From positions 2,040 through 66,039 of the forward strand of contig JBFHES010000001.1 of NCBI GenBank assembly GCA_041584015.1: a stretch of DNA of 64,000 nucleotides. The letters run 5' to 3'. Numbering within the stretch: position 1 is the first letter of the stretch; every line of letters starts with the position of its first letter. The translations under genes and the position numbers were made by a program. The notes under the pieces were generated by a model that did not search any database, was not told the DNA's origin, and saw only the letters and a program-made list of their open reading frames with translations. This document shows positions 1 through 64,000 of the stretch, piece by piece. Source of the stretch: Bacteroidales bacterium (GTDB taxonomy: Bacteria; Bacteroidota; Bacteroidia; Bacteroidales; M50B96).

Positions 1-1
1 T

Positions 2-751
2 CCGGAAATTAGTCCGGATGCCTATGTTGATGAATCTGCCGAAGTTGATGCAAGTTCACTTATTGGTGCTTTTTCTTATTTAGGTAAAAATGTTCGCATA
101 GGTAAAAACACAAAGATATTCCCGCAGGTTTACATTGGCGATAATGTTGTAATTGGAGACAATTGTATTCTTTATGCCGGTGTTAAAGTATTTGAGAAAT
201 GTTTGGTTGGCAACGGCTGTATCATTCATGGAAATACAGTGCTTGGATCAGATGGTTTTGGATTTGTTCAAAATACAGATGAGAACAACAAGAAGGTTCC
301 TCAAATTGGAAATGTAATTCTTGAAGACAATGTTGAGATAGGTGCAAATGTAACTATCGACCGAGCAACCATGGGATCAACAATTATTCGCAAAGGTGCC
401 AAGCTCGACAACCTTATACAAATAGCACATAATGTTGAGATCGGCGAAAATACTATGATCGCTTCTCAAACCGGAATTTCCGGATCCACCAAAATTGGCA
501 AGAACTGTTTATTTGGCGGACAGGTCGGAACTGTTGGACACATCCAAATAGCTGATGAAGTAAAGGTTGCAGCACAATCTGGCATCTCTAATTCCATTAA
601 AGAAGTTGGAGCTATTGTTCAAGGCTCTCCGGCATACAACATCAAAGATTATCAAAAATCACTTGTTCTGTTCAAGAACTTGCCAAAGCTGTTTAAAGAA
701 GTAAATCAACTAAGAAAAGAGTTGAGCCAATTAAAAAGCACGCAAGAATAG
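2..751 (+). CDS. lpxD: UDP-3-O-(3-hydroxyacyl)glucosamine N-acyltransferase LpxD, 5' end cut by the window edge
   Basis: The frame is open from base 2 ([15 protein letters not shown]...), so the TTG at 203 in the ORF track is internal. The translation is continuous left-handed beta-helix hexapeptide repeats ([58 protein letters not shown]). It lies directly upstream of lpxC-fabZ and lpxA. Confidence 0.85.
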
Positions 752-854
752 TTTGCTTTCACAATTCGCATTTGCTTCTGCAAAGCAATCAAAATAGCGC
801 TAAATCACTTAAAATCAATATTTTTTTCAATTTGTCATTGGGCATAATTTGTTA

Positions 855-862
855 TACTTTTG
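855..862 (+). promoter_or_regulatory. Candidate Bacteroidota -7 box (TACTTTTG, matches TAnnTTTG) for lpxC-fabZ
   Basis: Exact TAnnTTTG match 28 nt upstream of the ATG at 890. It overlaps the TTG at 860 used by the ORF track, which argues that the true start is downstream. Confidence 0.4.
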
Positions 863-889
863 TCGCCATTGAAAAAAAGAATGGGATCT

Positions 890-2299
890 AAAAAATTTAT
901 AATGACGCAATTCCAAACAACTTTAGCCAAGGCTGTTTCAATGCAGGGAACCGGACTTCATACCGGCGTTAAAGTGAACCTTACGATTAAGCCTGCTGCT
1001 GAAAACCATGGGTATAAATTTAAACGAGTTGACCTAGAAGGTCATCCAACAATCAATGGTATAGCCGATAATGTTGTTGATACTTCACGCGGAACCACTC
1101 TTGAAGAAAAAGGAAATCGCGTTTATACCATTGAACACATTCTATCTGCGCTTCATGGTCTTGGAGTTGACAACGCATTGATTGAAGTAGACAATCAAGA
1201 GATTCCAATCATGGATGGTAGTGCAAGATATTTTGTTGAAGCCATTGAAGAAGCTGGAATTACAGAACTTGAAGCAGAGCGTCAGTATTTTGTAGTAAAA
1301 GAAACCATTTCTTACTTCGACGAAGAAAACGGTACTGAGATTCTACTTGTACCAGATGATGAATACAGACTATTAGTTAATGTATCTTATAATGCGAAAT
1401 CATTAAAGAATCAGTTCGCATCACTTTCCTCATTAAAGCACTACAAAGAAGAGATTTCAAAATGTAGAACATTTACATTTATTAGTGAGTTGGAGCCATT
1501 GTTAAAGAACAATCTTATTAAAGGTGGCGATCTTGACAATGCAATTGTAATCATTGACAAGGTTGTTACACAGGAAGAGATTGATCGCTTAGCAAAATTA
1601 TTTAACAAGCCATCAGTTGAAGTAAAACCTGAAGGCGTGCTTAATAATCTTGACCTGGCTTTTCCAAACGAACCTGCACGTCACAAATTACTGGATGTAG
1701 TTGGTGATCTTGCACTAATTGGTTCTCCTATTAAAGGTAGAATAATTGCAACTCGTCCGGGACATTATACAAATACTGAATTTGCAAAAAAAGTGCGTCA
1801 GATTATAAAGAGAGAAAAGCTCAAAAGAGTTATCCCTGTTTATGATCCAACCGTACCGCCACTTATGGATGTGAATAAAATCCAGGAGTTGCTACCGCAC
1901 CGTCAACCTTTTTTAATGGTAGATAAAATCATTAAAATGGATGAGAACACTGTTGTAGGTGTTAAAAGTGTAACCATGAACGAGCAGTTTTTTGCAGGCC
2001 ACTTTCCGGGTGCCCCAGTTATGCCTGGTGTGCTTTTAGTGGAAGCCATGGCGCAAACTGGTGGGATATTAGTTTTAAACTCCTACGACGATCCTGAAAA
2101 CTACCTTACATTCTTTATGAAAATTGACAATGTAAAATTCAGAAAGAGCGTAGTTCCAGGCGACTCAGTTATCTTCAAATTGGTTCTAACTGGTCCGGTA
2201 AAAAGAGGAGTTGCTAATATGGTCGGTCAAGCATATGTTGGAGAAACGCTTGTAGCCGAAGGAGAATTTATGGCATTAATTTCAAGAAAAACAGAATAA
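890..2299 (+). CDS. lpxC-fabZ: Bifunctional UDP-3-O-acyl-GlcNAc deacetylase / 3-hydroxyacyl-ACP dehydratase (LpxC-FabZ fusion)
   Basis: The N-terminal half carries LpxC motifs (GTGLHTGVKVNLTIKPA, YTIEHILSALHGLGVDN, HKLLDVVGDLALIG). The C-terminal 150 aa carry FabZ hot-dog motifs (LPHRQPFLMVDKI, FFAGHFPGAPVMPGVLLVEAMAQTGG). The start is ATG 890 or ATG 902 (MTQFQTTL). The track start at 860 is a TTG inside the putative promoter. Confidence 0.92.
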   Translation, partial: KKFIMTQFQTTLAKAVSMQGTGLHTGVKVNLTIKPAAENHGYKFKRVDLEGHPTINGIADNVVDTSRGTTLEEKGNRVYTIEHILSALHGLGVDNALIEVDNQEIPIMDGSARYFVEAIEEAGITELEAERQYFVVKETISYFDEENGTEILLVPDDEYRLLVNVSYNAKSLKNQFASLSSLKHYKEEISKCRTFTFISELEPLLKNNLIKGGDLDNAIVIIDKVVTQEEIDRLAKLFNKPSVEVKPEGVLNNLDLAFPNEPARHKLLDVVGDLALIGSPIKGRIIATRPGHYTNTEFAKKVRQIIKREKLKRVIPVYDPTVPPLMDVNKIQELLPHRQPFLMVDKIIKMDENTVVGVKSVTMNEQFFAGHFPGAPVMPGVLLVEAMAQTGGILVLNSYDDPENYLTFFMKIDNVKFRKSVVPGDSVIFKLVLTGPVKRGVANMVGQAYVGETLVAEGEFMALISRKTE

Positions 2300-2303
2300 G
2301 AAA

Positions 2304-3086
2304 ATGAACCAACCTCTAGCATACGTTCATCCAGATTCAAAAATAGCCAACAATGTGGTTATTGAGCCTTTTGTAACCATCAACAAAAATGTTGAGATTG
2401 GTGAAGGAACATGGATAGGATCTAATGTTACAATTATGGAAGGCACCAGAATTGGAAAGAATTGCAAGATTTTTCCAGGAGCAGTAATTGGCGCCATCCC
2501 TCAAGACCTTAAGTTTAAGGGCGAAGAGACCACCGTTGAAATTGGCGACAATACAACAATTAGAGAATGTGTTACCATTAACCGGGGAACAGCTGCAAAA
2601 AACAAGACCGTTGTAGGAAACAATTGTTTACTCATGGCTTATGTGCATGTTGCCCATGACTGCTTGGTAGGTAACTATGTAATTCTTGGGAATGCCACTC
2701 AGCTGGCTGGTGAAGTTATTATCGACGACTGGGCTATTTTAAGCGGATTGGTTGCAGTGCATCAATTTTGTCATATTGGAGCTCATGTAATGATTTCAGG
2801 TGGATCACTGGTACGAAAAGACGTACCACCATTTATCAAAGTGGCGCATGAACCAGTTGCTTTTGTAGGTATTAATTCAATTGGATTAAGAAGAAGAAAT
2901 TATACCAACGAGAAAATTAACGAGATTCAGGAAATCTACAGGTATTTATTCTTGAGCAAGCTGAACACTTCAAATGCAATTGAGCAAATTGAAGCAAAAA
3001 TGCCTGCTACAAAAGAACGTGACGAATTATTATTATTTGTTCGAAACTCTAAACGAGGAATTATCAGAGGCTACGAATTTAAATAG
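2304..3086 (+). CDS. lpxA: Acyl-ACP--UDP-N-acetylglucosamine O-acyltransferase LpxA
   Basis: 260 aa with hexapeptide repeats (IGEGTWIGSNVTIMEGTRIGKNCKIFPGAVIG) and a helical C-terminal domain. It starts 4 nt after the lpxC-fabZ stop. Confidence 0.9.
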   Translation: MNQPLAYVHPDSKIANNVVIEPFVTINKNVEIGEGTWIGSNVTIMEGTRIGKNCKIFPGAVIGAIPQDLKFKGEETTVEIGDNTTIRECVTINRGTAAKNKTVVGNNCLLMAYVHVAHDCLVGNYVILGNATQLAGEVIIDDWAILSGLVAVHQFCHIGAHVMISGGSLVRKDVPPFIKVAHEPVAFVGINSIGLRRRNYTNEKINEIQEIYRYLFLSKLNTSNAIEQIEAKMPATKERDELLLFVRNSKRGIIRGYEFK

Positions 3087-3107
3087 GACGCCTTAACGGA
3101 TACAAAA

Positions 3108-3141
3108 AAGAGCGGTTGTTTCATGAAACAACCGCTCTTTT
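3108..3141. terminator. Bidirectional rho-independent terminator between convergent lpxA and the PLP enzyme gene
   Basis: Perfect 14-bp stem aagagcggttgttt / aaacaaccgctctt with loop catg, an A-run on the left and a T-run on the right. Confidence 0.8.
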
Positions 3142-3159
3142 CATTTTATATAAGCTACA

Positions 3160-4344
3160 TTAGATTTTCGCTAATGCCTGATCAATATCAGCAATAATAT
3201 CTTTCACATCTTCAATTCCAATAGCATAACGTACCAACTCATCAGTAATACCTGCTTCTTCTCTATCAGCCTTTTGCATTGCCGCATGTGTCATTGATGC
3301 AGGATGCTGAATAAGTGTTTCAACTCCACCAAGCGAAACCGCAAGTTTAGCAAGATTTACACTATCCATCACTGTTTTACCAGCTTCATAACCACCTTCA
3401 ACTCCAAAGCTAATCATTGCACCAGGTCCTCTCATTTGTTCTTTGGCAAGATCGTATTGTTCAAATGACTTTAAACCAGGATACTTTATCCACTTTACTT
3501 TTGGATGATTCTCAAGATACTCGGCTACTTTTTGCGCACTTTCCTGCGCACGATCAATACGTAATGATAAAGTTTTAACCCCGCGAATTACCAGGTAAGC
3601 TTGATGTGGATCCATATTACACCCCATGAAAACCATCGTTTTTCTTAGGCGATCATAAATATCCTTATCCTTTGCAATCAAAGCACCACCAACAATATCA
3701 GCATGCCCGTTAATAAACTTAGTTAATGAATGAAGCACTACATCTGCGCCTAAATCCAAAGGATTTTGCAAATAAGGGCTACAGAATGTATTATCAACAA
3801 CAACAGGAATACCATGCTTATGAGCCAATTCACAGGCCGTTTTCAAATCAGTTAACTGGATGGTTGGATTTGAAGGAGTTTCCAGGTATAACAATTTTGT
3901 ATTCGGGCGAATGGCCTTCTCTATGTTCTCAATTTTTGAAGTATCGGTAAAAGTTGCTTCCACACCAAACTTCTCAAAATGGCTGGCAATAATTGCACGA
4001 CTTGGTCCGTACAAAGCACCAGTAGCTACCATATGTGCACCTTTATCAAGAAAGGTCATATACACAGTTGAAACAGCGGCCATACCCGACCCCATTGCAA
4101 TACCACGATAACCATTCTCTAACTGAGCAAGTTTATCTTCAAGGTTGTTAATGGTTGGATTACCAATACGTGTATAAATATACCCACTATCTTTACCTGA
4201 AAAGCAATCAGCACCATGCTGTGCACTTTTAAAGCTAAAAGTTGATGTTTGATAAATTGGAGTTACGGCACTTCCATACTCATCATGAAAGTCACCCGCA
4301 TGTATTAATTTAGAGTCAAAACCTAAGTCTTTAGTATCTAACAT
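3160..4344 (-). CDS. Cys/Met-metabolism PLP-dependent enzyme, methionine gamma-lyase / O-acetylhomoserine sulfhydrylase-like
   Basis: Family motifs are present: SAVTPIYQTSTF, GMAAVS, VVVDNTFCSPYLQNPL, and the PLP-lysine motif HSLTKFINGHADIVGG. The likely start is ATG 4344 (MLDTKDLGFDSKLIHAG), giving 394 aa. The 45-aa extension in the track has no homology-like features. Confidence 0.8.
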   Translation of the reverse strand: MLDTKDLGFDSKLIHAGDFHDEYGSAVTPIYQTSTFSFKSAQHGADCFSGKDSGYIYTRIGNPTINNLEDKLAQLENGYRGIAMGSGMAAVSTVYMTFLDKGAHMVATGALYGPSRAIIASHFEKFGVEATFTDTSKIENIEKAIRPNTKLLYLETPSNPTIQLTDLKTACELAHKHGIPVVVDNTFCSPYLQNPLDLGADVVLHSLTKFINGHADIVGGALIAKDKDIYDRLRKTMVFMGCNMDPHQAYLVIRGVKTLSLRIDRAQESAQKVAEYLENHPKVKWIKYPGLKSFEQYDLAKEQMRGPGAMISFGVEGGYEAGKTVMDSVNLAKLAVSLGGVETLIQHPASMTHAAMQKADREEAGITDELVRYAIGIEDVKDIIADIDQALAKI

Positions 4345-4698
4345 AATATTAATGATTTTATAATTTTGCCCAAAATTAGTCTTTTTATTGAAACTTAACA
4401 GGCTATTTGACAGCATGTGTAAGTGAGAGATATCACAGCCTAAAACTTTATTTATTATTGAAAAATGTTTATGGAACATGCCCCGCTAAGTACGTGTTTA
4501 CTAGCCATTAATTTGCCTATCTCTTAAATTGTTTATAACTTACCACTTCATACAAAATTGATAAAATCTAATTAATTATATTTGTAATTATTCACGATCT
4601 TTTTGAAGCATTCGTTCAAAGTTGGTTAATTCATTTTTCACATGTGCATTACCTTTAAAGTCTTTTGAATTGACTACTTCACTTAAATATTTTTTGCA

Positions 4699-5163
4699 AT
4701 GACACATTTAAAAGCAGGTGACTTGGCTCCGGCCTTCGAAGCCAATGATCAAAATGGAAACTCGGTAAGTCTGGAAAGTTTAAGAGGAAAAAAAATCATC
4801 CTTTTTTTCTATCCTAAAGACAATACCCCCGGTTGTACCGCGGAAGCATGTAATTTAAGAGATAACTATGCCGACTTAAAAGAAAAAGGATTTGAGGTAA
4901 TAGGCGTTAGTCCGGATAGCGAAGCATCTCATCAGAAATTCATTACAAAATTTGACCTACCCTACACCTTACTTGTTGATAGTGAGAAAAAAATTCTGAA
5001 TGATTATGGAGCATGGGGAGAGAAAAAGATGTACGGTAAAACTTACATGGGAGTCCTGCGCTCAACATTTATTATCGACAGCGATGGTAAGATTGAGAAA
5101 ATAATTGAAAAAGTAAAAACCAAAGAACACACCAAGCAGATTTATGGTGAACTAAACCTCTAA
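4699..5163 (+). CDS. bcp: Thiol peroxidase, bacterioferritin comigratory protein (Bcp / PrxQ type peroxiredoxin)
   Basis: 154 aa with [16 protein letters not shown], which contains the peroxidatic and resolving Cys pair. Confidence 0.9.
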
Positions 5164-5180
5164 ACAAAATACACAATCAT

Positions 5181-6188
5181 ATGAGTAAAGATATTGATAT
5201 TAAGAAGGAAAAGCTGAAGGCACTTCAGCTAACCCTCGATAAAATTGACAAGAACTACGGCAAAGGCACCATTATGAAAATGGGCGATAATGCCGTTGTC
5301 GAGGTACCAACCATCTCCTCAGGATCCATTTCACTAGATGTTGCTTTGGGAATTGGAGGATATCCGCGAGGAAGAATTGTTGAGATTTATGGTCCTGAAT
5401 CATCGGGTAAAACAACGCTGGCCATTCATGCAATTGCACAAGCACAAAAAGCCGGTGGATTAGCAGCTATTATTGATGCTGAGCACGCTTTCGATAGAAG
5501 CTATGCCGAAGCACTTGGCGTTGATACAGAGAACCTATTCATCTCACAGCCCGACAATGGAGAGCAGGCCTTGGAAATTGCAGATCACCTAATCAGATCG
5601 GGTGCAATCGACATTGTGGTAATCGACTCGGTTGCAGCACTTACTCCAAAGGCAGAGATTGAAGGTGAAATGGGCGATTCGAAAATGGGACTACAAGCCC
5701 GACTAATGTCACAGGCATTACGAAAGTTAACTGGTAACATTAATAAAACAGGTACTTGCTGTATATTCATCAACCAGCTTCGTGAGAAAATAGGTGTAAT
5801 GTTCGGTAATCCTGAAACAACAACTGGTGGTAATGCCCTCAAATTCTATTCTTCGCTGCGATTAGACATCCGTAGAATTGGTCAAATAAAGGATACGGAA
5901 GATATTAAAGGTAACCGCACCCGAGTTAAGGTGGTTAAAAACAAACTGGCACCACCTTTCAGAAAAGCTGAATTTGACATTATGTATGGCGAAGGTATTT
6001 CCAAAATTGGTGAAGTAATTGATTTGGGCGTTGACTTTAACATTATCAAAAAAAGTGGCTCATGGTTCAGTTATGGCGAAACCAAACTTGGACAAGGAAG
6101 AGATGCTGTGAAGACCATACTTACTGACAACCCTGAACTAATGGATGAAATTGAGACAAAGATTAGAGCAGAATTAACTGCGAAATAA
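5181..6188 (+). CDS. recA: Recombinase RecA
   Basis: Walker [30 protein letters not shown], and the L2 loop region [26 protein letters not shown]. Confidence 0.98.
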
Positions 6189-6209
6189 TCTTCAATTAAC
6201 ATATTTAAC

Positions 6210-6259
6210 AAGATCGCAAGGTGTTATTCTTCAAACACGTTTTGCGATCTTTTTTTTTC
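6210..6259 (+). terminator. Rho-independent terminator after recA
   Basis: 10-bp stem aagatcgcaa / ttgcgatctt followed by a run of about nine T. Confidence 0.8.
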
Positions 6260-6295
6260 TTACGTTCTTTACAATCAATTAAATTGAATTAAATA

Positions 6296-7333
6296 ATGCT
6301 AAGACCAATACTAAACGCTGTTGCCCTTGTTCTTCTTTCAAGTTTACTCTTCTCATGCGAATCCAAGCAAAAGAGCAATAACAAGGCAGATGATGAAATT
6401 GTAACAATCGACTCATCAAGCATTTCATTTCTATCTGATGAGATAAGAAAGACTCCTACAAATGCCGAACTTTTTGCTAAAAGGGCACAATCTTACTTTG
6501 CACAAAATAATTTTGACGATGCCATTCGCGACATGGATTTAGCAATTAAGCTTGATTCAATGAATGCCTCGAGCTATATAACAATTGCTGAATATTATTT
6601 GGCCATTGGCAAATCGGAGAAATCGAAAGAAATGCTAGACAGATGTGTATTACTTTTCCCCGAGAACACCGACGGTCTGCTTAAGCTAGCCGAAATTCAT
6701 TTCTTGGTTCAGCAATACAAAGAGGCCATGGAACTTATTGGTAAATCACAACGTGTTGATCCACTGCTTTCGCAACCATTTTTTCTGAAAGGACTTATCT
6801 ACAAAGAAACAGGCGACACCTTAAAGGCCATTGAGAATTTTCAAATCACAGTTAATAAAGATCCTGAAAATTACCATGCTTACATGTTATTAGGATCAAT
6901 GAATGCAGGCATGCAGGACTCAATTGCTCTGGACTACTTCAGAATAGCCCTTCGCCTAAAACCGGAAAGCATTGAAGCACTTTACAACATTGGCATGTTT
7001 TATCAGCAAGCAGGACTATACACTCAAGCCATTAATTCCTACAAAAAAATCATTGAGGATATAGATACATCCTATGAGTTTGCCTATTATAACATTGGTT
7101 TTATCTACCTGGAATACTTGAAGGATTATAAAAATGCGCTTAAGTATTTTACTGAAACAATTGAGTTAAAAAACAACTATTATCAAGCTTTTCATAATAG
7201 AGGATATGCCTTTGAAATGCTGGGCGATTTTAACAATGCCCAACTTGATTACCAGTCAGCACTTAACATTCTACCAAACTACCAGCTTAGTGTTGAAGGC
7301 CTAAACAGGCTTGATAAAAAAATGAACAAGTAG
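6296..7333 (+). CDS. TPR-repeat lipoprotein
   Basis: Signal peptide with lipobox (LLFSC), followed by repeated 34-aa TPR-like units (AELFAKRAQSYFAQNNFDDAIRDMDLAIKLD, YQAFHNRGYAFEMLGDFNNAQLDYQSALNILP). Confidence 0.75.
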   Translation: MLRPILNAVALVLLSSLLFSCESKQKSNNKADDEIVTIDSSSISFLSDEIRKTPTNAELFAKRAQSYFAQNNFDDAIRDMDLAIKLDSMNASSYITIAEYYLAIGKSEKSKEMLDRCVLLFPENTDGLLKLAEIHFLVQQYKEAMELIGKSQRVDPLLSQPFFLKGLIYKETGDTLKAIENFQITVNKDPENYHAYMLLGSMNAGMQDSIALDYFRIALRLKPESIEALYNIGMFYQQAGLYTQAINSYKKIIEDIDTSYEFAYYNIGFIYLEYLKDYKNALKYFTETIELKNNYYQAFHNRGYAFEMLGDFNNAQLDYQSALNILPNYQLSVEGLNRLDKKMNK

Positions 7334-7410
7334 CTTGTATTAACCGGCAATACAAACTGTAAATTACATGCTGATGTAACACGAAGAAATTAGTAATTAA
7401 ACCGTATAAA

Positions 7411-9519
7411 ATGAAAAATTTACTTCTATTAACTTTAATAGCATTTACCATGTTATTGTCATGCGATCCGCCTAAGGAACAGGCTAAAGAATCGAAAACA
7501 GCTGATAAAACCATTATTAGCAAAAAGGATGTAAAACTTACAAGCGACATTATGACACCGGAAGTGTTGTGGCATTTCGGACGTGTTGGTGGCGTTAGTG
7601 TTTCGCCCGACCAAAGCAAACTTCTTTATGGTATTACTTACTATGATATTGATGAGAATAAGGGTAACACCGATTTATACATGAGTAACATAGACGGATC
7701 TAATGTGAAACGTTTATGTGAAACCGCTGGCGGTGAATACGAAGCGCGTTGGTTCGACAATAAAAAAATCTCTTTCATGTCTGCTGAGAGTGGAAGTATG
7801 CAAGTTTGGTTTATGAATGTTGTTTCTGGTGCTAAAACTGAAGCTACTAATATTGATGGTGGCATTACAGGCTATAAATTCTCGCCAGACCAATCTAAGC
7901 TAATGTACACCAAGGATGTAAAACTAGATGAAAGTGTATTAGATATGCATCCTGACCTGCCAAAAGCAAATGCATATATCGAAACAGATTTAATGTATCG
8001 CCATTGGGATCATTGGCACGATTACACCTACAGCCATGTATTTGTTGCTGATTTTTCCGCTAATGGAACAGCAAACGCAAAAGACCTAATGGAAGGAGAG
8101 CGTTATCATTCACCGCTAAAGCCTTGGGGAGGAACAGAGCAAATCAACTGGAGTCCTGACAGCAAGCACCTGGCTTATACCAAGAAAGAGTCTTTTGGCA
8201 AGGAATACGCACTTTCAACCAACTCAGATATTTTCATTTATTATACGGAAAGCGGTACACAAGAAAATATCTCGAATGGTATGATGGGATATGATGTTGC
8301 CCCAACCTACTCGCCAGACGGAACCATGATTGCGTGGGAAAGCATGGAAAGAGATGGATATGAAGCGGACAAAAACCGTTTAATTATTTATGATGTTGAA
8401 GCAAAACAATGGAAAGACTATAGTGCAACTGAATTTGACAGAAATGCACATGGTCTTAGCTGGAGCGCCGACAGCAAAACGGTTTGGTTTACATGCGACC
8501 ACTTAGCCAGATATGAAATTTTTGGTCTGAACGTAAGTACCGGAAAATTCCATCAAATGTCAGAGGGAGATCACAACTATCGCTCTGTTGAAGAAGCTGG
8601 CGATATACTGGTTACAACAAAACAATCAATGGCCAGTCCTACCGAAATTTTCACAATTAATATTGCCACCAAAGAAGAAACACAAATTTCATTTGTTAAC
8701 AAGGATATCCTTGATCAGTTAACACTTGCAACCTGGGAAGAGCGCTGGGTGGAAACGACTGATGGAAAGCAAATGTTAGTTTGGGTAATATTACCTCCAC
8801 ATTTTGATGCAAATAAAAAATACCCGGCCCTACTCTACTGTCAGGGTGGGCCACAATCTGCGGTAAGCCAATTCTTCTCCTATCGATGGAATTTTCAGAT
8901 GATGGCCGCCAATGGCTATATTGTTGTTGCTCCTAACCGCCGCGGATTACCTTCATTCGGACAGGAATGGAACGAACAAATCTCAGGCGATTATGGCGGA
9001 CAAAACATGAAAGATTATTTATCTGCAATTGATGCGGTAGCAAAAGAGCCATTTGTTGATGAAGACCGTTTAGGTGCGATTGGTGCCAGCTACGGAGGAT
9101 TCTCAGTATTTTGGTTAGCAGGAAACCACGAGAAGCGTTTCAAAGCATTCATTTCACACGACGGTATGTTTAACCTGGAAGCGCAATATTTAGAAACGGA
9201 AGAAATGTTCTTCGTTAATTGGGATTTAGGCGGACCATTCTGGGATAAATCAAACAAGATTGCTCAACGCTCCTATGCAAATTCTCCACACAAATTTGTA
9301 GACAAATGGGACACTCCAATATTAGTGATTCATGGAGAGAAAGATTATAGAATTGCATACACGCAAGGTATGAGCGCCTACAACGCGGCTGTGCTAAGAG
9401 GTATTCCTGCTAAGTACTTACATTTTCCGGAAGAAAACCACTGGGTACTTACTCCGCAGAATAGCATTCTTTGGCAACGTACTTTTAAAGGATGGTTGGA
9501 TCAATGGTTAAAAGAATAA
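7411..9519 (+). CDS. S9 family serine peptidase (prolyl oligopeptidase / acylaminoacyl-peptidase type), lipoprotein
   Basis: Lipobox LLSC and an N-terminal beta-propeller-like region. The C-terminal alpha/beta hydrolase domain has the nucleophile elbow GASYGG and VIHGEKDYRI...NHW. Confidence 0.85.
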   Translation: MKNLLLLTLIAFTMLLSCDPPKEQAKESKTADKTIISKKDVKLTSDIMTPEVLWHFGRVGGVSVSPDQSKLLYGITYYDIDENKGNTDLYMSNIDGSNVKRLCETAGGEYEARWFDNKKISFMSAESGSMQVWFMNVVSGAKTEATNIDGGITGYKFSPDQSKLMYTKDVKLDESVLDMHPDLPKANAYIETDLMYRHWDHWHDYTYSHVFVADFSANGTANAKDLMEGERYHSPLKPWGGTEQINWSPDSKHLAYTKKESFGKEYALSTNSDIFIYYTESGTQENISNGMMGYDVAPTYSPDGTMIAWESMERDGYEADKNRLIIYDVEAKQWKDYSATEFDRNAHGLSWSADSKTVWFTCDHLARYEIFGLNVSTGKFHQMSEGDHNYRSVEEAGDILVTTKQSMASPTEIFTINIATKEETQISFVNKDILDQLTLATWEERWVETTDGKQMLVWVILPPHFDANKKYPALLYCQGGPQSAVSQFFSYRWNFQMMAANGYIVVAPNRRGLPSFGQEWNEQISGDYGGQNMKDYLSAIDAVAKEPFVDEDRLGAIGASYGGFSVFWLAGNHEKRFKAFISHDGMFNLEAQYLETEEMFFVNWDLGGPFWDKSNKIAQRSYANSPHKFVDKWDTPILVIHGEKDYRIAYTQGMSAYNAAVLRGIPAKYLHFPEENHWVLTPQNSILWQRTFKGWLDQWLKE

Positions 9520-9535
9520 GAACCTACAATTAGAT

Positions 9536-9571
9536 AAAAAATCCCGTTTAATTAATTAAGCGGGATTTTTT
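9536..9571. terminator. Bidirectional rho-independent terminator between the convergent S9 peptidase and adhesin genes
   Basis: 11-bp stem aaaaaatcccg / cgggatttttt with an AT-rich loop. Confidence 0.75.
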
Positions 9572-9602
9572 ATGCCTTCTAACTTGCACACCTGTAAGCA
9601 CT

Positions 9603-12600
9603 TTAATAGATTATTGCAATCACACCGGTTTCAGTATGCCTCACATTATGATTATCAACATACTCCAACATCCAGGTATATACATCCTGTTTAACCAAAG
9701 TCCCACCTGACGACTTGCCGTCCCATGCATGATCATAATCGAATGTTTCGAAAATTAAACCACCCCACCGGTCGTATACCCATAAATGGATACTTTTAGG
9801 TTTAGGCGCTATTAGCGGCATAAACAAATTATTGCCATAAGAGCTAAAAGGGTTCAAAGCTGTTGGTGCATAAAATACGGCTATTTCAAAGACATTAACA
9901 TCACGGTAGCTCGTATCAATACAACCCTCAGGACTTGTTACGATAAGTTGAACACGATAATCATTTGGTTGCGGATACGTATGACTTACATATTGATCGG
10001 TACTTTGTAAACATGTTCCATCACCAAAGGACCAAGTTGCAGAACTCATTTCAGTTGATATATTTTCAAAAAACAGCGTAGGATCCATCATCCCTACAGA
10101 AATCTCATCACTTATAAAATTAGCTGATGGCTTTGGATAAACGTGCACATCGCTTCGATAAACAGAACTAAAATCGCAGCCATAGATATTATTAATTAAC
10201 AGCTTTACTGAATAGTCTCCAGGACTATTCCAGGTTACTTCCGGATAATCCAGATAAGAATAATACAAGCCATCAGACTTTTCAATGGTCCATTCAAATT
10301 CAGATCCTATTTCGTTATTATAATCGTCGAGCATTACTGTATAAGGTGCGCATCCCATATAGCTATCAGTGCCCATCGGATTATCAGGCGCATCTATAAC
10401 ATTTACCGGAATGTAAGCTATAGAAGAATAGGATTGACAAGCATCCATAACCTGAACTGCTATTAACTGTGAGCTATCCGGCTGCATCATATAAGGAAGC
10501 GTTACCAATTCATCATTTACAAAATAGGAGTATCCATAACCAATTCCTCCAATAGCTTCAGCAAAAACACTTATTGGGTCGAACGGACAAATACTATCGG
10601 GCACGTTGGTTAAAGGATTTATACCAAGAGCCGGATCGGTAAAAACATTTACCATCTCTTCAGGCGATTGACACCCATTGGCATCTATTGCTACCAGAAC
10701 CAAGGAGGTATTATGGCTTGGCACGAATGCAATCCATTGGTTCGTATCAATTCCTGCCCAAATATAATCATACGGCGTAGCACCTCCACTTGCCACAGCC
10801 ATTAGCAAAACCGTATCTCCTGAACAAACGACCGTATCTTCTGAAATCTGAATATTTAAAACAGGCGGCTCCGAAATACTATCAACAAGAACAAAAGAGC
10901 AGTTATTCTCATCAACGAAGGTTAAAGAATAGCTACCAGTTGGCAAGTTAACTATTGACGCTATGGTATCATTGGTGCTCCATAGATAAGTATAATCACC
11001 TGTGCCCCCTGAGGGATTAACTTCAATTGAACCACTACTATCATTTGCGCATAAAACATGCGTTAATATAGCATTGGCTGCCAGTGGTGCTGGCTGTTCA
11101 AGCATTAAGGAAGTATCGGTTTTACAGATGCTATCGTAAAAAATTGCAACATTATAAAGACCAGAACTAAGGTTATTAATAACCAAACTTGTATCTCCGG
11201 TTGACCAAATACATGATGCATCCAAAGAACCAGAAAACGAAACTTCTAAAGATCCATTCGCATCTCCAAAGCACAATGGCACATCGGAAAGAATATTTAA
11301 TTGTGGCTCCGCAGGAAAAGTAATATTCTCTTGATGAACAGAGGAACTGCATCCCGGATACGAAACCTCTAATGTAAGAATGGTATCTCCTGCAACATAA
11401 GAATTAATGTAAACTGAACCCGTTGTGGAGCTGGAGCCCTGCGCAAAATTCGCAAAACCTATATCCCAGTTGAATTCGGGCGTGTAGCCAATAGGAAACA
11501 TTCCGGTATACTCTACAAAAATGGTATCGCCAAAACAATTTGGAGGATCCACGACAAAATCTGCATCCAGCTCAATTGGTATAATAACTACCGAATCAGA
11601 ATAAGTACACCCTTGTATCGTAGCTTGAACATAAATCATTGTTGAATCCTGTGGTGCTAGAGTGATGCTCGAGGAACTTTCTCCTGTTGACCATTCGATG
11701 ACGGTAAATGGATAATTTACCGATAGTTCAAGAGTATCTCCTAGGCAAACAACAGTATCATTAAAAGGTATAAGCTCAACTTGATCATAAACCGTTACTT
11801 GTTCTGTCATGTCAAAAGATACCGTATCAACATATAGCGTTAGGTTAACCAAAAATGCACCTTCTGATGAGAAATCATGCAAAACATTAAAACCACTAAC
11901 AACATTGTTTACACCGGACAGTGTATCTGAAAAGTTCCATATGGCTGAATCGATATTTACTGAATCTAAAAGAAAGAACTCCCATGGGCTGCCAAAACAA
12001 CTTGGGTTAAACGAAAACTCTGCAGAAAAAAAGCTGGATATAAATGTTGGAAAACCCAACAGACAAGATCCGTTGAGAGTTAATGCAACATCCTGGTAAG
12101 CACATGCTGTAGATGGAAGATCAGGGTATTGAATTCGACCGATCGTAACATCTGTTTGCTTTGCAACATAGATCATACCATCCGGACCTAACTGAAGAGC
12201 GCCAATTCCCCAATTTGAAACTGCTACTCCAACTGCTTGAATGGAATTATTAATGACCTGCTGATTATTAGAACTAATATCCCATTGATAAATTGAATCT
12301 GAGTTACTATACCAACATGCTCCATAAAGCAATTGTTCCGATGGAGAAAACTCAACACCGTATGCACCATTCCATGGCGAATTAATTAGGCGCTGATTGC
12401 TAATAACTCCGGTTGTTCGGTTAAAGCTAAACAATTCAAAATAGCTATTGCCAACTACCGCCTGTGCTAGTTTTGAACCGCCGGGTGAAAACTTCAGATA
12501 ACCTCTTTTGTTTGTAAAAGATCCGATTATGGCATTACCAACGTTTGACACCACAGGATTTAATGTTTGAACCCCGGCTGGAGTGACTAAATAGGTTACA

Positions 12601-13175
12601 AATGCATCGTTACCCCAGTCATGGCCTACTACCCAAAAATCGATTCCATTAATATGTTGAGTAACCGCAATCTTTTCGCAGCATGGGTTTATTAGCTGAA
12701 TGTTCTTCTCGCCAAGATCAACATCTCCAAACCCTCCGTTCGCGGTCATATCAACCTTAGAATACGTCATGCCGTTCGCACCATAAATTTCATCAACAGC
12801 AAATATGTAATAAGTATTGGGGTCGAGTGGTTTAGGAACAATTACACCAGATTGCGTTGATGATGGATTACCCAAGAGCTGACCACCAGGAGAACTGAAC
12901 ATGCAACCTGGCATTAATGTATGGCTTGCATCCCACACAAGCATTCCATCAGTATAAAACAATAGATTTCCATTTTCATCAGAAATTGTTGCAACTCCTT
13001 CCAGCGTATTAACCATTGATGGTGCAATATTAGCAGGCGACGGTTGTCCTGGTGCATTGCAAAAACTTATACCACAATTGGCACCAAAATACCAATTAGA
13101 AGCCTCATTACATTGCGCCTGAATCTGCTTATTGAAAATTAGAATGAGTAATATGCCCGTTAGTATATTTTTCAT
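9603..13175 (-). CDS. Large secreted multidomain surface protein with T9SS type B (gliding-motility-associated) C-terminal sorting domain
   Basis: The signal peptide starts at M13 (MKNILTGILLILIFNKQIQAQ), so the start is set at 13175. It has SprB-type Cys-framed repeats (CANDSSGSIEVNPSGGTGDYTYLWSTND...GSYSLTFVDENNC) and a PKD-like module (WSFGDGT...HTY..PNDYRVQLIVTSPEGC). The C-terminus is type B-like (LWVYDRWGGLIFETFDYDHAWDGKSSGG...DVYTWMLEY). Confidence 0.8.
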   Translation of the reverse strand: MKNILTGILLILIFNKQIQAQCNEASNWYFGANCGISFCNAPGQPSPANIAPSMVNTLEGVATISDENGNLLFYTDGMLVWDASHTLMPGCMFSSPGGQLLGNPSSTQSGVIVPKPLDPNTYYIFAVDEIYGANGMTYSKVDMTANGGFGDVDLGEKNIQLINPCCEKIAVTQHINGIDFWVVGHDWGNDAFVTYLVTPAGVQTLNPVVSNVGNAIIGSFTNKRGYLKFSPGGSKLAQAVVGNSYFELFSFNRTTGVISNQRLINSPWNGAYGVEFSPSEQLLYGACWYSNSDSIYQWDISSNNQQVINNSIQAVGVAVSNWGIGALQLGPDGMIYVAKQTDVTIGRIQYPDLPSTACAYQDVALTLNGSCLLGFPTFISSFFSAEFSFNPSCFGSPWEFFLLDSVNIDSAIWNFSDTLSGVNNVVSGFNVLHDFSSEGAFLVNLTLYVDTVSFDMTEQVTVYDQVELIPFNDTVVCLGDTLELSVNYPFTVIEWSTGESSSSITLAPQDSTMIYVQATIQGCTYSDSVVIIPIELDADFVVDPPNCFGDTIFVEYTGMFPIGYTPEFNWDIGFANFAQGSSSTTGSVYINSYVAGDTILTLEVSYPGCSSSVHQENITFPAEPQLNILSDVPLCFGDANGSLEVSFSGSLDASCIWSTGDTSLVINNLSSGLYNVAIFYDSICKTDTSLMLEQPAPLAANAILTHVLCANDSSGSIEVNPSGGTGDYTYLWSTNDTIASIVNLPTGSYSLTFVDENNCSFVLVDSISEPPVLNIQISEDTVVCSGDTVLLMAVASGGATPYDYIWAGIDTNQWIAFVPSHNTSLVLVAIDANGCQSPEEMVNVFTDPALGINPLTNVPDSICPFDPISVFAEAIGGIGYGYSYFVNDELVTLPYMMQPDSSQLIAVQVMDACQSYSSIAYIPVNVIDAPDNPMGTDSYMGCAPYTVMLDDYNNEIGSEFEWTIEKSDGLYYSYLDYPEVTWNSPGDYSVKLLINNIYGCDFSSVYRSDVHVYPKPSANFISDEISVGMMDPTLFFENISTEMSSATWSFGDGTCLQSTDQYVSHTYPQPNDYRVQLIVTSPEGCIDTSYRDVNVFEIAVFYAPTALNPFSSYGNNLFMPLIAPKPKSIHLWVYDRWGGLIFETFDYDHAWDGKSSGGTLVKQDVYTWMLEYVDNHNVRHTETGVIAIIY

Positions 13176-13478
13176 CTTTATTATTGAAGCATTCTTGCTG
13201 CCAAATGGCAACTTTGCAAATCAAAAATTGCTTAAGTGTTGTTCAGTTATGTTAATCTGTATTGATAAGACCTCAGATAGTTGTAATGGTTGCTTTGCAT
13301 TTGGTATTATTTTTAAACTCCGGCAAGAATACATTTAACACACACATGATTCAGAGAATTTCTTCAGTCATAACAGGCCAATTGAATCTCAAACACTTAA
13401 ATTAGCAAACGTTGCTACAGTACTTTCAAGGTTCCATCTTTCATTACTTTTTATTATCTTTCCGTTAAATAGAACTTA

Positions 13479-14120
13479 ATGATGAAAGATGATCCACAAA
13501 TTGCTAACTATCTAAAATCGCTACTTGAAGGTGATCGGGTTTTAAGCAGTAAGCTTATTAACGCCTACCTGGATGCTAGTGGCAACTTAAAGGACTTATA
13601 TGAGAAGATTGTAAAAACCGCTCTTTATGAAGTTGGCTCCTTGTGGGAATCCAACAAAATTGGAGTGGCAGAAGAACACCTGGCTACGGCAATTGTGGAG
13701 AGTAACTTAAACGAATTACTTGAACGCATAGTAAGCGAATATCAAAGCAACAAGAAAGTTGTACTTGCCTGCACTGAGAACGAGATGCATCAGGTAGGTA
13801 TAAAAATGGTTGGCGATGTATTTGAGTTGAATGGCTGGAATACTTTTTTTCTGGGTAGCAGTGTGCCCCGGTTTGAACTCATCAAATTTATAAAAGAAAA
13901 ACAACCTGATATACTTGCGATATCGTTAAGCATCTATTTTAATTATTCCACATTTTTACAAATGTTAAGTGAGTTAAGAAAGCATTTCCCAACGCTTCCA
14001 ATTGTAGCAGGCGGACAAGCATTTAACCACATCAAGCCGGAAATACTTAGCTCACATGATCATCTGCATTTCTTTACAGACTTATATGAGCTTGAAACTT
14101 TTATTAAATCCAAAACCTAA
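13479..14120 (+). CDS. Stand-alone cobalamin (B12)-binding protein, CarH-like photosensor module without a DNA-binding domain
   Basis: 213 aa. The N-terminal helical bundle carries W-x9-E-H (LWESNKIGVAEEHLAT). The Rossmann-type B12-binding domain has the lower-ligand His motif ENEMHQVG (DxHxxG-like), then GWNTFFLGSSVP and ILAISLS. Confidence 0.8.
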   Translation: MMKDDPQIANYLKSLLEGDRVLSSKLINAYLDASGNLKDLYEKIVKTALYEVGSLWESNKIGVAEEHLATAIVESNLNELLERIVSEYQSNKKVVLACTENEMHQVGIKMVGDVFELNGWNTFFLGSSVPRFELIKFIKEKQPDILAISLSIYFNYSTFLQMLSELRKHFPTLPIVAGGQAFNHIKPEILSSHDHLHFFTDLYELETFIKSKT

Positions 14121-14131
14121 TTAGCTAAGCC

Positions 14132-14593
14132 ATGAACAAGGAACAATTATTAAAAACAGCTGCACAACTGCAACAAGTAAGCGAAAAAGCCGCAAATGAA
14201 TTTACAGAGAAAAGAGAATCATTGGTGTCATTAATGAATACCAGGATGGAACAACGCATGGATATTATTCAGATAGTTGGAGAAGACAACCTTTTAATGA
14301 TGAAAGACAACCATGCCAATCACGCAAGATTTCTCGAATCAATTTTCATTAATCATGTACCTGAAGTATTAGTAGATACAATCTTATGGGTATTTCGTGC
14401 CTATCAATCAAGAGGATTTGATTCAACCTATTGGTCGGCTCAGCTTAACTCCTGGTTACAAATTTATAAAAACGAACTAAGTAAAGAATGTTATCGTGAA
14501 ATCAGTCCTTACTATCATTGGATGCAGATTAATATTCCAGTATTTTCTCAGCTTGCAATTGAAGAATTAAGCACAGGAAAATCAGCTCATTAA
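14132..14593 (+). CDS. Hypothetical all-helical, His/Trp-rich 153-aa protein (operon partner of the B12 module)
   Basis: The ORF starts 11 nt after the B12-module gene and ends 10 nt before the kinase gene. I recognise no motif. The composition suggests a helical bundle (KDNHANHARFLESIFINHVPEVLVDTILWVFRAYQSRG). Confidence 0.6.
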   Translation: MNKEQLLKTAAQLQQVSEKAANEFTEKRESLVSLMNTRMEQRMDIIQIVGEDNLLMMKDNHANHARFLESIFINHVPEVLVDTILWVFRAYQSRGFDSTYWSAQLNSWLQIYKNELSKECYREISPYYHWMQINIPVFSQLAIEELSTGKSAH

Positions 14594-14603
14594 AACAAAA
14601 TTA

Positions 14604-15842
14604 ATGATAAGTAACTACGAGACATTGTTTAAGGAGTTTCTGTTGACTGTTATCGCAGAAGGCAAAACGGTTGGTATTGGTGTATTATCACATAGCGGCA
14701 ACCTACTTTACACAAACAAAGCACTTTCTTTCTTTCTGAAAAAGGATGAACCAAAACCCAATAGATTTGTAAATCCAACGATAGAAAACATACTTACTAT
14801 GGATGGTGACGGTGAAGTTTTTAATGGAATACTTACCATCGGCAACTTGAATGACGAGCACTTTGCATTGCAAACCAGCATATACAGAAATAAGGAAAAC
14901 ATTATTATAATAGCAGAGGCCAACGTACCACATCTTTTTAAAGAAAATAGTAAAATGAGCATGCTTAATCAGGAAGTAAACAACCTGCAACGCCAACTCA
15001 TTATCGAAAAAAAAAATCTACAGCGAACATTAACAGAGCTAAAGGAAACGCAAGATCAACTCATTCATTCTGAAAAGATGAATGCTCTGGGTAATCTTGT
15101 AGCTGGCGTTGCGCATGAAATAAACAATCCACTCGCATTTGTTAATAGCAATTTACACTCTCTTAAAAGAGATACAAAAGAAATTCTCGACACATTTCAG
15201 GAATTAACTAAACTTGCAGCGAAATCTGAAGACCCTCAACTATCTGAGAAATCACAACTTATTTTAAAGGATAAAGATTTAGAATTTATGATTGATGATG
15301 TTTATGATATGCTAGAAGAATCCAATGTTGGCGTTGAAAGAGTTAAAACAATTGTTGAAGACTTACGCAAATTCTCCAGACTCGACGAAGCGGACTCAAA
15401 GAATATTAATCTGGTTGAAGACATTCAATCAACCCTAACGATACTAAAATCGGACATTGCCAGTAAAAACATTACGCTCGAGGTACAGAGCCCTGAAACA
15501 TTATTCGTTAATTGTTATCCACGACAGCTGAACCAGGCACTATTTAATATTCTCTTAAATGCCATACAAGCGGTTAACAGCAACGGACGAATAAAACTAA
15601 AAATTAGTAGCAGCAATAACACACTACTAATTAACATTGAAGATAACGGAAAGGGTATTGATGAAGAAATTGCAAAACGCATATTCGATCCTTTCTTTAC
15701 AACTAAAGCGGTAGGAGAAGGAACAGGATTAGGATTAAGCATTGCCTATAAGATTATTCACAACCTACATCAGGGAACAATATCGTTCAATTCTGTAATA
15801 GGAAAAGGAACACGTTTTCAGATTAGTATCCCACTACATTAA
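14604..15842 (+). CDS. Soluble sensor histidine kinase (PAS-like N-domain, coiled coil, HisKA, HATPase_c)
   Basis: No hydrophobic TM segment. H-box GVAHEINNPLAF, N-box NILLNAIQAV, G1 IEDNGKGID, G2 GEGTGLGLSIA. Confidence 0.9.
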   Translation: MISNYETLFKEFLLTVIAEGKTVGIGVLSHSGNLLYTNKALSFFLKKDEPKPNRFVNPTIENILTMDGDGEVFNGILTIGNLNDEHFALQTSIYRNKENIIIIAEANVPHLFKENSKMSMLNQEVNNLQRQLIIEKKNLQRTLTELKETQDQLIHSEKMNALGNLVAGVAHEINNPLAFVNSNLHSLKRDTKEILDTFQELTKLAAKSEDPQLSEKSQLILKDKDLEFMIDDVYDMLEESNVGVERVKTIVEDLRKFSRLDEADSKNINLVEDIQSTLTILKSDIASKNITLEVQSPETLFVNCYPRQLNQALFNILLNAIQAVNSNGRIKLKISSSNNTLLINIEDNGKGIDEEIAKRIFDPFFTTKAVGEGTGLGLSIAYKIIHNLHQGTISFNSVIGKGTRFQISIPLH

Positions 15843-15859
15843 TAGAAAAGAAGACCAAT

Positions 15860-17035
15860 ATGGAAAAGAACTTACTTATAATAGATGATGAGGTTGAAAT
15901 AACGAAATCGTTAGCACGACAGTTCAGAAGAGTTTACAATACTTTCACAGCAACATCAGCTAAAGATGCCTTGAAAATAATGGAGGAGGAAAGAATTCAA
16001 GTAATCATTTCCGACCAACGTATGCCTGATACTACGGGTGTCGATTTCTTTTCGCAAATTAAGGATAGGTTTCCAAATGCGTTAAAACTAATTCTAACAG
16101 GATATTCAGATATTGATGCTGTGATTGAAGCCATAAACGAAGGACAAGTGTATCGTTACATTACGAAGCCCTGGAACCCAACAGAGTTAGATTCTATTGT
16201 TAAGGCAGCATACGAGAAAGCAGAACTTGTTGAAAAGAATAAAATACTGATGGAGGACCTTAGTGCTGCTAATAAATTATTGGAAGAAAAAGTAAAAAAA
16301 CGAACAGAAGAGCTTGAACTAAAGAACGAAAGTTTGGAGCATCTAAATAAGGAAAAGAATAAATATCTTGGAATTGTTGCCCACGACTTAAGAAACCCAA
16401 TTGCCACATCTATTATGTTTGCCGGACTTCTAACTGATGATTATGATAAGTGGACCAAGGAAGAACATCTAGAATTTGCGGGCGAAATTCATGAAAACTG
16501 CACCTTCTCTTTAAAGCTTATGGAGAACCTTCTTGATGTCTCTAAAATTGAAGCTGGCATTTTTGATCTGGAACTTGAGCAAACCGAGTACATTAGTTTT
16601 ATTGAGAAAGTCGTTCGGGAAACAATCTATTTAGCCAAACAGAAATCACAGGACATTCGTATATCTCACACTATCAATTCTGTTCATGTTCAAATTGATA
16701 AAAACAAAATAAAGCAGGTAGTAACCAACTTGCTCACAAATGCCATAAAATACTCGGCAAAGGGAACCGAGATAATTGTTAAGATTAGCACTGACGATTA
16801 TAATTTAACCACCAGCATTATTGATCATGGCCAAGGAATACCGAGCGAAGAGCTTGATGGAATTTTTAATGCTTATAAAGTCAGTAGCGTAAAAGCCACA
16901 GATGACGAGAAGTCAACCGGTCTAGGATTAGCAATTGTAAACAAAATAGTTAAAGCTCATCATGGACAATGTAGCGTGAGCAGCACAGTTGGTAAAGGTT
17001 CCAAATTTTTATTCAATCTACCACTGCCACTATAA
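15860..17035 (+). CDS. Hybrid response-regulator receiver / histidine kinase (REC-HisKA-HATPase_c)
   Basis: The REC domain has LLIIDDE, the phospho-acceptor context VIISDQRMPDTTG, and YITKPW. After a coiled coil comes H-box VAHDLRNPI, N-box NLLTNAIKYS, IIDHGQGIP and STGLGLAIV. Confidence 0.9.
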   Translation: MEKNLLIIDDEVEITKSLARQFRRVYNTFTATSAKDALKIMEEERIQVIISDQRMPDTTGVDFFSQIKDRFPNALKLILTGYSDIDAVIEAINEGQVYRYITKPWNPTELDSIVKAAYEKAELVEKNKILMEDLSAANKLLEEKVKKRTEELELKNESLEHLNKEKNKYLGIVAHDLRNPIATSIMFAGLLTDDYDKWTKEEHLEFAGEIHENCTFSLKLMENLLDVSKIEAGIFDLELEQTEYISFIEKVVRETIYLAKQKSQDIRISHTINSVHVQIDKNKIKQVVTNLLTNAIKYSAKGTEIIVKISTDDYNLTTSIIDHGQGIPSEELDGIFNAYKVSSVKATDDEKSTGLGLAIVNKIVKAHHGQCSVSSTVGKGSKFLFNLPLPL

Positions 17036-17110
17036 TTAGAAATATCCTCAGTTTTGTAGATTTGCCTCTCAAGAACCTAAACTATTTATTGGCACCAACC
17101 ATTTAATTCT

Positions 17111-19186
17111 CTATTTCTCAACAATAACAAACTCGGTACGACGATTAAGCGCTCGGCCCTGTTCGTTGTCATTTGAAGCAACAGGTTTATTAGCACCAAA
17201 TCCCTTGGAGCTCATTCGGCTGGCATCAATGCCTTGAGAACCTAAATAATCTGCTACAGCCGCTGCTCTTCGTTTCGATAGATCCATGTTGGCAGCTGCA
17301 TTACCTATATTATCCGTGTGCCCCTGAATAGCTATTCTTAGCGACGCATTTTCGCTCATAAACTCAATAAAATTATCGAGTACCACTTTCGATGCATTAT
17401 CAAACTCGGCAGAATTGGTTGCAAATAGAATGTTATTTAATTTAACAGTTGTACCTACCTCAATAGGTTTCACCTCAACTTCTACCTCAACTGGTTCATC
17501 TATCTCGGCAAGCTCGTCCGGAACAAAATAACGGGATGTAAATGCATAGTCCTTCTTTTTTACGGTCATGATGAATTCATCCTTTTCTTCGAAAGCAATT
17601 GCCACCGCATAACGCCCCGTCATCTTATCAACCATGCCTTCAATTACCCGCTTACCGTCTGCACTTTTCATTTCTACCTTGGCATCGGTAATCTCTGCGC
17701 CTTGCTCATCCAGCAATTGCCCTTTTACAAAAAGCACTTTCTCTGGTCGGGCTTCCTCGTAAAGATCGAACGAATAAATATCATATCCACCACTTCCATC
17801 CAATTTATTCGAAGAGAGAAATGCCTTCTTTCCGTCGGTACTTACCATAAATCCAATATCATCGTCAGGTGTATTTATTGGATAACCAATATTCACAGGT
17901 TCACTCCAACTATCATCTTCGTTTTGCCTTGAATAATAAATATCGTACCCGCCAACACCTGTTCTTCCGTTTGATGAAAAGTACAATGTTTTACTATCTG
18001 AATGCAAGAAAGGCGATTTCTCGTCACGATCTGAATTTATCTTATGATCCATGCTAATTGCTTTGGACCACACACCATCATTACCTAACTTAGACTGGTA
18101 GATATCAGTAGTCAAATCTCCCAAATGTGCTCTTCTCAGGCTAACAAAATAAAGATCCTTGCCATCGGCCGAAACAGTAGGCTGACTTTCCCAGGTACAT
18201 TTACCATTAACATTTGGCCCAAGATTCTTAAACTCCGACCAAGCGCCATCGGTATAATCAGATGAATAAATATCACAATTATTATAAGGTTGCCCCTGAC
18301 ATTCGGTGAACTCGCAGATGGTCATAAAAATGTGGTTGTTATCTATCGTAATTGCTGCTGCTCCCTGCTTTAGTCCCTGATTAAACGGATAGGGCAAACT
18401 CTCGCCTGAGGAGAAAGATAACTCGCCTTCGCCATCAACCCGCTGACTAATTTTAAAGTGCTCGAATCGCTTCTGAATAGTCGTATATCGATCGTTCGCA
18501 TCAAAGCGATGTGTATAAAAAAGGAAAGCTCCATCAGGGCTTATCATAGGTAAAAACTCGTCGGTTTTAGTAGAAACACCTTGAACAAGCACCGGACTAA
18601 ACGGTACGGGATTGTTCATCAAATCAAGGTATTCATTCATTTCCTTGATAGAGTTCTGAGCATATTCATTTTCATCCTTATTTCTATTCCCGTTCTTTTC
18701 AATAAAAAGTTGGAAATATTTTGTCGCCTGCTCGGATTCTGCTTTATCCAACATACCATTCTCAGTATCTTGAGCACGCATATAATGATATTGTCCTACG
18801 TAAAAATAGGAGAAGTAATAATCGAAGGCATCGCAATTTTCAATCACACGGAGATAGTAATTCTTTGCAGTTTGCAAATACTTTGTTCTGCCAGCCATTC
18901 CTTTTTTCCAGTTACTCTCTGCTAAGATGTAAAGCAGCTCAGCAAAATCAGGTTCAAGTTCAAGCACCTCAAGTAACATGGCAGTACTTTCCTTATGTTT
19001 TGTTCGAGGCATCTTAAGTGCCTTGTCGTATAGTTTGATGGCCTTTTTGCTAGTCATCTCTGTACAACCAAAGTCTTCCTGTGCAATTAAACCCATTGGT
19101 TTAAAAAGGAACAAAACCAGACTGAAGACTACCAGCAATTTCAGCTTATTATATAAATTCATTCTCCTCATTGTTCTGCGAACCAT
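17111..19186 (-). CDS. OmpA-family outer-membrane/peptidoglycan-associated protein with TPR, TolB-like beta-propeller repeats and carboxypeptidase-regulatory-like domain
   Basis: The C-terminus has OmpA_C motifs (ILFATNSAEF, IQGHTDNIGNAAANMDLSKRRAAAVADYL, NRRTEFVIV). The central part has repeated 'SPDG..LYF.S.R.GG.GGYDIY' propeller-like units. An alternative start is M9 at 19162 (MNLYNKLKLLVVFSL). Confidence 0.85.
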   Translation of the reverse strand: MVRRTMRRMNLYNKLKLLVVFSLVLFLFKPMGLIAQEDFGCTEMTSKKAIKLYDKALKMPRTKHKESTAMLLEVLELEPDFAELLYILAESNWKKGMAGRTKYLQTAKNYYLRVIENCDAFDYYFSYFYVGQYHYMRAQDTENGMLDKAESEQATKYFQLFIEKNGNRNKDENEYAQNSIKEMNEYLDLMNNPVPFSPVLVQGVSTKTDEFLPMISPDGAFLFYTHRFDANDRYTTIQKRFEHFKISQRVDGEGELSFSSGESLPYPFNQGLKQGAAAITIDNNHIFMTICEFTECQGQPYNNCDIYSSDYTDGAWSEFKNLGPNVNGKCTWESQPTVSADGKDLYFVSLRRAHLGDLTTDIYQSKLGNDGVWSKAISMDHKINSDRDEKSPFLHSDSKTLYFSSNGRTGVGGYDIYYSRQNEDDSWSEPVNIGYPINTPDDDIGFMVSTDGKKAFLSSNKLDGSGGYDIYSFDLYEEARPEKVLFVKGQLLDEQGAEITDAKVEMKSADGKRVIEGMVDKMTGRYAVAIAFEEKDEFIMTVKKKDYAFTSRYFVPDELAEIDEPVEVEVEVKPIEVGTTVKLNNILFATNSAEFDNASKVVLDNFIEFMSENASLRIAIQGHTDNIGNAAANMDLSKRRAAAVADYLGSQGIDASRMSSKGFGANKPVASNDNEQGRALNRRTEFVIVEK

Positions 19187-19243
19187 TTAAAAGAGTTCAC
19201 ATTTTTCTGCTACTGCTTAAGTAACCTAATAAAGTCTACAATA

Positions 19244-22009
19244 TTATAATTTCTCAGCCTGTTTTTTAGCATCCTCAAGCACTTTATCTGCTTTTTCATC
19301 TGCTTCCTGTACCAGCCTGTCAGCTTTGTCTTTAGCTTCACTTCTTAACTTATCAGCAGCTTTTTTCGCCAATCTCTTTTCGATAATCGATTTCTTTTCT
19401 GCAGCCTTTTCTACTTTCAGCGCTTGATTCTCTGCTTCCTTTTTAATTTTCTCTGCCGTTTTGCGTGCTTCAGCTTTAATTTTCTCGGCTTTCTTTTCTG
19501 CATCCGCAATTAGCTTTGCGGCCTTTTCTTTAGCCTCATTTTTAAGCTTATCCTTTTGCTCGTCAATCTTAGCAGTAACAACTTCTTTTACCTGCTCTTT
19601 AGCTCCTTCAATTACCGAACCTCCGGTATCGCCAAGTTTAACGGCAAGTTTGGGATCACTTAAAGTACCCTTTACCAAAACATCAAAATTAATCTCATCG
19701 CCTAAGAACTTATCTATCCCTTTTGGCAACACGCCATCTGTTAACGATGTCATACTCGATTTTGGAACACTCATGGCGATTGTCGCATCTAAGCCACCAT
19801 CTATTTTCTGTTTACTCGATATTACCGCTTTAGAACTTCCAACCTTGGTTGTAAAAGGTTTTAACTCAAGAGTGCCATCCTGCATGACATACTGAACATC
19901 AACATTCTTAAGTTTCGGATTTTTTAGCGAGTTGGTCATCAATTTTTCTGACAACTGGGTAAAAAACTTAGCATTGCTAATGGCAATATTATTTGATGTA
20001 AATCTACCTTGGCTATTAACTGATGCCAGCAACGGCATCATTGATTGATCTAGCAAGCTATTGATCGTTAACTTGGCTGAGACTTTACCCTGACTGTATT
20101 TAGCAATTGGCGCCAACTTTTTAACAGTCACAAAACTCGCATAGGTTTCAGGAATATCAAAATCTGTGATATTAATTCCAAAATCGATCTCCGGCTTACT
20201 AACATCATAAGAGTCGTAGTATCCGTTTAGCAACATACTTCCGCCAAGCATTTGCATGGTTACCTTCTCCATATCAGCTTTTCCGTTTTTCAATTTAATC
20301 ACCCCTTCAAGTTGATCAATATTCATCGTGCCATAAACAATTCGCCCCAGACTCGCGGTCAGTGTCAAATCAAGATTCTTAGGAATTTCAATTACCGATA
20401 AAGCCGCAGTATCTTCTGCTGTAGCGGCAGCTTCCTCGGCCTCCTCTCCCATTAAAGAGCTGATATCTAAAAAAGTTGAAGCTATGGACAAACTTCCTTT
20501 AAGCACCTCATTATCTTTAAATGCATAAGGCAGGTAATTTTCAATGTGTCCTTGCAGACTCAAATCATTCTCACCAATGGTAGCATCAAAGTTGGTAAGA
20601 TTAATTTCTTGAGGACTAAAATTCATATTCGCCTGGCTAATAGACATACCGTCAGGTATATCAGGGCTGGTCATTTCGAAGTCTTGCAGTTTCATTTTTC
20701 CGTTTGCAGCGAACTTATGATATTCCTCATTTTCAATGGCTGACATTTGCCCCATCAATTTCAGACTAAAATCTACCACACCTTTAATATCGGTATCGTC
20801 TAACGGTATCACATCCCTTAATGAAGCAAAATCAATTCTTGCGTCTATTTGCCCATTAATGGCCGGATCGGACATTGGGGTTTTTAGCAGCAGATTCATA
20901 TCAAATGGATTCTGGCCCAGGTCAACATGAAACTTACTTATATCAATTGTAGTATTATCAAGGTCGCCTCCAGGGTTATTAATCTTAACATCAATATTTA
21001 CATTTTCTGCCGATCTTGGCAAGTCAGGATATTTAAAAAAGGCCTTATCCACTTTTAAATTAAAATCGAATCCAGGTATTTCTGTTTCGCTATACAAACC
21101 TTTTGCAGATCCGTTGAAAGCAACATTTCCAAAGGCTTGCAAGTCGCTAAAATCATTCATATAAACAGCAGGAACAAGCGACAAGAGTGGTTTGAATTCC
21201 GATCCCGGAGATGCAAACTTCAAATCCATATCAATATCTTCCGAAGGCATTGCCAACCATCCATCCAATGTTAACGGGAAGCTGTTTAATGAAATGCTAT
21301 TTTCTTTAAAAGTGAATTTGAACTGTTCCAGATCGAGAAACATGTTAATATCCATTACCACATTAGTTTGCGTTAAATAACTCAAACCTTCGTAAACAAA
21401 ATCAACGGCCGCAATCGTGCCATTTAGCTTAAGGTCGGTTGTATTTTCTGTAAAATCACCCTGCAATCCCATGCTAAAATCGTTCATTGCAAAGAGCATG
21501 TCCATGGTGTAATCATCATACACAACGATACCATGATTGATTTGAAAATGCTTTAAACTAAACTCCATATCAGAGGAAGTTGTATCGAGCTCTTCTACTG
21601 CTGGCTCATCTCCAGCCACTGCAATGTCGTAATTAGCAGCACCATCTTTTAGCACTTTAACAAACACAACCGGATCGTCTAACTGAATACGTTTAACAGA
21701 GATTTGGCTACCCTGCATTACTTTAAATAAATCAATATCTAACTCCATGTTTGGCAAATAAAGTAGTGTATCGCCCTGAAACTCATCAAGCCCTGAAACA
21801 GACAGATTCTGCATGGTAATGCAAAAATCAGGAAAGCTCTTGAACAAGGACAAATCTATATTTCCAAAATCTACCTCTGCATGAACACTCTTATTTACCT
21901 CAGCTTTTATTGTTTCAACAATTTTACCTTTAAAGATAAAAGGAAGCACAGCTATTACTGCAAATAGCACGACAAGAACAATTGCAAAAACTTTAAAGAA
22001 TTTCTTCAT
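19244..22009 (-). CDS. AsmA-family outer-membrane biogenesis protein with a C-terminal Lys/Ala/Glu-rich tail
   Basis: 921 aa with an N-terminal anchor MKKFFKVFAIVLVVLFAVIAVLPFIF and a long beta-rich body typical of AsmA/TamB-like proteins. The last ~105 aa are low-complexity KAEK repeats. Confidence 0.7.
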   Translation of the reverse strand: MKKFFKVFAIVLVVLFAVIAVLPFIFKGKIVETIKAEVNKSVHAEVDFGNIDLSLFKSFPDFCITMQNLSVSGLDEFQGDTLLYLPNMELDIDLFKVMQGSQISVKRIQLDDPVVFVKVLKDGAANYDIAVAGDEPAVEELDTTSSDMEFSLKHFQINHGIVVYDDYTMDMLFAMNDFSMGLQGDFTENTTDLKLNGTIAAVDFVYEGLSYLTQTNVVMDINMFLDLEQFKFTFKENSISLNSFPLTLDGWLAMPSEDIDMDLKFASPGSEFKPLLSLVPAVYMNDFSDLQAFGNVAFNGSAKGLYSETEIPGFDFNLKVDKAFFKYPDLPRSAENVNIDVKINNPGGDLDNTTIDISKFHVDLGQNPFDMNLLLKTPMSDPAINGQIDARIDFASLRDVIPLDDTDIKGVVDFSLKLMGQMSAIENEEYHKFAANGKMKLQDFEMTSPDIPDGMSISQANMNFSPQEINLTNFDATIGENDLSLQGHIENYLPYAFKDNEVLKGSLSIASTFLDISSLMGEEAEEAAATAEDTAALSVIEIPKNLDLTLTASLGRIVYGTMNIDQLEGVIKLKNGKADMEKVTMQMLGGSMLLNGYYDSYDVSKPEIDFGINITDFDIPETYASFVTVKKLAPIAKYSQGKVSAKLTINSLLDQSMMPLLASVNSQGRFTSNNIAISNAKFFTQLSEKLMTNSLKNPKLKNVDVQYVMQDGTLELKPFTTKVGSSKAVISSKQKIDGGLDATIAMSVPKSSMTSLTDGVLPKGIDKFLGDEINFDVLVKGTLSDPKLAVKLGDTGGSVIEGAKEQVKEVVTAKIDEQKDKLKNEAKEKAAKLIADAEKKAEKIKAEARKTAEKIKKEAENQALKVEKAAEKKSIIEKRLAKKAADKLRSEAKDKADRLVQEADEKADKVLEDAKKQAEKL

Positions 22010-22255
22010 AGTGGATGGCGTTTAATTTAATCTCAAAAATAAAAAACTTATAGCGTCTGCTTACGCATTAGGTAATTGTTTTTAACTCTTCTTATCGATT
22101 TTTGTTTTAATTCAACATGCATTTAATCAAAATACTACACTTTCCTTCCTTCATCGAATTATTGAGTAAGCGAAATGCTAAAAACTGTTAAGTTCCGCTT
22201 GCACTTGAACCAGTTTTCAGAAACGCTGTTTCTATTGCATAAAACATGATAAAAA

Positions 22256-22789
22256 ATGAATATGACTAAAGTAAGAATCATCATGAGTATTTGCCTCGCC
22301 CTAATTATTAGTATGGCAGAAGCTCAAAGTATTGACAGTAGTAAATCAAAAGTAGCTTTTGCCATTGGCAATATGAAGTTTAAAACAGTTGAAGGAACAT
22401 TTACCGGTATGAGTGGTAATCTTAAATTTAACACATCTGAAATTAGCCAAGCTAGCTTTGATGTTTGCATTATGGCCAATACGGTTAACACCAACAATGC
22501 TAAAAGAGACGATCATTTGCGTAACGAAGACTTTTTTGATGTTGAGAAATATCCATCAATTTGTTTTAATTCCACATCTGTTCAAAAAACAACAAAAGGA
22601 TACCTCACCAAAGGGAAGCTTACCATGCATGGAGTAAGTAAGGAAATTGAAATTCCATTTTCAATAAAAGGCAATAGCCTGGAAGGACAATTCTCCATTA
22701 GCCGTTATGATTACAATGTTGGCACCGACACTGGCACATTCATGGTTTCAGAAGATGTAGAAATAACCATTACTTGCGTGCTCAAATAA
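22256..22789 (+). CDS. YceI-family periplasmic polyisoprenoid-binding protein
   Basis: Signal peptide followed by YceI-like motifs (SKVAFAIGNMKFKTVEGTFTGMSGNLKF, NAKRDDHLRNEDFFDVEKYP, LTMHGVSKEIEIPF). Confidence 0.8.
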   Translation: MNMTKVRIIMSICLALIISMAEAQSIDSSKSKVAFAIGNMKFKTVEGTFTGMSGNLKFNTSEISQASFDVCIMANTVNTNNAKRDDHLRNEDFFDVEKYPSICFNSTSVQKTTKGYLTKGKLTMHGVSKEIEIPFSIKGNSLEGQFSISRYDYNVGTDTGTFMVSEDVEITITCVLK

Positions 22790-22855
22790 CATCATGATTG
22801 TTTGAACATAATCATCTGCATAGCACAAAACAAATAAACCTTTAAATGAAAAATT

Positions 22856-23983
22856 ATGACCAAATCGAATAGTAGACGAAGCTTTTTACAAAAGATAGCA
22901 GCAGTAACCAGCGGAGCGGTTTTAGCGTCCAAAGGTGGTTTTTCATTTAACAACAAACCTTCCATGAAAAAAGATACAATCAAAGAAATAAAGCCTTTGG
23001 GTTTTCAATGGGAAACAAGCGATCCATTTTTGTTTTGCGTTCATCATGAAGATTTTTTCCCAAAAGGAAATAAAGACATGGGACCGGCAGTTAGCCTTGC
23101 CGGTCGCCAGATAGGGCAAGACTTTCTAATAAAAGACGGATGGCGCATGTATCATGGCGAAAAGGTTCCCGGCTTTCCGGGTCATCCACATCGAGGTTTT
23201 GAAACAATTACGGTTGTTCGAAAAGGCATGGTAGATCATACCGACTCGCAGGGTGCAGCAGGCAGATATGGAGATGGAGACGTTCAATGGATGACAGCCG
23301 GAAAAGGTTTACTGCATGCGGAAATGTTTCCTCTTATTCATGAAACCAAGGAAAACCCAATGGAGTTATTCCAGATTTGGTTGAACCTGCCAAAGGCAAG
23401 CAAATTTGTTGAGCCTCATTTTAAAATGCTATGGGCCGATACTATTCCTAAATATCAGCATAAGGATGAAAACGGTCGTACCACAAACATTGAAGTAATT
23501 GCTGGCAATATCCAAAACAACTTTGCACCGGCTCCACCACCTAATTCCTGGGCTGCGAATAAAGAGAATGAAGTTGCCATTTGGAATATTCAAATGGAAC
23601 CAAATGCAAGCTGGACACTTCCAGGAGCCGACGCAAATATTAATAGAACACTATATTTTTACAAAGGAGATGAACTTCTAATTGGCAATCAATCGCTCGC
23701 ATATTATCATTCGGCACAAATTGATGCCGAGGTCGGAATTACCTTGACAAGCGGCAACGAGGAATGTAAAATCCTGATTCTTCAGGGAAAGCCAATTGGA
23801 GAGCCAGTGGTGCAGCATGGCCCATTTGTTATGAACACAAAAGAAGAAATTCAACAAGCTTTTAAAGATTATCAGGAAACCGAATTTGGTGGCTGGCCAT
23901 GGCCAGTTATGGGACCCGTTCATCCGAGAGAAAAAGGGCGATTCGCGTCACATGCCGATGGTAGGATTGAAACAAAAAGCTAA
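22856..23983 (+). CDS. Pirin-family cupin protein with an N-terminal twin-arginine (Tat) signal
   Basis: SRRSFLQKIAAVTSGAVLAS matches S/T-R-R-x-F-L-K followed by an h-region. The pirin cupin motif is GFPGHPHRGFETITVVRKG, with QIWLNLP. Confidence 0.85.
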   Translation: MTKSNSRRSFLQKIAAVTSGAVLASKGGFSFNNKPSMKKDTIKEIKPLGFQWETSDPFLFCVHHEDFFPKGNKDMGPAVSLAGRQIGQDFLIKDGWRMYHGEKVPGFPGHPHRGFETITVVRKGMVDHTDSQGAAGRYGDGDVQWMTAGKGLLHAEMFPLIHETKENPMELFQIWLNLPKASKFVEPHFKMLWADTIPKYQHKDENGRTTNIEVIAGNIQNNFAPAPPPNSWAANKENEVAIWNIQMEPNASWTLPGADANINRTLYFYKGDELLIGNQSLAYYHSAQIDAEVGITLTSGNEECKILILQGKPIGEPVVQHGPFVMNTKEEIQQAFKDYQETEFGGWPWPVMGPVHPREKGRFASHADGRIETKS

Positions 23984-24041
23984 TAGTATCGCCAGAAAAT
24001 AAAAAACAGATAAGTTATCTTTAGGCTCTATTTGAAATATC

Positions 24042-24695
24042 ATGACAGAGCAACTCATAATTGACAAAACAGTCGTATTTGTAAAAGCTACACTTGCTAA
24101 TGCTGAAGGCGGACATGACTGGTGGCATATTTACCGCGTATGGAAACTAGCCAAACAGATAGCTGCAAAAGAAGAGGTTAATTTATTTGTTGTTGAGCTT
24201 GGTGCATTGCTGCACGACATTGCCGACTCAAAATTTAACAACGGATATGAAAGCATTGGCCCTCTAAAAACAAGAACCTTTCTCAGCTCCCTAAATCTGG
24301 ATAAACAACTGATCGATCATATCGAAAACATTGTTAGCCACGTTTCATTTAAAGGAGGCAATCTTGAACAAACTTTTAAATCACCGGAGCTGGATGTTAT
24401 TCAGGATGCTGACAGACTAGATGCTATGGGTGCGGTCGGTATTGCCCGAACCTTTAATTATGGTGGATTTAAAAACCGATTGCTTTACGATCCGGCGATT
24501 GAGCCAAACCTGCACATGACTAAAGAAGAGTACAAAAGAAGTACGGCTCCAACCATCAATCACTTCTACGAAAAGTTACTTTTGTTAAAAGACAGAATGA
24601 ACACCGCATCAGGTAAGGAATTGGCTCAACAACGACATAAATTCATGGAAAACTATCTTGAACAATTTTTCAACGAATGGAATGGAAATTTATAA
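24042..24695 (+). CDS. HD-domain metal-dependent phosphohydrolase
   Basis: GGHDWWHIYRV, LLHDIAD and IQDADRLDAMGAVG are typical of YedJ-like HD proteins. Confidence 0.8.
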   Translation: MTEQLIIDKTVVFVKATLANAEGGHDWWHIYRVWKLAKQIAAKEEVNLFVVELGALLHDIADSKFNNGYESIGPLKTRTFLSSLNLDKQLIDHIENIVSHVSFKGGNLEQTFKSPELDVIQDADRLDAMGAVGIARTFNYGGFKNRLLYDPAIEPNLHMTKEEYKRSTAPTINHFYEKLLLLKDRMNTASGKELAQQRHKFMENYLEQFFNEWNGNL

Positions 24696-24835
24696 AAAAT
24701 TGCTGTTATTTAACAAGCAAATAAATTAATCAATTATTTATAACTTTTTAAAGTTCTGACCGTAACAGCCTGCACAACCATGAGAGGTCAATAGTAGCCT
24801 TTTGTTAATATGGTTAACACTGATAAGAGTTAGCG

Positions 24836-25114
24836 ATGCGACAATTAATTATGACAAACAGCAAACAACAAACGAACACCAGCAACAACTTTGTATGTCC
24901 CAAAATGGATAATTGTCCTATATTTCAAAATAACATATTAAATAAAACCACCGGAGAAACCTATAAGGAGCTTTATTGTAAAAACGAAAAAACGCATACA
25001 AGCTGTAAGCGATTTATCATCTCAGAAACAACAGGCTCATCAGCTCCTAATTATGTTTTACCCAATTGCAATTTAAGCATCTCTGAAATTATTATTAGAT
25101 CACGCGATAGCTAG
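24836..25114 (+). CDS. Hypothetical small Cys-rich protein
   Basis: The only ORF in a 555-bp gap. It has a four-Cys pattern, CPKMDNCP...YCKNEKTHTSCKRF, that could bind metal. I recognise no homology, and the start could be M6 at 24851. Confidence 0.3.
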   Translation: MRQLIMTNSKQQTNTSNNFVCPKMDNCPIFQNNILNKTTGETYKELYCKNEKTHTSCKRFIISETTGSSAPNYVLPNCNLSISEIIIRSRDS

Positions 25115-25229
25115 CATCTAGTTATTGCTACCACCCTGTATTACAGCTTCCATGCTGGCCACCAGAAATTAACTCCGTTTGTTTTACAATGAAAAGTCAT
25201 TTTCTCGGTTATCACTCCGTGAACATTAC

Positions 25230-25237
25230 TAAATTTG
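25230..25237 (+). promoter_or_regulatory. Candidate -7 box TAAATTTG for murF-alr
   Basis: Exact TAnnTTTG match ending 13 nt before the ATG at 25251. Confidence 0.45.
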
Positions 25238-25250
25238 CAAAAAAAATGAT

Positions 25251-27710
25251 ATGGCTACTTATCTGTTTCAAGAAATATCAAACGCTATTAAAGGCGAATA
25301 TCACGGCACATCCAATCCTCCTATATCAAATTTAATTACCGATAGTAGAACGTATTTTAACGCTGAGGAATCAGTATTTTTTGCCATAAAAGGAATTCGA
25401 CATGACGGTCATCATCACCTGAAAGAATTGTTTCAGAAAGGCATTCGAAATTTTATCATCTCGAACCGCGACATAGTTTTTGATGAATTTCCGGAATGTA
25501 ACTTTGCTGTTGTGCAGAACACAACAGATGCATTGCAAGCATTGGCTGCCTGGCATCGGAAACAGTTCGATATTCCTGTAATTGGCATTACGGGTAGTAA
25601 CGGAAAAACCATCATTAAGGAATGGCTATTTCATTTACTTGAAGATGAGAAGAAAACCATTCGTAGTCCGAAGAGTTACAACTCCCAAATAGGAGTACCG
25701 CTATCTGTTTGGATGATGGAAGAGGAACATGAACTGGCGATATTTGAGGCAGGTATTTCTCAGGCCGGAGAGATGCAGAAACTTAAATCGATAATTGCTC
25801 CAACCATAGGCATCTTTTCAAATATTGGCGAACCACATCAAGCAAACTTTATTGATTACAAGCACAAAATATCGGAAAAGCTAAAGCTGTTTGAAAGCTG
25901 CGACATACTTATTTACAGTCGCGACTACAGTTTAATTGAAAGCCAAATACGATCTAATTACAATTTCGATAACACAAAACTATTTTGTTGGTCGCGTAAG
26001 TTCCCATCAGATTTGTTCATATCACGAATTGAGAAGCAAGATGGACATTCGAAGCTTTATGCAAAATATCAAAACAAAGAAATTAGCATTGACATTCCGT
26101 TTATAGATGAAGCCTCGATAGAAAATGCAATCCATTGCTGGGCACTACTGCTTTTGTCGTTGGATAATGAAAGCATTAGTAATAAGATGAAAGACCTGGC
26201 ACCTATTGCCATGCGTCTGGAACTAAAAGAAGGCATAAACGATTGTACCATCATTAATGACAGTTATAACTCTGACCTTGGTTCGCTTAGTATCGCCCTC
26301 GATTTTTTAAATCAACAACATCAGCATAAAAAAAAGACACTAATAATAAGCGACATACTGCAAAGTGGTAAAGATGAAACCGGGCTGTACAAAGAAGTAT
26401 CTGATCTGGTACATGGAAAAAACATTACCCGTGTAATTGGCATTGGTGAGGCCATTAGTCGCAACATGAATTTCTTTAAAACAGAAACATCGAGCTTTAA
26501 AACAACCAACGAGTTTCTTGAGAAGTTAAACAAAGAAGGTTTTAAAGATGAGGCTATTTTGCTCAAAGGTTCCAGAACCTTTGAGTTTGAACGCATCTCA
26601 AATAGTTTGCAACACAAAGCGCACCGAACAGTTTTGGAGATTAATTTAAACGGGATTGTCAATAATCTGAATTATTTTAAATCTTTGCTAAAGCCTGAAA
26701 CCAAAGTAATGATCATGGTAAAGGCGTTCTCCTATGGAAGCGGCACTTACGAAATAGCCAACATCCTTCAGTATAATAAAGTCGATTATCTGGGAGTAGC
26801 ATTTGCCGATGAAGGGGTTGCACTCCGAAAGGCGGGCATTTCAATTCCTATTTTGGTAATGAATCCGGAAGAGCAGAGCTTCGAGTCGATGATCGAGTAC
26901 AACCTGGAACCTGAGATCTATTCATTCAGAACATTAAATTTCTTTAGTGAAGCTGTTAAGCGTTTTGGCATTGACCTGTACCCTGTTCATTTAAAAATGG
27001 AAACTGGTATGAATCGTCTTGGCTTTGAAGAAAGCGACCTTCCTAAATTAATTGAGGAACTAAAGAATATGAATTACCTGCGCGTTAGCTCAATATTCTC
27101 GCATTTGGCTGCCAGCGATGATGCTGTTCACGATGGCTTTACAGAAAAGCAATTCGCCAAATTTGATGGCATGAGCAAGCAAATCCAGGAGCAATTCAAA
27201 TACAAAATATACCGTCACCTGCTAAATTCTGCCGGTGTCGAACGTTTCCCAAATTATCAGTTAGACATGGTACGTCTGGGTATCGGACTCTATGGTATCA
27301 GTCATGCAGGAAATAAGCTTACGAATGTGAGTACACTCAAAAGTAAGATTTCGCAAATCAAACATATTCGGAAAGGCGAAACAATTGGTTATAGCCGACG
27401 TGGTGTAACCGAGCGTGATTCAAGAATAGCAATTGTTCCCATTGGATACTCCGACGGACTTAGTCGTGCGCTTAGTAACGGTGTTGGAAAAGTGTGGATC
27501 AATAACAAGAAGGTTCCAATAATTGGTAATATTTGCATGGATATGTGCATGATTGACATTAGCGATCTGGCAGCCAGCGAAGGAGACGAAGTGATTATAT
27601 TTGGAGCACAAATTCCACTTACAGAAATGGCTTCCACCTTAAAAACCATTCCTTACGAAATAATGACAGGAATTTCTAAGCGTGTAAAAAGAGTTTATAT
27701 TTACGAATAA
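25251..27710 (+). CDS. murF-alr: Bifunctional UDP-MurNAc-tripeptide--D-Ala-D-Ala ligase (MurF) / alanine racemase (Alr) fusion
   Basis: The N-terminal Mur ligase has the P-loop GITGSNGKTIIKEW. The C-terminal ~370 aa are alanine racemase, with the PLP-Lys context MVKAFSYGSG, then RLGIGLYG, GYSDG and CMDMCMIDI. Confidence 0.9.
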   Translation: MATYLFQEISNAIKGEYHGTSNPPISNLITDSRTYFNAEESVFFAIKGIRHDGHHHLKELFQKGIRNFIISNRDIVFDEFPECNFAVVQNTTDALQALAAWHRKQFDIPVIGITGSNGKTIIKEWLFHLLEDEKKTIRSPKSYNSQIGVPLSVWMMEEEHELAIFEAGISQAGEMQKLKSIIAPTIGIFSNIGEPHQANFIDYKHKISEKLKLFESCDILIYSRDYSLIESQIRSNYNFDNTKLFCWSRKFPSDLFISRIEKQDGHSKLYAKYQNKEISIDIPFIDEASIENAIHCWALLLLSLDNESISNKMKDLAPIAMRLELKEGINDCTIINDSYNSDLGSLSIALDFLNQQHQHKKKTLIISDILQSGKDETGLYKEVSDLVHGKNITRVIGIGEAISRNMNFFKTETSSFKTTNEFLEKLNKEGFKDEAILLKGSRTFEFERISNSLQHKAHRTVLEINLNGIVNNLNYFKSLLKPETKVMIMVKAFSYGSGTYEIANILQYNKVDYLGVAFADEGVALRKAGISIPILVMNPEEQSFESMIEYNLEPEIYSFRTLNFFSEAVKRFGIDLYPVHLKMETGMNRLGFEESDLPKLIEELKNMNYLRVSSIFSHLAASDDAVHDGFTEKQFAKFDGMSKQIQEQFKYKIYRHLLNSAGVERFPNYQLDMVRLGIGLYGISHAGNKLTNVSTLKSKISQIKHIRKGETIGYSRRGVTERDSRIAIVPIGYSDGLSRALSNGVGKVWINNKKVPIIGNICMDMCMIDISDLAASEGDEVIIFGAQIPLTEMASTLKTIPYEIMTGISKRVKRVYIYE

Positions 27711-27732
27711 TTCAGAAGAAGACAACAGAGCA

Positions 27733-28497
27733 ATGCCCCAGCTATCAGCAGTTATAATAACCTTTAACGAGGAGCGGAACATTAAACGCTGCATTAATGC
27801 AGCTTTAAAGGTTGCTGATGACATTGTAGTTGTTGATTCCTTCTCTACCGACAAAACTCAAGAAATTTGCAAATCGTTAAATGTCAGATTTATTCAGCAC
27901 GAATTTGATGGGCATATTGAGCAAAAAAACTGGGCCATATCCCAGGCTAAATTCCCTCACATCCTATCGCTTGATGCTGACGAAGTGCTAACTGATGAAT
28001 TGGCGACCTCAATACTTAAGGTTAAAGAAGACTGGAATGCGGATGGTTATTCGTTTAACCGGCTGACCAACTATTGCGGTAAGTGGGTGAAACATGGTGG
28101 ATGGTACCCTGACAAGAAATTACGTTTATGGGATAGCCGCAAAGGAGCCTGGACGGGAGAGAATCCACACGACAAGTATGAACTATCAGCGGGTTCTAAT
28201 CAAGCACATTTAAAGGGTGACTTACTACACTATTCGTTTTATTCTGTAGATGATCATCTTAAACAAATAAATAAATTTTCGGAGTTGGCGGCACAAGCTC
28301 GATTTAAGAAAGGCAAGAAAACCAACCTACTCAAAATATTAATTAAACCATTGGCACGCTTTATAAAAGGCTACATAATCCGTTTCGGGTTTTTAGATGG
28401 CTATTATGGTTTTGTTATTCATCATTTGTCTATGTACGCCATTTTTCTGCGACACATTAAACTTCGTGAAATGTGGAAAACTGAGAAGCACAATTAG
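27733..28497 (+). CDS. Family 2 glycosyltransferase (LPS core type)
   Basis: LSAVIITFNEERNI, VVVDSFSTD and the DxD motif LSLDADE. Confidence 0.8.
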   Translation: MPQLSAVIITFNEERNIKRCINAALKVADDIVVVDSFSTDKTQEICKSLNVRFIQHEFDGHIEQKNWAISQAKFPHILSLDADEVLTDELATSILKVKEDWNADGYSFNRLTNYCGKWVKHGGWYPDKKLRLWDSRKGAWTGENPHDKYELSAGSNQAHLKGDLLHYSFYSVDDHLKQINKFSELAAQARFKKGKKTNLLKILIKPLARFIKGYIIRFGFLDGYYGFVIHHLSMYAIFLRHIKLREMWKTEKHN

Positions 28498-28499
28498 GC

Positions 28500-29603
28500 A
28501 TGACTACACCAAACAAAAACATTGTTTTATTCAATAGCACCATAGCATGGGGTGGTGGCGAAAAATGGCATTTCGATGTTGCAAAGTCACTGTCCGAAGC
28601 GGGTTGGACGGTAACCGTGTTTTGCCACAAAAAAAGTGAACTTCGACTTCGCTTAAAACAAGCCAGAGTAAACTTACAGGCTGTAAGCATTTCAAATCTT
28701 TCGTTCGTAAATCCAATAAAGATAAGGAAGCTTTGCATGTTGCTTAAACAAACTGGAGCTTCTACGATATTAATGAATTTATCAGCAGATGTAAAAGCAG
28801 CAGGAATTGCTGCTAAACGAGCTGGTTTCAACAATATAATATACAGAAGAGGGAGCGCCATTCCTATAAAAAACACCTGGCTGAACAGGTATTTATTCGC
28901 TAAAATCATAACCAATATTCTAGCCAACTCAGAGGCGACCAAAGCAACAATAAACGAAAAAAACCCAAAGCTATTCAATCCTGATAAAATCCAAGTCATC
29001 TACAACGGTCTTAGAATAAACGAATTTATTGACAATAAAAATGCGCCAATCTACCAACGAGAGAATAATGAGCTAATTATTGGGAATGCAGGTCGCTTGG
29101 TTGAACAAAAAAACCAGAAAGCACTAATTCAATTGGCCAGCTTATTAAAGTCAAATAATGTTGACTTTAAAATGCTTATCGCTGGAGATGGTCCCATGAG
29201 AAAAGAGTTGGAACAACAGTGCAAGGAACTGCAAGTCGAAGAGCAAGTTGTTTTCCTTGGTTTCCAGAAAGACATCAGACCATTCCTGCAATCCATCGAC
29301 ATATTTGTACTTACTTCGTTTTGGGAAGGCTTTGGTTATGTTTTAGCAGAAGCCATGCTGTATAAAAAACCACTGATTGGATTCGATTTAAGCTCAAACC
29401 CCGAGTTGATTCAACACAAGCTTAACGGTTTTCTTATTGATCCAAACAACACTAAAGCACTTGCGGAATCAATAGAAGCATTAAACGCTAACAGAGCAGC
29501 AATAGATGTCATGGGTGCCGCAGGTTTTAAGATAGCCAACGAAAAGTTTGATTTCAACAAAAACCTGAAACTAGTTGAAAGTTGGTTGCTCACCTTAACT
29601 TAA
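28500..29603 (+). CDS. Family 4 (GT-B, group 1) glycosyltransferase
   Basis: Starts 2 nt after the GT2 stop. The C-terminal domain has GRLVEQKN and the E-x7-E region FVLTSFWEGFGYVLAEAM. Confidence 0.8.
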   Translation: MTTPNKNIVLFNSTIAWGGGEKWHFDVAKSLSEAGWTVTVFCHKKSELRLRLKQARVNLQAVSISNLSFVNPIKIRKLCMLLKQTGASTILMNLSADVKAAGIAAKRAGFNNIIYRRGSAIPIKNTWLNRYLFAKIITNILANSEATKATINEKNPKLFNPDKIQVIYNGLRINEFIDNKNAPIYQRENNELIIGNAGRLVEQKNQKALIQLASLLKSNNVDFKMLIAGDGPMRKELEQQCKELQVEEQVVFLGFQKDIRPFLQSIDIFVLTSFWEGFGYVLAEAMLYKKPLIGFDLSSNPELIQHKLNGFLIDPNNTKALAESIEALNANRAAIDVMGAAGFKIANEKFDFNKNLKLVESWLLTLT

Positions 29604-29704
29604 AGCGGGCTAAAAAATCACACCACATTCGCCAAAGCTTCTAAAAAGCACAAAACCACTCCAGACTATTTCTGAAATGGTTTTGCAAGTATATCATCAG
29701 ATGT

Positions 29705-29733
29705 GGCCTTTTATTAAAGGCCTTTCTCTTTTT
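29705..29733 (+). terminator. Rho-independent terminator downstream of the glycosyltransferase genes
   Basis: 7-bp stem ggccttt / aaaggcc with loop tatt, followed by the T-rich tract tttctctttttt. Confidence 0.5.
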
Positions 29734-30749
29734 TAATCCACGGTCCAAACGTTTCCGCTATTCATCAAATCGTCCATATTTTTAATCTTTGATTCAGCCT
29801 GAACATCTTCCAGTTGTTTAACAACTTTTGCATCATATGTAGAATCGGCAACAGCTCTAATTACACCAAAAACAACCGGTGATTCTGGATAGCTCATATT
29901 AACAAGCATCATGTGAATAAACGGACTTGGATTGTGTGCATCATGCACAAGAATATCGTCCATGGTATAACCATCCTCTCCAATGGTAACTACCTTCAGG
30001 CCTAAACCGTCCGGCACAATTCCCTTATTCTTGTCTTTTCCGAAAATCATCTTCTCTCCGTGATGAACGAAAAGCTGTCTGTTTTCCTTCTCCTGACGAT
30101 CGGTTACATCAGCATAAAACTTATCATTATAAATAACACAGTTTTGCATTACTTCAACAACGGATGTACCTTTAAATTTAGCGGCTTCAATTAAAATCTC
30201 AGTAGTCATTTTAAGGTTACCGTCTATTGAACGCGCAAAGAATTTACCCTGTGCTCCAATTACTAACTCACCAGGCTTAAAAGGATGTTCTACTGTTCCG
30301 AATGGTGATGTTTTAGTAACGGCACCTTCTTTAGAAGTAGGCGAATATTGTCCTTTTGTTAATCCATAAATCTCGTTATTAAACAGGATAAGATTCAGGT
30401 CAACATTTCTTCTTATTTCATGAATAAAGTGATTACCACCGATAGCAAGTGCATCACCATCACCGGTTATTTGCCACACGCATAAATCCGGATTAGCAAC
30501 CTTTACACCAGAGGCAATTGCTCCGGCTCTACCATGGATACTATGAAAACCATAAGTATTCATGTAATATGGGAAACGTGACGAACATCCAATTCCAGAA
30601 ATTACAGCAAACTGCTCTTTTGGAATATTCAATGCAGCCATCGCTTTTTGAACAGAATTTAAAACAGCATGATCACCACAACCCGGGCACCATCTAACTT
30701 CCTGATCACTTTTAAAGTCCTTCGGAGTTAACATCTGTAGTCCTTCCAT
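29733..30749 (-). CDS. korB: 2-oxoacid:ferredoxin oxidoreductase beta subunit (KorB-type, TPP-binding)
   Basis: WCPGCGDH, the TPP motif GDGDALAIGGNH, and 338 aa. Its start codon (ending at 30749) lies 2 nt below the korA stop codon (starting at 30752). Confidence 0.9.
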   Translation of the reverse strand: MEGLQMLTPKDFKSDQEVRWCPGCGDHAVLNSVQKAMAALNIPKEQFAVISGIGCSSRFPYYMNTYGFHSIHGRAGAIASGVKVANPDLCVWQITGDGDALAIGGNHFIHEIRRNVDLNLILFNNEIYGLTKGQYSPTSKEGAVTKTSPFGTVEHPFKPGELVIGAQGKFFARSIDGNLKMTTEILIEAAKFKGTSVVEVMQNCVIYNDKFYADVTDRQEKENRQLFVHHGEKMIFGKDKNKGIVPDGLGLKVVTIGEDGYTMDDILVHDAHNPSPFIHMMLVNMSYPESPVVFGVIRAVADSTYDAKVVKQLEDVQAESKIKNMDDLMNSGNVWTVD

Positions 30750-30751
30750 GA

Positions 30752-32602
30752 TTATTTCTCCTCCAAAATTTTAATAAAACCTTCTTTTAACTCCTGAACA
30801 GTAAATGGTAGTCCTTGCACTTTATTTATTTGTTTATAATCGAACTTTTGATGCTTGATACGTAAATAACTTGCAAATTGGCCGAGGTTAATTTCACAAA
30901 CAACTCTTTTCTTAAACCTTCCAAACACATCAGCAGTATTCTTTGGTAATGGGTTGATATAATTAAAGTGAGCCAAACTAATGTTGTATCCTTCAGCTCT
31001 TAGCTGATGAACAGCTGATGTGAGGTGACCATAAGTTCCTCCCCAACCAATCACAAGCAATTCGCCTTCTTGATCGCCTTCAATGGTTTGCTCAGGAATA
31101 AAATTCGCAATATTTTTAATCTTATCCTCACGGATATCACTCATTACCTGGTGATTTTCCGGAACGTAAGAAACGGTACCCGTATTTTCCATTTTCTCAA
31201 GGCCACCAATTCGGTGCTCTTGTCCAGGTGTTCCTGGTATCGCCCATTCACGAACTAACTTCTCTGCGTCACGCGCATATGGCATATAATCACGTCCGTC
31301 GTTCGGAGTAATTTTATGCGTTATAGATGGCATATCTGCCATTTTAGGAATATGGAATGGCTCCGATCCATTTGCTAAGAAACCATCGGTTAAGCAAATA
31401 ACTGGAGTCATGTGTTCCAATGCAATTCTTGATGCTTCGAACGACCAATCGAAACAATTGCTTGGTGTGCTTGCTGCTACAATAGCAACAGGGCTTTCGC
31501 CGTTTCGGCCATAAAGAGCCTGCATTAAGTCAGACTGTTCAGTTTTAGTAGGCAAGCCCGTTGATGGCCCCCCACGCTGAACATTCACAATAACCAATGG
31601 AAGCTCTGTAATAACTGCTAAACCAATAGCTTCAGACTTTAATGCTAATCCAGGACCTGAGGTTGAAGTGGCAGCAAGATTTCCTGCGAAACTGGCACCA
31701 ATAGAGGTACAAATACCAGCAATCTCATCTTCAGCTTGAAATACTTTTACGCCAAGATCCTTTCGCTCAGCTAAGGCTTGTAGAATTTCTGTTGCCGGAG
31801 TAATTGGATATGAACCAAGGAACAATGGAAGGTTAGCCTTTTCTGCAGCAGCAATTAATCCCCAGGCAGAAGCAACGTTACCGCTTATCGTTCTGTATCG
31901 TCCTTTAGGTATTGGAGCCGGATTAACTTTATATGATGGAGTTAGCGCTTCTATTGTTTCAGCGTAATTATATCCCGCATGAAGTACTCTTTTGTTTGCA
32001 TCAACCACCAACTGGTTTTTTCTAAATTTTTTCTCAAAGAAATTTTCAGAATGATCCATTGGGCGATTAAACAACCAAAACACCATACCAAGCGAGAACA
32101 TATTCTTACTTCGAAGAATACTCTTATTGTCAAGTCCCAGATCTTTCAAACTCTCCTTAGTAAGATTTGAAATTGGCGCTTCGATAATATTAAAATCAGT
32201 AAGTTTATCTTCCGCAATTGGATCGTTGGTTAGATAGCCAGCTTTACGCAAGTTCTTTTCCGTAAAGTTATCGATATCTACAATAATGGTTCCTCCTTGT
32301 TTGGTCCATTTCGACGATGCTTTAAGAGCTGCCGGATTCATAGCAACTAAAACATCAGCATAGTCTCCAGGTGTATTTACCTTACTGTGCCCAAAATGTA
32401 CTTGAAAACCAGAAACACCACCAACAGTTCCCTGTGGTGCCCTAATCTCTGCAGGATAATCGGGAAATGTAGCTACATCGTTTCCTAAGAGAGCAGATGT
32501 ATCAGAAAACAATGTGCCCGTAAGCTGCATTCCGTCGCCAGAATCACCAGAAAACCTGATTACTACCTGTTCTAGCTCGATAACGCTTGTTTTTTGTGTC
32601 AT
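30752..32602 (-). CDS. korA: 2-oxoacid:ferredoxin oxidoreductase alpha subunit (KorA-type)
   Basis: 616 aa with a gamma-like N-terminal domain (FSGDSGDGMQLTG) fused to the alpha pyrimidine-binding domain (GSYPITPATEI, GGPSTGLPTKTEQSDL). Confidence 0.9.
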   Translation of the reverse strand: MTQKTSVIELEQVVIRFSGDSGDGMQLTGTLFSDTSALLGNDVATFPDYPAEIRAPQGTVGGVSGFQVHFGHSKVNTPGDYADVLVAMNPAALKASSKWTKQGGTIIVDIDNFTEKNLRKAGYLTNDPIAEDKLTDFNIIEAPISNLTKESLKDLGLDNKSILRSKNMFSLGMVFWLFNRPMDHSENFFEKKFRKNQLVVDANKRVLHAGYNYAETIEALTPSYKVNPAPIPKGRYRTISGNVASAWGLIAAAEKANLPLFLGSYPITPATEILQALAERKDLGVKVFQAEDEIAGICTSIGASFAGNLAATSTSGPGLALKSEAIGLAVITELPLVIVNVQRGGPSTGLPTKTEQSDLMQALYGRNGESPVAIVAASTPSNCFDWSFEASRIALEHMTPVICLTDGFLANGSEPFHIPKMADMPSITHKITPNDGRDYMPYARDAEKLVREWAIPGTPGQEHRIGGLEKMENTGTVSYVPENHQVMSDIREDKIKNIANFIPEQTIEGDQEGELLVIGWGGTYGHLTSAVHQLRAEGYNISLAHFNYINPLPKNTADVFGRFKKRVVCEINLGQFASYLRIKHQKFDYKQINKVQGLPFTVQELKEGFIKILEEK

Positions 32603-32694
32603 AATATTCGTATGATTTCTAAAGGAATTTAGTGAGGGTTGTTCTTAATAATATGTAATGTATTGCCAATGTCATACAATCATAAATTAGACTT

Positions 32695-32702
32695 CAAAAT
32701 TA
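32695..32702 (-). promoter_or_regulatory. Candidate -7 box (TAATTTTG on the minus strand) for korAB
   Basis: Plus-strand caaaatta is TAATTTTG on the minus strand, about 93 nt upstream of the korA ATG. Confidence 0.3.
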
Positions 32703-33053
32703 AATACTTTATACTAACTGGTGCGTAATTATCTCAAAAATTTGTAAAAAATGCTACTTAACACTTTTAGCCCTAAACAACTCCAAATGTACAACTTACA
32801 CACACTACAATTTATTTATATTAATTCTATATTAAATTATCCATATATATTGCTTTATTACTATTAATTGCAATCTTACAACACCCATGCTTGAACGTAA
32901 CACTATCTCAAATACTTAGATAATAATTCACTCCTATAATTGAGATTTTGCAAGCCGACAACAATATTTAAATAAAACGCAGAATTTACCACATGAGCTG
33001 CCAAACTAAACCAGAAAGGCTGCTAAAAACAAGAAGCCTGACATTCATAAAAT

Positions 33054-33083
33054 AAAAAACCCTTCATGATTTCTCAAGAAGGG
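33054..33083 (-). terminator. Rho-independent terminator (minus strand) after the small Lys-rich ORF
   Basis: The minus strand reads cccttcttga-gaaa-tcatgaaggg (10-bp stem with one mismatch) followed by tttttt. Confidence 0.65.
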
Positions 33084-33146
33084 AATTGCTTTTGATTTTT
33101 ATTTTTAAAACCTGTTTTAGTAATTGCTATCAGTTATAAAAACCCA

Positions 33147-33251
33147 CTAGCCTTTCGCTTGCTTTTTTGCGCGCTTTTCAGCTTTTTTTTCTTTTGGAGT
33201 TTTTGTCGCTTCCTTTTTTACATTCTTTTTAGCGTCCTGTGATTTTGCCAT
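33147..33251 (-). CDS. Unannotated 34-aa lysine-rich small protein (MAKSQDAKKNVKKEATKTPKEKKAEKRAKKQAKG)
   Basis: An ATG-to-TAG ORF found by hand and too short for the ORF track. It lies between the acyltransferase-like gene and a good minus-strand terminator. 14 of its 34 residues are Lys. Confidence 0.4.
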   Translation of the reverse strand: MAKSQDAKKNVKKEATKTPKEKKAEKRAKKQAKG

Positions 33252-33403
33252 GATTTCAATTTTTAATTTTTTACGACCCCTAACTTTTGTCGACATTACA
33301 ATTCTAACATAAAGGTAATACAATCTTTATTCATTCAAATAAGTCGACTAAACATTAATGCTATTTGATATGAAAACCTTAACCAACCTCACCAATACTA
33401 AAG

Positions 33404-34528
33404 CTATAATCCTTTCTGAAAAATGCGAAATCGCTTGTAAACTTTCCCTCCAAGTTTTTCATTCTCTGCCCGCACCCTTAGGTTGGTTTCCAATTCAAGG
33501 TGACTATCAAAAAACTCAACACCTGCTTTTTTAGCTTCATAAAATAATGTAGTACCTAAAACTGCATCTAGCCCTGAGTTTCGGTAATCCGGATGAACAG
33601 CACCAAGTAGCAGATCGAGCTGTTTGGTTTTCTTCTGCGCTTTCATAATCTGAAAAATGCCAAACGGGAGCACGCGCCCTTTGCACTTACGCACCCCTTC
33701 TGAGATATTGGGCATAGAGAGAACAAAGGCGACGACCTTATGCTTTCCATCCTCAATTACTTTCACAAATCGCGGATCCAACACTGGCAGATACCTACCA
33801 GCAAGCTCATTCATCTCTTTATCTTCAAGTGGTGTAAAAGCATAAATATCTTTAAATGTTTCGTTCACCAACTGAAAAACCGGTTTAATATATGGTTTCA
33901 GCTGCAACTTATTCTTAAAAGGAACTACACGCAAGTTTGGATTATTTCGCAAAGCTCGCTCACTAATACGTTTGTAAAACTCAGGAATCTCTTTTGGCAC
34001 ATCAAGTTTATAAACCACGCAATCTACCTTTTTTGAGAAGCCAGCGTTTTCAACAAAATCAACCATAAACTTAAAGTTATAGTTGGTTGCAATAACTGGT
34101 GTAAACTCAAAACCCTCAACAAGCAATCCTTGCGGATCTTTCTCAGAAAAACCAAGCGGGCCAACCAATTTATCCATTCCTTTAGCTCTTGCCCAATCCT
34201 CAATGCCAACTAGTAATTTTTGAGCTACCTTAAAATCATTATAAGTTTCAAGAAATACAAAACGCCCCTCCTTTAATTCATGCTCATTATTATATTTATG
34301 ATTAATGATACCCATTACCCTGCCAACAGCTTCATTGCCTTTATAAGCCAATAACAAACACGTATCGGAATAATGAAAGGCATGATTCTTCTTTGGATTG
34401 AAGTAGGTGCGTTCATCCATATAAACTGGCGGCACCCAATTCGTATGGTCCTTATGAATAATTGCAGGGAGACGAATAAACGTGCGCAACTCACTTCTAC
34501 TATTTACCTCTTTAATTCTGATACTCAT
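33404..34528 (-). CDS. GNAT-fold acyltransferase-like protein (two-lobed, about 374 aa), function unknown
   Basis: The pattern WVPPVYMDERTYFNPKKNHAF...LLLAYKGNEAVGRVMGIINH...GRFVFLE...GMDKLVGPLGFS resembles the widespread 'GNAT family N-acetyltransferase' hypothetical family. The assignment is from memory only. Confidence 0.55.
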   Translation of the reverse strand: MSIRIKEVNSRSELRTFIRLPAIIHKDHTNWVPPVYMDERTYFNPKKNHAFHYSDTCLLLAYKGNEAVGRVMGIINHKYNNEHELKEGRFVFLETYNDFKVAQKLLVGIEDWARAKGMDKLVGPLGFSEKDPQGLLVEGFEFTPVIATNYNFKFMVDFVENAGFSKKVDCVVYKLDVPKEIPEFYKRISERALRNNPNLRVVPFKNKLQLKPYIKPVFQLVNETFKDIYAFTPLEDKEMNELAGRYLPVLDPRFVKVIEDGKHKVVAFVLSMPNISEGVRKCKGRVLPFGIFQIMKAQKKTKQLDLLLGAVHPDYRNSGLDAVLGTTLFYEAKKAGVEFFDSHLELETNLRVRAENEKLGGKVYKRFRIFQKGL

Positions 34529-35414
34529 AGCTTATCTGTTTGGCTGTGATTAATTGCAGTTTATTGTAGACGGTATTGGAGATGATATATAAAAAAGGTG
34601 TAACAATAAATGCGGCAAGAACATCGAGCGCATAATGAGCCCCTATATATACTGTAGAGAATACCATTAATATTGACACTGGAATAACGACAACTAAAAA
34701 TCGAGGCAGGTATTTTCTGCATTGCCATAATAGCATTAAACAAATGCTAACATGTGAACTCGGAAGTGCCCCGGTAGGTCTTTCACCTATTGATTGAATG
34801 TATCGCATTAGTGGTTCAAATAAATAACCATTGGGAACATCTATTGCCGCTACCAGATAAAACTGTGGACCAGCTACCGGGAATACTGAGAATAATAAAT
34901 AATAGATTAAGAAAGAAAACAAAATAATAAACGAAAACCTTTCTCCTTCCCTTGAACTTACTTTAAAATATACAAACAGAGGCAATAGGAACACCAATAG
35001 GTAATAGGAAAAATAGCCAAAGAACATGAGCTCAGAAAAAACGGAACTATTAAATAATTTGGCAAACTCAACTGAAGGCTGAAAGTTCCACATCCAAAAT
35101 TCCGTTTGGGCAATTATGCTGTCAAAATACGAGGCAAATAGCAAGTTATTAAAGCTGTCGGTTTCTGAATAGAAATAGCCAATAAATAAAAATGGAAGAA
35201 ATAGCCGGACTACTTTTGAAATGTTCGACTTCTTCGGTATAAAAAGCAAAGCGTATAAAAGTGCAATCAAGATTCGAATACCAATACCTACATACCAATT
35301 TGCTATTTCAGCATTAAAGATTACCAGCACGATAGCAGTGAGTGATAAGTAAATAGAAAATACTATTTCAACTGGTTTCAGTTGTCGAAGTGATGTTTTT
35401 AGAAAGCTGCCCAT
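34512..35414 (-). CDS. PAP2-superfamily integral membrane phosphatase/phosphotransferase
   Basis: Multiple TM helices, with PAP2 motifs PSSHVS and GAHYALDV near the C-terminus. Its 3' end overlaps the start of the downstream gene by 17 nt. The start is set at ATG 35414 (MGSFLKTSL) instead of the TTG at 35441. Confidence 0.7.
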   Translation of the reverse strand: MGSFLKTSLRQLKPVEIVFSIYLSLTAIVLVIFNAEIANWYVGIGIRILIALLYALLFIPKKSNISKVVRLFLPFLFIGYFYSETDSFNNLLFASYFDSIIAQTEFWMWNFQPSVEFAKLFNSSVFSELMFFGYFSYYLLVFLLPLFVYFKVSSREGERFSFIILFSFLIYYLLFSVFPVAGPQFYLVAAIDVPNGYLFEPLMRYIQSIGERPTGALPSSHVSICLMLLWQCRKYLPRFLVVVIPVSILMVFSTVYIGAHYALDVLAAFIVTPFLYIISNTVYNKLQLITAKQISYEYQN

Positions 35415-35535
35415 ATAGTTTAATAGCAGCTGAAAATACAAATTTTTGGGGATTATACGTAAGGTAGAAGTATCAATTCAAAAGTGTTAATTAGAAATAA
35501 GTTCTAACATGCAGTTCCAAATCATCTTGGCGCTT

Positions 35536-35653
35536 CGCCCAAACCCGACTTTATTTGTTCATCTAAATTATAGTTTCAATGGAATTCACGTTTTCCGCTA
35601 CGCTCCAATTTTTCGCTTGATCGCAAAAACGAAGCAATAAAGGTCAAGGCTGC
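35536..35653. repeat. Copy A of a diverged intergenic repeat (related to 42749-42814)
   Basis: It shares the blocks caaacccgactt and cttgat..caa.aa...agcaa...a..tcaag.ctgc with copy B. Copy A carries about 55 extra bp between the blocks. Confidence 0.45.
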
Positions 35654-36033
35654 ACACTCTTCACTCAAAAAAGCTACGGTGATGACTTAAATTGTTTTAA
35701 ACCCACCCTTATCGTTCCTCAAAGAGCTCAAACAGAAAACAATTTTCAACAGTCATTTCACCTTGTTTTTTGGCTCATAGCCTGATGCCATTGCTGTGCA
35801 GCGATTCAGAACATATATTTATTATTACATAGAGGTAATTGAGCTATTTTAATTTACGAACATAAATTAGCGCCGACTATGATCGCCGCGAGCGACGGCT
35901 TGTCCACGGATGGTGCGAAATGAAAGTTGCCGCTCTGGATTAATGCACTATCTTTTATTATGCTTGAGTAGTTATTAATGGAGGTGCCTCAACAACTATA
36001 TGGGGCAAGTTATTCCAATCGAAAAAATAAGCA

Positions 36034-36064
36034 TAAAAAAAAGCCTATCAAATTGATAGGCTTT
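36034..36064 (-). terminator. Rho-independent terminator of the cold-shock gene
   Basis: 11-bp palindromic stem aaagcctatca / tgataggcttt. The A-run on the plus strand gives a T-run after the hairpin on the minus strand. Confidence 0.75.
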
Positions 36065-36095
36065 AGTAATGCTTTAAAAAGTTTAAGAATATATC

Positions 36096-36287
36096 TTATA
36101 ATACTTGAACGTCAACAGCGTTCAAACCTTTTTGTCCTTCTTTTACATCATAGCTTACTTTATCGCCTTCAGCTATTTCCTCAACTAAATCATTCTTGTG
36201 AACAAATACATCTTTTGTACCATCATCAGGTGTGATGAATCCAAATCCTTTAGCATTATTGAAGAATTTTACAGTTCCTTTTTTCAT
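36096..36287 (-). CDS. cspA: Cold-shock protein (CspA family)
   Basis: 63 aa with [20 protein letters not shown] (RNP1) and DVFVH (RNP2). Confidence 0.95.
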
Positions 36288-36316
36288 TGTAACAAATTAA
36301 AAATTAATATTCCGTA

Positions 36317-36324
36317 CAAAGATA
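36317..36324 (-). promoter_or_regulatory. Candidate -7 box TATCTTTG for csp
   Basis: Plus-strand caaagata is TATCTTTG on the minus strand, about 30 nt upstream of the ATG. Confidence 0.4.
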
Positions 36325-36681
36325 ACTTTATTCTTATAAATTCATTTTTTTATGCCTTTTTATTAAACAAAATATCTGAATCACTTACCAGTCGCTGAAT
36401 TCCGAAATAAAAAAAATAAAAAAAAAAGCAAAAATGAGGATTTTCAAGCAATTTTACGCCCTTATTTATGTTCAATTCAGCGTATTAAACCTTAATCAAG
36501 AAAATGTTTTGCTGGTAAAAAAAAATCCATTTTTCACATCTAGTATTAATTCTGATTTAGGCTTTCATAAAACACAAAGCGTAAATCCTGATTTCATGAA
36601 GCAGAGCTCTTATTAAAGATTTCTAAACGCTCTGATCATCCTTCAGTAAAAATCAGCACCGATTTAATAGGATCAATGACT

Positions 36682-38130
36682 TCAAAGCTTTACTACTTTC
36701 TGAGTCTTGATTTTTTTGGTGCCACGGGTTTCGATATAATACACACCGCTTGGTAAATGTGCAATAGATAATACATTACTATTAAAGTCCAGATTTTCGT
36801 AAACTAATGTTCCGTCTGCTGCATGAATAAACAACTGCATTGCTATCTTCTCATTGTATTTGAAATTAAGCAAACCATCTGTTGGGTTTGGATAAACTGT
36901 TGCTTCGAGCAAAGTTTCCTCTTCATCAACGCCAAAAACGCAATCGGTGGTAAAATAAATATTAGGACTATCAATTGTATCGAAATCGAAAATCTGTGGC
37001 GGAGGAAATGGCATTGTCCACACGCAAACTTCAGTTAGAGTCGGAATGCGACCAATTCGAAAGATTTCCAACAAGGGGTTTTGTGAAACATCCAAAGTAG
37101 TCAATGGGTTTGCGCTACAGCTTGATATTCCTATTTGAAGTGAGATGAGCTTTGTATTTGCACGCACGTCAATTGACGTCAGCTCATTACCATTACAGGT
37201 CAAATATTGGAGTTCAGTAAGATTAGAAACATCAATTTCTGTAAAATTACATTTCCCACACAAAAGGGCTTCCAGCTTGTTATTAGCAGAAAGATCAATG
37301 CTACTTAGAGGATTATAGGTAAAGTCGAGATAGAATAGATTTGGGTTACCTGAAACATCTAATGAGGATAGATTATTATACCCAATATTTACAAAATCCA
37401 ACATAGGAAGCCCTGTTAAATCAATACTATCAATATCGTTATGCAAACAATTCAATGAAGTTAATGAGTCATTGTTTGACAGATCCAAACTTGTAAGTTC
37501 ATTATAATTGCAAGAAATCATTTCTAGTAAAACATTAGTGCTTACATTCAGATTTGTTAATTGATTATTTGCACAGGATAACATGCTAAGGTTTATATTA
37601 GCAGATAGATCAAGATGCGTAAGGTTATTATCTGAACAGCTTAATATATTAAGATTTGTATTACTTGAAATAGCTAAAGAGTCCAGTAAATTTTCTTTGC
37701 ATATTAACCAATCTAATAAGGTGCAGCCCGAAACGTCGATATGCTTTAGATTGTTATTATTGCAGGTCAGATGAGTAAGGCCCGTGTTACTTGTCATATC
37801 TAAAGTATCAATCATATTATTCGTACATTTTAAAATCCTCAAGTATTGATTTGAAGATAGATCCACATTGGAAATCAGGTTATCTTCAATGCTTAATGTT
37901 TCTAAATCATCAAATGCCTCAATGCCTGTTATATCATGAATACCCTTATTATCAACCGAAATTTGTGTTTTACCAGATGCCTCAGTAAAACTGATCTCAG
38001 CATCATTATTATAGTCCATGCCTAAATCAATGAGTGCTTGTTTGAAATTAGCATCGGGAATGTAAATATTCTGTGCACCAAGAGTAATTGACAGAGTTGT
38101 TAAAAGGATGATAAATAGAATAGTTCTCAT
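36682..38130 (-). CDS. Leucine-rich-repeat protein with T9SS type A C-terminal sorting domain
   Basis: Signal peptide, then about 15 tandem ~22-aa LRRs (L..L.C..N.LT.LD.S.N..L). The C-terminal domain is VYPNPTDGLLNFKYNE...GVYYIETRG...KVVKL. Confidence 0.85.
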   Translation of the reverse strand: MRTILFIILLTTLSITLGAQNIYIPDANFKQALIDLGMDYNNDAEISFTEASGKTQISVDNKGIHDITGIEAFDDLETLSIEDNLISNVDLSSNQYLRILKCTNNMIDTLDMTSNTGLTHLTCNNNNLKHIDVSGCTLLDWLICKENLLDSLAISSNTNLNILSCSDNNLTHLDLSANINLSMLSCANNQLTNLNVSTNVLLEMISCNYNELTSLDLSNNDSLTSLNCLHNDIDSIDLTGLPMLDFVNIGYNNLSSLDVSGNPNLFYLDFTYNPLSSIDLSANNKLEALLCGKCNFTEIDVSNLTELQYLTCNGNELTSIDVRANTKLISLQIGISSCSANPLTTLDVSQNPLLEIFRIGRIPTLTEVCVWTMPFPPPQIFDFDTIDSPNIYFTTDCVFGVDEEETLLEATVYPNPTDGLLNFKYNEKIAMQLFIHAADGTLVYENLDFNSNVLSIAHLPSGVYYIETRGTKKIKTQKVVKL

Positions 38131-38294
38131 AGTCTTACCGCTTAAAATTAGTTTATTTGATCAGTTCGTGCCTTAGACGGCAACGGCAGTTCATGGGATG
38201 TCTGAGTTCAAATATTTATTTACAGATAGTTGAATGTATTACAACTTATCCGACAATAAATTAAATCCTTACTTTTACACAAAATTTTTACGTG

Positions 38295-38825
38295 ATGGCT
38301 TTAATTAGAGAACTTCAAGGAATAAAACCGAAATTTGGAAAAAACTGCTTTCTAGCGGAAACAGCCGCTATTATTGGAAAAGTAACCATGGGCGACGACT
38401 GCAGCGTGTGGTATAGCGCTGTGCTTCGCGGCGATGTTCACACAATCACAATTGGGAACAATGTGAACATTCAGGACAATGCGACGATTCATGCTACTTA
38501 TAAAAAATCGCCAACCAATATAGGCGATAATGTTTCCATAGCGCACAATGCAGTTGTTCATGGGTGTACCATACACAACAACGTATTAATTGGCATGGGT
38601 GCAATCATTTTAGATAATGTTGTAATTGAGAGCAACGCGATTATTGCTGCTGGCGCAGTGGTAACCAAAGGAACTTTGGTTGAGTCGGGGAGCGTTTATG
38701 CCGGAGCACCAGCTAAAAAAATAAAAAGTTTAAGTCCTGAATTATTAGAAGGCGAAATAAATAGAATAGCCAACTCATATGCAATGTATGCCGGATGGTA
38801 TGCAGATGAAACGGCTGATGAATAA
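38295..38825 (+). CDS. Gamma-class carbonic anhydrase-like / hexapeptide-repeat protein (YrdA/PaaY type)
   Basis: VWYSAVLRGDVHTITIGNNVNIQDNATIHAT and HNAVVHGCTIHNNVLIGMGAIIL. The ATG at 38295 directly follows the GTG used by the track. Confidence 0.85.
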   Translation: MALIRELQGIKPKFGKNCFLAETAAIIGKVTMGDDCSVWYSAVLRGDVHTITIGNNVNIQDNATIHATYKKSPTNIGDNVSIAHNAVVHGCTIHNNVLIGMGAIILDNVVIESNAIIAAGAVVTKGTLVESGSVYAGAPAKKIKSLSPELLEGEINRIANSYAMYAGWYADETADE

Positions 38826-38853
38826 CAAACCACCACATAACTACCACACTCAT

Positions 38854-40794
38854 ATGAATCGTAAACTTTTATTGTCCATTCTCGCAGTCTTCATCTCTGC
38901 TGGAATTTTTGCGCAGCACGAGCACTTTATTTGCAAAGACATGCATGCATTGGTTGAAATGGAGCAAAAGCACAATCAGGCTAAGATGAAATTCTTACCA
39001 AACCCGCTAACTCAAAACTATGATTTAAAATATCATAGATTGGAATGGATGGTTGATCCCGGTCAGTTGTACATAAGTGGAGTGATTACATCATACTTTG
39101 TTCCTTTGGTTAGTAATTTTAATCAAATGTATTTTGATTTATCCGGCAACCTTAACATTAACAATGTATGCTATGGCTCACAATCTCTTAACTACAGTCA
39201 GTTAAGCGGAGACATATTGGTGATTAACTTCCCAACATCTTTGATGCAGGGACAGCTCGACAGTTTAAAAATTGAGTATCAAGGTACACCATCAGGTAGT
39301 GGTTTTGGCTCATTTGCCAATGGCGATCATAATGGCACGCCAGTGTTATGGACCCTGTCAGAACCATATGGTGCCAAAGAATGGTGGCCGTGTAAACAAG
39401 ACCTCAATGATAAAATTGATTCAATTGATATTTTCATAACTACTCCTGAATTGTACAGAGCTGCATCTAATGGTGTTTTGATAAGTGAAACGCTCAATGG
39501 CACAGCCAAAACTTATCACTGGAAACACAGGTACCCGATACCCGCTTACTTAATAGCAATAGCGGTTACCGACTATGCCGTGTATTCAGACTTTGTACCG
39601 GTTCCAAATGCGAGCGCCATTGAAGTACTTAACTATGTTTACCCGGAAGACCTAACAAACGCGCAATCGCAAACATCGAATATAATTGAGATCATGCAAT
39701 TGTTCAATAACCTGTTTGGCATTTACCCATTTGCCGACGAGAAATACGGGCATGCTCAGTTTGGCTGGGGTGGCGGCATGGAACACCAGACCATGAGTTT
39801 TATGGGTGGTTTTTCATATGGATTGCAGGCACATGAGCTGGCACACCAATGGTTTGGTGATAAAGTAACTTGCGGTAGTTGGGAAGACATTTGGCTTAAC
39901 GAAGGCTTTGCTACCTACTTAACTGGAATTACCAATGAGTACCTGGGATCGGAGCAAGACTGGATGAACTGGAAAGAAGGACAAATCATGACTATTACCG
40001 ACCAACCAGGCGGTTCGGTTTGGGTGGATGACACCACAAGTGTTGGTAGAATTTTTAGCGGCAGACTAAGCTATGCCAAAGGCTCGATGTTGTTGCACAT
40101 GCTACGCTGGGTAATAGGCGATGATGACTTTTACATGGCTATCAACAATTATTTGAGCGATCCTAATTTAGCATTTTCATATGCGCATACTGAAAATCTA
40201 CAAGCGCACCTCGAAGCACAAAGCGGCATTAGTCTTACAGAGTTTTTTAACGATTGGTTTTATGGCGAGGGATATCCAAGTTATATGCTTTCATCGGTTG
40301 TAAATGGCAATACCATCGACATCAGTATCAACCAGATTTCATCGATGCCTAATTCGGTACCATTCTTTGAAATGCCATTACCTGTTTATGTTTCAGGCCA
40401 GGGTATGGATTCTGTATTACGACTTGATCATGTATTTACCGGACAGACCTTTAGCGTAAACCTTCCATTTGTAGTAGACTCTGTGGTTTTCGATCCTGAA
40501 CTTTGGATTTTATCTACTGCTAATAGTTCAGGATTATTGGTAGATGTTGAACATGTATTTAATGAAACATTTGTGGAGATTTACCCAAATCCGGCAAATG
40601 CCATTTTAAATATTCAGGCATCAACACAAATATCGCGAATAGAAGTATTGAGTGTAATTGGCGCAGTAATTAAAGAGAAGCAGGTTAAGGATAGAATAGT
40701 AAGTATTGAAATTGATGACCTTGTGCCAGGAACCTATTTCATTCGAATATATTCGAATGATGGCATTGAAACCAAACAGTTTATTAAACACTAG
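38854..40794 (+). CDS. M1-family zinc aminopeptidase with T9SS type A C-terminal sorting domain
   Basis: The signal peptide starts at ATG 38854 (MNRKLLLSILAVFISAGIFAQ). Exopeptidase motif GGGMEHQT, zinc motif HELAHQWFG plus WLNEGFATY. The C-terminal domain is IYPNPANAILNIQAS...GTYFIRIYS. Confidence 0.9.
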   Translation: MNRKLLLSILAVFISAGIFAQHEHFICKDMHALVEMEQKHNQAKMKFLPNPLTQNYDLKYHRLEWMVDPGQLYISGVITSYFVPLVSNFNQMYFDLSGNLNINNVCYGSQSLNYSQLSGDILVINFPTSLMQGQLDSLKIEYQGTPSGSGFGSFANGDHNGTPVLWTLSEPYGAKEWWPCKQDLNDKIDSIDIFITTPELYRAASNGVLISETLNGTAKTYHWKHRYPIPAYLIAIAVTDYAVYSDFVPVPNASAIEVLNYVYPEDLTNAQSQTSNIIEIMQLFNNLFGIYPFADEKYGHAQFGWGGGMEHQTMSFMGGFSYGLQAHELAHQWFGDKVTCGSWEDIWLNEGFATYLTGITNEYLGSEQDWMNWKEGQIMTITDQPGGSVWVDDTTSVGRIFSGRLSYAKGSMLLHMLRWVIGDDDFYMAINNYLSDPNLAFSYAHTENLQAHLEAQSGISLTEFFNDWFYGEGYPSYMLSSVVNGNTIDISINQISSMPNSVPFFEMPLPVYVSGQGMDSVLRLDHVFTGQTFSVNLPFVVDSVVFDPELWILSTANSSGLLVDVEHVFNETFVEIYPNPANAILNIQASTQISRIEVLSVIGAVIKEKQVKDRIVSIEIDDLVPGTYFIRIYSNDGIETKQFIKH

Positions 40795-40840
40795 GTTATC
40801 GCTAATCTTAAGCACTATTAATTACAATAATGAGAAACGA

Positions 40841-40879
40841 AAAAGAGCTGATAAGATTGAATCTATCAGCTCTTTTTTT
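40841..40879. terminator. Bidirectional rho-independent terminator
   Basis: Perfect 13-bp stem aaaagagctgata / tatcagctctttt with a T-run on the plus strand and an A-run before the stem. Confidence 0.8.
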
Positions 40880-40899
40880 ATACTATGAGCAGCTAAATG

Positions 40900-41421
40900 C
40901 TACCCTTTTGCAAAATAGATATTAAACAAATCATCAGCTTCCTTTACTACCCAATGCGCAAACTCAAGACTTGTTGCCTTATCAATTAAAGGAGCAGGTA
41001 AAAATGGAACTGTTAGCTTAAAAATAGACTTACCCTCCAACTGTTTTAAATCAGCTATAACCTGCGCAACCGGATGTTCACCTGCGGCTAGCATTTCACG
41101 TGCATCTAGTTCTTTGGCAATTAATGCTTTGTTGTACCAATCTGGCTTCTCTGTTGTATACATACTTTTATTTTCGTCAATAAATAATTCCTGACCAACC
41201 TCTTTACGAAGCTGGTTAATCAAATCTCCAACATCCACATTACCAATTGCAGCGGCCTGCTGGATAGTCGCAATTTTGGCTACGGTCTTTCTTAATACGG
41301 GATTCTTCAATTTTTTAAATGCCGGAACAATACCAATTAAAACATCTTCCAATGGCGGGTATGCTTCTATTAATTGAAGAATTTTAGTTTTCGGCGTGAT
41401 TATTAATTTCTCGTTCTCCAT
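40900..41421 (-). CDS. DUF1858 (ScdA_N-like) plus DUF2249-like two-domain protein
   Basis: The N-terminus ITPKTKILQLIEAYPPLEDVL...PVLRKTVAKIATIQQAA looks DUF1858-like. The C-terminus LDAREMLAAGEHPVAQVIADLKQLEG..IFKLTVPFLPAPLI looks DUF2249-like. Its start codon (ending at 41421) lies 2 nt below the upstream gene's stop codon (starting at 41424). Confidence 0.65.
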   Translation of the reverse strand: MENEKLIITPKTKILQLIEAYPPLEDVLIGIVPAFKKLKNPVLRKTVAKIATIQQAAAIGNVDVGDLINQLRKEVGQELFIDENKSMYTTEKPDWYNKALIAKELDAREMLAAGEHPVAQVIADLKQLEGKSIFKLTVPFLPAPLIDKATSLEFAHWVVKEADDLFNIYFAKG

Positions 41422-41423
41422 AG

Positions 41424-42656
41424 CTATTCCTTGTAAGATAAAATGCGTTGTTCTCCTTCCAATTCTCTATATACATTTACGTTGTGCGATACTTCAAGGG
41501 TTCCCATGTACTCTCCCTTTTCATTACGCAAAGCAAAGTATTCAATGTAAATCATCTTCCCACCCATATTAATCCAGAATGGCGCACGCGACTCTTTACC
41601 ACTTTTAAAATCCTCTACAATTTTCTCAACAATATGGGCGCTTGCAGGTGGGTGACACAGGCGTACATCTCTATTTAAGATGGCTCTGTTTCTTTGGAAA
41701 ATCCGTTCTGCTCCCTGGGAAAAATATTTCACTTTGTCATCCTTATCAACAAAAGTCATGTCTAGGGGAAGCGTGTTCATAATCGCCAGTAACTCCTCTA
41801 CAGAAAAGCCACCTGAAGGTAATTGAATTTGACCACCTACTTTTTGCGCATCATTAATCGATTCGTCTTTAGCCCATTCAGGTTTCCATTCAACCTGTGG
41901 ATCATACAAGCAATAGCCAATTTCCAGCGATTGCTTACTTATTTCGTACCAATCGGCATCGGTTAATTTATCAAGCGACATTGGAAACAAAATTTCCTCT
42001 TCCTTCGGAACCATTTCGTTTACACCTTGAATAGCCGGCATTAACACCAGTTCAGCAGACGCCACTAGTTCCTCAGCACTTATTCCATCCGTCAGTAAAA
42101 TCTCAATACTTCCTTTAATCAATTCACGAATCTCATCGTGCTTACCCCACATTACTTTGGGTGGTCCGGTTACACCTTGGGTCTCCAAATACGGAAACAA
42201 CAAATACTCCTTTCGCTGGTAATGTTTGTCAACGTCATAAAGACCATTGAATAATCCGCGCAACTTCATTACTCTTGGAGTTATGTCTTCGGTAGGATTT
42301 TCTTTCACCTCTGCCAGTAATTTAGCTATTTCGGCAGTCGATTTCTTTAGCTCTTCATTCTCCTTTCTCATCACATCCACCGGATGTCCATCAGGAACCG
42401 CTTTTGCACCTGAAAGGTCAACCTTTCCTTCCAGTACTTTGGAATGTGCATCGCATAAGCGCAACACTTCCTCCTCGGGCAATCCTTCACTAATCAACTC
42501 TTGCTCTACCTCAACCACCTCGCCGTAAGGAATATTACTCAAGCTTTCCATTAGCTGTTCCCTCACCTCTTCTTCAGAGTCGCCTTGATGTAGCTTAAGA
42601 ATCAGTCCTTTTAATGTTTTTTTCCGTTCGTCGGAATTATTAATAAGTTCACTCAT
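41424..42656 (-). CDS. DUF438 / hemerythrin-like / PAS three-domain sensor protein
   Basis: The start is set at ATG 42656 (MSELINNSDERKK). The hemerythrin HHE-type region is HYQRKEYLLFPYLE...MWGKHDEIRE. The C-terminal PAS-like domain is LPLDMTFVDKDDKVKYFSQG...R.VRLCHPP. Confidence 0.7.
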   Translation of the reverse strand: MSELINNSDERKKTLKGLILKLHQGDSEEEVREQLMESLSNIPYGEVVEVEQELISEGLPEEEVLRLCDAHSKVLEGKVDLSGAKAVPDGHPVDVMRKENEELKKSTAEIAKLLAEVKENPTEDITPRVMKLRGLFNGLYDVDKHYQRKEYLLFPYLETQGVTGPPKVMWGKHDEIRELIKGSIEILLTDGISAEELVASAELVLMPAIQGVNEMVPKEEEILFPMSLDKLTDADWYEISKQSLEIGYCLYDPQVEWKPEWAKDESINDAQKVGGQIQLPSGGFSVEELLAIMNTLPLDMTFVDKDDKVKYFSQGAERIFQRNRAILNRDVRLCHPPASAHIVEKIVEDFKSGKESRAPFWINMGGKMIYIEYFALRNEKGEYMGTLEVSHNVNVYRELEGEQRILSYKE

Positions 42657-42748
42657 GTTTATTGTTTTGTATAGTATAACAACAAACAAATTGGATTGAT
42701 GGTTCTCGAAAAGCCATTCTAACCGATTACTTATATTAATTGAGCTAT

Positions 42749-42814
42749 CCGCACAAACCCGACTTACTATTCTTGCCTTGATACAAGAAAGTAAGCAAAG
42801 AAAATCAAGACTGC
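42749..42814. repeat. Copy B of the diverged intergenic repeat (related to 35536-35653)
   Basis: ccgcacaaacccgactt...cttgatacaagaaagtaagcaaagaaaatcaagactgc aligns by eye with copy A. It contains the internal inverted repeat cttgat/atcaag. Confidence 0.45.
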
Positions 42815-43378
42815 TTTTAAAATCACTTCCTTATTTTTCTTAAGATTAAGTGCGGCCGAGTGATCTTCGTACAGAGTACGAAGCTTCTCGGTCATTCAAA
42901 ATCTTACTGTAAAACGAAAGCAATTTGAAAAGAGGCCAAATCTATTATCCTTGCGAAATACTCACTCAACTGCAAGGAGCCATTCCTGATACAGCAAAGC
43001 GGAGATCAGGAATCTCATGATTAGCAACGCAAGCAATTCCAGAACGTCTATTAAAATGTTTATGAAAAACCGCTTAAGGATGTGTTGCGGTTCGCTGAAC
43101 ATATCAGGCCAGAGACCTTATATCACAACGACATAGCGAGACGCTATGCCGAACAGGGCTTAATTAATAAAAAATTCACTGCACTACTTTGAGATAGACC
43201 GACAATAGAGATAAGTAAAAAACCAATTGTTAGAAGTTGTTTCATGTCGTTGAATAGTTTAATTCAAATATAGATTAATAATTTTTTCGTATCAATAAGT
43301 TCAAGAATTATTAATTTAATGATGGCGTTTATAACAACGGTATAATTTAGAGAATAACTCCCGCTAATCTTAGCTGCG

Positions 43379-45007
43379 CTATCTTAGAACTACAAATTTA
43401 CGTGCAAAATCCTGATTAGCTCCAATACCACGAATAATGTAATTTCCCGGTAATAGATCGGACACATTTAAAGATACCATCTTTCCATTAGCAGCTTGTT
43501 CCTTTACAAGTTGCCCTGTTATTGAATAAACGCTGATTTGTGAAATAGTAAAGGAACTTTCGATCTTTAGTTGCGAGCTGGCAGGATTTGGATAAATCAT
43601 CACCAATTCATCAACCTCTAATTCTACTTCCTCTATTCCAATATTCCCCAGATGAAATCGTCCTAAGAAACAGTCATCAATGGGGCAGATGCCTATTGAA
43701 TCACCTCTGGACTGTCCATATACTATTAGGTCATTTTCAATAAATGTAAAACTCTTTGACGAAAATTCTGATTCAATAACGCCGATCGTACTTTTATAGT
43801 TTCCAGCGGAATCTAACTGTAAAATCCCAGTGTTGTTTCCAGAATGATTGAATACAGTATCTGTATCTATTACAAGCATGTTCTGGCATGAAAGGGACAT
43901 AAAAATGTCGCCAGATGAATGCACCTGCAGCTCATATGCATATTGTTGACCATCTCCAGTGAATTGTTTTGCCCATATTACATCTCCATTTGCTTTGGTT
44001 TTCCACAGAAGAAAATCCTTCAAGTCAAATGCCATTAGCTCTCCATTAATGTGAAGCGTATCGTATTGTAGGTAATTGGTAAAATAGTGCTCTCCTTGTT
44101 GATTAATATCCATAAAATGTAACTCATTATCTACTAGAGGATAACCAGGGTAAGTTCTTATATCCTCAACCTGACCATTAGCTGAATTAATAGAAACAAA
44201 ATAGGTGCTCGGGTAATTTGGAGCATAAAGGGTATCACTTCCAAAAATACAATCGTCATTATCGACTCTACCAGTCACTTCAATTCGCTTACTAACTGGA
44301 TTGTATCTTACTCGTTCACCATCCCATCCAACACCATAAAATCTGCTTAACCAATTGAAGTTCCCTGCAGAATCAAATTTACATAGGAATGTCGGAGAAT
44401 TGTTTCCTGCCATAGTTAATGTTGTATCACCAATTACTATAGTTCCCAGAAAACTGCCACTAGCATAGATGCTCTCTTCTTCATCAGTACAAATAAATCC
44501 TACACGCGACATATTTTGTGTAACAGAAGCACTGTCCTTATGAAAACGCTGATGCCATAGTAATTCTCCTGAAGGGCTATATTTAGCAAGGATGGTTTCT
44601 GGTTTATTTGCAGTAAAGCCCGATTCTACGAAAGTATCACCAGCAAAACAATAAATGGGATGAAACATGTGGTTTGCATAGATATTTCCAGATGGACAAG
44701 CAAGCATGTCCTTAGTAGTTGCATAGCCATATAAAGCATCGTAACCATGACAATTGAACCAAGCCCATTCACCATTCCCAGCATACTGCACCATGTAAGA
44801 GCTCCAATCCTGCTCAAATGAAGTAAGCGGAGGATCGGTCCAATTTAACTCTGACTCATAAGGTCCATACAATAGAAAGCCATCATCTGCCTGTTCAGTT
44901 ACAAATGTGGCACTTGAAAAATGTTCTTTTACCCACAACCATTCTCCTTGCTGAGCCAATGAGCCATAAGTTGTAAAAACTAGAAATAGTATAATTAGGT
45001 GTTTCAT
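43379..45007 (-). CDS. Secreted protein of unknown function with T9SS type A C-terminal sorting domain
   Basis: ATG at 45007 (MKHLIILFLVFTTYGSLAQ). The body is beta-rich with repeats. The C-terminal domain is IYPNPASSQLKIESS...GNYIIRGIG...KFVVLR. Confidence 0.75.
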   Translation of the reverse strand: MKHLIILFLVFTTYGSLAQQGEWLWVKEHFSSATFVTEQADDGFLLYGPYESELNWTDPPLTSFEQDWSSYMVQYAGNGEWAWFNCHGYDALYGYATTKDMLACPSGNIYANHMFHPIYCFAGDTFVESGFTANKPETILAKYSPSGELLWHQRFHKDSASVTQNMSRVGFICTDEEESIYASGSFLGTIVIGDTTLTMAGNNSPTFLCKFDSAGNFNWLSRFYGVGWDGERVRYNPVSKRIEVTGRVDNDDCIFGSDTLYAPNYPSTYFVSINSANGQVEDIRTYPGYPLVDNELHFMDINQQGEHYFTNYLQYDTLHINGELMAFDLKDFLLWKTKANGDVIWAKQFTGDGQQYAYELQVHSSGDIFMSLSCQNMLVIDTDTVFNHSGNNTGILQLDSAGNYKSTIGVIESEFSSKSFTFIENDLIVYGQSRGDSIGICPIDDCFLGRFHLGNIGIEEVELEVDELVMIYPNPASSQLKIESSFTISQISVYSITGQLVKEQAANGKMVSLNVSDLLPGNYIIRGIGANQDFARKFVVLR

Positions 45008-45159
45008 ATGCAAAGATTCCAGATTAAAGCTATTTAGTTAATTTCAATAATAGAGAGCAACATTTTATTAACACCTGTAGACTTATACAAAAAGATTAAG
45101 CCTTTCTAAAAAAACATAGCTGTACTTCTCTCAATTAACGTTAGCAAAATCAAAAATAC

Positions 45160-45193
45160 AAAAAAAAGGGATGATCTTACGATCATCCCTTTG
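45160..45193 (-). terminator. Rho-independent terminator of the hydrogenase operon
   Basis: 10-bp stem agggatgatc / gatcatccct with loop ttac. An 8-A run on the plus strand gives a T-run after the hairpin on the minus strand. Confidence 0.8.
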
Positions 45194-45215
45194 TATATAA
45201 ATTGATTTGTTTCAA

Positions 45216-47003
45216 TTAATATCTGTTACGCTTTTGATAATGTGTGTGTAATAGTTCGTGTGCTTTGTGTCCGTTTGCATCGCCTAAATACTCTTCATAA
45301 AGCTTAGCAACCTCAGCATTCTCATGTGATTTACGTTTAGCTTTACCTTCGTCTTCTGAGTAAATAGCTGCGGTACGCTTAGCTCGAATTTCTGCATTTG
45401 TTGGAATTGGCTGGCCTCCGCCACCAATACATCCACCAGGACAAGCCATTACCTCAACAAAGTGGTAAGGTGAAGTTCCAGCAGCAATCTGATCCATAAT
45501 AATACGAGCGTTCTTTAATCCGTGAGCTACAGCTACATTCAATTCTGCACCTTCTAAGAATTTCCAAGCATCAACACAACCTTCAACTTTAATTGAAGCA
45601 GCCTTGATTCCTTCGGAACCACGAACCGGCATAATGTTTAAGTTCTCGAAAGGAACTTCGCGACCTGTTACTAATTCGTAAGCAGTACGTAAAGCAGCTT
45701 CCATAACACCACCTGTTGCACCGAAAATTACTCCGGCACCTGTTGATTCACCCATGATACTATCATAGTCAGAATCCTCAAGATGTACGAAGTCAATACC
45801 AGCTTGCTTAATCATATGACCTAACTCACGAGTAGTTAAACCAGCATCAACATCCTGGTATCCGCTATCGTTCATTTCAGGGCGATTCGCTTCGTACTTT
45901 TTAGCAGCACAAGGCATAATAGCTACAGAAATAACGTCTTTTGGATCGATACCTTTCTTATCAGCATAATATGTTTTTGCTAAGGCACCAAACATTTGCT
46001 GTGGCGACTTACAAGTTGATAAGTGACCAAGGTGCTCAGGATACATGTGCTCAATAAACTTAACCCAACCCGGAGAACATGAAGTCATCAATGGAAGTTT
46101 TACTTCAGGATTCTTGTCAACAAGAGCACCTTTTAAACGACCTAATAATTCTGTTCCTTCCTCAATAATTGTAAGGTCGGCAGTAAAGTCAGTATCAAGT
46201 ACTGAGTCCATACCCATTTTCTTCATCGCCGTTACCATTTTACCAGTAACACGTGTTCCAACCGGATATCCTAACATTTCGCCAAGAGCAACACGTACCG
46301 AAGGAGCTGTATTCATTACAACATGCTTCTTAGGATTATCCATAGCTTCCCATAGGTAATCTGTGTATCTTCTCTCTGTTAATGCACCAGTAGGACAGCG
46401 GTTAATGCACTGACCACAATTCGTACAAACAACTTCGTTTAACGGAAGATCCATGAACGTAGAAATTTTCATGTGATCACCTTTATTGGCAACTGTAAGA
46501 GCGTTTACATGCTGCAACTCAGAACAAGTTCTAACGCAACGCTGGCAACGAATACACTTACTATCATCTTTCTCAATTGACCAGGAAGATTTATCAATCT
46601 CGATATTTTCTTTAACTACGCTTTGGTAGATATTGTTGTCAACGTTGTATTCAGCAGCAACCGACTGTAATTCACAGTTCATACTACGGTAACAAGTTGT
46701 ACATTGTGTATTGTGTTCTGATACAAGCAGAGCAGCTACATCTCTTCTTGCCATACGAACTTTTGCAGTATTTGTCTTAACGATCATTCCTTCTGCTGCC
46801 GGAGCGGCACAAGAAGCAGTAAGAGCACGCTGACCTTCAACTTCAACAACACAAATTCTACAGTTACCTGCTACGCAAAGGTCTTCGTGATGACAAAGCG
46901 TTGGAATGTGTACGTTAACTTTTTTGGCAGCATCCAGAACTGAGGTTCCCTTTTCAACGGCAACCTGCATTCCATCTATTGTAAGGTTTATTTGATTTTT
47001 CAT
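45216..47003 (-). CDS. hydA: [FeFe]-hydrogenase catalytic subunit (HydA / HndD type)
   Basis: N-terminal [2Fe-2S] domain (CHHEDLCVAGNCRICVVEV), a His-ligated cluster (EHNTQCTTCYRSMNCELQ) and two ferredoxin motifs (CIRCQRCVRTC, CTNCGQCINRCPTGA). H-cluster motifs TSCSPGW, MPCAAKKYE and VEVMACPGGCIGGGGQP. The ATG is at 47003 (MKNQINLTIDG). Confidence 0.93.
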   Translation of the reverse strand: MKNQINLTIDGMQVAVEKGTSVLDAAKKVNVHIPTLCHHEDLCVAGNCRICVVEVEGQRALTASCAAPAAEGMIVKTNTAKVRMARRDVAALLVSEHNTQCTTCYRSMNCELQSVAAEYNVDNNIYQSVVKENIEIDKSSWSIEKDDSKCIRCQRCVRTCSELQHVNALTVANKGDHMKISTFMDLPLNEVVCTNCGQCINRCPTGALTERRYTDYLWEAMDNPKKHVVMNTAPSVRVALGEMLGYPVGTRVTGKMVTAMKKMGMDSVLDTDFTADLTIIEEGTELLGRLKGALVDKNPEVKLPLMTSCSPGWVKFIEHMYPEHLGHLSTCKSPQQMFGALAKTYYADKKGIDPKDVISVAIMPCAAKKYEANRPEMNDSGYQDVDAGLTTRELGHMIKQAGIDFVHLEDSDYDSIMGESTGAGVIFGATGGVMEAALRTAYELVTGREVPFENLNIMPVRGSEGIKAASIKVEGCVDAWKFLEGAELNVAVAHGLKNARIIMDQIAAGTSPYHFVEVMACPGGCIGGGGQPIPTNAEIRAKRTAAIYSEDEGKAKRKSHENAEVAKLYEEYLGDANGHKAHELLHTHYQKRNRY

Positions 47004-47032
47004 TTTTACCAATTTTAATTGTTACACACTTC

Positions 47033-48205
47033 TTAGTAAACCATCTCTTCTGTGAAGTTCTCAACTATTGAAGCAAATGAATTAGCAACTGATTGACCTA
47101 AACCACACTTTGAAGCAATCTTCATAGTGTCGGTTAATTTCATCAACTGTTTTAAATAAGTCTCAGGCTTCACATCATTTTTAATCGCTTCAACACCTTT
47201 CAGTAATTGCTGCGTTCCAACACGACATGGTGTACACTGACCACATGATTCTTCTACAAAGAAATCAAGGTAGTTATGTAATACATTATACATTGAGCGG
47301 CTGCTATTAAACAACATCATTGATCCACCGGTAGGCATTCCTTCGAAACCAATAATAGTTTGGTCGAATTTTTTGCGAGGTACACAGAATCCTGAAGCGC
47401 CACCAACCTGAACAGCTTTTGTATCGCCATCACCAAACTCTGCAACAAAGTCTGATAATTTCATACCTAGCTCAAGTTCAAAAACACCTGGTTTTGGCGT
47501 ATCACCAGACACAGAAAACAATTTAGAACCACGAGAATCCTGTGTTCCTAGCTTGTTATACTCTTCATGTCCGATACGGCAAATAAGCTGAGCATTTACA
47601 AAAGTCTCAACGTTGTTAACAACAGTTGGTTTGTTCATAAATCCTTCAACTACCGGGAATGGCGGCTTGTTACGAGGCTCACCTCTTTTACCTTCCATTG
47701 ATTCAATCAATGCAGTTTCTTCACCACATACATAAGCACCACTACCAAGTCTTATTTCAATTTTAAAATCTAAACCAAACTTCTCAGTGTACTCATGAAA
47801 AATCTCTAATTCTTTGTTTAGCTCGGTAAGCATAAACTTGTATTCTCCTCTTAGGTAGATATACCCGATGGTTGCACCAATTGCATAACCACAAATGGCC
47901 ATTCCTGAGAATACTTTGCGAGGTACCTTTAAAAGAATCTCACGATCTTTAAAAGTTCCTGGCTCACCTTCATCAGCATTACAAATTACGTATTTCTGAT
48001 CTGCTTTCTGACCGGCACCAAATTTCCACTTTAATCCGGTTGGGAAACCAGCACCACCTCTACCGCGCACACCAGACTCAATAATCTCCTGGATTATCTC
48101 TTCTGGTTTGCTCTTTAAGGCTTTTTCTAACACTTTATATTTTACCGATGTATATCCTCCGAAGATAACATCAGCTCTGTTTACACCATTATTTAAATTA
48201 CTCAT
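47033..48205 (-). CDS. hydB: NuoF-like flavoprotein subunit of the hydrogenase (HydB / HndC core only)
   Basis: FMN site GRGGAGFPTGLKW, NAD(P)H site NADEGEPGTFKDR, and the N3-type [4Fe-4S] motif ESCGQCTPCRVG plus KCGLGQS. It is only 390 aa, with no extra ferredoxin or thioredoxin-like domains. Confidence 0.9.
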   Translation of the reverse strand: MSNLNNGVNRADVIFGGYTSVKYKVLEKALKSKPEEIIQEIIESGVRGRGGAGFPTGLKWKFGAGQKADQKYVICNADEGEPGTFKDREILLKVPRKVFSGMAICGYAIGATIGYIYLRGEYKFMLTELNKELEIFHEYTEKFGLDFKIEIRLGSGAYVCGEETALIESMEGKRGEPRNKPPFPVVEGFMNKPTVVNNVETFVNAQLICRIGHEEYNKLGTQDSRGSKLFSVSGDTPKPGVFELELGMKLSDFVAEFGDGDTKAVQVGGASGFCVPRKKFDQTIIGFEGMPTGGSMMLFNSSRSMYNVLHNYLDFFVEESCGQCTPCRVGTQQLLKGVEAIKNDVKPETYLKQLMKLTDTMKIASKCGLGQSVANSFASIVENFTEEMVY

Positions 48206-48252
48206 TTTCTGTTCTTTTTAGGTTACTAATTCTTTTTAAAGAACTACCGCTG

Positions 48253-48717
48253 TTACTTTTTGCGATATTCAGCAATGATTTCTACTACCTTATCAGGTGT
48301 TAAGTCTGTATAAGGCTGCTCATTAATCAACATTGAAGGCTCTTTGTCGCTCCATCCAATATCGTTGGTTTCGAGTAGTGTAAACTTTTTACATGGGGAT
48401 GTTTCACCCACCTTAATTTTGAGGAGATCTTCAAGGGTTCTTACAATTTCTCTTTTCCCTTTCATCTCAGCAATAATCGATTTGCATACGCGAATCACAT
48501 ATTCACCACGCTCTTCAGTGTCGAGGAATGAATAGAAGGAAGCGGTTCCGTATACTTCGGCTGCTGATAAGTCTAGCTCACGAGCGATTTCAACCATACA
48601 CTCTTTAGAAAGATAATTTCTCTCGTCGACAATGCCTTGAAGGATCGGCATTAGACTTTCTCTTTCTCGTCCGTACTTATCGGCTAGATTCTTTACTTTG
48701 TCTTGAACTTCTGCCAT
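48253..48717 (-). CDS. hydC: NuoE-like thioredoxin-fold subunit (HydC / HndA type) with degenerate [2Fe-2S] site
   Basis: It aligns along its length with NuoE (SLMPILQ, GTASFYSF, YVIRVC, KFTLLET, LTPDKVVEIIAEY). The cluster motif reads C-KSII-A ... D-IGW-S instead of C-x4-C ... C-x3-C. Confidence 0.85.
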   Translation of the reverse strand: MAEVQDKVKNLADKYGRERESLMPILQGIVDERNYLSKECMVEIARELDLSAAEVYGTASFYSFLDTEERGEYVIRVCKSIIAEMKGKREIVRTLEDLLKIKVGETSPCKKFTLLETNDIGWSDKEPSMLINEQPYTDLTPDKVVEIIAEYRKK

Positions 48718-48757
48718 TTTTTTAATCTTTTATAATTAATCAACTTTACAGTCATCG

Positions 48758-48779
48758 AAAAGTGGCATATACCACTTTT
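48758..48779 (-). terminator. Stem-loop between the 7TM-HD gene and hydC (terminator of the upstream gene or leader structure of the hyd operon)
   Basis: 8-bp stem aaaagtgg / ccactttt with loop catata, 41 nt upstream of the hydC ATG. It is flanked by A and T runs. Confidence 0.45.
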
Positions 48780-48916
48780 TCAATGGTAAAAATACGTTCA
48801 CCAAACTGTAAAAAGTATGACTTTGGTTAGACTAAAAAGTGATAAAAGTCAAGAATTATTTAGTATTTAGAACTAATACAAATAACTGACTAAAAAAGAC
48901 TTAAAAAGGTTTTATT

Positions 48917-51004
48917 CTATTTTGGATATTCTATTCTGGAATGATAAATATTGCGTAGTTTTTCTCTAAAAACTTCCTTCACCATGGTCAGCTCTTTAAA
49001 GGTAATATCGCTGTCTTCAAACTGTCCTTCTTTTTGCTGATACGAAATAATACCATCAACCAAATCGCCAATAATGCGCTCTGAATATTCTTTCAGACTG
49101 CGAGATGCTGCTTCAACTGAATCAGCCATCATTAACACAGCTGTTTCCTTTGAATGCGGAATTGGACCGTGATAGGTAAATCGACTTATGTCTGCTTCTT
49201 CCTCTGGAAAATGCTTTAAGAATGAACGGTAAAAATACTGAACCGTGGTGGTACCATGATGCGATTGAATAAACTCAATAATGGTTTCCGGCAGCTTATA
49301 CTTTTTAGCCAGCAGCACACCTTCCGAAACATGGCTAATAATCAACTCGGCACTTTCTTCAAAGTCGAGTTTATCATGGGGATTAAAATCGGGCGATTGA
49401 TTTTCAATAAAGAACGGAGCCATATTCATCTTACCAATATCATGATACAGTGCGCCTGTTCTTACCAACAGCGGATTTCCACCGATTTTATAAATTGCCT
49501 CTTCCGCCAGATTAGCCACCTGCATAGAGTGCTGAAAAGTACCTGGTGCTTTACTTGCCAGTTCGCGTAATAATGGTGAGTTGGTATCAGAAAGTTCAAG
49601 AAGTGTAAGATCAGATAAAAAGCCAAAAATCTTCTCGAATACGTATATCAACGGATAGGAAGTTAAGATTAACAAACCATTTGCTCCAAGCCACACAAAA
49701 TTCATCCAATTAATTTTACTTAAATCGCTCTCGTGAATTAATGACAGGGCAAAATAAATAAAGCTATAGGTAACAAAAACAATGGCCGCACTCCAGAACA
49801 GCTGCGAACGTTTGCGAGCACTGTGCATAGCAAAAATGGCGACAATACCCGCTATAAATTGCATGAACACAAACTCAAATCCATTTGGTGCAATAAAGCC
49901 AATTAATATAATGGTAACCACGTGAATAAAAATTGCCAACCGTGAATCGTAAAACGTTCTGATAATAATTGGCAAGAGCGCAAAAGGAATTACGAAAAGG
50001 TGGATTACTCCCGTGCGAGCCGTTAAACCAGCAAGCGATACGAACAATACGGTAAGCAGTAAGATAAATATAGTCTTCTTGCTACTTAACAAAATTTCAA
50101 TTCTGAAATGAAATAAGAAAAGGAATAATACCATCATTGCGGCAAGCACCAACAACACCTGCCCCGCGATTATCAGGTAACTATTCGTGCCCAAGCCAAG
50201 CATAGCCTCAGATTCTCTTTTCAAGGATTCAATCACCTTAAACTTATAATCATTAACAATCTCCCCTTTTGAGATTACTTTATCGCCAGCTCTAATTAGG
50301 CCATATGTAAGAGAGATATTGTCCAGTTCTTGTTGCTTCTTTAAGCGTGTAATTTCTTCGTCATAGATTAAATTTGCGACAACAAACTCGGCAATATTAA
50401 GCTCCTGAAGGAACTTTAAGGATAAATCATGGGCAATTCCATTCTCGTATAATATTCTACTAATTTCCTTTTCTAAGGCAGGCACCGATGTAGCTATGGA
50501 GAATACTTCTTGCGGAGAAAATTCCTCTGCTACGTTTTCCTGTATTACAACCAACGAAGCTCCCGCTGGAACTTCAGACAATATTCCTACATGATAAACA
50601 TCTTCTATAATGGTGAGCAGCTCAGAAACACATGCAACTTTTATTGCCTCAGCCAAGGTATCATTCGTCTGTGGTGCCATAACTGCAGACCATACCACAT
50701 CAACCTTTTGCGATAATAACCGCTCTTGCGCAGGCAATAGAGAAATATCAAAACGATAAAAAGGCTTTACTTTTTGTCGTATACTATCTGCTTCAACCTT
50801 TACCTCATTGTCGGTTTTATAGATTGGAAAATCAAAAGGTGCATTAAGCGTTTCATGCATCCAGGGCATTCCTTGCTTGTATTCATATTTGAATTTACCT
50901 TCCTGCGGGAAGAAATAAACAATTATGGCTACACTTACTATAAACAGTACAATCCTGTAAAAAAGATTGGAAATTTTAAGGAATGAATTAATAAAAGTCT
51001 TCAC
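48917..51004 (-). CDS. 7TM receptor with intracellular HD/HDIG phosphohydrolase domain (PgpH-like)
   Basis: N-terminal extracytoplasmic domain, seven hydrophobic helices in the middle, and a C-terminal HD domain with HSMQVANLAE and GALYHDIGK. The apparent start is a GTG at 51004. Confidence 0.85.
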   Translation of the reverse strand: MKTFINSFLKISNLFYRIVLFIVSVAIIVYFFPQEGKFKYEYKQGMPWMHETLNAPFDFPIYKTDNEVKVEADSIRQKVKPFYRFDISLLPAQERLLSQKVDVVWSAVMAPQTNDTLAEAIKVACVSELLTIIEDVYHVGILSEVPAGASLVVIQENVAEEFSPQEVFSIATSVPALEKEISRILYENGIAHDLSLKFLQELNIAEFVVANLIYDEEITRLKKQQELDNISLTYGLIRAGDKVISKGEIVNDYKFKVIESLKRESEAMLGLGTNSYLIIAGQVLLVLAAMMVLFLFLFHFRIEILLSSKKTIFILLLTVLFVSLAGLTARTGVIHLFVIPFALLPIIIRTFYDSRLAIFIHVVTIILIGFIAPNGFEFVFMQFIAGIVAIFAMHSARKRSQLFWSAAIVFVTYSFIYFALSLIHESDLSKINWMNFVWLGANGLLILTSYPLIYVFEKIFGFLSDLTLLELSDTNSPLLRELASKAPGTFQHSMQVANLAEEAIYKIGGNPLLVRTGALYHDIGKMNMAPFFIENQSPDFNPHDKLDFEESAELIISHVSEGVLLAKKYKLPETIIEFIQSHHGTTTVQYFYRSFLKHFPEEEADISRFTYHGPIPHSKETAVLMMADSVEAASRSLKEYSERIIGDLVDGIISYQQKEGQFEDSDITFKELTMVKEVFREKLRNIYHSRIEYPK

Positions 51005-51081
51005 TTTCTGGTTTTTATTTACTGATAAGGTTAAACAAAGATAATATAATTCTCGACCGCCATTAAAGCTCTGCCATTATG

Positions 51082-51864
51082 CTATGCATCCCGGGCCTCC
51101 AATTTCTTTATTAATACGGCCATCTGATCATTCAGCTCATCCACCTTTGCCTCCAACTCGTCGTTGTTATCACTAACCATGGCATCAACAAATATTGAGT
51201 TAACCAACGACAAACCGAAGATACCACCTGATATAAGAATAAATATAAAATATAGTTTAGTAAGGAAACCTAGTTCAAATGACAGCCTTGTGGCAATCCT
51301 CTCCGGTATTTCGTACCATCCCTCCATTGTAAACACTTTAAATGTTGAATAAAACGAGGTCAACGGATCGGAAAAAGTATGAGGTGATACTTCTTTGAAC
51401 AAGTAATACGACAAAACCGACACGATAAATAAATACACGAAAAAACCAGCCAAAACAACAAAGGAGGTTTTAAGTGCGCGTTGAATACCTTCGAGTAAGT
51501 CGTTTATTCCGGGAACAAATTTTATGAACCTAAATGATTTAAATATTCTTAAAACCCTTAACACCAATAGGAATTCGAGATGCAAACCATCTATTTGAAA
51601 CATATAGACAATTAAAGATGGTACTGACAAAAGAATGAGAGTAAAATCCAGTCGATCCCAATTTGAGCTGATGTAAACTTTCCATCCCCAGCTTTTAATC
51701 TTTACTATCATTTCTAATAAGAAAAGGCCGGTAATAAAATGATCGACAAACCTTACTGTTTGCTTAAGTGGCTCGGAGCCAAGATTGAATCCATCAATAA
51801 AAATGAGTAAAGCATTAATAAAAATCAATGCCAGTATAAATCGGTTATTAAGGAAGATGCGCAT
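51082..51864 (-). CDS. Voltage-gated ion channel, single-domain BacNaV-like (6TM plus C-terminal coiled coil)
   Basis: The S4 helix has a positive charge at every third position (LRVLRIFKSFRFIKF). The pore loop is FKVFTMEGWYEI (compare NaChBac TLESW). The C-terminal coiled coil is ELEAKVDELNDQMAVLIKKLEA. Confidence 0.8.
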   Translation of the reverse strand: MRIFLNNRFILALIFINALLIFIDGFNLGSEPLKQTVRFVDHFITGLFLLEMIVKIKSWGWKVYISSNWDRLDFTLILLSVPSLIVYMFQIDGLHLEFLLVLRVLRIFKSFRFIKFVPGINDLLEGIQRALKTSFVVLAGFFVYLFIVSVLSYYLFKEVSPHTFSDPLTSFYSTFKVFTMEGWYEIPERIATRLSFELGFLTKLYFIFILISGGIFGLSLVNSIFVDAMVSDNNDELEAKVDELNDQMAVLIKKLEARDA

Positions 51865-51993
51865 AGTTCAATTTTTATAGAGAATAAAGATAAAGCTGAT
51901 TATTTTACCAATCTATGATAAATTTCAAATCCTGCATTTATTAATTACAGGAATCGTTGTTGCTGAAATATTGAAGTTGCAAAATTAGCTAAT

Positions 51994-52023
51994 AAAAAAA
52001 GCGATACTAAATGTATCGCTTTT
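51994..52023 (-). terminator. Rho-independent terminator after the aldolase-fold gene
   Basis: 10-bp stem aaagcgatac / gtatcgcttt with loop taaat. An A-run precedes it on the plus strand. Confidence 0.7.
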
Positions 52024-52094
52024 CCTCAAGGCCATAGCCTCTTATAATCATATTCCCAAACAATTATTTATATTCTTTTGGCAACAAACTTAAA

Positions 52095-53294
52095 CTAACC
52101 AGCCAGCTCTTTTTCCGCCTGCTTTGTTAAACTTTGGATTTTACCAATTACCTTCTCAACGTTTTTAGCAGTAATAACCAAAGCATCATTATCGATTAAC
52201 AATCCTAGTTTTTTTGTCTTTACCTCACCGGCCAGCGTTTCAGCATCAAAAATAGTTGCAAAATCAAGCTCCTGAACAGAAGCCAGCAAACCCTCTTCTT
52301 TCACGTCTTTCACGTTTGAAATATTAAAAGCGCCAATACTATCGGGGTATACAAAGGCAATGGCATTAATTTTAGGATTACTGTCATAAATTGCTTTATG
52401 CACCCAGATTCTTCTATCTGGAATCTTATTTGCTTCTACCTTCTCTTTTTTCACATAAACCAAATTATCTACATTGGCATAACCTCTATCCAGATCATTT
52501 GAATTAATAAAAAAGCTGTCTTTTTCTGCTCTTACAGAAAAGCTACCAGATGAAGCTGTCACCCATTCATTCCTGTAAGCTGTTTCTATTAATTCTATTA
52601 AATCTTTGTGATAAGCCGAGAAATCAGTAAAGCTTTTTCTTCCCCTCAAGCTAACCACTCCTTCGGGTTGATAATTCTGAACCATATCAACGGCATCAAC
52701 ATTAGGCCGTTTACTGCTTCCTATCGGCTTAGATTTGATATATGTACATGCAATTTTTTCAATATTCTCAACTTTAAAGAACACGTTGTGTAAACTTGGG
52801 CCACTAACCAACAGGCCAGTTCCTTTAAAAACAATTGTTGCTCGATATCCTTCAAAATGATTTGTAATTGACTGAATCCACTCTTCATCCTGCGGCTGTC
52901 CAAGTTCCTCAACAGCAATCGTACCTATCTTCTTGGAGATATTTGGTAAAGAGGTAAGAATTCCATAATTAAACTCATCCCCAATAATTGCAAACGAAGG
53001 CGAAAAAATATGACATATTGCTCTGACCTTTATATTGGTGCGATAAATTTCCCTGTGCAGTTCCAGATATTTTGAGGGTGCGTTCTTCCCTTCAACTTCA
53101 CCTTCCTGATCCACCATAACAATATCCTCAATGCTGGCTTCTGTATCGTCAAACTTATCCGGGGTAATCCAAATATTACCTTCATCGTCTAGCATTGAGA
53201 TACATCCATCATCCTGCAATCGAATATTCTTCACCTTAAGTCTCTCAATAACCTCAATTATCTGTTCCGACTCAATAAGCGCATTAAATTTCAT
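52095..53294 (-). CDS. Tandem class II aldolase/adducin-fold protein (two diverged copies of the fold), probably non-canonical
   Basis: Both halves match the fold signature: half 1 DDGCISMLDDEGNIWITPDKF...APSKYLELHREIY...AICHIFSP, half 2 SGSFSVRAEKDSFFINSND...IPDRRIWVHKAIY...AIAFVYPD. Confidence 0.55.
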   Translation of the reverse strand: MKFNALIESEQIIEVIERLKVKNIRLQDDGCISMLDDEGNIWITPDKFDDTEASIEDIVMVDQEGEVEGKNAPSKYLELHREIYRTNIKVRAICHIFSPSFAIIGDEFNYGILTSLPNISKKIGTIAVEELGQPQDEEWIQSITNHFEGYRATIVFKGTGLLVSGPSLHNVFFKVENIEKIACTYIKSKPIGSSKRPNVDAVDMVQNYQPEGVVSLRGRKSFTDFSAYHKDLIELIETAYRNEWVTASSGSFSVRAEKDSFFINSNDLDRGYANVDNLVYVKKEKVEANKIPDRRIWVHKAIYDSNPKINAIAFVYPDSIGAFNISNVKDVKEEGLLASVQELDFATIFDAETLAGEVKTKKLGLLIDNDALVITAKNVEKVIGKIQSLTKQAEKELAG

Positions 53295-53834
53295 GTTTAC
53301 ACGTTTTTACGGTATACATCATCTTAGCCATCTGATTACTAAAATCAAACTTCTAATAAAAACTGCATACCAGTTTTTTATTTCCGTACAACAAAATCAT
53401 ATCAATTATTATTGAAAGCATTGCTGTTTATAAATATATTTAGGGGAAATAACCCCTCCCATCCAGAAAACAAAATTAAACTATTTTTTCCACTTATTAG
53501 ATTTAACAGTTATTTTTTAAGTTAAAAAATGCCTGCTTAACTAATTTAAGAAAGAAAGCTCTCTCACCTGCCGGATTCTAATCCACACGAAACAACTGAC
53601 TAACAACAAAAAAGAACACCGCAAGAACATTAAACAATATGATATTTATAAAATGTTTGGCTTTCGAGATGTTAATAATAAACCGCAGATAACTTTCAAA
53701 ACATTTTAAATGCTGGTTTTTATTAATCGAAGTTAATTTTATTGGCTCTAATTGAAGAACGCAGAAATACACCGATTGTTTGAGATTCTGCAAAAAAGTT
53801 TGATTTAATTAAATTCCACCTCATCTTTGCATGC

Positions 53835-54335
53835 ATGTTTAATACAGTACTACATCAGCTAGCCGATCCGGGAAATGTAGGCATGATTTTAAGAGCTCAT
53901 GCTGCATTCGGAGGAAACCGACTCATTCTTACGGGTAACGAGAAGCCATTTACTTTGAATAAGAAATTCAGAAATACTTCACGCTCGATGTACAAGCACA
54001 TACCAATAGATGAATTTGCAACATTTGCTGATTTCAAAGAGCAGTATGCTAGCCAGAACGCTCACATCATCGGCATTGAAATAACCGAGGAAGCTATTAA
54101 TCTACCCGAATTCTCATTTCCTGAAAACAGTTTCTTAGTATTGGGAAGCGAACGCTTTGGATTACCCGATGAAGTTATTGAGCAATGTGACAGCATCGTA
54201 AAAATACCACATTATGGTCAGGTTGGTAGCATGAACGTTGCCATGGCTGCTTCGATAGCCATGTATGAATGCACCAGAGGCAAGCAAGGTATTAAACCTG
54301 TTTATAATCGCATGTATAATTTTAAAAGCAAGTAA
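53835..54335 (+). CDS. SpoU/TrmH-family RNA 2'-O-methyltransferase
   Basis: DPGNVGMILRAHAAFGG, LVLGSERFGLP and IPHYGQVGSMNVAMAASIAMYE (SPOUT knot motifs). Confidence 0.8.
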   Translation: MFNTVLHQLADPGNVGMILRAHAAFGGNRLILTGNEKPFTLNKKFRNTSRSMYKHIPIDEFATFADFKEQYASQNAHIIGIEITEEAINLPEFSFPENSFLVLGSERFGLPDEVIEQCDSIVKIPHYGQVGSMNVAMAASIAMYECTRGKQGIKPVYNRMYNFKSK

Positions 54336-54338
54336 GAC

Positions 54339-55034
54339 CTACTCTTCAATTGTTATTTCATCCTTTAAAAAAGTATAGCGGGCGTTAACCGCAGATCCCC
54401 TTTTAAATGCCGGATCGAATGAGCCAACACGATACCTGATTAACTCAACATAGGCATCCCACCCCTTCATGGTTACCGGAAAATTATTTTTATCAATCAC
54501 ATATGTTCCTTCATCAAGAATGGTACGCTGTAAACGTGTTGACCAATTTTCATGTGGAGTTGATCTTACATGCACTACAACCTCAATAGAGTCGAACTCT
54601 ACAGCCGGTTCCCATGTGATAGCTGTATTAGAGTTAAGATGCAACACATCCGGAATATTTGCATAATCAAAAGCTATAGGGGTAACAATTTCAGAAGTAT
54701 AAATTTCATCATTATTCAAGGTTACAGCCACCTGATAGCTTGTATCGGAATGCAGTGTAAACTGATTCTGCATTACATAAAATCGATTGTATTCATTCCA
54801 ACTTAGCGACACATCATTAATTTTCACATTACCGTCCTGCAGCACGCCAAACTCCCAATCATCATTTACAAAAGACACCTTCATAAGCTGTTCTGTTTGA
54901 ACACCAAAATATTTGTCAACGTCTACCCAAATTGAGAACTCTCCAGGAGATTCAACTACCGCTTTCTCATCATCAATGCAAGCAGAAAAGACGAGTAATA
55001 CACCTAATACAAATAGTAAATATTGCTTATTCAT
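54339..55034 (-). CDS. Hypothetical lipoprotein
   Basis: Signal peptide with lipobox (LVFSAC) and a beta-rich body. I recognise no motif. Confidence 0.55.
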   Translation of the reverse strand: MNKQYLLFVLGVLLVFSACIDDEKAVVESPGEFSIWVDVDKYFGVQTEQLMKVSFVNDDWEFGVLQDGNVKINDVSLSWNEYNRFYVMQNQFTLHSDTSYQVAVTLNNDEIYTSEIVTPIAFDYANIPDVLHLNSNTAITWEPAVEFDSIEVVVHVRSTPHENWSTRLQRTILDEGTYVIDKNNFPVTMKGWDAYVELIRYRVGSFDPAFKRGSAVNARYTFLKDEITIEE

Positions 55035-55082
55035 TTTTGTAACAGATTAAGATTATTACAAAGCTAACAATTAGCCACAAAG

Positions 55083-55111
55083 AAAAAACCTACTCGATGG
55101 AGTAGGTTTTT
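55083..55111 (-). terminator. Rho-independent terminator of paralog 1
   Basis: 7-bp stem cctactc / gagtagg with loop gatg, flanked by A6 and T5 runs. Confidence 0.7.
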
Positions 55112-55146
55112 ATTATTTATCATTTAAAAGAATCAGGCTTCTTGAT

Positions 55147-56604
55147 CTATTTTAAAACCTTTTTTACGAATACTGTATTGTTGCCATTTTTAATTTGTAA
55201 GATATACATCCCTTTATGCAAATCACTTACATCAAAACTTATTAATGAATTCCCTTTTGGGCTTTCAATTAGATGGTCGACAAGCAAAACACCAAGTGTG
55301 TTATAGACCTGCACTCGATTTGTGCCTGAATAATTTTCAGGTAACTGAATATTTAACAGATCACCCATTGGGTTTGGGTAGGCATAGAATATTTTTTGAT
55401 CTCCCATTTCATCAGCAAGCTGAAGCAGCGCTGAAGTTACTTCAACAACCGCATACAGGTTTGTAGTTTCGGTTGTATACACCGATTTAGTTGCACAGTT
55501 TATCGCTAAACCCACATAGAATGTTCCGGGACTTGTTACCGTCGGATATGGAACTGCGGTTACAAAAACGTCATTGCTAATGCTAATAACCGTCCACTCA
55601 ATCATTAATTCTGATCCTGAGTAATACATATTTGAAACAAAAGCCGTATCGATGGTTGGATTCACTAAGCAGGTATCGATTAATGTAAATGCCGAGTCGG
55701 TAGGCATAGCTGAGCTTACTGTAATGATTGCCTCTCCCATTGTAACACATCCATTAACATCAGTAACAGTTACACCATACGTTGCCGGACATAATCCTGT
55801 TGCCAATGCCGTAGTTTGTGCATTTGGGTCGTCCCATTGATAGCTGTAAGGAGCGATACCACCTGTACCAAATGCTTCTACAGTGGCTTCGCACATAAAT
55901 GCTCCGGCTTCAGTAGCTAATACATTAACTGCTAAAGTATCCGGCTCAAAAACTGTAATTGTTAATGTATCAATCGCATTTAAGGCGTCTGTAACAGTTA
56001 GGTCGTACTCACCGGCTGCTAAGCCTGAGAGATCTTCCGTTGTTGCTGCATTCGACCACAAATAAGTATAAGGCGCCTGTCCATAAAGAACTGTCAAATC
56101 AATTGCACCATCGCTTAACCCTGCACAACTAACGGAATCAACAGTGAACACACAATTTGAATTTGCCTCCAGAGTGCTAACAACACCTAATTGGTTAGTC
56201 ATGTAGGTACTAATGCCCGGAGCAAAAGTCGCAATAGCCGGAATTACCTGTAAGGATGACGCATCCCAAATAAAAAAATTAAACGCTTCTCCATCATCAA
56301 AGCCATCCTTGGGGAGAGTTGATGAATCATCACCCCAAACGGAAAGTGCTGTGGTTGTGCCAAGAAACTCGACGTAACCACCACATTGCAACTCATTATT
56401 ATCATCATAATAAAAAGCTCCAATGTAATCACCACTCTCAATTGGGACACCATTTATTAGATAATCTGATGGATTGCCAATTAAGAGAGTGGTATTCCAA
56501 CCGGTAATTACATACGACCAGTTTGGTTGCGCCAAAACTCCATTTAAGCCAGACAATACCATCAATAATACCGATATCATAATAACAATGTAAGATTTTT
56601 TCAT
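55147..56604 (-). CDS. T9SS cargo protein, paralog 1 of a tandem triplet (unknown N-domain, two SprB-type repeats, type A C-terminal domain)
   Basis: Signal peptide ...GVLAQ and an N-domain with GDYIGAFYYDDNNELQCGGY and IWDAS. Repeats VSCAGLSDGAIDLTVLYGQAPYTYLWS and FMCEATVEAFGTGGIAPYSYQWDD. The C-terminal domain is YAYPNPMGDLLNIQLP...GMYILQIKN...VKKVLK. Confidence 0.85.
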   Translation of the reverse strand: MKKSYIVIMISVLLMVLSGLNGVLAQPNWSYVITGWNTTLLIGNPSDYLINGVPIESGDYIGAFYYDDNNELQCGGYVEFLGTTTALSVWGDDSSTLPKDGFDDGEAFNFFIWDASSLQVIPAIATFAPGISTYMTNQLGVVSTLEANSNCVFTVDSVSCAGLSDGAIDLTVLYGQAPYTYLWSNAATTEDLSGLAAGEYDLTVTDALNAIDTLTITVFEPDTLAVNVLATEAGAFMCEATVEAFGTGGIAPYSYQWDDPNAQTTALATGLCPATYGVTVTDVNGCVTMGEAIITVSSAMPTDSAFTLIDTCLVNPTIDTAFVSNMYYSGSELMIEWTVISISNDVFVTAVPYPTVTSPGTFYVGLAINCATKSVYTTETTNLYAVVEVTSALLQLADEMGDQKIFYAYPNPMGDLLNIQLPENYSGTNRVQVYNTLGVLLVDHLIESPKGNSLISFDVSDLHKGMYILQIKNGNNTVFVKKVLK

Positions 56605-56714
56605 ACCCTTAATATTTACGTTATACTTTAGTTAAGATACTTTAAAAGAAGAAACAGACACGACCACTTTGTCAGATATTAAAAATAACAAAACGGCTAT
56701 CCAAAGGTAATGAA

Positions 56715-56754
56715 TAAAAAAAATAGAAACCTACTCAAAAGAGTAAATTTCTAT
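56715..56754 (-). terminator. Rho-independent terminator of paralog 2
   Basis: Two-tier hairpin atagaaa..tactc-aaaa-gagta..tttctat. An A8 run on the plus strand gives the T-run on the minus strand. Confidence 0.6.
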
Positions 56755-56787
56755 TTTCGAACCATTGAATCTAGTTATAAAATTCGG

Positions 56788-58248
56788 CTATTTTAGAATC
56801 TTCTTTACAAATAAGTTTTCCTTAGAACCATTTACGCGCAAGATGTACATTCCTCTTTGTAAGTGACTCACATCGATAACAACCTGAGTTTCCTCCGAGT
56901 TATTCTTCACCTCCCGATCGATAACAATTGAACCTAAGGCATTATATACCCGCAATTGCAGCATTCCAGAGTTAATTTCCGGAATATTTACATGAAGAGT
57001 ATTACTAACCGGATTTGGATAAGCCAGGAACTCCTTGTTTGTTTCTAATTCAGTCATCACATCAAGCATCTGACTTGTAATTTCTACAATAGCAAATAGA
57101 TTTGTAGTTTCGGTGGTGTAAATACTTTTAGTAGCACAGTTAATTGCCAAACCAACATAAAATGTTCCAGGGGTTGAAACAGATGGATAAGGCACATCAA
57201 ACACCGATGTATCATTATTAACACTCACGATTGTCCAAACAATCGATAATCCAGTGGAAGTGTAAAATAAATTTGAAACATAGGCAGTATCTATTATTGG
57301 ATTTACCAAGCAAGTATCAATCAAAGTAAAAGCAGAATCAGTTGCAGCACTAGACCCTAATGAGATAATCGTTGAAGTATTTGCCAAACAGCCATTCGCA
57401 TCTGTAACTTCAACTTCATACGTACCCGGACATAACCCCGAGGCTAATGCTGTTGCTTGCGCATTAGGATCATCCCACAGGTAAGTATATGGAGTTGTGC
57501 CGCCAGCGCCAAAGGCTTCGGCAAGTGCTTCACACATAAAAGCGCCCGACTCATTTGCAAGTACATTCACCAACAATTCTGATGGCTCCGGTACAGCTAT
57601 TATTATTGTTTCTACAACACTCAGCGCGTCAGTAACAGTTACTGCATAACCACCAGCACTTAATCCGGAAATATCCTCTGTAGTTTCGGCTGTTGACCAC
57701 AGATAAGTATAAGGAGCAAGTCCATAAGTCGCTGTTAGATCAATTGCTCCATCACTTAAGCTCATGCAACTTACCGATGTAATATCATACAACAGAGCTG
57801 TATTAGCCCCAATAGAGCTCACAACATAAAGTCCATTAGTTATATAAGTTGTTCCGCTTGCTCCAGGTGTTATTACGGCAGTTGCCTCATGTTCTAAAGT
57901 AGTACTGGCATCCCAGATAACAAAATTAAACTGTTCTCCTGTAGCAAAGCCATTCTTAGGCATTCCTGATTCAGCTCCCCATGCAGTAATAGCCATGGTA
58001 ACACCTGTATATTCTGCATATCCACCGCATTGCAATACGCTGTTATCGTCGTAATAAAAAACGCCGATATAATCACCAACATCAATAGGCACTCCATTTA
58101 GGAAGTAATTTTGAGGCGTAAGTAAACCTAGCGTAGCGTTCACGCCTGTTATGCTATACGACCAGTTTGGCTGGGCATTTAAGCTGGCTAAAGCAGAAAA
58201 GGCTATAAAGCCACTAAGTAGAAGTAATCTCTTGTAAAAGTTGTTCAT
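56788..58248 (-). CDS. T9SS cargo protein, paralog 2 of the tandem triplet
   Basis: Same architecture as paralog 1. In a hand alignment of the N-domain (QPNWSY... to ...WG), 42 of 66 positions are identical. Confidence 0.85.
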   Translation of the reverse strand: MNNFYKRLLLLSGFIAFSALASLNAQPNWSYSITGVNATLGLLTPQNYFLNGVPIDVGDYIGVFYYDDNSVLQCGGYAEYTGVTMAITAWGAESGMPKNGFATGEQFNFVIWDASTTLEHEATAVITPGASGTTYITNGLYVVSSIGANTALLYDITSVSCMSLSDGAIDLTATYGLAPYTYLWSTAETTEDISGLSAGGYAVTVTDALSVVETIIIAVPEPSELLVNVLANESGAFMCEALAEAFGAGGTTPYTYLWDDPNAQATALASGLCPGTYEVEVTDANGCLANTSTIISLGSSAATDSAFTLIDTCLVNPIIDTAYVSNLFYTSTGLSIVWTIVSVNNDTSVFDVPYPSVSTPGTFYVGLAINCATKSIYTTETTNLFAIVEITSQMLDVMTELETNKEFLAYPNPVSNTLHVNIPEINSGMLQLRVYNALGSIVIDREVKNNSEETQVVIDVSHLQRGMYILRVNGSKENLFVKKILK

Positions 58249-58366
58249 AATTAAAATTTTAGTTTAGTTAATATGCCTTCACATCAATAGGAAGACAATA
58301 CGACCTTCCCATTGGTTGCTTAAAAACTCAATTATTTTTCGTGACATGGGTTTAACTTATCCTACC

Positions 58367-58398
58367 AAAAAAAATCTGCCAAAAAACAGGACAGATTT
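58367..58398 (-). terminator. Probable rho-independent terminator of paralog 3
   Basis: Stem aaatctg(cc) / (gg)a-cagattt, preceded on the plus strand by an A-run. Confidence 0.5.
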
Positions 58399-58435
58399 CT
58401 TCCAGGATTACAGAAGCATCCATTTAATATTGAAG

Positions 58436-59899
58436 CTATTTTAATATCTTCTGCACAAACAAACTTTTAGTTTTATTTGAGACGCGAAGGATATACATAC
58501 CATCATATAAGTCGCTAACATCCAGTCCGACCCTTGTTTTGAGCCCCTCTGCCTGCACCTCTTTATCAATTACAACGGATCCGAGCGCATTAAACACTTG
58601 CACTCTCAATAAGCCAAGCTCTGCAGCCGGCAACTCCACATTGAGCAAATTACCAACTGGGTTCGGATAGGCATAAAATTCATTCGCTGTCGCAGATTCG
58701 TCAACCAAACCAAGTATCTGTGGAGTAATTTCAACGACGGCATATAATTGGGTTGTCTCAGTAGTATACATTGATTTAGTAGCACAGTTAATTGCTAGAC
58801 CAATATAGAAAGTACCAGGATTTGTAATACTTGGATATGGCATATCAAACACACCTGTATCAGCCGAAATACTAATTACCGTCCAAACAATCATTAAACC
58901 TGAAGCAGAATAATAAAGCTCCGAAACATAAGCAGTATCAATTACCGGATTAACCAAACAAGTATCAATTAATGTAAAAGCAGAATCAGTAGCTGCAGTA
59001 GAACCTACCGAAATAATGGCCGAAGCATTAGCGCTGCAGCCATTAGCATCTGACACATCAACCATATAAGTGCCAGGACAAAGATTTGTTGCTAAGCTTG
59101 TAGTTTGCAAATTAGGATCATCCCATTGATACACGTACGGATCTGTTCCTCCAGCACCAAAAGCTTCGGCCTGTGCTTCACACATAAATGCATTTGCCTC
59201 ATTGGCGAGTACATTAACAACTAAAGCAGCAGGCTCGGGTACGGTAAGCGAAAGTGTTTCTACAACATTTAAGGCATCGGTAACGGTAACAGAATAGCTA
59301 CCTGCAGCTAATCCAGATACATCTTCAGTTATTGCGCCATTAGACCACAAAAAGGAATATGGTGCCTGACCAAAGATGGCCATCAGATCAATTGCTCCAT
59401 CGCTCAGGCCATTACAGCTAACTGATGTAACATCGGTTAGCAGATTTGTATTAGCATACAGGCTTTCAACAATATAAACATGGTTTGTGACATAGCCTGT
59501 ACCGGAACCATTATTAACGAATGTTGCTACCGCGGGATATTCCTGAGAAGCAGACGCATCCCAAATAAAAAATTTAAATTCCTCTCCCGTATCAAAGCCG
59601 TTTTTTACCGGAGAATTCCATTCCCACCCCCGAGCTGGTATACTAGTAATAGCCCCTTGCCACTCAACATAGCCACCGCATTGCAACACATTGTTATCAT
59701 CATAATAAAATACACCTATATAGTCTCCACTCTCAATGGCCAGCTCATTAATATAACACTCCATCGTATCTAAAAGAATAATTGAGGCATTTGCGCCAGT
59801 ATTATAATACGTCCAATTTGGCTGTGCCTCTATATCTTTTGAACCTAGTAATGTTAGAAGAAGACCGGCGAGTAGAAGGGTTGAATAGAAGTTCTTCAT
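58436..59899 (-). CDS. T9SS cargo protein, paralog 3 of the tandem triplet
   Basis: The start is set at ATG 59899 (MKNFYSTLLLAGLLLTLLGSKDIEAQ), where the signal peptide begins. The track's 42-aa extension runs into the recO start. Architecture matches paralogs 1 and 2. Confidence 0.85.
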   Translation of the reverse strand: MKNFYSTLLLAGLLLTLLGSKDIEAQPNWTYYNTGANASIILLDTMECYINELAIESGDYIGVFYYDDNNVLQCGGYVEWQGAITSIPARGWEWNSPVKNGFDTGEEFKFFIWDASASQEYPAVATFVNNGSGTGYVTNHVYIVESLYANTNLLTDVTSVSCNGLSDGAIDLMAIFGQAPYSFLWSNGAITEDVSGLAAGSYSVTVTDALNVVETLSLTVPEPAALVVNVLANEANAFMCEAQAEAFGAGGTDPYVYQWDDPNLQTTSLATNLCPGTYMVDVSDANGCSANASAIISVGSTAATDSAFTLIDTCLVNPVIDTAYVSELYYSASGLMIVWTVISISADTGVFDMPYPSITNPGTFYIGLAINCATKSMYTTETTQLYAVVEITPQILGLVDESATANEFYAYPNPVGNLLNVELPAAELGLLRVQVFNALGSVVIDKEVQAEGLKTRVGLDVSDLYDGMYILRVSNKTKSLFVQKILK

Positions 59900-60006
59900 A
59901 GTTAAATCAATTTTAGTAGTGTAGTTAATATGCCTCAAATACAAAAAGAAGACAACCTTAAATTGTTTTTGGTTGCTTTTATAAAGCACAAATAATTTTA
60001 ACTGAG

Positions 60007-60014
60007 TACTTTTG
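60007..60014 (+). promoter_or_regulatory. Candidate -7 box TACTTTTG immediately upstream of recO
   Basis: Exact TAnnTTTG match ending 4 nt before the recO ATG. This would imply a leaderless or near-leaderless mRNA. Confidence 0.3.
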
Positions 60015-60018
60015 CGCC

Positions 60019-60750
60019 ATGGCACTCGAAAAGACCAGAGGAATAGTTTTACACCAAATTAAGTATGGCGAGACAAGCATTATTGCTTACCTATATACCG
60101 ATAAATTTGGACGTCAGGCATTTATTGTCAATGGTGCACGAAGCAGGAAGGCAGCTTTAAAGGCAAGCATGTTTCAACCCCTATTGGTTCACAACCTTGA
60201 AATTTACTACAATCAGAAGCGCGATTTACAACGTATCAAAGAATTAAGAAACCTAACGCCTTTTAAAAGTATTCCCTTTGATATTATAAAGAATACCATA
60301 AGTTTGTTTCTTGCCGAGGTGCTGTACCGCTGTTTGCGCGAACAAGAAACTAACGTACAACTATTCGATTATTTATTTAAATCGATTGATTTATTAGATA
60401 ACATTGAAGAAGGCGCTGCCAACTATCATTTGTTCTTTTTAATTAACCTTACCAGATATCTTGGCTTTTATCCAAGCCATAATCTTATACTTAATGCCAA
60501 TTGGTTCGATTTAAAGGAGGGACAATTCACTACAGTTCGCCCCATGCATAGCCATCACATTGATCCCGGAAAAATTGACATTTTCAAAACACTGCTTACA
60601 ACATCAATGGTAGATGCATCCGCATATTCAATAAATAATACCGAGCGCAACTACTTACTCGACAAGATTATTGAATTCTACCAGTTACACTTAGGCAAAT
60701 TCGGCGATATTAAATCGAGCGAAATTCTGAAATCGGTATTTAGCGCATAG
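60019..60750 (+). CDS. recO: DNA repair protein RecO
   Basis: 243 aa with the N-terminal OB-fold signature TRGIVLHQIKYGETSIIAYLYTDKFGRQAF. The size and the position next to era are typical. Confidence 0.8.
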   Translation: MALEKTRGIVLHQIKYGETSIIAYLYTDKFGRQAFIVNGARSRKAALKASMFQPLLVHNLEIYYNQKRDLQRIKELRNLTPFKSIPFDIIKNTISLFLAEVLYRCLREQETNVQLFDYLFKSIDLLDNIEEGAANYHLFFLINLTRYLGFYPSHNLILNANWFDLKEGQFTTVRPMHSHHIDPGKIDIFKTLLTTSMVDASAYSINNTERNYLLDKIIEFYQLHLGKFGDIKSSEILKSVFSA

Positions 60751-60832
60751 TTTGGTCATTACATAAAATTGTTGCTACTAAACTGCTAGTTGATAACTGA
60801 ATTGATACTATCTTCGCAGCAAAATTTTAAGC

Positions 60833-61714
60833 ATGACACACAAATCTGGATTTGTAAATATTATTGGTAATCCGAATGTTGGAAAATCAACATTAATGAA
60901 TACGCTTGTTGGCGAGAAAATCTCCATCATTACCTCAAAATCGCAAACAACACGACACCGAATAATGGGCATTGTTAGTGGCGATGATTTTCAGGTGATC
61001 TACTCAGACACCCCCGGCATACTCAAACCGAATTATAAGCTTCAGGAGAAAATGATGAAGTTTGTAAATACAGCGCTCGACGATGCAGACATTATTTTAT
61101 ATGTAACCGATGTTTACGAGACCATTGATAAAAATCAGAATTTTATTGATAAGATTAAGGCTACCAATATTCCATTGATTCTACTGATTAATAAAGTTGA
61201 TTTATCAACTCAGGATAAAGTAGAAGCATTGGTTGAGAAATGGAAGGAAATTTTCCCTGAAGCAATTATCATCCCTACTTCAGCCTTGATGAAGTTTAAT
61301 ACAGCAGGCGTGTTCGATCGTATTTTAGAGATGCTACCTGAGAGCCCCGCCTATTATCCTAAAACAGATTTATCTGATAAAACGGAACGTTTCTTTGTGC
61401 AGGAAATCATTCGTGAAAAAATCCTAATTCATTACAAAAAAGAACTTCCATACTCAGTGGAGATTGAGGTGGAGGAATTCAAAGAAGAGGAAAGCATTAT
61501 TCGAATTCGCGCTATTATTCATGTAATTCGTGATTCGCAGAAAGGCATTATCATTGGACACAAAGGACAAGCCTTAAAACGTGTTGGCACATTAGCAAGA
61601 AAAGACATGGAAGCCTTTTTTGACAAGAAGGTGTTTATTGAGTTGTATGTAAAAGTAACCAAAGACTGGCGAGACAAAGACACCAATCTGCGTAGCTTTG
61701 GATACGAATCCTAA
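60833..61714 (+). CDS. era: GTPase Era
   Basis: G1 GNPNVGKSTLMN, G3 DTPG, G4 NKVD, and a C-terminal KH domain (IIGHKGQALKRVG). Confidence 0.97.
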   Translation: MTHKSGFVNIIGNPNVGKSTLMNTLVGEKISIITSKSQTTRHRIMGIVSGDDFQVIYSDTPGILKPNYKLQEKMMKFVNTALDDADIILYVTDVYETIDKNQNFIDKIKATNIPLILLINKVDLSTQDKVEALVEKWKEIFPEAIIIPTSALMKFNTAGVFDRILEMLPESPAYYPKTDLSDKTERFFVQEIIREKILIHYKKELPYSVEIEVEEFKEEESIIRIRAIIHVIRDSQKGIIIGHKGQALKRVGTLARKDMEAFFDKKVFIELYVKVTKDWRDKDTNLRSFGYES

Positions 61715-61730
61715 AAAATATTGACAAAAC

Positions 61731-61769
61731 AAAAGGGCAAAACCTCAATTTGAAGTTTTGCCCTTTTTT
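61731..61769. terminator. Bidirectional rho-independent terminator between convergent era and the acyl-CoA synthetase gene
   Basis: Perfect 13-bp stem aaaagggcaaaac / gttttgccctttt with a following T-run. Confidence 0.85.
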
Positions 61770-61790
61770 ATGCTTTCAGGTGTACCCTGA

Positions 61791-63848
61791 TTATTTCTCT
61801 ATTCTAATTCTTGCATCAACAGCAACAACGCTATCCGCCTTTCCTAATAATGGATTCAAGTCCATCTCGAAAATCTCCGGTGCCGTTTCCAATAACAGTG
61901 ATAAACGTACCATTACATCAGCAAACATTTCCTCGTTAATTGGCTCTTGACCGCGAGCACCTTCAAATACGCTATACCCACGTAAACTTTGAATCGTCTC
62001 GATGGCTTCGTCTTTTGAGAAAGGTACCATACAAGCTTTAATGTCTTTCAGTAATTCAATAAAGATACCGCCCAATCCACTCAATACAAGGTGTCCGAAT
62101 TTATCTTCGCGTTTAGCCCCAGCAAACAACTCCATTCCCGACAACATTGGCTGCAGAAGAATGGCAGTTGTGTCTTTGATCTTCATCATGCGATCAAATT
62201 CTTTCTCAACTTGTGTATCAGTTTTCACATTTAGCACCACACCACCCACATCGGATTTATGCACCGGACCAACAACTTTCATCACAACCGGCAAACCTAA
62301 TTCTTTAGCCATAGAAACGGCCTCTTCACGGGTTTTGGCAACAGCCTCGCCAGCTCTTGGAATACCAGCAGCATCAAGTAATCCTTGAACATCTTCCGGT
62401 ACTAAATAACCATTCTCGTTATTATCAATAATTGCTCTTACTTTATCTTCGTCAATTGTTGGAACCTCGCCTTCGTTGAAACAAGGGCGTGGTGTATTTA
62501 ACACATGTACCAATGCTTTGCCAAGTTCAGCTTCGTCGGCAAAGAAGATGCGACCTTTAGCTAAAAACTCATCAATTTCTTCCTTGGCTGTTTTAACAGA
62601 TGGGAGTACCGGATAGATTGGTTTTTTAGCGGTCTTCATTTTCTCATGAAGCATGTCGTAAGCATCAAACACCTTAGACAATCCAGCGGTACCAAAGATC
62701 ACAACCATTCCGTCAATCTCGTCTAGCTCGGTATCAACATAGTCGATAATTTTACCGAGTTGCTCGGCAGAACCTGTTGCTAAGAAATCAATTGGATTCT
62801 CAACCGACGATCCCGGATACAGCTCATCAAGTAACTTACCAGCTCGCTCTTTACCAATATGTGGAATATTCAAACCACCATCTGATAACACATCGGTTAG
62901 CATAACAGCCGGACCACCCGCATGCGTAATAATAGCAATGTTCTTTCCTTTTAATGGTTGATGCATAAATACCGAAGCCACATTGGTTAACTCCTCGCGA
63001 CCATAGCAACGCACGATGCCAGCCTTTTTAAATAATGCATTAACAGCAACATCTGATGTAGCTAAAGCACCTGTATGTGATGAAGCAGCACGACTTCCGG
63101 CTTCTGAACCACCTGCCTTGATTGCAGCAATCTTACAACCTTTGGCTATTAGCGAAGTAGCACTCTTAAGCAATTTTTGTGGCTTCGTAATAGTTTCAAT
63201 ATAAAGCAACTTTACCTTCGGGCTTTTCTTTGGATCAAAGGTCTGATCCATGTATTCCAGTACTTCCTCAACGCCTAACTGCGCGCTGTTACCAACTGAG
63301 AAAACACGTGCAAATGGTAATCCTTTGGGGATACCTGCTTCCATAATAAAACAAGCCGTAGCTCCGGATCCGGAAATAAAATCACATCCTTTAAGATCCA
63401 GTTTTGGAATCGGGCTTGTAAATACACCATGGTATTCCGGAGATAAAGCACCAATACAGTTTGGTCCAATCAATGAACCTTCAACACTATCAATTACTTT
63501 CACAATCTGTTGCTCAAGCAGTTTACCTTCTTCGCTTTCTTCGCTAAAGCCGGCAGATAGAATGATAAAGCCTTTAGTATTTTTCTTATATGCTAATATT
63601 TCAACAGTTTCGAGAACGTACTTTGCAGCAACGGCAATAATGGCTGTATCAACAAAAGGAAGCTCTTTAACATTCTTAAAACTAGAAACGCCTTGCACTT
63701 CAGTTTCCTTTGGATTAACCACAAAAAGGTCGCCTTTGAATTTACCTTCAATAATATTCTTAAGCACCTTACCGCCTGGCTTTCTCAAATCATTTGAACC
63801 ACCAATGATACCAATGCTTTCAGGGAATAATAATTTTTTATTAATCAT
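61791..63848 (-). CDS. ADP-forming acetyl-CoA (acyl-CoA) synthetase, fused alpha-beta form
   Basis: 685 aa. N-terminal CoA-binding domain (IGIIGGSNDLRKPGG) and succinyl-CoA-synthetase-like domains with the phosphohistidine loop GSRAASSHTGALA. The C-terminal ATP-grasp domain has LGLPVVMKVVGPVHKSDVGGV. Confidence 0.88.
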   Translation of the reverse strand: MINKKLLFPESIGIIGGSNDLRKPGGKVLKNIIEGKFKGDLFVVNPKETEVQGVSSFKNVKELPFVDTAIIAVAAKYVLETVEILAYKKNTKGFIILSAGFSEESEEGKLLEQQIVKVIDSVEGSLIGPNCIGALSPEYHGVFTSPIPKLDLKGCDFISGSGATACFIMEAGIPKGLPFARVFSVGNSAQLGVEEVLEYMDQTFDPKKSPKVKLLYIETITKPQKLLKSATSLIAKGCKIAAIKAGGSEAGSRAASSHTGALATSDVAVNALFKKAGIVRCYGREELTNVASVFMHQPLKGKNIAIITHAGGPAVMLTDVLSDGGLNIPHIGKERAGKLLDELYPGSSVENPIDFLATGSAEQLGKIIDYVDTELDEIDGMVVIFGTAGLSKVFDAYDMLHEKMKTAKKPIYPVLPSVKTAKEEIDEFLAKGRIFFADEAELGKALVHVLNTPRPCFNEGEVPTIDEDKVRAIIDNNENGYLVPEDVQGLLDAAGIPRAGEAVAKTREEAVSMAKELGLPVVMKVVGPVHKSDVGGVVLNVKTDTQVEKEFDRMMKIKDTTAILLQPMLSGMELFAGAKREDKFGHLVLSGLGGIFIELLKDIKACMVPFSKDEAIETIQSLRGYSVFEGARGQEPINEEMFADVMVRLSLLLETAPEIFEMDLNPLLGKADSVVAVDARIRIEK

Positions 63849-64000
63849 TTCAATAGACTTCTTTAGTTTACCTAGGCAAAATTAAAACTCTCTTAAAATT
63901 AATTGGTGCTCTAAAACATGACAAAAGTAAGTTATGGAGCATATTGATAAAAGTTTAAAACCTTGTGAAAAAGAAATTAAGCTCAGTGCCAAAAATCATT

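Follow-up and report, generated by a model that had tools for sequence, protein, structure and literature searches.

A photoglobin-type protein of Bacteroidales, probably one subunit of a split photocobilin-type B12 sensor encoded beside histidine kinases

[quoted passage not shown] The photoglobin set assembled in 2021 comprises 5,975 sequences (Schneider, Tan, Li, Fisher & Zhang, PMC8717448). Its stand-alone members "almost always" adjoin B12-binding and two-component genes, a conserved Asp is present in "the majority" of photoglobins, and Bacteroidota go unmentioned in the main text of that work (PMC8717448). Photocobilins hold AdoCbl and biliverdin side by side, and green or red light acts through a photocobilin to switch a diguanylate cyclase (Zhang et al. 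2024, PMC10979010). Split pairs of a globin and a B12-protein have been described from Myxococcota; their globin, BBAG-2, is able to bind biliverdin (PMC10151467, PMC13446030). BBAG-2 and the photoglobins constitute one lineage, which is sister to the phycobiliproteins (Rockwell, Martin & Lagarias 2023, PMC10151467).

The operon type analyzed here is already described computationally and is experimentally almost untouched; no publication on the Bacteroidota clade or on a kinase-coupled split system was found in a literature search. The arrangement in the window (the whole stretch of 64,000 nucleotides of Bacteroidales DNA that was analyzed) corresponds exactly to the published theme of a stand-alone photoglobin beside a B12-binding gene (PMC8717448). 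[quoted passage not shown]

The operon and its genes

The 153-aa protein is encoded by the second of four packed genes on the same strand, which are separated by gaps of 11, 10 and 17 nt. The reading frame reported in the first-pass annotation was confirmed with its ATG start and TAA stop, as was its placement between the B12 gene and the kinase gene (gaps of 11 nt and 10 nt), and the strings quoted there, NHANHARFLESIFINHVPE (60-78), YWSAQLNSWLQIY (100-112) and YYHWMQINIPVF (127-138), are all contained in the protein. The protein has no signal peptide, as had also been stated, since its N-terminus is hydrophilic. The label "His/Trp-rich" was only mildly true, the protein containing five His and four Trp residues; H61, H64, W86, W101, W108 and W130 are among the best-conserved positions of the family.

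A search with the 153-aa protein yielded 634 homologues at E < 1e-3, nearly all of them 153 aa long and all annotated as "hypothetical", and an exhaustive phmmer search yielded 463 clusters at 50% identity. These same-length homologues and clusters together with the conserved synteny indicated a genuine gene rather than a reading frame that arose by chance.

Table 1. Coordinates of the genes and sequence features in the window
Feature	Position	Strand	Size and evidence
B12-binding protein	13479..14120	+	213 aa; Pfam PF02607 1e-12, PF02310 1.5e-16
Wx9EH motif of the B12 protein (W56...E66-H67)	13644..13679	+	regex on translation; aligns to W-E-H of SasPcob
E102-x-H104-x-x-G of the B12 protein	13782..13799	+	H104 falls on the equivalent His in 8J2W
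Photoglobin-type globin	14132..14593	+	153 aa; AF2 fold, Foldseek, family profile, B12 fusions
Core motif M57-K-D-N60-H61-A-N63-H64, third helix of the globin	14300..14323	+	in place of the CXQD/CXRD bilin-binding motif
W86 of the globin	14387..14389	+	gapless alignment to Trp of 8J2W and 8J2Y; kept in 88/93
Y91 of the globin, +31 from N60	14402..14404	+	kept in 86/93; aligned to Y113 of 9i1r_I
Soluble histidine kinase	14604..15842	+	412 aa; HisKA and HATPase_c (Pfam)
Hybrid REC-HisKA-HATPase_c protein	15860..17035	+	391 aa; Pfam

The product of the first gene consists of a B12-binding_2 four-helix cap and a B12-binding Rossmann domain and is devoid of a DNA-binding or other output domain. The Wx9EH motif is the adenosyl-pocket signature of light-sensing CarH-type domains. 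Besides this motif, the protein carries GxxW and GxxxP motifs as well as H104, which from its alignment is the predicted lower axial ligand of the cobalt (base-off/His-on). Its best relatives in the PDB were the photocobilins (8J2W/8J2X, 6e-19; 8J2Y, 4e-17), followed by methionine synthase and CarH at 1e-8. In the partner B12 proteins of related loci the Wx9EH motif was retained in 78/80 and [DE]xHxxG in 80/80. This protein is likely the partner of the 153-aa globin.

The B12 module resembles that of the photocobilins SasPcob and AbPcob/AbDPcob (8J2W, 8J2X, 8J2Y) in its Wx9EH motif and its His lower ligand. Photocobilins are, however, single polypeptides, whereas the window contains two reading frames in different frames 11 nt apart, and their output is a fused GGDEF domain or none, whereas in the window it is a separate kinase. 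The partner is also alike to CarH and AerR in possessing a CarH-type cobalamin-binding domain; like AerR it lacks a DNA-binding domain and must act by protein-protein contacts. In contrast to the present system, in which globin and histidine kinase are obligate partners, CarH and AerR work without a globin, and their targets are DNA or CrtJ/PpsR. The suggestion in the first-pass annotation that the 153-aa protein might be an AerR-style antagonist found no specific support.

It is highly improbable that light plays no part and that the B12/globin pair instead reports corrinoid availability or cobalt redox, the kinases tuning corrinoid-dependent metabolism. B12 domains can sense ligand or redox state rather than light, as AerR and AppA-SCHIC do, many carriers are Bacteroidales MAGs from sediments, springs or digesters, and a weak AppA_SCHIC match was obtained in one fused homologue. 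However, the motif retained in nearly all partners is specific to light-sensing CarH-type domains, the closest solved relatives of the B12 protein are photoreceptors, and neither a cobalamin riboswitch nor genes for corrinoid transport or salvage were found linked to the operon. No Rfam family of any kind was detected in 12500-17500, and the scan for promoters and terminators gave results at chance level.

The third gene encodes a kinase whose N-terminal domain, some 105 aa long, is unrecognised by Pfam and is followed by a coiled coil, HisKA and HATPase_c; the first approximately 150 residues of the kinase gave no Pfam match. Weak Pfam matches to PAS were obtained in 8/49 kinase orthologues, from which this domain may represent a diverged PAS domain. 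An AF2 model of this domain, built from an alignment of six sequences, had a pLDDT of 68.8 and the order b-b-a-a-b-b-b followed by a long helix, and a fold search with it returned only noise at TM 0.2-0.3 (GFP, ATP-synthase epsilon). By synteny alone, this kinase is the probable receiver of the B12/globin signal. The fourth gene encodes a predicted second kinase, which from its domain order would be gated by the receiver domain.

Fold and relatives of the 153-aa protein

Searched on its own, the 153-aa sequence gave nothing significant in Pfam, NCBIfam or the PDB sequences, and its matches to the V-ATPase C-terminal domain (E 0.006-0.09) and to haemagglutinin (E 1.5) were taken as chance. The AF2 model, which was built from 32 orthologues, had a mean pLDDT of 90.5 and a pTM of 0.85 and comprised eight helices and no strands. 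In the comparison of this model with the PDB by Foldseek, only globins were among the matches listed. The best fits were allophycocyanin subunits (phycobilisome cores) and smURFP, with TM 0.62-0.68, rmsd 2.4-3.0 A and probability 1.00, whereas haem globins and globin-coupled sensors fitted worse (TM 0.5-0.6, rmsd 4-7 A). smURFP itself is derived from allophycocyanin.

A family profile of 93 sequences was searched against 177,635 PDB sequences. The top four matches were smURFP, a chain of the phycocyanin family and the 8J2W/8J2X globin domain, each of them weak (E 0.5-1.2; E = 1.1 for 8J2W, the C-terminal globin domain of SasPcob), and all matches were bilin globins, with no haem globin among them. 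Comparison by hhalign with short fragments of SasPcob alone and of SasPcob plus AbPcob gave P = 2.6e-4 and 4.9e-4 at a probability of 32-42%. HMMER and hhalign placed the family in the same gapless register on the photocobilin globin domain. In the reverse direction, the 63-aa SasPcob globin fragment gave no matches in a set of 5.8 billion proteins. The photocobilin globin domain aligns gaplessly over residues 53-115, including W296 (corresponding to W86) and the R-G turn, and its sequence similarity to the window globin is marginal (E about 1).

The phycobiliproteins are the best structural matches of the protein (TM up to 0.68, rmsd 2.4 A) and also have Tyr at the position of the proximal His. 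They differ in that the CXRD Cys for covalent bilin attachment is absent from the window protein and in that identity is only 13-17%; moreover, phycobiliproteins serve cyanobacterial and algal light harvesting, whereas the window globin belongs to signalling in heterotrophic Bacteroidales. The BBAG-2 pairs are, by their description, alike in that a bilin-type globin is split from a B12-binding protein. Unlike the window operon, in which none is linked, they are associated with haem oxygenase and a pre-PcyA bilin reductase, and instead of the RGMC Cys motif of BBAG-2 the window protein has S-R-G-F-D (93-97), devoid of Cys.

Several other assignments were rejected. An RsbR-type non-haem globin does not agree with the lack of STAS in the protein and the operon or with Tyr (not Arg) at the proximal position, and no RsbR structure was among the best 50 fold matches. 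For a haem globin-coupled sensor the proximal His is absent, 86/93 members having Tyr there. Hemerythrin and four-helix-bundle folds, which the first-pass annotation had listed as options, are ruled out by the eight-helix globin model and were not among the fold matches. Its guess of a globin-sized, all-helical protein agrees with the model, and the fold check returned globins and no match to a housekeeping family. The verdict "unassignable" was wrong, as the protein probably groups with the photoglobins (PMC8717448), the fused members of which are known as photocobilins (PMC10979010).

Fusions, neighbours and hosts

Distant homologues (E 1e-16 to 1e-24) were proteins of 365-398 aa with an N-terminal globin followed by B12-binding_2 and B12-binding; other fused homologues had the B12-globin order or a globin-REC arrangement (P0142). 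All ten of the longer homologues that were scanned proved to be fusions, nine with B12 domains and one with REC. The B12 parts of the fused homologues carry Wx9EH and NExHExG. Residues N60, H64, W86, Y91, W108 and Y128 are invariant in common to free and fused globins.

In a scan of one genome per species, at least 241 genomes contained a relative, nearly all of them Bacteroidales or Marinilabiliales; cultured carriers are Marinifilum breve, Roseimarinus sediminis and Puteibacter caeruleilacunae. In other phyla the clade occurs too, fused to B12 domains. Judged by isolate names, many of the host genomes appear to come from anoxic, dark habitats, and the hosts would be largely anaerobes. The genome scan used alignment A1, the wide alignment A2 being too divergent, and the approximately 80 loci therefore represent close relatives only.

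Synteny was counted across 82 loci, with the testable loci as denominators. In 76/79 loci an orthologue of the B12 protein was encoded no more than 3 kb away on the same strand, and in 72/79 it lay directly upstream of the globin, at a median gap of 21.5 nt. A kinase was present within 3 kb of the globin in 71/74 loci, with an N-terminal domain homologous to that of the window kinase in 67/74, and a REC domain with 50% identity or more followed downstream in about half of the loci (32/65). Clustering of 706 flanking open reading frames from 85 loci showed that the families of the B12 protein, the kinase and the REC-kinase recur and that no other family is common to more than five of the 85 loci. 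As only these three neighbour families recur, the cassette is regarded as a mobile unit with variable flanks. The flanks in the window are unrelated to the operon and are not conserved beside the cassette elsewhere; among them are genes for an LpxC-FabZ fusion, hexapeptide acyltransferases (LpxA/LpxD-like), RecA, an S9 peptidase, a T9SS SprB/PKD cargo protein and an OmpA/PD40 protein.

The co-occurrence of the globin with the B12 protein and the kinase is thus near-obligate in other genomes. The B12 fusions, the conserved synteny and the photocobilin-like B12 partner suggest that the gene pair can be read as a photocobilin-type sensor in split form, with its signal going into a kinase cascade. 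We consider it probable that the 153-aa protein is a stand-alone photoglobin and, most likely, the second subunit of such a sensor. The earlier proposal of a second cofactor-binding sensor or an adaptor to the kinase broadly fits the phycobiliprotein-like fold, the B12 fusions and the near-obligate adjacency to B12 protein and kinase.

The globin pocket and the proposed sensor

Comparison of the family members revealed a conserved stripe along the third helix, formed by N53, M57, N60, H61, N63, H64 and F67. N60 is the most conserved polar residue of the whole family (84/93, versus 48/93 for D59); N63 was kept in 79/93, M57 in 74/93, H64 in 65/93 and H61 in 64/93, and the motif M-x-[DENQT]-N-H-x-N-H was present in 81/83 locus orthologues. 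Counted from the column of N60, which corresponds to Asp270 in SasPcob, to a His in AbPcob and to Asp49 in photoglobins, the M57 column (-3) holds Thr in SasPcob and Cys in canonical photoglobins, the W86 column (+26) holds Trp296 in SasPcob and Trp in AbPcob, and the Y91 column (+31) holds Leu in SasPcob and AbPcob and Tyr in phycocyanin. The chain index of SasPcob plus 6 gives the numbering of the original paper (W55 to W61, W290 to W296). The His of AbPcob in the Asp270 column agrees with the published description and confirms the register (PMC10979010). W86 occupied the Trp296 position in three independent alignments and was invariant in the alignment of free and fused globins (A3); in SasPcob, Trp296 hydrogen-bonds the corrin ring and packs on ring D of biliverdin (PMC10979010). 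The position of Y91 is that of L80 in photoglobins, of Y115 in phycocyanin and of the proximal His in haem globins (equivalences from PMC8717448).

By this alignment, the pocket typical of photoglobins (Asp on helix 3, a hydrophobic residue, usually Leu, on helix 4, and Cys/Ser/Thr three residues before the Asp) is altered in the window protein: Cys/Ser/Thr46, Asp49 and Leu80 ("CXQD", PMC10151467) are replaced by Met57, Asn60 and Tyr91, and the window clade has a signature of its own, M-x-D-N-H-x-N-H. At the position of the biliverdin-binding Asp270 of SasPcob the window protein has Asn. The Asp is a typical but not an obligatory feature of the class, given the wording "the majority" and the His in AbPcob, which is an accepted member. 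In AbPcob the His in place of Asp cut biliverdin occupancy to about 20% (PMC10979010). Because of the exchange of Asp for Asn, biliverdin binding by the window protein is uncertain, and the identity of the second ligand is likewise uncertain because N60, M57 and Y91 replace Asp, Cys/Thr and Leu. The weak sequence link to the solved photocobilins and the changed pocket residues count against the split-sensor reading, and O2-dependent biliverdin synthesis and light would both be questionable in dark, anoxic hosts.

These replacements bear on the possibility that the globin has no chromophore and serves as a cap or adaptor, shielding the corrin edge and bridging to the kinase, so that B12 alone would be the sensor. 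Such a role would accord with the substitution of the biliverdin-binding Asp by N60, with the finding that no haem oxygenase or bilin reductase gene was encoded near any of the 85 loci and with the better conservation of W86, the corrin-contacting Trp, than of most pocket positions. On the other hand, the continuous conserved polar stripe (N53, M57, N60, N63/H64, F67) faces the pocket together with Y91, Y100 and W101 and resembles a ligand-binding site more than a packing surface, Asn is still able to hydrogen-bond a pyrrole NH, and the bilin source may be unlinked. In view of the Asn a ligand-free cap is plausible, but we regard it as unlikely.

A globin carrying haem or another tetrapyrrole could also sense gas or redox (O2, NO) for the kinase, with the B12 protein as an independent second input. 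The fold search also returned the globin-coupled sensors and bacterial haemoglobins 2w31, 4zvb and 9dsf (TM 0.55-0.6), H61 and H64 show full or almost full conservation and sit beyond the distal-His position by one and two turns of the helix, a Tyr at the proximal position might in principle ligate iron, and O2 or redox sensing would be useful to hosts that are largely anaerobes. This function is nevertheless quite improbable: both haem-ligating histidines are absent, their equivalents being M57 (distal) and Y91 (proximal) (equivalences from PMC8717448), the model superposes on phycobiliproteins at a higher TM and a lower rmsd than on haem globins, the PDB matches of the profile are all bilin globins, and fusion or adjacency to B12 domains is a signature of photoglobins and not a feature of globin-coupled sensors.

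For the preferred reading as a split photocobilin-type sensor, a sequence of events can be proposed from homology. The globin would dock on the B12 protein beside the corrin ring through W86, and its polar pocket (M57, N60, H61, N63, H64 and Y91) probably holds a second, tetrapyrrole-like ligand, for which a bilin is the default guess. By analogy with SasPcob, AbDPcob and CarH, light would break the Co-C bond of AdoCbl, green light directly and longer wavelengths via the second chromophore if one is bound, whereupon the four-helix cap may move and the oligomeric state or the surface of the B12/globin complex may change. As in photocobilins, the expected logic would be that of two adjacent tetrapyrrole sites controlling an output. 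From synteny, the complex may target the N-terminal domain that is co-conserved in the kinase and thereby alter the autophosphorylation of the kinase, and the signal may pass to the REC-gated second kinase and on to an output outside the operon.

Whether the M-x-D-N-H-x-N-H clade represents a functionally distinct branch of the photoglobins, with a different ligand or chemistry, is a possibility that we put forward tentatively and regard as rather doubtful. All three bilin-pocket residues are changed in this clade and the His pair is fixed. If the suggestion were true, the ligand might be haem, anaerobilin (an anaerobic linear tetrapyrrole) or a second corrinoid; alternatively, one His might be the trans upper ligand of cobalt after photolysis. 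The clade would then have a B12 sensor chemistry of a new kind, built from two subunits and coupled to a kinase cascade, in non-phototrophic anaerobes.

The assignment as a photoglobin-type subunit provides a name and a testable role for a family that is still "hypothetical", has no Pfam or NCBIfam model and occurs in hundreds of Bacteroidales genomes. It would extend photocobilin-type B12 and globin sensing to the Bacteroidota, and there to a system that is separable and at its simplest. A pair of small soluble proteins plus a kinase that is also soluble suits the biochemistry of signalling from a B12-photoreceptor to a kinase and may be of use for green/red optogenetic two-component switches. 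Moreover, the exchange of Asp for Asn in the pocket offers a natural test of whether the globin needs its second chromophore.

Co-conservation of the kinase N-terminal domain with the globin

The stand-alone globin and the N-terminal domain of the kinase encoded downstream of it are conserved together in 67 of the 74 loci. No Pfam model matched this kinase domain, and matches to PAS domains were weak and confined to some of the orthologues.

Features of the cassette and of other genes in the window
Feature	Residues	Window position	Strand	Basis or reading
S-R-G-F turn of the 153-aa globin	93-96	14408-14419	+	likeness to the photocobilin SasPcob
C-terminal tail of the globin	148-153	14576-14593	+	alignment A1 (close globin orthologues)
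N-terminal domain of the kinase	~105 residues	14604-15050	+	co-conserved with the globin
Mur ligase middle and C-terminal domains and complete alanine racemase, single ORF	819 aa	25251-27710	+	apparent MurF-like/Alr fusion
Protein with SprB repeat, PKD and CHU_C (type IX secretion) domains	1202 aa	9603-13211	-	

Variation of the cassette and its surroundings

The usual gene order is B12 protein, globin, kinase, whereas three loci from other genomes (L073, L075, and L076) have the order B12 protein, kinase, globin. At locus L083 (11739-14615), a gene for a DDE-type transposase (479 aa) splits the fourth cassette gene and is flanked by a REC part (179 aa) and a HisKA/HATPase part (219 aa); the REC-kinase is disrupted here by an insertion sequence. 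At locus L084 (4292-10004), gene calling splits the B12 gene into two ORFs that overlap, one for B12_2 (99 aa) and one for B12 (126 aa); this split points to a frameshift or to an error in the assembly. A gene for a 1679-aa REC and multi-PAS protein precedes the L084 cassette, and members of this protein family are encoded beside the cassette in five loci. In the window, the SprB/PKD/CHU_C gene is divergent from the operon and its ORF starts with TTG; this gene is not conserved beside the cassette at other loci.

In the PDB sequence search, 8JBS/8JBT ranked fourth among the solved relatives of the B12 partner (1.3e-14). The protein in these entries, described as a "putative cobalamin binding protein", is 327 aa long and has ~108 extra residues at its N-terminus. 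The globin family profile did not match this N-terminal part. The globin homolog P0142 (258 aa, partial), from a Candidatus Omnitrophota MAG, is joined directly to a response-regulator receiver domain, and the partial polypeptide contains no B12 domain.

Motifs of the globin

The S-R-G-F turn of the globin resembles A-R-G-V in SasPcob (8J2W/8J2X). As a lead only, and from the motif description alone, it also recalls the "RGMC" motif described for the biliverdin-binding BBAG-2 globins of Myxococcota (PMC10151467). In the window globin, an Asp occupies the place expected for the Cys of this motif.

The close Bacteroidales orthologs in alignment A1 share a conserved, disordered end, (D/E)APLSAH-COOH, in which P149, S151, and H153 are each at least 90% conserved; the window globin ends in ...TGKSAH. 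Model residues 150-153 have a pLDDT below 50. Conservation of the tail is limited to close orthologs and is lost across the wider family. Beside a cobalamin site, a terminal His on such a flexible tail could serve as a trans ligand or as a docking motif.
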